This document shows positions 1-63,412 of a stretch of 63,412 bases of DNA, piece by piece. The DNA comes from Octopus bimaculoides. Its lineage: Eukaryota. The notes under the pieces were generated by a model. The model made no database searches. It saw nothing but the letters and a program-made list of their open reading frames with translations, and was not told the DNA's origin. The first letter of the stretch is position 1; every line of letters starts with the position of its first letter. Position numbers and translations under genes: made by a program. The stretch spans positions 2,954,591 through 3,018,002 of the forward strand of contig NC_068995.1 in assembly GCF_001194135.2 (NCBI RefSeq), given 5' to 3'.

Positions 1-250
1 CCTGGACTGGCTTGTGCGGGTGGCACATAAAAGACACCATTTCGAGCGTGGCCGTTTTCGTGCGGGTGACACGTAAAAGCACCCACTACACTCTCTGAGT
101 GGTTGGCGTTAGGAAGGGCATCCAGCTGTAGAAACTCTGCCAAATCAGACTGGAGCCTGGTGTTGCCATCCGGTTTCACCAGTCCTCAGTCAAATCGTCC
201 AACCCATGCTAGCATGGAAAGCGGACGTTAAACGATGATGATGATGATGA
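1..250 (+). mobile_element. 3' end of RTE-LINE / RTE-tail SINE (repeat family A) ending in (GAT)n
   Basis: ggcacataaaa..cacc units followed by ttaggaagggcatccagctgtagaaac...catggaaagcggacgttaaacgatgatgat; the same sequence is attached to RTE ORF ends at 4218-5312, 36050-37500 and 40210-43015. Confidence 0.8.
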
Positions 251-807
251 TAAGGAAATCTGAAGTCAGCAAAGTTATCTCCCTTGCTCTGTTGCCTTAT
301 GACAAAGGCTGTTTTTGTGTGAAGAGAAGAAATAATAAATAGATCACTGAGAAAATATGTAATTCATCATAGATTCGCTTCAACTTTAAAGTTTAAAAAA
401 TATTTTTACTCCATTGTAATTATCTCTCATAGGTATTTCTTCCTTGACTTTCTTCATCATGACTGTTCCTGTATTGTCTCTGTAACAATAAAATACAAAC
501 CTAACCATATTTCATGAGACCCCAATGAGGTTCAAAAATCGATTAAGGCTGTTCATAACTTTTTTCTATCGCTGGAGAAATAATTAAATTTGCTATGTTT
601 ATATGTCTACTATGTAGATTTACACACGCAAATGTTATAGTTTGGTTTTGCAGAAAACAAAAGATGAAGGCAGGTGAGAGAACAACAAGCAGGTATATTA
701 GTTTGATGCTTGGGAAGAATGGAAAAGTTTTTGATGTTTCGAGTCTTAGCTCCTCGACAGAAAGGATTGAGAGGGGAAAAAAATGGAGAAAGATTATATT
801 CTATTGT

Positions 808-1120
808 TCTTTTACTTGTTTCAGTCATTTAACTGTGGCCATGCTGGAGCACTGCCTTTAATCAAACAAATCGACCCTGAGACTTATTCTCTGTAAGCCT
901 AGTACTTACTTTATTCATCGCTTTAGCCGAACTGCTAAGTTATGAAGATGTAAACACACCAACATCAGTTGTCAAGCGATGGTGGGGGGACAAACACAGA
1001 CACATAAATACATATATATATATACAATGAGCTTCTTTCAGTTTCCATCTACCAAATTTACTCACAAGGCTTTGGTTGGCTCAAGGCTATAGTAGAAGAC
1101 ACTTGCCTGAGGTGCAGTGT
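808..1120 (-). mobile_element. tRNA-derived SINE family B (central AT/AC microsatellite)
   Basis: ttttacttgtttcagtcatttaactgtggccatgctggagcac...gtttccatctaccaaa...gaagacacttgcc; more than 10 near-identical copies in the window. Confidence 0.8.
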
Positions 1121-1283
1121 ATGTGTGTGTGTATATATATATAAATGTGATATAAAATCGGGAAATACATCATATCTGATATAATGTTTCACTATTTGAG
1201 ATGTAACCTCTTCTTAATATCATCTGATACTGATAAATAATTTAACAACAACTAACACCAAATGTTTCTTTGTATAATTTCAG

Positions 1284-2357
1284 GTCCATAAAATCCTGCT
1301 AATTGCGTGCTGTCCCAAAATCTTAGACACTTACGACTACATTATGAAAGATACCAACGTCCAAGTGTGTTTCCCCCGCAAAGTATCTGCTGACGCTCTT
1401 AGAGCCTTTGTTGATTACCTTTATAACGGGTCATTAAACTTAAGTAAATCTATCCTCGACAGCATGGAATACCTCTCAGGGATGCTGGGTTTGGATGATA
1501 TTCGTCAACTGTGCAATCAATTTCGATTAGACTTATTTAATGATTCCAATAATGTGCCTGACAAGACCATTGTAACTGTTAGCCACTCTCAGAATACTTC
1601 AGGGCTCCATCTTTCTTTGTCAAATCCCCCAGCCACACCACCGCCACCTATAATTCGCCTCTCATCACAAACGACTTTGCCTGCAACGTCCACGACCAAT
1701 ATACAGATGCGATCTTCTTCTCCACACTACCAAGATAATCGGAGAGTAAGCTACTCACAAAAATCTTCAGAAAACAGATTTAGTATTTTACCAGAACAAT
1801 CTACAGATTCTGAGGTTTTAAATGTGAACTCAATAAAGTTAGAACCAGAAGTTGATTTGACAGTTGATGATTGCACAGAAGTGAAACAGGAAATCGCAAC
1901 GTACCAAAACAGCGAAGATTGTCAGTTTGGTTCTTGGTCACAGATTGATTCTCAGAGTGACGATTCGTTATCACATCGTAAAAAGAATGACTCTACTAAT
2001 TTTGACATCCAAACCACAGTTGATCTGAGTGTAACGCCTTTAAAATCTTTCACAAGTCATTCACAGAAGACTGCTAGCCATGATGACCCCGACTTGCAAA
2101 GTGTCATAACTATATCCCCTTCAAATTCTCCACTCCACTCCCCGACTTCTGTCGATTCTTCTCCTGATGTACAGACTTTTGAAGTAGATTCAGAAACACC
2201 AAACCTAAAGACACATTTGAACCCTTACCCTGTCGGTTTAGTTATGGCTAACACACACAATCTCTCATTACCAGAAAATAATAGGAAAAAAAGAAGCACT
2301 TTTGAAGATTTTGATGTAGATTTTGAGTGCAAAAAGTCTAAAATGGCACTTCAGTGA
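1284..2357 (+). CDS. Terminal coding exon of a BTB/POZ-domain protein (C-terminal half of BTB plus Ser/Thr/Pro-rich tail, no zinc fingers)
   Basis: Acceptor tttcag at 1278-1283, phase 0, open frame VHKILLIACCPKIL...VSADALRAFVDYLYNGSLNLS...LGLDDIRQLCNQF matches the BTB signature (HK.VL.A.S..F / F..ll.YlYtG.l.l / L.l..l...C..F); stop TGA 2355-2357; the upstream exon lies outside the window. Confidence 0.85.
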   Translation, partial: VHKILLIACCPKILDTYDYIMKDTNVQVCFPRKVSADALRAFVDYLYNGSLNLSKSILDSMEYLSGMLGLDDIRQLCNQFRLDLFNDSNNVPDKTIVTVSHSQNTSGLHLSLSNPPATPPPPIIRLSSQTTLPATSTTNIQMRSSSPHYQDNRRVSYSQKSSENRFSILPEQSTDSEVLNVNSIKLEPEVDLTVDDCTEVKQEIATYQNSEDCQFGSWSQIDSQSDDSLSHRKKNDSTNFDIQTTVDLSVTPLKSFTSHSQKTASHDDPDLQSVITISPSNSPLHSPTSVDSSPDVQTFEVDSETPNLKTHLNPYPVGLVMANTHNLSLPENNRKKRSTFEDFDVDFECKKSKMALQ

Positions 2358-2370
2358 TAATGAATTTGTA

Positions 2371-2376
2371 AATAAA
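2371..2376 (+). promoter_or_regulatory. Candidate polyadenylation signal of the BTB gene
   Basis: AATAAA 13 nt after the stop codon, followed by GT/T-rich sequence. Confidence 0.4.
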
Positions 2377-2718
2377 GTTGTTGGTTGAATATTTTTTTTC
2401 CTGTTTATCATGAAAATAGCATTTAAGAATGATGAAGGACACTACATCACATCTGTTTGATGTCTTGGGAAGGAGGTACTTGGACAGCCAAACAGACAAG
2501 AAGCTTTCAGTTCTTATCCTGAAATCTAATGGAAATGGTCGATTGTTTGAAAATATATTTCAAACACAGTAACTGTTTGAAAATTATATATACATGGTGT
2601 ATAAATAATTTTGAAGCACTCTAACTCTAAGATAATTAAAAAGTAACTTAACAAAGTCAGTTCATTTAAGTTTCATAATAGAGACTGACTAGTGTGCAAC
2701 TTAGTATAATAATAATAA

Positions 2719-2871
2719 TAATATTTAAAGGATTGATGTTACTCCTCCAGAAAATAAAGAAACAATAAGAAGAGTGCGACTGTTACCGAATGAACAATAC
2801 TTCGACATCTCGTGTGTCTTCCACAAATTCTTTACTTTCTGGAGGAGTAACATCAAATCCTTTAAATATTA
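2719..2871. repeat. Local inverted repeat (about 44-bp arms, 66-nt loop)
   Basis: taatatttaaaggat-tgatgttactcctccagaaaataaagaa (2719-2761) vs the reverse complement of 2828-2871: one indel, one mismatch. Confidence 0.9.
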
Positions 2872-3604
2872 CCAAAATGAAGTAGATCGAGATGTTTATT
2901 TTGAACGTGTGGAGTGACAGCTCAATAACACCATCGTCAAATAGTTGTTTAGTCTGTTTCTTAATAAACATTACAAATGGTGGAGAAAACTGGTCAGATT
3001 TAGTGGCATTTGGTTTTCAAATTTTGCGTCAGTATGCAGGGGTGGTCACTAGTGTAAGTTGAACAAAAGGTTTGATTTAATCCTCCTTTGACTGGATATA
3101 TAACATGACCATGTTTAATCTTTTAACATTCACATTATTCTCTCAAAAGTAATTAATTATGCATTATCTCGTTTTGAGATTTCAATGAAAGGCCATATTT
3201 TGTCTTCAGAATATTTGGGCCTGGATATGACCATTTTAAATGGTAAAAATGGTTAAGAAAGTCACGTCTCCAAATTATTATTATTAAGTTCAATTCCCTG
3301 GCATGCATTTGTTGTAGCAAAGCTTGTTAAGGTCGATGCTATTTGTTTAGATCGATATCTTTGCTGCACAAGTGTAAAGGTCACAGTTAGGGCAAGGCCC
3401 AAAATAGCATTTTTATGTTTGGGATGATTGTTTATAACAGGAACAGTATATTCATTGCTCCCTTAGGGAGTTGGACCCTGTTTTTGCTACAGTTTGTTGT
3501 AGGGTATTGAGGGGAAGTCAAGATTACATTTCTGTGACCAATTCCCAGAGAGTTAGTTTCTATGATTCCGAATTTGATGCAGAGTTCTTAAAGGGTGACG
3601 TTCA

Positions 3605-3985
3605 TCTTTTTACTTGTTTCAGTCACAGGACTGTGGCCATGCTGGGGCACTGCCTCGAAGGGTTTAGTCAAGCAAATTGACCCCAGTGTTTTCATTTTTC
3701 TAAGGCATGAACTTATTCTATCAGTCTTATACTGAACTGTCAAGTTACAGGGACATAAACAAACCATCGCTGATTGTCAAGCAGTGGTGGTGGTGGGACA
3801 TGGACACACACACAATGAACTTCCACAGTTACCATTTACCAATTTCAGTCAACAAGAAATCGGCCGGCTTGGGACTATAGTGAAAGACACTTACCTGAGG
3901 TGCTGTGCAGTAGGATTGAACCTGAAACTACGTGGTTGCAAAAGCGAGTTTCTTACACAACACAGAGCCAAGCCTGTGTGTTGTG
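3605..3985 (-). mobile_element. tRNA-derived SINE family B
   Basis: Same sequence as the other family B copies. Confidence 0.75.
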
Positions 3986-4217
3986 TATGGTGAAATGACA
4001 TCCTGGAAATAAATAAACCACTAATGTACTTCTTGGTATACGTCGGCAGTTACAACCTGAAATTGATACTTTCTGGTCGGATTGTGTTGAATATCACAAC
4101 TTAGGATTCAGTGTCTTCATCTGGTTTCTCTGTTCATGACTGCAATTAGAAGCTACAAAAAAAAAAAAATGTTCTCTTCTGCTATTTTATCCTTCTGCAT
4201 CCAGATCGCTCTGTCAA

Positions 4218-5312
4218 ATCATCATCATCGCTTAACGTCCACTTTCCATGCTAGCATGCGTTGGATGATTTGACTGAGGGCTGGCGAACCAGATGGCTCC
4301 AATCTGATCTGGCAGAGTTTCTACAACTAGATGCCCTTCCTAACGCCAGCCACTCCGAGAGTGTAGTGGGCGCTTTTACGTGCCACTGGCACAAGGGCCA
4401 GTCTGGCGGTACTGGCAATGGCCACGCTCAAATGGTGTTTTTTACGTGCCACCTGCTCAGGAGTCAGTCCAGCGGCATTGGCAACAACCTTGGTTGAATG
4501 TTTTGTTCATGTGCCAGTAAGGCGATGCTGGTAACGATCACGCTCGAATAGTTCTTATTACATGGCATGGAAGGAAGACAGCTGCTCTGGCAGTGATCCT
4601 GCTCGGATGGTGCTGTTAGCGCTCCACTGGCACGGATGCCAGTCATCAAATTTGGTTCAATTTCGATTTTCAGTTGCCCCAAGCAGAGTTTAGTGTCCAA
4701 TGAAGGAAGGTTGGCATGGGTGCCAGTTGTCAAATTTGGTTCGATTTCGATTTCACTTGCCTCAACAGGTCTTCGCAGGCAGAGTTTTGTGTCCAAAGAA
4801 GGAGAAGTATGCATAAGTGGGCTGGCTACACCCCTGGTAAAGGCCACAGGTTATGGTCTCACTTGTCTTGCCAGGTCTTCTCATGCACAGCATATTTCCA
4901 AAGGTCTCGGTTACTAGTCTTTGCCTCGGTGAGGCCTAATGTTCGAAGGTCGTGCTTCACCACCTCGTCCCAGATCTTCCTGGGTCTACCTCTTCCACAG
5001 GTTCCCTCAACCGCTAGGGTGTGGCACTTTTTCACACAGCTATTCTCATCCATTCTCGCCACATCACCATACCAGCGCAGTCGTCTCTCTTGCACACCAC
5101 ATCTAATGCTTCTTATGTCCAACTTTTCTCTCAAGGTACTTACACTCTGTCGAGTATGCACACTGACATTACACAACCATCGGAGCATACTGGCTTCATT
5201 CCTTGCAAGCTTATGCATGTCCTCAGCAGTCACGGCCCATGTTTCACTGCCATGTAGCATGGCTGTTCGTACATATGTGTCATACAGTCTGCCTTTTACT
5301 CTGAGTGAGAGG
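4218..5312 (-). mobile_element. RTE-clade LINE 3' fragment with 3' UTR and (GAT)n tail
   Basis: ORF 4859-5260 MLHGSETW...RNEASMLRWLCNVS...ERRLRWYGDVARMDENS...GRGRPRKIW is the typical RTE ORF2 C-terminus, followed by the family A tail. Confidence 0.9.
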
Positions 5313-5329
5313 AAGGTTTATTTATTCAT

Positions 5330-5720
5330 TGCTTTGAATTAATCTTGCATTATTTCACTGCTTCAAGGTTTCAATGATGGGATTGTTTATTTTTACAATG
5401 ACATTGTAGGGTAGGTCTGAGAGGTCAGATCTAGTTGGTTATGAACATATAATCAGGTAGGATATTTCGGCCTGCTATGGCTGGTTTAAATGCTAAAGGG
5501 TTGACCCCTTAGCATTCAGATTACTCCGTCAAACGTTAATCCTTATTTATTCCCATTGTTTTGAATTAATCATGTATTATCTCGTTGTTTAGAGATTTCA
5601 ATGATGTGATGGTTCGTTTTAGAATGACATTGTAGGGTAGGTGTGAGAGGCCAGATCTGGCCAGTTTGAACTTAAAATAGGTAGAATATTTTGGCCAGAT
5701 ATAGCCTGTTTAAATGGTAA
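5330..5720. mobile_element. Two adjacent copies of a piggyBac-like MITE
   Basis: Junction tgctaaagggttgaccccttagcatt (CCCTT..AAGGG termini at a TTAA-like site); the body is shared with 3060-3260 and 48130-48290. Confidence 0.5.
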
Positions 5721-6357
5721 GAAGTGAAAGATGTGTTTGAAGGTTGGCATTGACGTAGTCCAGTGAACAATTTGCAATATGGCTTAAAATTGAAAATGAG
5801 ATGAAATTGGTAAATAAAGCAAGTCTGTTAATGGGTGTGGAAATTCAGTCTAGAAAATATTGGAATGTAGTTTTTAGTGCATCCACTCAGAACTGTATGC
5901 GATAAAGTGCCATCAAAGCTATGTACTTGAAGAAATCTTTCCTGTGATGTTGTTACAGTATTTCACCATACGAAGCATTTCCTGGTTGAGCTTGTGCAAA
6001 TTACTATTTTTGTGTTTGACCTCAATATACTTTTGGGATGAAAATCATCATCATCATCATTGTGTAATGTCCATGTTCCGTAATGGCTGGCATGGTGGGA
6101 TTGTACAGAATGACAGGACCACGCTCTATATTAGATGCTGTTTTGATACCACTAACACTAGTGAAGTCGCCATGCTGCTTGTGACAATACAAACCCTGAA
6201 GAGGGAGTGCTTTTTGCTTGGAGATAGGGGCTTAAAGTAGAAGGAAAGAGGGAAGAGCAGACATTTCGTTAAAGAGGACCTCTGTGGCTTCTTACATTTA
6301 GAATGGTGGCTGAGAATTAAAACGAGTTTTACTTAGCTCAATATTCAATTTAAGTTA

Positions 6358-6655
6358 AGGTGGCAGAAACGTTAGCATGCCGGACGAAATGCTTAGCGGT
6401 ATTTAGTCGGTTGCTATGTTCTGAGTTCAAATTCCGCTGAGGTTGACTTTGCCTTTCAGGGTTGATACATTAAATACCAGTCAAGTACTGGTGATCGACT
6501 ATCTCCCTCTCCTAAAATGTCAGGCCTTGTGCCTTTAATAGAAAGGATTATTATTATCATTGAAGGCAGGGAGCTGACAGAATCGTTATTTCGTCCGTCT
6601 TTACATTCTGAGTTCAAATTCCGTCGAGGTTGACTTTGCCTTTCATCCTTCCCAG
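6358..6655 (+). mobile_element. Two tRNA-derived SINE family C copies
   Basis: ggcagaaacgttagcatgccgg..aaatgcttagcgg..ttctgagttcaaattccgc.gaggttgactttgcctttc; about 10 copies in the window. Confidence 0.75.
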
Positions 6656-7007
6656 ACTAGTTCTTTAGTGTGCCAGCAGATGGTTGAGTGCGCATTGACC
6701 TTCATGAGGTAGTGTGCCAAGTGACATCACTGTGGTTACTTTGTAAGTTGTGAAATTTGTGTTTTTCTGATCAGGTGTGTCTGCTGTAGTCTGTGGTTTT
6801 GCTATGGACAGGAATGTGAGATTTTGTGTTAAACTCGGGTAGTCTTCTACAGTGACTTCAATGAGCCTACAGCAGTGAAGCAATGGGTCGTACACAATGT
6901 TTTGAGTGACATGGACATTTCAAAAGCAGAAGAATATCTCTGGAAGACGATGAGGGATTTGGAAGACCTGCCACAAGCATCACCCTTGTAAATGTGCTAT
7001 TGTGCAC

Positions 7008-7150
7008 TTCAGAACAAAACTTTGAAAACCAATTTTGCACTTGCTGGTCTGTAATGACACCTTGGTCGTAAACACTGCATATTTTCTTTGCTGTTTCTAT
7101 GGTATTTTTTCCATTCTTACACTCCTACATCAGATGTCGAATATGCACTT
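7008..7150 (-). mobile_element. Mariner transposase N-terminal (HTH) relic
   Basis: The minus strand reads HIRHLM*ECKNGKNTIETAKKICSVYDQGVITDQQVQNWFSKFCS, matching the mariner N-terminus. Confidence 0.75.
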
Positions 7151-7692
7151 TAATCTTATACAATGACATGCATGCTTTCACTGTTTGAGATGAATCACAG
7201 ATGAGACTCTTTTAAGAACAGTAGTCTTCATTCCAGTTTTAAACATCTGAAGTTCGAAAAAACAGAAATTATTTGACTTGACCCAATGTGTATATATATA
7301 AATCTCGATACAAATAGCAAACAATTTACGAAAAATTAATTTGCAAAGGTATCATTTATTCTGTTATTATCCAAATACTTAAATGTATGTTAGTAGATTG
7401 TCTTAAGCTGATATGCCTTCGTTTTGATTTCTGTAACTATCATCAGTGTATTTTGGCGATTTAATAAGAGTTTTGATTGCTATTTCAAGCGGGTAGACAT
7501 ACTTAGTATGAAGGTTATAAAGGACACAGGTTTCGTGTGTCACATAGCTAGCTAGAGGCGATGGCTTCTTGGAGCTAATTCACGGCAGCTTTCGTCCTAA
7601 TTTTGGGACTGCCATGTTGGCTTGGCGATAACTATTAATTTCCAGTACCGCTGCCGTAGTCTCCTTTAGAGAGACTTAGAAATATTAATAAC

Positions 7693-7719
<27 letters not shown>

Positions 7720-7724
<5 letters not shown>

Positions 7725-8118
7725 GGTGTGGCTATGTCGTAAGATGTTTTCTTTTCAATCACATGGTTCCAGTTTCTATCCCAATGCGTGGCACTTTGGG
7801 CAAGTGTCTTCTACTATAGCCTTGGGTCGACCATAGCTTTGTGAGTGGATTTGGTAGACAGAAACTGAAAGAAGCCCTTTGTATATATATACATAGATAG
7901 ATAGATATAATGTGTGTGTTTGTGTCTGTGTTTGTCCCCTACCACTGCTTGACATTCAGTGTCGGTGTGTCTAAATCCTTGTAACTTAGCGGTTTGGCAA
8001 AAGAAATCGATATAATTCCAGGTATAAAAAAGAAGTCCTGAAGTCGAAACCTTCAATTAAAAACTCTTCAAGGCAGTGCTCCAGCATGGCCAGATTCTAA
8101 TGACTGAAACGAATAAAT
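7720..8118 (+). mobile_element. tRNA-derived SINE family B
   Basis: Family B sequence in + orientation. Confidence 0.75.
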
Positions 8119-8179
8119 GAAAAAAGATAAATTAAATTTAGACTAATTATACAATGGTGATTATTATCTCTGTTAACCT

Positions 8180-8550
8180 ACAGCAATTAAGACTAACCAA
8201 TAAACAGGTTGGGTTCTACGAGGCCTTTTTCTGAACATCCTTTACAACAAGTGACAGCAACATCCTTGTTTTTGTTGGTGACTTCGATGGACATGCCGGG
8301 CAGTGTCATGAAGGCTACTTAGCCATACATGGCGGCTATAGATATAGTTCTGAAAATGATTCCTGAAATTCTGAGAAGGAAATGAAGTGACCATCTGCAG
8401 CATGATCTTCAGGAAACCAATCAACAGCCACTTGGACATGGACCAATCAGACAAACACTCTCACCAAACAGATCTTATCGTCACTAGAAAACCGGATAGA
8501 CAAATGGTTGTTTATACAAAGTCTTTCTCTGGGAAAGAATATACCACTTC
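8180..8550 (+). mobile_element. Degenerate RTE LINE AP-endonuclease fragment
   Basis: Frameshifted remnants of QVG.FY, GDFdGH.G, HGGY and .QIDLI.T.K motifs. Confidence 0.6.
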
Positions 8551-8958
8551 AGAATACTAACTTTTGAGTAATTATTGATTCACTGAGATACAAACAATAG
8601 ACAGGAGAAGGACGATGTAGGAACTGAATTTTCCTTCTATGAAATAGATGTTTAGAGAACTTTTTGGTAACATGAGAGAGGAGATAAGGACTGATAACAA
8701 AGAGTAGCAGTCCATAGGTTATATGGGTTGGTTTCATGTGACACAATTGTTCCACAGATCAGGGGATCACATGCAGAACCAAAACACAACAAAATGCATA
8801 AATATATATGTAAACCAACTTTTTGTTTCGTTTTTGGAAGCATTGAATGTGTTTCGTATTTTACAGACAAGAAAGTAATATTTTGAGTGCAGTATAGCCA
8901 TGAAAACAGCAGAAAGGTTGGGTACTTTACCCTTATTAGATGGAAAAAGTTGTCAGTA

Positions 8959-9029
8959 GACAGCCATGGGACACGAACCCACACCTCTCAGGTACCGATC
9001 GAGCACTCTACTGATTAAGCTAAACTGCC
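8959..9029 (-). pseudogene. tRNA-like sequence (pseudo-tRNA or SINE head)
   Basis: Minus strand GGCAGTTTAGCTTAATCAGTAGAGTGCTCGATCGGTACCTGAGAGGTGTGGGTTCGTGTCCCATGGCTGTC has A-box and B-box-like motifs and a wobble-rich acceptor stem; the anticodon stem is imperfect. Confidence 0.55.
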
Positions 9030-9461
9030 CACTGACAACAATTTCTGTCACATTAAATGCTTAATACATAGCTTCTTTTGAAATGCAACAACATATGTAA
9101 CAAACTTTTTTCTTTGTTTCTGGAAGCATTAAATGTGTATATCCTATCGTACAGACAAGAATGGAGTATATAATTTAATTGTTGATTTCAAATTTGGGCA
9201 CAAGGCCAGCAATTTCAGAGGAGGGACTAAGTCAATTTCATCAACCTCAGTGTTTAACTGGTACTTATTGACCTCAAAACATAAAGACAGAGGAAAGCTG
9301 CTAAGCATTATGCATGGCGTGCTAACCATTCTGCCAACTTTTGCCTTATATAATTTAATTATTATGTATATAATACATATATATTATATAATATGATACA
9401 TACATAATACATTCATATTTATATTACATATATATTACATAATATATATGTATTTCATACA

Positions 9462-9822
9462 ATGCGTGGCATGTAAAAAGCACCATTTGAGCTTGGTCAA
9501 AGCCAGTGCCGCCTGACTGGCTCCCTAGCTGGTGGCACATAAAAAGCACCATTCAAACGTGGTTGATGCCAGTGTCACCTGACAGGCTCTTGTGCCAGTG
9601 GCACATAAAATGCACCATTCGAGCATGATCATTGTTAGTGCTATCTGACTAGCCCCCATGCTGGTGGCACTAGGAAGGGCATCCAGCTGTAGAATCCTTG
9701 CCAGAACAGATTGGAGCCTGGTGCAGCCTCCTGGCTTGCTAGTCCTCATTTAAACTGTCCAACCCATGCCAGCATGGAAAGCAGACGTTAAATGACAATG
9801 ACAACAATGATGATGATGATGA
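9462..9822 (+). mobile_element. Repeat family A (RTE tail)
   Basis: ggcacataaaaagcacc units plus a GAT tail. Confidence 0.75.
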
Positions 9823-10309
9823 TACATATATATTACATATAATACATATATATTACATAATACATATGTATTATACATGGAATACATATATAATGCAAAA
9901 ACCACTCTGCAGACTGCAGTTGTCAATAAAACAGAAGGAAAACTTTAAAATTTATTCATTCTGTGTGGTCTGGTGCCAAATGATTTAATGGCTGGGTGGT
10001 TGTTGATCCTTGACTTGGAGGACAACTTGAAGTTTCCCGGAGTCAACTAGTTGCGAGGTGTTTACAGATGAGATTTGTGGCTGGAGCAAGGGGTTCCTGT
10101 CTGATGCAAGATAACCTGGTGATGAAATAGTATTGTAGATATAGAGTCACAAAAACTGAAAAGACATGACAATCGCGTAGAAAAAAAAGAAGACGTTAAG
10201 TGAATGTAAAAAGAGAGGGAAAACAAAAATCAGGTGGTTTAGTCACTGATTTGTGCTGAGAGGATCAGAGGTGTGAAGTGTTCAGGGTTGTGAGCTGTGT
10301 ATTGGGGCC

Positions 10310-10432
10310 GATGTGGCTTAGTGGTCAGTGAGATGGATTCATGATTGTAAGATTGTGGTTTTGATTCCTGGACTGGGTGACGTGTTGTATTCTTGAGCAA
10401 AACACTTCATTTCACATTGCTCCGGTCCAGAG
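10310..10432 (+). mobile_element. tRNA-derived SINE family D, 5' part
   Basis: gtggcttagtggtcag...gattcctggactggg..gtgttgtattcttgagcaaaacacttcatttcac. Confidence 0.65.
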
Positions 10433-10692
10433 TAGATCAAGACATCATTGGAGTAAAAATGTTTTTGAAATGGCTGTTGGTCACTTTTAGTCACTGTCAA
10501 TGAGAAGATGCTTAAGAATGATTCAAGAAGAGGTGAGTAAGTGTAGAAGTAGGAGGAATAGGAACTCCTTCAGGAATATCCAACAGAGGGAATGGCTGTT
10601 GAAGTAAACAGTCATAGTATTGAAGTGGCAATCAAGGATATGAAGACAAGGAAGTTGCAGATGCATCAAAGGATAGTCAGAGAGATCTTTCA

Positions 10693-11135
10693 TCTTTTTC
10701 TTGTTTCAGTCATTGGAGCGTGGCCAGTCTGGGGCGCAACCTTGAAAGGCGAACAAATTGACCTCAGAACTTCGTTTTTTTTTTTCTTTAAAAGTTTGGG
10801 ACTTGTTCTATTGGTCTCTTTTTGTGAACTGCTAGATTACAGGGTTGTAATCAAACCAACACCGGTTGTCAAGAAGTGGTGGTGAGAAAACACAAGCATA
10901 AAGACACACACACGTACACGTACATACACACACACACATACGATAGGATTTTTTTCAGTTTCCATCAATCAAATCCTGTCATAAGGTTCTGATCAGCCTG
11001 GGGCTATGGTAGAAGGCACTTGAAAGAGGTGTTACACAAAGGGACTGACCCTTGGTTCAGTACCATGTGGTGCTATGCAAAGGGACTGATTCTGGAACCA
11101 CATGGTTTAGAAGTAAACTTCCTACCACATGGCCA
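10693..11135 (-). mobile_element. tRNA-derived SINE family B
   Basis: Family B sequence. Confidence 0.7.
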
Positions 11136-11834
11136 TACTGAAAATATCTCACAAAGTAGGACTTATGCTAGCCAATGACATAAGTCCACCATGTAGTACA
11201 GGGAGGTGTCATATAATTCACAAACTAGCTCAATGGCAAACGAGATGCTCTAGAAAGAAACATCTACAGATGGATCAAACCGATGGGTAAAAAGTCTTCC
11301 TTCGGATTACGAAGAGAATTAGTTTAGATGCAATGTCATTCAGATTTGTGCCTGGTCAGGGTACCACAAATGCTCTCTTTCACCAGAACTTTTTAGTTAA
11401 GGTTAAGCTTCTCTACCGGGTATTTCTCAATGTGCAGAAGGCCTCTGGCTGGCTTTCACATTCTGTAGTCTTCTCTTTAACCATTTGCTTAAAGCACTTT
11501 CATAAGTTTGACCTAAATGTCCATACTCATTTTCAGAGTTTTAGTTACCCCTTGTTTCATATGTTCTAAGTCAGCGTTTCTCAACTGGGTTTCCCTGGAT
11601 CACTAGGGTTCCGCAAAAGGTTCTTAGGGGTTCTGTGAGAAAGAGCGAGATAAGCTAATGCTAATTTCATGATCGTAATATTACTATACATGCACAACAT
11701 ATTATTGGTGATTGTAATATAGACATCATCTTATCTAACCTATTATGTTATCAGAAAATATAACAACCATTGGGGATATATTTAGTGATGTCTGTAATTT
11801 ATGGACACCCTATATATATATATATGGATAAGTC

Positions 11835-12051
11835 TCAGTGAGTATTGGCCCAGGCCATGTCTAACTTAATAGCACCACCTGGCGAAGTCATTCAAATCAG
11901 GAATTGGACACTCAAGCAGAGAATTATTGTTTACAGAGTCATATCCGGGTGTAGGAGGTTTATCCAGGATTTTTTGAAGGAATTTGTCCAAAGACTTCTT
12001 TAACTTTATGAGGTTTGTCTCTGCTTTAATGTTCTTTTGTATTTCGTCCAT
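11835..12051 (-). mobile_element. 3' end of a CR1/Jockey-group LINE
   Basis: ORF ...KLKKSLDKFLQKILDKPPTPGYDSVNNNSLL resembles the FK..LD.FL..IPD.P..PGY..NSL terminus of such LINEs. Confidence 0.6.
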
Positions 12052-36049: not shown

Positions 36050-37500
36050 TCAACCTCCTCTTGTTCACCATAGTCCTCCAGGCAACGACAGAGGAATTTA
36101 AAACAAGCTGCTTTTGGGAGCTCCTCTATGCTGATGATCTTGTTCTTATAGCTGAATCAGAACTAGAGAAACTCCCAAGTATGGAAGCAAGGTCTAGAAT
36201 TAAAGGGCCTTTGAGTTAATCTAGCAAAAACCAAAGTCTTAGCAAGTAGGAAGGCAGACAAAATCACAAATCCCTTCAGGTAGATGGCCATGCTTGATCT
36301 ATAGAAAAGGTGTAGGTAGAAACTCCACAAGACATACCCAGTGTAAGTTAGGGACACATAAGAGGTGCAGCAACATCAGAGGAAGGTTAACAGAGAAACT
36401 AGCTTTTGTATGTGGAAGATGCACAGGTACAATAAACACTGAAAACGTGCAGAAAACAGACTCCATCAACTGCTAGTGGGGCAAACTAGAGGTAGTAGGT
36501 AGCTTCCATTATCTAGGTGACCAAGTTATTAGCAGAGGTGGATACTCCGAGAGCATAGCTGTGAGAATAAGATTAAGCTGAGAAAAGTTCAGAGAGCTCC
36601 TACCTCTGCTGGCAACAAAGGGCCTCTCTTTCAGAGTGAAAGGCAGATCGTATGATGCCTGTGTGCAAACAGCTATGCTATATGGCAGTGGAATATGGGC
36701 TATGACAGCTGAGGATGTGTAAGCTTGAGAGAAATGAAGCCAGTATGCTTCGCTGGTTGTGCAATGTCAGTGTGCATGTTTGACAGAGTGTAAGCATCTT
36801 GAGAGAAAAGTTTGGCATAAGAGGTATCAAATGTGGTGTGCAAGAGAGACGACTGTACTGGTATGGTCATGTGATGTGTATGGATGAGGACAGCTGTGTA
36901 AAGAAGTGCTGATCTCTAACTGTGGAGGGAACCTGTGGAAGAGGTAGACCAAGGAAGATATGGGACAAAGTGTGAAACATGATCTTTGAACCTTGAGCCT
37001 CACAGAGGCAATGATTAGTGACCAAGACCTTTGGCAATATGCTGTGATTGAGAAAACCTGTCAAGGCAAGTGAAATTGTTGTTGTGGTTAATGCTTGGAT
37101 CACGTAACTGGTACCCATGCTGGTGGAACGTAAAAAGTACTTTTCGAGTGTTGGGTCTCATGGAGGCAAAGTGGCCGATCCCGGTGGCATGTGGAAAGCT
37201 CCTTTCGAGTGTTGAGCCTCATAGAGGCAATGACAAATGACTGAGACTTTTGGCATTATGTCATGCTTGAGAAGAAGACCCATCAAGCCAAGTGAAATCA
37301 CACACATATGGCACCCATGCCGGTGGTACATAAAAGCATCCATTACACTCTCGGAGTGGTTGGTGTCAGGAAGGGCATCCAGCTGTTGAAACCCATGCCA
37401 AATTAGACTGGAGTCTGATGCAGCCTTTCAGCTTGCCAACCCTGGTCAAACCATCCAACTCATCCCAGCATGGACAACGGACACTAAATGATGATGATGA
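36050..37500 (+). mobile_element. RTE LINE 3' half (degenerate RT) with family A tail
   Basis: LFTIVLQATTEEFKTSCFWELLYADDLVLIAESE, then frameshifted C-terminal motifs, then a GAT tail. Confidence 0.9.
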
Positions 37501-37947
37501 TGTATATATAAACTCCTACCAGCCATGTTGAGTGACACATTCTTTCGTTTCTTATATATATATACATATATATACACAAACATACATGTGCGTGTGCGTG
37601 TGTGCGTGTAAGTAGTGCTTTTCTATCTACTCTCACTACTCCTGCCTCCTAACAGAACAATATCTCATTCAATACACAATTTTGTTTATTTTATCTTTAA
37701 TTTTCACAGGACACACAGACATGTTGTCTCTCTGTGAATGGGTGGTAGTGGTGGTGGTGGTGGTGGTGGTAGCGGTGCTGGTGATTATGGCGGTAGTTGG
37801 TTGTGGTGGTAGTGGTTGTAGTCTAACTACCATGGCTCTTTCTCACATCTTATATCCCACTTGCAAAAACACACATATACATGCAAATACACAACTACAC
37901 ACACAGTTATACATATATATCGAATAACTGAATGCCACGCATCCTGA

Positions 37948-37991
<44 letters not shown>

Positions 37992-38442
37992 CATAGAAAT
38001 GTATATACATATAACCATAGACACACACATACATACAAACACATAAACAACACACATACTTAAACAGCTCTACACATATTCACACTGTTATATGTATATA
38101 AACACACACACACACACTTCAATATACATTCTCACACACATGGTCGTATATCACACATGTATACACTTACTTTTCCGACTGCATCTCGTCTAAATCTACA
38201 TGCCAACATTTATTCATCACCTCATCAGCCTCTAATCGGCCTATAAATAGCCTATAGTTTGATTGATGGACAGTCTATAAGCTGTTCTCTATTGGTGGTC
38301 TATAACTGGTCTATAGTTTTAAGTCTGTTGTTGATCTGAAATTAGCCAGTCTGCAGATAGTTCATAACCAATTCATGTTCAATCTTTACATAGTCTGTAG
38401 TTAGCCCTTCATTATTTGTTAGTCCAGTCTATACAACACCTT

Positions 38443-38462
38443 TGACATTTGACCTTTGACCT
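38443..38462 (-). promoter_or_regulatory. Perfect nuclear-receptor DR1 element with a third half-site
   Basis: The minus strand reads AGGTCA A AGGTCA A ATGTCA. Confidence 0.4.
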
Positions 38463-39963
38463 CAACTCTGGGGTACTAAATGACCTTCTGCGTTTTCAAT
38501 GTCCACTTCCAAATTTTTAAGGTAAGGTGAAAATTTTCTTGTTGCAGTTTTATCTTTTTTTTTCCTTTATTTGTTTCTGTCATTAGACTGTGGCAATGCT
38601 GGGGCACTGTTTTGAAATATTTTAGTTAAATGAATCGACCCCAGCGTTTATTTTTTGTAAAGCCTGTTATTTTGATTGAACTCTTTTGGTGAACTGCTAA
38701 GTTACAAGGACATAAACACCCCAACACTGGTTGTCAAGTGGTGGTGGAAAACAACACACAAAGACACTTACACGTACATATATAATGGAGACAGATAGTC
38801 TGCGATGCTTACCAAAATATAGTTATGGCGAAACGACAAATAAAAAAACAAGGTTCTTTTTTGAAAAGTCACCTGAGGAAACATCTCCTAGAATGAATGA
38901 CAATTGATTGTACAGCATCCTACCTGTACAGCATCTTACCTTTCCTATAAGGTATAGTTGCTTGATAAGTTGAAACGATTGTAGTGGTTTTGAATAAAGA
39001 GTCTTGTGAATTCCAGTTTTTATCTCTCATCTTTTTTATATACATTCTATGGATACAAAGGAATTACTGAAGTAAATTCAGTGGCATATATCTCCATACT
39101 ACTGTTGACATCAGATAGACAAATACTGTGGACAGGCTTTAAACAGCATATACAAGGTGTATACACGGATATATAAAATTATTACATGCATATATATGTG
39201 TGTGTGTATATAAATATATATATATATAGATAAGTAGATATACGATGGGCTTTTTTGAGTTTCCATCTACTAAATCTACTGACAAAGTTTTATTGCTGTT
39301 GTTGTTGTTGTTGCTGCTGCTGCTGTTGTCGTCATCGATGATGTTTCTACTGTTGTTATCAGACTCGTTGCTGTTGTTGTTTAACCCCAGGTCAATCCTA
39401 ACTGAATAAATCTATGATCAAAAGCATTCCAGCCATGACCTTCCCATCTAATCCTTCTTTGAGGCATAGTCTACCTTTGATTCCATCATATTGTGCATTC
39501 TTTGTTCAGACAGTAGGCGGGAAGTTTGGGGGAGTTTTAGCTGTTATTTCTTGCAAGCTGAATGATCATGTAGAGGCTCCATTGCTGCCTTCAATAGTAG
39601 TAGTAGTCGTAGTAGCTGTTTTTGTAGTTTAGCTTAAGGTCAAGCCTGATCCATGAAATTATCTGGTCAAAAGCATGCTAGAGATGACCATCCAGTCCTA
39701 ATTTTAGAAATTATATTACGTCAATGTGTCCTTCCTATTTTAGTATAGTTGCATGTGATTTGAGAGAAATTTGACTTTTATTTCTAGCAAATGGGGTGAA
39801 CACATAGATGCTCTGTTGCTAGTAGTAGTAGTAGCAGCAGCAACTGTTGTTTAACCCCAGGTTAGCTCGAATCAAGAAGACTGAATGATGAAAGACCTAA
39901 TGATCTGTAGAATTAAAATACACACACACATATGTATATACATACATACACTACACATGTGCA

Positions 39964-40005
<42 letters not shown>

Positions 40006-40209
40006 TACCGTATTTTAAGGTGTATAAGGAACTCTTTTTTGTCAAAAATTAGGTTAAGAAAATATGGGAGTTTCTTATACATGGAGAATATTTTAATCCC
40101 TTACAAAACCATTTTTCCAAATTTAAGCCCCCAAAATAAGGAGGTTCCTCACACATGTGGGTTCCTTATACACATTAAGATATGGTATATATATGTATGT
40201 GTGTATATA

Positions 40210-43015
40210 TCATCATCAACATTATCATCATCATCGTTTAATGTCCGTTTTCCATGCTGGCATGGGTTGAACGGTTTGACTGGGGCCTGGCAAGCCAGGA
40301 GGCCACACCAGGTTCCAATCTGATCTGGCAGTGTTTCTACAACTGGATGCCCTTCCTCATGCCAACAACTCAGAGTCTAGTGGGTGCTTTTTACATGCCA
40401 CAGGCACAGGAGCCAGACGGGGTGAGGGGGCTGGCATTGACCACGTTCAGATGGTGCTTTTTATGTGCCACCGGCATGGGAGCCCGTCAAGCTGGCATCA
40501 GCCACATTTGGATGGTGCTTTTTACGTACCACCAGCACAGGAGCCAGTCAGAGTGAGGGAGCTGACATCGACCACATTCAGATGGTGCTTTTTACATGCC
40601 ACTAGCATGGGAGCCAGTCAAGTGGCACTGGTATCAGCCACAACTACAATTTCCATTTGATTGTGGTTTGATTTGGTTTTGATTTTGATGTACTTGACTC
40701 AATAAGTCTCCTCAAGCACGGCATGTCACTATGATCCAAAGGTACTTTAAATGGGCTGGTTATGTGACACTGGTGTAGGCTACAGCTGTGATCTCACTTT
40801 ACTTGTCGGTCTTTCTCAGTCACAGCATACCTCCAGCGGTTTCGGTCTTTTGTCATTGCCTCTGTGAGGCCCAACATTTGAAGGTCATGCTTCACCACCT
40901 CATTCCACGTTTTCCTGGGTCTCTCTCTACCACGGGTTCCTTTCACTGTTAGGTAATGACACTTCCTCACACAGCTCTCCTCGTCCATCTGCAGTACATG
41001 ACCATCCCAATGCAAACGTCTCTCTTGCACACCACATCCGATGCTTCTTATGTCCAACATTTCTCTCAGGGCACTTACACTCTGTTGTGTGTGCACACTG
41101 ACATTACACATCCAGCTGATCATGCTGCGTCATTTCTTTTGAGCCTACACATGTCTTCAGTAGTCATGGCCCATGTTTCACTGCTGTGAAGCATGGCAGT
41201 TCGCACACATGCATTGTACAATCTACCTTTCACTCTGAGCAAGAGGCCCTTTGTCACCAGTAGAGGTAGGAGCTTTCTGAACTTTGCTCAGATTATTCTT
41301 ATTCTAGTAGTAACGCTCTCTGAGCATTCCCCCCCCCCCCTACAGACTTGGTCACCTAGGTAGCGGAAGCTATCGACTACTTCTAGTTTCTCCCCTGGCA
41401 TGTGATGGAATCAGTTTTCTGAGCATCTGTGGTGTCTATTGACCCTGTGCATCTGCTGCACACGAAAGCTATCTTCCTAGTTAACCTTCCTTTGATGTTG
41501 CTGCACCTCTTATGTGTCCATAGCTTACACTAGATACATCTTATAGAGTTTCTACCTACACCTTTTCTACATATCGAGCAGGGTCATCTACCTGAAGGGG
41601 GTTTGTGATGTGTTTGCCTTTCTACATACTAGGACTTTGGTTTTTGTGACATTGGACTCTAAGGCTCTTTGATTCTAAACCTTGCTTTCACACCTGAAAT
41701 TTCTTCTCTAATTCTGGTTGTGATTCTGCTATGAGAGACAGGTCATCAACATAGAGGAGCTCCCAGGGGCAACTTGTCTTGAATTCCTCTGTTATTGCCT
41801 GGAGGACTATGATGAATAAGAGGGGTCTGAGTGCTGATCCTTGGTGGACTCCAACTTCTACCTGGAATTCTTCACTATACTCATTGCCAACCCTAATCTT
41901 ACAAATGGCATCTCTGTACAGAGCCTGCACAGCCCTGATTAACCATTCATCAATCCCTAGTTTCTGCATCACCCACCAGATAAGGGATCGGGGGGGGGGG
42001 GGGGGACCCTGTCAAAAGCTTTCTCCAAGTCCAAAAAAGCCAAGTATAGGGGTTTATCTTTGGCTAGGGAGTTCTCCTGCAGTTGCTGTACCAGGAATAT
42101 AGCATCAATGGTGCTTCTACCTGGCACAAAACTGAACTGCATCTCATGTAAGCAGACTTTCTCCCCAATTAGTTGGGCTATGACCCTCTCCGTGACCTTC
42201 ATCACCTGATTCAGCAGTTTGATATCCCTGTAGTTATTTCTATCTAAAGAATCACCTTTAGCCTTGTAGCAGTTGACTATAGTACTGCTACGCCAGTCAT
42301 TGGGTATGACTCCATCATGAACTACTTGGTTCACAATACAGGTAACCAGGCCATAACCCACACCACCAGATATTTTAAGCATCTCAGCAGTGATTCCTGA
42401 TGGGCCGGGGGCTTTTCCTGACTTCATACCCTTAATTGCTTTATCTACCAGGGGTGCTGTCTATTCAGATAGCTGGTCCCTCTACTGGGTCAACATTTGG
42501 CAGGTTCTCCTCCTCCTATTCATTCTCCACGTTCAGCAGTCTTTCATAATGGCTTCTCCAAGCCTCTTTCTTTTCAGAATCATTAAAGGCAAATGCACCA
42601 TCATCCATGCGGACACATTTCTCTCCTGTGACATCACAATTTTCTCTCACACACTGTCTTGCAATCCGAAATACTTCAGTTCTCTGGTCCTCACATCGCT
42701 GAACATTGGCAAACTTCTTTTCTGCTTCCCCCTTGGCTATGTATACCTGTCGCCCAGCTTCTCTTCTGGCTATCTGGTACAGTTCCCTGCTACCCCCACT
42801 TTGTTCTAATGACTTTGTCTACTGTATTATTCCACCACCACGCTACTCTAGGCCTGGAAGGGACTTTGCACCATCTGCAGATTTGGTCTGTGGCACTCAG
42901 TAAGGGGTCCTGTAGGAAATTCCAGCTACTCTCTATGTCTGAAGTCTGTAACTCCTCCTCCCTCTCATCAAATTTCTTGATGAGGACGTTCCTAAATCTC
43001 TCCCCCGCGCTCTCT
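40210..43015 (-). mobile_element. Longest RTE LINE copy in the window (RT domain, frameshifted) with 3' tail
   Basis: MKSGKAPGPSGI..NYRDIKLL..MQFSFVPGRSTIDAIF..AFLDLEKAFDRVP, GVHQGSAL.PLLF, ELLYVDDL; frameshifts near homopolymer runs. Confidence 0.95.
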
Positions 43016-43270
43016 GTCTATATATATATATTTTGTGCGAATGGTTTTGTTATACGGCACCGTATTTTACAATCCTGTAAATAATTAAACTGGTATTTAT
43101 ATATAAGCTTGAAACTTATGGTGATCACCATGCAATGACTAAGGAAAATAGTCTAATAAAGGGGCATATAAGCCCTTGACAGAAAAAAGAAGGCTTTCCT
43201 ATCTCTGTAGGAGCCAAACCCACATCCCTTTGTTAACATGACTGTGTTATCTTTGTGTATTTTAATATAC

Positions 43271-43318
<48 letters not shown>

Positions 43319-43400
43319 TATATATATGTATATAAATATATGTATATATATGTGTGTGTGTATATATATGTATATATGTGTGCGTATATATATATATATA

Positions 43401-43500
43401 NNNNNNNNNNNNNNNNNNNNNNNNNNNNNNNNNNNNNNNNNNNNNNNNNNNNNNNNNNNNNNNNNNNNNNNNNNNNNNNNNNNNNNNNNNNNNNNNNNNN
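43401..43500. other. Assembly gap of exactly 100 N (usually means unknown size)
   Basis: Run of 100 N. Confidence 0.95.
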
Positions 43501-43548
43501 GGACGTGAAACGATGATGATGATGATGATGATGATATATATATATATA

Positions 43549-44086
43549 TAGGGTGATTGAAAAGTAACTCCCTATTTTAAAATACTTATTAATTATTTAT
43601 TAACTGTAATTTTTACAAAAAATGGATATGAGAGGAAAGCTTTTAGTACAAGGTTTTATTTAAAATTTGATATGGGCTCCAAGTGTCGCCACCAGCTTCT
43701 TGAGTCGCCCAGGAATTGCAGTAACTGATTTCACCAGAAACTCCTGTAGGATGGAAGAAGACATAACTTCTCGTATTTGCCCTTCAAGTTCATTCAAAGT
43801 CTTAGGTTTGGAACAGTAGACTTGTTCCTTTAACCAACCCCCAAAGGAAGAAGTCACAGGATGTTAAGTTGGGACTTCTGGCAGGCCACTCAGACAACAA
43901 TGACCCATCCATCTCTTGGGAAAGTGGGCAGTCAGTCATTTGTGAATGACATGAGCAATACAATTAAAGGATAAATTTTTGTACTTCAAAAAACAAACAC
44001 AAAAAAAATTGAGAAAAAAAATTACAATTAATAAATAATTTATAAGTATTTTAAAATAGGGAGTTACTTACTTTTCCATCACCCTG
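43549..44086 (-). mobile_element. Tc1/mariner non-autonomous element with a transposase C-terminal remnant
   Basis: About 55-bp TIRs (t/c)agggtgat(t/g)gaaaagtaactccctattttaaaatactta, TA flanks; GWLKEQVYCSKPKTLNELE..IPGRLKKLV..GAHIKF. Confidence 0.85.
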
Positions 44087-44124
44087 TATATATGTATATA
44101 TAAGTTTGTGTGTGTATATATATA

Positions 44125-44985
44125 TATAAACCTTGTGTATAATACACACCCCTTCTCTAACTTGAGTCAAGGAGGTCTATATAACGTCCTTGGTTTGTAA
44201 ACATATATACGCTAACGTCCTTTATTATTATTGTATATATAACAATGCAAACGTGTAGCTTTTTTGTGCACTTTGTTTGCAGAAAATAAAGAAATAACAG
44301 TAATAACGTCAGTGAAAAATAAACATTAAGTAAATTGCCTTTACATATTTATCACTATCAGTTACAAAAGCAAAAACATTTCTTCAAATCCTTCAAATTC
44401 CACGTCACTTTCAGCATCAAATAACTGTTCCATTTGTTCCTCCCCAAACATGTCAGCATCATTGTAGTGTCTCCGTCATCGTCAGATTCATAGTCAACAT
44501 CAGAAGATTCACTTCCATTTATTTCATCTTTCCATACAACGTCATCCTGAGTACGATCCAGAGCAAACGATAAAACATTTCACAATAATCTGGGGATCAA
44601 GTTCATTCCATGCATACACGATCCATTTGCATTATCAAAGTCAGGTCGGGAGCGCGAACCCTTCCACCTTTAGTGAACCTTTTTTCAAGTCGACCTCCAT
44701 TAAGTCCCTAAATGCCGCAATTTGTTTTTAATCGTTTTGTTAATAGAGACATCTAATGGCTGCAATATGGAGGTCAGACCTGCTGCAATGACAGCAACAT
44801 CTGCTTTGAGACGTTTTTTTTTTGTAAATGCTTCAGTTTATCTAAACATTGCCGGACAGCAAATAGAGACTCGGCATTGCTTAGAAAATATTTTCCATTT
44901 TTAACCTCGTATATAGTACGCACTAGGGATTCTGACCATTAGATTTTTGGGAAAAAATGCGGATTACACTCGAGGATTTACGGTA
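44125..44985 (-). mobile_element. Internally deleted pogo/Tigger-like DNA transposon
   Basis: TIR TACCGTAAATCCTCGAGTGTAATCCGCA at 44958-44985 and a degenerate partner near 44125; DDE remnant VIAAGLTSILQPLDVSINK and ALDRTQDDVVW. Confidence 0.8.
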
Positions 44986-44996
44986 TAATACATATA

Positions 44997-45120
44997 CAGG
45001 GTGTCCACAAAGACTGCGTACATGGAGTAAATAAAATCATAACATAAACAATTAACTATAAGAAATAATTTCTTAAAGTATGTCTTAATCCCCATGTACC
45101 CAGACTTTGTGGACACCCAG
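44997..45120. mobile_element. 124-bp Tc1-type MITE
   Basis: TA-CAGGGTGTCCACAAAG ... CTTTGTGGACACCCAG-TA. Confidence 0.85.
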
Positions 45121-45332
45121 TATATGTGTGTCTGTGCATGTATATATGTATGTATATATTTATGTTTGTCTGTCTATCTATCTATATACACACACACACG
45201 TATGTATGTATATTTGTTGACACATTTTCCTGCTTTCTAATAATTTATCCAATATTTCTGCTGTTCTAACGGCAATTCTGCGTTCAAAAACATATAATCT
45301 TATCTGTATCGTACAATATATATATAATAATA

Positions 45333-45695
45333 ATAATATTAGGGACAAAATCCAAAATTACAGGTAAAAACTCAATTAAAATCAATTTATAAAAAATTAA
45401 AATTAAATTGAGCTTTACAGAGTAAAATATATATAAATATATAGTTTTAGGGAAAAAGAACCAAGGTTCATGAACTCATCGATGAAAATCCGCTGTCACA
45501 TAGAAAAATTAATAATTAAAATAATTATATATATATATATATAGTTTTAGGGAAAAGAACGAAGGTTCATGAACTCATCTTTTCCCTAATACTATATATT
45601 TATATATATTTTATACTGTGAAGCTTAATTTAATTTTAATAAATTGATTTTAATTGAGTTTTAACCTGTAATTTTGGATTTTATCCCTAATATTA
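45333..45695. repeat. AT-rich palindrome (about 120-bp arms) with a duplicated central unit
   Basis: taatattagggacaaaatccaaaattacagg... mirrored at 45578-45695; tatagttttagggaaaa..gaac.aaggttcatgaactcatc occurs twice in the spacer. Confidence 0.85.
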
Positions 45696-45876
45696 TATAT
45701 ATATATATATATATGTATTTATGCATGTGTATATATATGTATCTACGTATAGTTTATATTTTATAAATTCTAGATATGATATATAATATTTTTTTAATAG
45801 TTTTACTTAATTTCCCAATTCTCTCTTTCCTGAAAACATTGTTAAAATTAAATTTTACAATTTTAAGTTGTTATAG

Positions 45877-46029
45877 AAATTCAACTTCAATTTTCCTCCC
45901 AAAATGGAAGAAAGCAGACGACATTCTCTTCGTCATCAAAGACAGCAATGGCAGGATAACGACAAAGACATTTTCCTATGAGGAAAACCCTGAAATTACA
46001 AATATTTCTTCAAAGGATTTTTATAATTG
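45877..46029 (+). CDS. Plexin-like exon: end of one IPT domain and start of the next
   Basis: ttatag | (R)[31 protein letters not shown] | gtaagt, phase 2-2. Confidence 0.8.
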
Positions 46030-49000
46030 GTAAGTCTTGGGGGTTTAGAACTTTTAAAGAGCTTTCTGTTATTTTTTCTCTTTGATATTTTACTTGCTTC
46101 AGTCATTAGACTACGGCCATACTGGGGCACTGTCTTGAAGAATTTTAGTCTGCTACTTAACCTATCGGTCTCTCTTGCCGAAAAAAAAAGGCACAAACAC
46201 ACACAGAAAGGATGGAATTCTTTCAGATACCATTCCCAAGGCTTTGGTTCGCCTGGGGCTATAGTAGCAGACACTTTCCCCCAGATGCCACACAGCGGGT
46301 CCGGAATTATCGTGGCAAATAAATTTTGTGCCTGGGGCGGCCCTTCAGTTTGCCACCCCTAGACCCCACAAAAAACACATATTGCCTACAGAAGACTCAA
46401 AAGTACGGCCCCTACCACCAGCGTGTGTTAGATATGTCTGTCCTATAACTTAGGAACTTGTTCTTGATTCTGTTGGGAAAGCAGTTTAATTAATTATGTA
46501 TTAACAAATCTACTTGCAGGTCTAATTACACTGGAAATTGCACAACCGATAATGAGACCCGTGTCTGTAATGACAGGTAAGGAAACTGTTACTTTTTTTC
46601 TTTAGTTTTTTTTTTTATGACTTTGTCTGAGGAAGAAGGAACATGCCCCACAACCATCTACCAGGATCACTGATACCAGTGGAACGAAGAGAAAAACTTG
46701 TAGGGGGAACAGAAACTGGACAGAAGTGGACAAAAGCAGAGCAAGTGAGAAGAGAGGTCAGATAAGAGTGGATAAAATTTTGAGCAAATTGGGCTTACCT
46801 TCCTGTTACGTGTTTTTTATTATATTGAACCAAACTTCCAGATGCTGCCATTAAAGCCATTCTTGAAAGGAAGATATTTCTGGTGCAAAAGTCATTATTA
46901 CCTACAAGTGTAGGGTTTTGTTTTACAGCAAATGAAATGAAGGAATATTGAAGCCTTAACGAAGTTTTACATCTTAGGCTTACATGATTTATCATTGTGC
47001 TTATTTTCCGAAAGTTATTTTAAGCAGATATATCTTGTAACGGAGTGAATGATGAACAAATCTGTTGACCTTATCAAGTAACGGCTGATAGGAACGGATT
47101 CCCATCAAATAATGACCATCTATGCAGGTAATATCATCTGTAGAAGAAGAGATGTCTCAATGAATGTTGCTTATCAATGTTCGAGTTCTGTTGTAGCACA
47201 GGGAATCTCATGGCAGAGACTCCTTCCCACACTTTCCAGGAGACACCCATTTGCGGTCTTCTGCTTCTACTTCGTTCTTGTAACAATGTCTAACAAGGGA
47301 GATAACTCCCTATCTGTAAAACCCGTACTGCAGCATCTCAGAATATCTCTTGAGCTAGGCTATAATCTATTATGAACTTTGATGTAGTGGTGTTAAGTGT
47401 CTTGCACAAGAATTCAATAAAATTCATCAATTACACCGAACTGATAACATCATGTATTCATTATTTCAACTCGAACAGGATAAAGTGATATTTCAACTGA
47501 GAGCGTAATGTCAGAACTGTCGTCTGGTAATTTGTTCAACGTGCAAATATTCTACCAGCTCGCTGCCTTATTGCGGTCCTATTAACAACAATATTACTTT
47601 CTATTATATTTCAGTGGTAAACCCTTGATTTTTCAAGGCAATTATTTCAACAACGTGAAATTCGTATCAGTAACACCCAATGGGGTAAGACATTCCTCTT
47701 TATTGTTGCTTTCTTTTCTTTTTTCCTGCTCAGTGAGTAACAACTTGGTAACTGTATGGAAGCATAGCAGTGCTGAGAACATTGTTCAGAGATTTTAGAT
47801 GGAGATGTCAAAGTAGAGTGTGTAAAACTTGTCGAATTCTCGAAACTGTTGGGGTCAAAATGGTTGATAGTCAGAAATACAGTCTCATACTTCAAATCAA
47901 TTACATATCCAGAATAAAGTAGGCAGTTCGAACACAATTCAAATTTAAACAATATAGGTTGATATCAGGGGTGTATTTTCCAGGTGTGTTAGGTATGTGC
48001 TGCTCACCCATCGAAAATGACAAATTTATTGTAAATATTAATTTTACTCATTAATTTAATCACAAATCTGAATGGAAAACTTTTGTTATACTCCAGCTTG
48101 ACATTAGGTGACATAGTTAAGTTTATTTAATCATGTTGTTTTGAATTAATCATGGATTATCTCATAGCTTTGAGATTTCGATGATATGATTGTGTATTTT
48201 TTGTATGACATTGTTGGGTGAGTGTGAGAGGCAGGAGCTGATTTGTTTGAACATAAAGCGGGTAGAATATTTGGGCCATATACAGGTAGAGAGAGAGAGG
48301 AAGGAGAAAGCGGGGGAGAGAGAGAGATGATGTTATTGTTGCCATTATCATTGTTGTTACAGTTTTTGCTATAGTAGTAGTAGTAGTAGTTGTTGTTGTT
48401 TGTGTCATCTGAATGTAATGTTTCATTAAGCGGGCCCTGGCTTGGGTTAATATCCCCTCAGTTTTGGAGCCGGCAGGATTATCTAGAAGTGATGGGAAGA
48501 GACCAGATGGTCTTAGCCTTCGTCTCTGGGTAAGAGGTATGTGCCTTATCTGAGACACCATAGTCTGTGACTCCTTTGATCCCTTCCACATCCTGGAAGG
48601 GTCACTGCTTCTGTTGCCGAAAGGAATAAAATTCTCAAGTATCGAAACGTGGCTGTGAACCACTTCTTCCAGCGTGTAGCGTTTGAGACGTTTGGAGTGA
48701 CTTGGTTGCAAATGGCAAAGATTCCGTCATTATTGATGGATTGCTTTACCATGGCAACAATAGGTAACACCTGTGAGGGTGCTTGGCTGTACCAACGCAA
48801 CACCTTAGCATTGCCGTCGCTCATGGTAATGCAGCAACTGTGCTGGCTTGCTTTAGTAGACTCAATTGAACCTTGTGGTGTGTGACCATTTGAGGTGTTT
48901 GATATTTTTCTTTCTTTTTCATTCTTCCTATTTTCCCACTTTTGCTTTTCTTTTTTCCTTTGCTCCTGTTTGTGCTTTTTTGGGGGGGTTTTGTTTTGTA

Positions 49001-60370: not shown

Positions 60371-62470
60371 CATACACGTATGCATATACACATGCATGCA
60401 TACACACATAAACATATGCGCATATTATGTGCACAGTCATGCAGCTACATCCGTCATCCATCCATCCAATCATATATACATACATTACATACATACATAT
60501 ATACGTACGTACATACATACACACAGTCATACACATATGCATATACACACATGCATGCATACACATATACATATGCGAATATGCATACAGTCATGCAGCT
60601 ACATCTTTCCTCCCTCCCTCCATACATCCATCCATCCATACATACATTACATACATACATTCATATATACATACAACTTGAATGGTTGCCTGATAGTACA
60701 CGGCACACTATACATGTACATCTGACTATTGTATTATCAGAAGCATGAAACTTATAGTAGTTCGCATTTAAATTTTGTGTGTATTAAATATATATCTTAG
60801 TCATATAACAAGAATAACAATAAAATCCAGCCCAAAAATAGTCACCAGTTTTTACCAGAATATTTTCAAAGCATTTATTGTGTCTGTACTGAATCTCTTT
60901 GACAGACGTCACTCTTGGAGCCAGTGTTAATATTGTATCAAAGAAAGTCAACAAGTCTTATCACTTGGTAAGTTTACTACTGAAATATATTTGACATGTG
61001 GTGATTGCTTCATCTTCTCGGATGATTGTTGCCTCCTTGTGCTTCTTCGTTGTGAATAGCATTTCTGACTTTCTGTCCATGACTTCTCAGATGACTAAGT
61101 AATCCCATTGCAAATCTGCAAAATTTGAAGCATCAGTGACAGACCAAAGTTATATCTTACTCGTAAACTTGGTGTTACGGGATTCTGTATAAACCAATCA
61201 TTTCTCCCCAGAACTAGTTCCATCCTTGCACGTGTTATCCACTCAAACATTAATAATAATAAGTTTACAAGGACCAACCGATCCTTTTTATGCTTTTATG
61301 TTCTCCTACCTGGGCAGCAATATCTGGAAGGGCTATGGACCAAAGCCTTTACCTTTTGTTTTTGAACTATTGAAAAAGAAAACCTCTTGACGAAATGGCG
61401 ATTTTGTTAAGAAATTAGCTTCACAAACTCATGGTTCTGTGTTCAGTCTCACTGAACATTACCTTGGGCAAGTTCTATTATAACAGAAAAAGAAATTATT
61501 TAGAGTTTGAAGCTGATAAAGCAAGATTTTACATTGTTCATAACTTTCCCAAATGTATTCGTTCAGTAAATAAAGCTTTCTTAACTGGGAATCAAACCTG
61601 AGCGAAGAAAGGAATGGAAATGAAAAAAATAAGGTTTTCGTACTTTTTTCCCAAGAGCATTCATTGAGATATTTAAGGGAAACCAGATTGTAGACCCTGA
61701 TCTTTAAGAACTTATCAGAACATTCCTTATATAAGAAACTATTATAACATTCCACATCTGGAAACTGGAAGCTTATCCTTTCATTCACACCTTCATTCCT
61801 TTAACATCTCAATTATTAATATAACAATTATTTATTTTAAAGGTTGCCGGAGATAAACGGAAAGCTCTATCGGTAAGTGTTGAATTATGTTGTTTTTGAT
61901 GATTTAATGAGAGCAGGGGGAGTAGCAGCCATGACTTGTTTTTTTTTACAGGGATTTTGAGATTAATGCAAAGAAGGAAGTTATTCACAGTTTAGACATC
62001 TGGTGCCAATGTCAATGTGTCCCTCTGGCATATCCCAGCTCTTATATCAAAGAAACTTGTATCCCCTCACATGGTTTTGGTTGGCCTGAGGCTATAGCAG
62101 AAGACACTTGCTCAAGGTGCCATGCAGTGGGACTGAACCCAGAACTATATGGTTGAGAAGCAACCTTCTTGCCACACACCTATTATAACAATTATTTCAA
62201 GATGATTTTTTTTTTCTTGTAAACTCAAATTTTGCTTTCTAAGAATTTCTGGAAATTCCTTAAACTTTGGTAATTTGTTTTGCTTCTTCAGATGACCGAC
62301 ATTAGCCACATGAAGCTTCCCGCAGAACTGGAAGCTCTTCTGCTGAATTTGTTTTCCAAAATGCTGGACCAAGCAAACACTGCCCCACCTCTAAGATATC
62401 TTCACAATTTCTTTATTCATCAAGCATCAAAGTTTTTACTGAACGATGGAAGCCAATGGACAATAAACAG
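45877..62470 (+). CDS. Highly divergent plexin-family receptor, partial (IPT domains, TM, GAP1, RBD, start of GAP2); 16 exons, open at both ends
   Basis: All GT-AG junctions are phase-compatible with no stop over 1929 nt; collinear motifs [86 protein letters not shown] correspond to plexin F.Y.EDP, GGT.LTI.G, IPFLDY, NK.FLL.FI, RRTESVAE, EPLF..GPIDAITG, VKVLNCDTITQVKEK, WHLV, IKYMFDFL..WKSN. Confidence 0.9.
46520..46576 (+). CDS. Plexin-like 57-nt symmetric exon (possible cassette)
   Basis: ttgcag | (W)[18 protein letters not shown](S) | gtaagg, phase 2-2, frame-preserving. Confidence 0.6.
47615..47684 (+). CDS. Plexin-like exon (IPT strand, G.PL...G.N)
   Basis: tttcag | (S/C)[23 protein letters not shown] | gtaaga, phase 2-0. 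Confidence 0.8.
48425..48869 (+). mobile_element. CRE-like non-LTR retrotransposon relic (REL endonuclease C-terminus)
   Basis: [70 protein letters not shown]; frameshifts and stops. Confidence 0.8.
49095..49277 (+). CDS. Plexin-like exon (IPT)
   Basis: ccccag | [35 protein letters not shown] | gtaagt, phase 0-0. Confidence 0.8.
49325..49860 (+). mobile_element. Family E repeat (rearranged) with an (AAT)n tail
   Basis: Homology to 16693-17212 with internal duplications. Confidence 0.75.
49889..50035 (+). CDS. Plexin-like exon (last IPT domain)
   Basis: ctgcag | [31 protein letters not shown] | gtaaga, phase 0-0. Confidence 0.85.
50147..50712. repeat. Intronic 38-bp minisatellite, about 15 units
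   Basis: Consensus aggcayrccctctgttatrataacccarccctttcttt. Confidence 0.9.
50897..51110 (+). CDS. Plexin-like transmembrane exon
   Basis: ccacag | [52 protein letters not shown] | gtaatg, phase 0-1. Confidence 0.9.
51236..51560 (-). mobile_element. R4/Dong 3' end, short copy
   Basis: Homologous to 51721-52050; abuts (ATT)n. Confidence 0.75.
51721..52604 (-). mobile_element. R4/Dong-clade 3' fragment with REL endonuclease
   Basis: [29 protein letters not shown]-like and [33 protein letters not shown]; (ATT)n on both sides. Confidence 0.85.
53202..53323 (+). CDS. Plexin-like exon (juxtamembrane / start of GAP)
   Basis: tttcag | (G)[29 protein letters not shown] | gtaagt, phase 1-0. Confidence 0.85.
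53471..53810 (+). mobile_element. SINE family D
   Basis: Homologous to 17618-17965. Confidence 0.8.
53826..54205 (+). mobile_element. SINE family B
   Basis: tRNA-like head plus body. Confidence 0.8.
54275..54396 (+). CDS. Plexin-like exon (GAP1)
   Basis: tggcag | [40 protein letters not shown](K) | gtaagt, phase 0-2. Confidence 0.88.
54617..54852 (-). mobile_element. Family E repeat, 3' part
   Basis: Reverse complement of 16980-17212; AAT flanks. Confidence 0.75.
56121..56192 (+). CDS. Plexin-like exon leading into the arginine motif (5' boundary uncertain)
   Basis: tttcttgtag | [23 protein letters not shown](R) | gtaata, phase 2-2; other in-frame acceptors exist at 55968, 55974 and 56025. 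Confidence 0.75.
56372..56438 (+). CDS. Plexin-like exon (after the arginine finger)
   Basis: ggtttag | (R)[22 protein letters not shown] | gtaaga, phase 2-0; compare RTESVAEKMLTNW. Confidence 0.9.
56439..56681. repeat. Minisatellite of about 8 units with palindromic core TAAGAT-AA-ATCTTA, beginning at the splice donor
   Basis: (g)taagataaatctta repeated every 22-36 nt. Confidence 0.85.
57120..57266 (+). CDS. Plexin-like exon (end of GAP1)
   Basis: ttttcag | [39 protein letters not shown] | gtaagt, phase 0-0. Confidence 0.92.
57800..58104. mobile_element. hAT-like MITE
   Basis: t(t)gtggttctcaac ... ggttgagagccactg terminal inverted repeats. Confidence 0.65.
58583..58730 (+). CDS. Plexin-like exon (Rho-binding domain, N-terminal half)
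   Basis: cgacag | [36 protein letters not shown] | gtaaat, phase 0-1. Confidence 0.9.
59085..59500 (+). mobile_element. Two SINE family C copies
   Basis: Family C sequence twice. Confidence 0.7.
59523..59880 (+). mobile_element. SINE family B
   Basis: Family B sequence. Confidence 0.8.
60119..60274 (+). CDS. Plexin-like exon (RBD, C-terminal half)
   Basis: gtgcag | (V)[28 protein letters not shown] | gtaagt, phase 1-1; compare LNTL.HY.V.DG. Confidence 0.88.
60906..60967 (+). CDS. Plexin-like exon
   Basis: tgacag | (Y)[20 protein letters not shown] | gtaagt, phase 1-0; YHL(V) corresponds to WHLV. Confidence 0.82.
61843..61872 (+). CDS. Plexin-like 30-nt exon
   Basis: attttaaag | [10 protein letters not shown] | gtaagt, phase 0-0. 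Confidence 0.75.
62292..62470 (+). CDS. Plexin-like exon (start of GAP2)
   Basis: ttcttcag | [39 protein letters not shown](S) | gtaacc, phase 0-2. Confidence 0.88.
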
Positions 62471-62629
62471 GTAACCACCTGTCTTTTAGAAATTTTGCTT
62501 TCCTAAATGTGCTGTTGTTGATGTTGTTTAGTATTGGTCCTCCATTGGTTATGATGATGAGTGTTCCACTTGATCTGATCTACTGAAAAGCCTGCTGGTG
62601 ATATTAACATGCGAGTGGCTCCACAGACA

Positions 62630-62850
62630 CATGTACTCTTAACGTAGATCTCAGGGAGATTCAGCATGACATGCAATGTGACAAAGCTGGTCCTTTTAAA
62701 TTACAGGTACAACTCGTTTTTGCCAGCTGAATGCACTGGAGTAATGTGACATAAAGTGTCTTGCTCAAGGACACAATGCACTGCTGGTAATCAAACTCAT
62801 GACCTTACAATCGTCAGCCGAATATCCTAACCACTAAGCTACACGCCTTC
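62630..62850 (-). mobile_element. tRNA-derived SINE related to family D
   Basis: Minus-strand tRNA-like head ggcgtgtagcttagtggttagg..ggtcatgagtttgattacc plus cttgagcaagacacttta. Confidence 0.65.
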
Positions 62851-63139
62851 CCTGGGATACCATACATAGTACACTAACACACTTCATCATAGTCCCTCCC
62901 TCCCTTCTTCCTCCTTCTCTCACTCTATGATTCTTTCTCTTTCACTCTGTGTATGGAACTTTGTTTAGTTATTGCCTGCCACCAAGCCTAGTATGTGCAC
63001 TCATGCTGTTGCTTTTAGTTAACTTTCTCTGTATCTGTCTATCTCTCTTTTGCTCTCACTCCCCCCTCTAAATACAATGCCAAGTGTAACTGAAGAAATC
63101 AACCAGCCAGCTTTTGTACCGTCACCTGTTATATATAAA

Positions 63140-63300
63140 CTGGAGGTGCAATGGTCCAGTGGTTAGAGCAGTGGACTCGCGGTCGTGGAATTGTGGTTTC
63201 GATTCCCAGATTGGACGTTATGGGTGTTTATTGAGCAAAAACACCGCTAGGGGGTGATGGCGAAGCCTGCTGTACTCTTTCATCACAACTTTCTCTCACT
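63140..63300 (+). mobile_element. tRNA-derived SINE related to family D
   Basis: ggtccagtggttagagcagtggactcgcggtcgtggaattgtggtttcgattccc head. Confidence 0.65.
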
Positions 63301-63412
63301 CTTTCTAAATTACATGTCTCAAGGAACCCTTGCACACAAAAAATAGCAATCATATACTGTATCTTTCTCATATAATTTTCATTGCTGTTCACATGGTAAA
63401 TATCATATATAT

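Follow-up and report, generated by a model that had tools for sequence, protein, structure and literature searches.

An intact, fast-evolving plexin-like receptor gene of octopods with a putatively non-catalytic GAP fold

We analyzed a window of 63,412 nucleotides of Octopus bimaculoides DNA (assembly GCF_001194135.2, contig NC_068995.1, positions 2,954,591 to 3,018,002 of the forward strand). The interval 45877-62470 (+) of this window contains 17 GT-AG exons, amounting to 1989 nt and 662 codons with zero stops. Both ends of the interval are exact exon boundaries (...ttatag immediately before 45877, gtaacc immediately after 62470). An AG acceptor with a pyrimidine tract precedes every exon (17/17), the donors read GTAAGT, GTAAGG, GTAATG, GTAATA, GTAAAT or GTAACC, and the phases are compatible at 16/16 junctions. 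From the base composition of the interval, 6.8% of codons should be stops, and the chance of 662 open codons is ~4e-21. Thus, the original prediction was right about intact coding exons in an open, phase-compatible frame, but its count of 16 exons and ~640 aa did not stand; it was probably short by one exon, perhaps the 30-nt one at 61843-61872.

The exon set was fixed by the annotated orthologues. Our starting hand-built model had 14 exons and 645 aa and was also open; an early tblastn guide, a plexin-A intracellular sequence, served as a lead only. A candidate exon start at 56025-56120 (DKFSMNLN...ISCR) was rejected, as it was contradicted by the orthologue proteins. When raw frames were scanned against Pfam with stops masked as X, just a weak TIG match was obtained; small exons are invisible that way. 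The features of the gene in the window are as follows, with the evidence for each.

29628..29664 (+): exon 1, coding part (MTKFYNSQWNFI + G); ATG at 29628, donor gtaagt at 29665; outside the interval
43401..43500 (no strand): 100-N assembly gap, standing in for ~20 kb with coding exons 2-9
45877..46029 (+): exon, ...SSKDFYN(W), start of an IPT-like domain; enters in phase 2; 100% identical to P0001/P0004
46520..46576 (+): exon, begins (W), ends (S); splice sites, orthologue proteins
47615..47684 (+): exon, begins (S); splice sites, orthologues
49095..49277 (+): exon, ends ...KLLEIS; splice sites, orthologues
49889..50035 (+): exon, core of the membrane-proximal IPT/TIG domain; Pfam TIG 22.3 bits (cut-off 20.9)
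50897..51110 (+): exon with the transmembrane helix (~50951-51028), then KCLKKQKK; sequence, and modelled helix at O. sinensis residues 509-549
53202..53323 (+): exon, juxtamembrane region and start of the GAP fold (canonical GIPFLDY); sequence, phmmer, orthologues
54275..54396 (+): exon within the best-conserved segment; segment 93-95% identical between O. sinensis and Argonauta
55310..55369 (+): exon, begins (N); conserved in Argonauta, absent from the O. vulgaris annotated model
56121..56192 (+): exon ending CG, carries the Ser replacing the first Arg of the Arg-Arg pair; orthologues, alignment, splice sites
56372..56438 (+): exon, begins (R), the retained second Arg being split across the junction (CG/G); orthologues, alignment
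57120..57266 (+): exon; tblastn lead, orthologues
58583..58730 (+): exon, first half of the Rho-GTPase-binding (ubiquitin-like) domain (RBD); Pfam Plexin_RBD 30.7 bits (cut-off 27)
60119..60274 (+): exon, second half of the RBD; Pfam, orthologues
60906..60967 (+): exon, begins (Y), linker in which a WHLV remnant survives; orthologues, splice sites
61843..61872 (+): 30-nt micro-exon; splice sites, present in all four species
62292..62470 (+): exon, ends ...SQWTIN, opens the second GAP half; orthologues; ends in phase 2

The 17 exons are 100% identical, exon by exon, to proteins P0001 and P0004, and the gene already has an NCBI automatic model in O. bimaculoides (XP_052829393.1, 'plexin-B2'). 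Orthologues were identified in O. sinensis (an NCBI model with three isoforms), O. vulgaris and Argonauta hians, and the ~30-exon reading frame and its splice structure are intact in all four species. The interval is the central two-thirds of the gene, which extends past it on both sides. Its last exon ends in phase 2 and the gene therefore runs on; the next four exons lie beyond the end of the window, at window-equivalent 65803-72192 on L004. Exon 1 was located by tblastn with residues 1-13 of the O. sinensis protein P0002 (92% identity) and has the length and phase of O. sinensis exon 1. The flanks of the 100-N gap align to O. sinensis L002 at ~38.2 kb and ~58.6 kb and bracket exons at 41421-57955. 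The missing exons 2-9, which encode the signal peptide and the ~270-aa N-terminal ectodomain, are intact on an unplaced contig of the same assembly, LGKD02139664.1 (L006; P0189, 8 exons, matching translation), and a homologue search with a profile added a single sequence, the O. bimaculoides N-terminal fragment. The gap thus accounts for the fragmentary annotation of the gene in O. bimaculoides, where it is divided between two separate annotations, the XP_052829393.1 model and LOC106867078. The interval gene is a single-copy, intact, protein-coding gene.

The full protein, ~1090 aa long, has a type I membrane topology and comprises a signal peptide, an N-terminal stretch of ~270 aa that belongs to no recognisable family, ~3 IPT-like beta-sandwiches, one transmembrane helix (a 26-residue hydrophobic stretch) and an intracellular region. 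The latter is of the complete plexin type, a RasGAP fold split by the ubiquitin-like RBD, and its predicted membership of the plexin family held in a HMMER comparison at Pfam gathering scores (Plexin_cytopl 25, Plexin_RBD 27, TIG 20.9). Plexin_cytopl scored 68.2 bits for the part in the window and 98.8, 95.1 and 91.5 bits for the O. bimaculoides, O. sinensis and Argonauta proteins, covering profile positions 3-420 of 441 in both Octopus proteins and 37-418 in Argonauta. Plexin_RBD scored 30.7 (window part), 30.0 and 31.0 bits at the expected position inside the GAP fold, and 25.1 bits, slightly under the cut-off, in Argonauta. TIG was borderline, at 22.3, 20.6 and 16.4 bits.

An AlphaFold2 model built on a 65-sequence alignment reached a mean pLDDT of 72.6 (32.8 on a 3-sequence alignment), with values of 80-97 across most of the intracellular region. 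This region superposes on the Plexin-B1 and Plexin-B2 structures, with TM scores of 0.83-0.85 at 17-20% identity, a match that is partly inherited from canonical plexins because they dominate the alignment. The model places the beta-rich RBD insert at O. sinensis residues 753-843, and the beta-sandwiches at residues 240-500 (pLDDT ~80-93) match Plexin-A1 IPT3-6 (E=6e-9); the sandwich encoded by exon 49889-50035 (pLDDT 80-93) is part of this match. In O. sinensis P0002 and Argonauta P0003, neither Sema nor PSI gave a Pfam match at E<=1. The same tool reported Sema, PSI, TIG_plexin and TIG_2 in a canonical Lingula plexin. When an alignment of the N-terminal region, including the O. bimaculoides piece P0189, was compared with canonical ectodomains using hhalign, no similarity was found (probability 1%). 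A much-reduced head domain may lie within the first 235 residues, where the pLDDT is below 50.

The divergence from other plexins is as pronounced as the original prediction had suggested. The intracellular domain shows at most 23% identity to any of 97 plexin representatives, with a median of 19.7% vs 44% for a canonical plexin, and Plexin_cytopl scores 91-99 bits in octopods vs 615 in a canonical lophotrochozoan plexin. In phmmer searches the window part scored 64 bits against mouse Plexin-B2 (5e6p), with which O. sinensis residues 561-1078 align end to end; the best PDB sequence match was Plexin-B2 (103 bits), followed by D1 (88) and the B1, C1, A1 and A3 intracellular chains (63-74). The three altered cytoplasmic motifs are all present in the sequence: DVPFQKM in exon 53202-53323, VNTY in exon 60119-60274 and TDISHMKL in exon 62292-62470. 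This divergence is not a modelling artefact, since the exon-level coding sequence reproduces the proteins exactly in four genomes. Like class A-D plexins such as mouse Plexin-B2 and Lingula anatina plexin-A4 (XP_013416174.1), the octopod protein is single-pass, with membrane-proximal IPT domains and the intracellular order juxtamembrane segment, first GAP half, RBD insert, second GAP half. It differs from them in length (~1090 aa vs ~1600-1900 aa), in having no detectable Sema or PSI, in its intracellular sequence (17-23% identity) and in the stretch from WHLV to EIYLTRLL, which is much shorter. A canonical plxna has been reported separately in O. bimaculoides (PMC9815951).

We next compared the catalytic residues of the GAP fold. 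The Arg-Arg pair reads S,R in all octopods, and the positions of PlexinC1 Arg1001, Asn1005 and Asn1009 are Gln, Gln and His. Across the other 97 representatives the same five columns hold Arg in 92, 89 and 94 sequences and Asn in 74 and 75, respectively. Numbering along chain 4m8n would make the first Arg the finger (PlexinC1 Arg711), whereas the p120GAP sequence pattern would make it the second. Zebrafish PlexinC1 acts on Rap through Arg1001, Asn1005 and Asn1009; Arg1001 stabilises the finger, and the GAP assay responds 'dramatically' to mutation of Asn1005 or Asn1009 (PMC3787391).

To place the gene, representative proteins were collected with a profile of P0002, P0003 and P0001, and a neighbor-joining (NJ) tree was built from 581 columns and 101 sequences, with saturated distances (~2.2-2.4). 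The octopod gene nests in a mollusc-only clade of Sema-less plexin-like genes, a placement that may be affected by long-branch attraction; support for a sister group is weak (best bootstrap 35%, a chiton sequence). The nearest neighbors in the tree are proteins from Mya arenaria (XP_052781261.1), Dreissena (KAH3876459.1), Ylistrum (XP_060084856.1), Patella (KAK6176902.1) and Mytilus ('plexin-A2-like'). Like the octopod gene, they have a TIG-only ectodomain with no Sema match, carry S-Y/F-x-I-[RQ] in place of the canonical S-L-P-L-R, and have lost both Switch-II Asn residues. Unlike octopods, they mostly retain the three arginines (Patella, for instance, departs from this with K-R, and P0027 with R-W plus Q), and they score 284-344 bits with Plexin_cytopl. 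The octopod branch is 2.3-3 times longer than theirs and overall identity to the Argonauta orthologue is 44%, in agreement with the proposal that this is a fast-evolving gene. The undetected Sema and PSI, the low Plexin_cytopl score and the clustering with Sema-less genes favor a position outside the ordinary A-D orthologues, as also proposed.

A closer relative was found among Logan assemblies: the P0009 family (960-976 aa, run SRR29271459; a cluster of 8 members), represented by an uninterrupted 970-aa ORF on a 3243-nt contig. In the NJ tree it joins the octopod proteins with 100% bootstrap, and it shares with them the Gln/Gln substitutions, the PNILLDI motif and the succession of signal peptide, IPT-like domains, transmembrane helix and plexin intracellular region. 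It differs in its ~31% intracellular identity, its shorter N-terminal region and the loss of both pair arginines (W,S); its Arg1001, Asn1005 and Asn1009 positions read Q,Q,E. This relative is thus transcribed in another organism. No transcript of the octopus gene itself was present among the Logan collections searched; its three modelled isoforms in O. sinensis speak indirectly for expression.

The expectation of purifying selection was borne out in the comparison with O. sinensis. In the cytoplasmic part, dN/dS is 0.22 (p=5e-12), with 43.5 nonsynonymous differences over 1323 sites and 47.5 synonymous ones over 345. The ratio is 0.57 in the N-terminal region and 0.91 in the IPT ectodomain, which is not different from 1 (p=0.69) and would fit plain relaxed constraint too. 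Against Argonauta, where dS is saturated, dN is 0.25 (cytoplasmic), 0.64 (IPT) and 0.88 (N-terminal). Purifying selection is concentrated in the cytoplasmic part, and the gene is a fast-evolving cephalopod offshoot of the plexin family, not a pseudogene. Neither outcome that would have counted against the original proposal was seen: grouping as an ordinary molluscan plexin orthologue with a typical branch length, or lack of expression combined with dN/dS near 1.

RapGAP activity has most likely been lost, because octopods have other residues in place of Arg1001, Asn1005, Asn1009 and one pair arginine, yet purifying selection persists. Judging from the sequence, the gene probably encodes a non-catalytic (pseudo-GAP) receptor derived from a plexin, a reading to which we assign a probability of about 0.6. 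Its GAP region would no longer be a RapGAP but a module that binds small GTPases or other plexins. The GAP-related domain of IQGAP has a RasGAP fold without catalytic residues and is kept as a small-GTPase binding module. By analogy, binding without catalysis might also operate here; the analogy is functional only, since common descent is limited to the RasGAP fold and IQGAPs are cytosolic scaffolds, unlike the octopod receptor. The ligand is probably not a semaphorin, because there is no detectable propeller and the ectodomain is evolving much faster than the intracellular part; the ectodomain would then recognise something else. The receptor may have a new ligand or function, as originally suggested. 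A further, more tentative proposal, taken as a whole less likely than not, is that the gene represents a distinct cephalopod receptor class in which semaphorin binding and RapGAP catalysis are both lost. Such a pseudo-enzyme might sequester small GTPases or modulate canonical plexins, its rapidly changing ectodomain would serve a new lineage-specific ligand, and its fold would have been under selection since before the Octopus-Argonauta split.

The protein might instead be a RapGAP-type plexin that is still active and signals by ligand-induced dimerisation, its substitutions being compensated by the retained Arg and other residues. In favor of this, all octopods conserve the second pair Arg, selection has kept both the complete GAP fold and the RBD, and the mollusc Sema-less relatives, with all three Arg, already lack both Asn, so that in their group the gene can evidently be retained without these two residues. 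Nevertheless, we consider continued catalysis unlikely: the Arg1001 position, Arg in 94/97 other representatives, is Gln here and both Asn are replaced, the replaced residues are functionally important (PMC3787391), and relative P0009 has neither pair arginine.

Two other explanations were considered. An ordinary octopus plexin-B orthologue that looks odd through poor gene models would fit the NCBI name, plexin-B2(-like), and the best PDB match, Plexin-B2, which leads by a slight margin. We find this highly improbable, given the exact agreement between exons and proteins in four genomes, the gulf in Plexin_cytopl score and median identity, the undetected Sema and PSI, and the position of the Mytilus plexin-B-like protein P0020 (1896 aa, a canonical length) outside the 17-taxon clade of the octopod gene. 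Barely credible is a decaying or functionless copy, either a young pseudogene or a gene drifting neutrally, whose open frame is a leftover. The IPT ectodomain ratio, the missing octopus transcript and the fragmentary annotation might be read that way. However, the last of these is accounted for by the 100-N gap, with the missing exons intact elsewhere; 662 codons would hardly stay open by chance, the frame of ~30 exons is intact as far away as Argonauta, segments are 93-95% identical between Octopus and Argonauta, and cytoplasmic dN/dS is well below 1.

From choanoflagellates to humans, conservation within plexins is highest in the RasGAP domain, according to a survey of plexin evolution in which the single mollusc covered, Aplysia californica, has just two plexins listed (PMC6374515). 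The octopod gene departs from this pattern: catalytic Arg and Asn residues are replaced and Sema is undetected, while the intracellular fold is still selected. Our literature search found no Sema-less or GAP-dead plexin described. Should the octopod protein indeed lack catalytic activity, it would amount to a naturally occurring 'pseudo-GAP' plexin and offer a means to separate the scaffolding from the catalytic roles of the plexin intracellular region. It would also hint at an undescribed mollusc expansion of Sema-less plexin-like receptors.

The introns, described originally as heavily invaded by transposable elements, do contain repeats: 3882 of the 16594 bases of the interval have other copies inside the window, and none of these overlaps an exon. 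An RVT_1 fragment lies within an upstream intron. A BTB gene is found upstream of the plexin-like gene in both the window and Argonauta.

The window carries an intact, conserved, single-copy plexin-family gene in which a Sema domain is undetectable and the intracellular region, although extremely diverged, is still under selection. We derived the final exon set with a splice mapper that requires exact matches, aligning each annotated protein to the locus it comes from; every protein was reproduced exactly. In the interval 45877-62470 (+), the gene has 17 exons (1989 nt, 662 codons, no stops), with GT-AG in every intron and 16 of 16 junctions compatible in phase.

Exons of the plexin-like gene within the interval, from splice mapping
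45877-46029, 46520-46576, 47615-47684, 49095-49277, 49889-50035, 50897-51110, + strand: exons 1-6 within the interval
53202-53323, 54275-54396, 55310-55369, 56121-56192, 56372-56438, 57120-57266, + strand: exons 7-12 within the interval
58583-58730, 60119-60274, 60906-60967, 61843-61872, 62292-62470, + strand: exons 13-17 within the interval

At the local base composition, an open frame of 662 codons would arise by chance with P ~4e-21. The original prediction of 16 exons and ~640 aa came close to the mapped counts while falling short of both, and its two ends, 45877 and 62470, are genuine exon boundaries. Our initial model of the interval, built by eye on the + strand with splice-site rules, had 14 exons and 645 open codons. 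The window as a whole is animal DNA of high AT content, containing numerous microsatellites and seven N runs; ~23% of the interval has copies elsewhere in the window, none of which overlaps an exon.

We rejected 56025-56120 as an exon start, as the mapped annotated proteins put the exon at 56121-56192. These 96 nt (+), lying 5' of that exon, are open in its frame and ~96% identical to O. sinensis, with one mismatch across the final 90 nt, while most aligned introns show 86-91%; they could represent an alternative 3' splice site or a splicing control element. The annotated O. vulgaris model is without an equivalent of the 60-nt exon 55310-55369.

The gene extends beyond the interval on both sides, across a gap in the assembly.

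Further features of the window
29628-29664, + strand: exon 1 of the plexin-like gene (MTKFYNSQWNFIG), with a GTAAGT donor
12688-13054, 15360-15904, 20416-20425, 25529-25592, 32865-33486, 34560-34819, 43401-43500: N runs, the last of 100 N
1344-2357, + strand: BTB/POZ open reading frame, 337 aa, the domain's C-terminal half (Pfam, 21.2 bits)

The flanks of the 100-N gap align to O. sinensis sites ~20 kb apart, and the O. sinensis stretch between them contains coding exons 2-9. In O. bimaculoides, an unplaced contig of 10.8 kb from the same assembly (LGKD02139664.1) carries these exons intact, annotated separately as LOC106867078. Therefore, one gene has been annotated twice, as XP_052829393.1 ('plexin-B2') and as LOC106867078. 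The four C-terminal exons fall beyond the window, at window-equivalent 65.8-72.2 kb. With exons 2-9 displaced, NCBI's O. bimaculoides model of 837 aa is an artefact of the assembly; the complete protein runs to ~1086-1092 aa, matching O. sinensis and Argonauta in length.

The gene already has automated annotation. A homologue search with the 645-codon model returned three protein clusters: one with a protein that matches every exon at 100% identity, which places the window in O. bimaculoides, together with XP_052829393.1 'plexin-B2 [Octopus bimaculoides]' and UniProt A0A0L8FVW3; one with O. sinensis 'plexin-B2-like' (76% identity) and an O. vulgaris protein; and one with Argonauta hians 'plexin-B2-like' (44%). 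The BTB/POZ frame at 1344-2357 matches the last exon of a BTB+DUF3504 gene upstream of the Argonauta orthologue (53% identity, E=7e-31). Gene order is therefore conserved, and the shared upstream BTB-domain gene supports orthology of the window and Argonauta genes. The first intron also holds an RVT_1 reverse-transcriptase fragment (41972-42427, -, 43 bits), and a second open reading frame at 4859-5260 (-) looks like a LINE remnant, with no Pfam match; both appear to be retroelement debris.

The gene belongs to the plexin intracellular-domain family. Pfam assigned Plexin_cytopl (68.2 bits, cut-off 25), Plexin_RBD (30.7, cut-off 27) and TIG (22.3, cut-off 20.9) to the 645-codon model, whose PDB matches were the intracellular regions of Plexin-B2, C1, A3, A1, B1 and D1 (47-64 bits). 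Pfam gave no match to Sema or PSI domains at E<=1, and profile-profile comparison of the N-terminal region with canonical ectodomains detected no Sema/PSI similarity (probability 1%). AF2 reached a pLDDT of 33 with a 3-sequence alignment, and the model used here was built from 65 sequences. It has pLDDT 80-97 across most of the intracellular region, about three beta-sandwiches at residues 240-500 (about 80-93) and values <50 for most of residues 1-235. By Foldseek, the intracellular model matched Plexin-B1, B2, A3, D1, A1 and C1 structures (target-normalised TM 0.66-0.85, highest at 0.83-0.85 for B1 and B2; 17-20% identity) and the ectodomain model matched Plexin-A1 IPT3-6; canonical plexins dominate the AF2 alignment, so this agreement in fold is partly built in. 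Unlike the Octopus species, Argonauta has a mucin-like insert, ~40 residues rich in Thr and Pro, separating two of the protein's IPT-like domains (15614-15922 of its locus).

Searching 1.84 billion representatives exhaustively with a profile returned only 258 proteins at E<=1e-3, led by the octopod proteins, then P0009, an intermediate relative translated from a Logan transcript (348 bits), and P0010, an O. bimaculoides N-terminus fragment, with all others at <=149 bits. Plexin_cytopl scores were 91-99 bits in octopods and 94 in P0009, 284-344 in a Sema-less mollusc group (Ylistrum, Dreissena, Mya, Patella) and 615 in a canonical Lingula plexin. Over 581 aligned intracellular columns, the O. 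sinensis protein reached at most 23% identity to non-cephalopod plexins, with a median of 19.7%; the canonical Lingula protein has a median of 44%. In a neighbour-joining tree, octopods and P0009 formed one clade (bootstrap 100%), nested in a purely molluscan group of chiton, Solemya, Mya, Dreissena, Mytilus, scallop, Haliotis, Patella and one Logan sequence; from that group's ancestor, depth was 1.84-1.96 for the cephalopod lineage versus 0.55-0.87 for the others. The immediate sister of the clade had at most 35% support and distances were saturated, so we treat the placement as a lead rather than a result; a local motif, S-Y/F-x-I-[R/Q] in place of the S-L-P-L-R of canonical plexins, agrees with it. 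An ordinary plexin-B orthologue, as the automated names would have it, is very improbable beside this divergence. The gene does not count as a canonical semaphorin-receptor plexin: two defining features of that group were looked for and not found.

In the PlexinC1-Rap1B structure, the arginine finger, Arg711, is stabilised by Arg1001, which also contacts Switch II; Asn1005 and Asn1009 are critical to non-canonical Rap catalysis (PMC3787391). The R-x3-N-x3-N spacing located the canonical LRFWVNxxKN motif in our alignment. At the Arg1001, Asn1005 and Asn1009 positions octopods have Q, Q and H and P0009 has Q, Q and E, while the other representatives have R in 94/97, N in 74/97 and N in 75/97. 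At the adjacent Arg-Arg pair, octopods carry S,R and P0009 carries W,S (R in 92/97 and 89/97 of the others). Chain-index arithmetic suggests that Arg711 is the first arginine of the pair; a p120GAP pattern match suggests the second. In the mollusc Sema-less relatives, the three arginines are mostly kept and the two asparagines are lost. A still-active GAP could draw on the plexin-like fold and the arginine left in the pair; with Q, Q and H at the three other positions, we consider it unlikely. GAP catalysis is instead probably lost or strongly impaired, the intracellular region would serve as a binding module, and the ligand is probably something other than a semaphorin.

Selection on the plexin-like gene, O. 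bimaculoides versus O. sinensis (Nei-Gojobori; p, test of dN/dS against 1)
Intracellular, 556 codons: dN 0.034, dS 0.152, dN/dS 0.22, p 5e-12
Intracellular, window part only, 415 codons: dN 0.039, dS 0.173, dN/dS 0.225, p 4e-10
N-terminal, 264 codons: dN 0.107, dS 0.187, dN/dS 0.57, p 0.03
IPT ectodomain, 219 codons: dN 0.171, dS 0.187, dN/dS 0.91, p 0.69

Between these species, most aligned intron blocks show 86-91% identity, consistent with dS. Against Argonauta, where dS is saturated, dN was 0.25 (intracellular), 0.64 (IPT) and 0.88 (N-terminal), and identity between O. sinensis and Argonauta rises to 93-95% in parts of the intracellular region. Thus, the intracellular region is clearly constrained, more weakly than would be expected for a canonical plexin, and the ectodomain evolves fast. 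A decaying gene might show the IPT ratio of 0.91; beside the intracellular ratio of 0.22, we give that reading scarcely any credence.

No transcript of the octopus gene itself turned up in the collections searched. The relative P0009 (cluster of 8 members) is encoded by an open reading frame of 970 aa that runs uninterrupted on a 3243-nt Logan contig (SRR29271459), a processed mRNA; the protein's intracellular domain is 31% identical and both arginines of the pair are lost.

A survey of plexin evolution reported two plexins in the sole mollusc examined and the RasGAP domain as the best-conserved plexin part (PMC6374515), and a study of the O. bimaculoides visual system used a canonical plxna (PMC9815951). 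The literature searched yielded no account of a Sema-less or GAP-dead plexin. Several plexin-like proteins of ~800-1500 aa (P0013, P0015, P0016, P0018, P0029, P0036, P0083 and others), auto-named plexin-A2-, A4- or B-like, occur in bivalves, gastropods and a chiton. Those scanned have TIG, no Sema match, Plexin_cytopl at ~290-340 bits and both Switch-II asparagines lost, which looks like an undescribed mollusc expansion. The Arg-to-Gln change is also present in another transcript protein, P0027.
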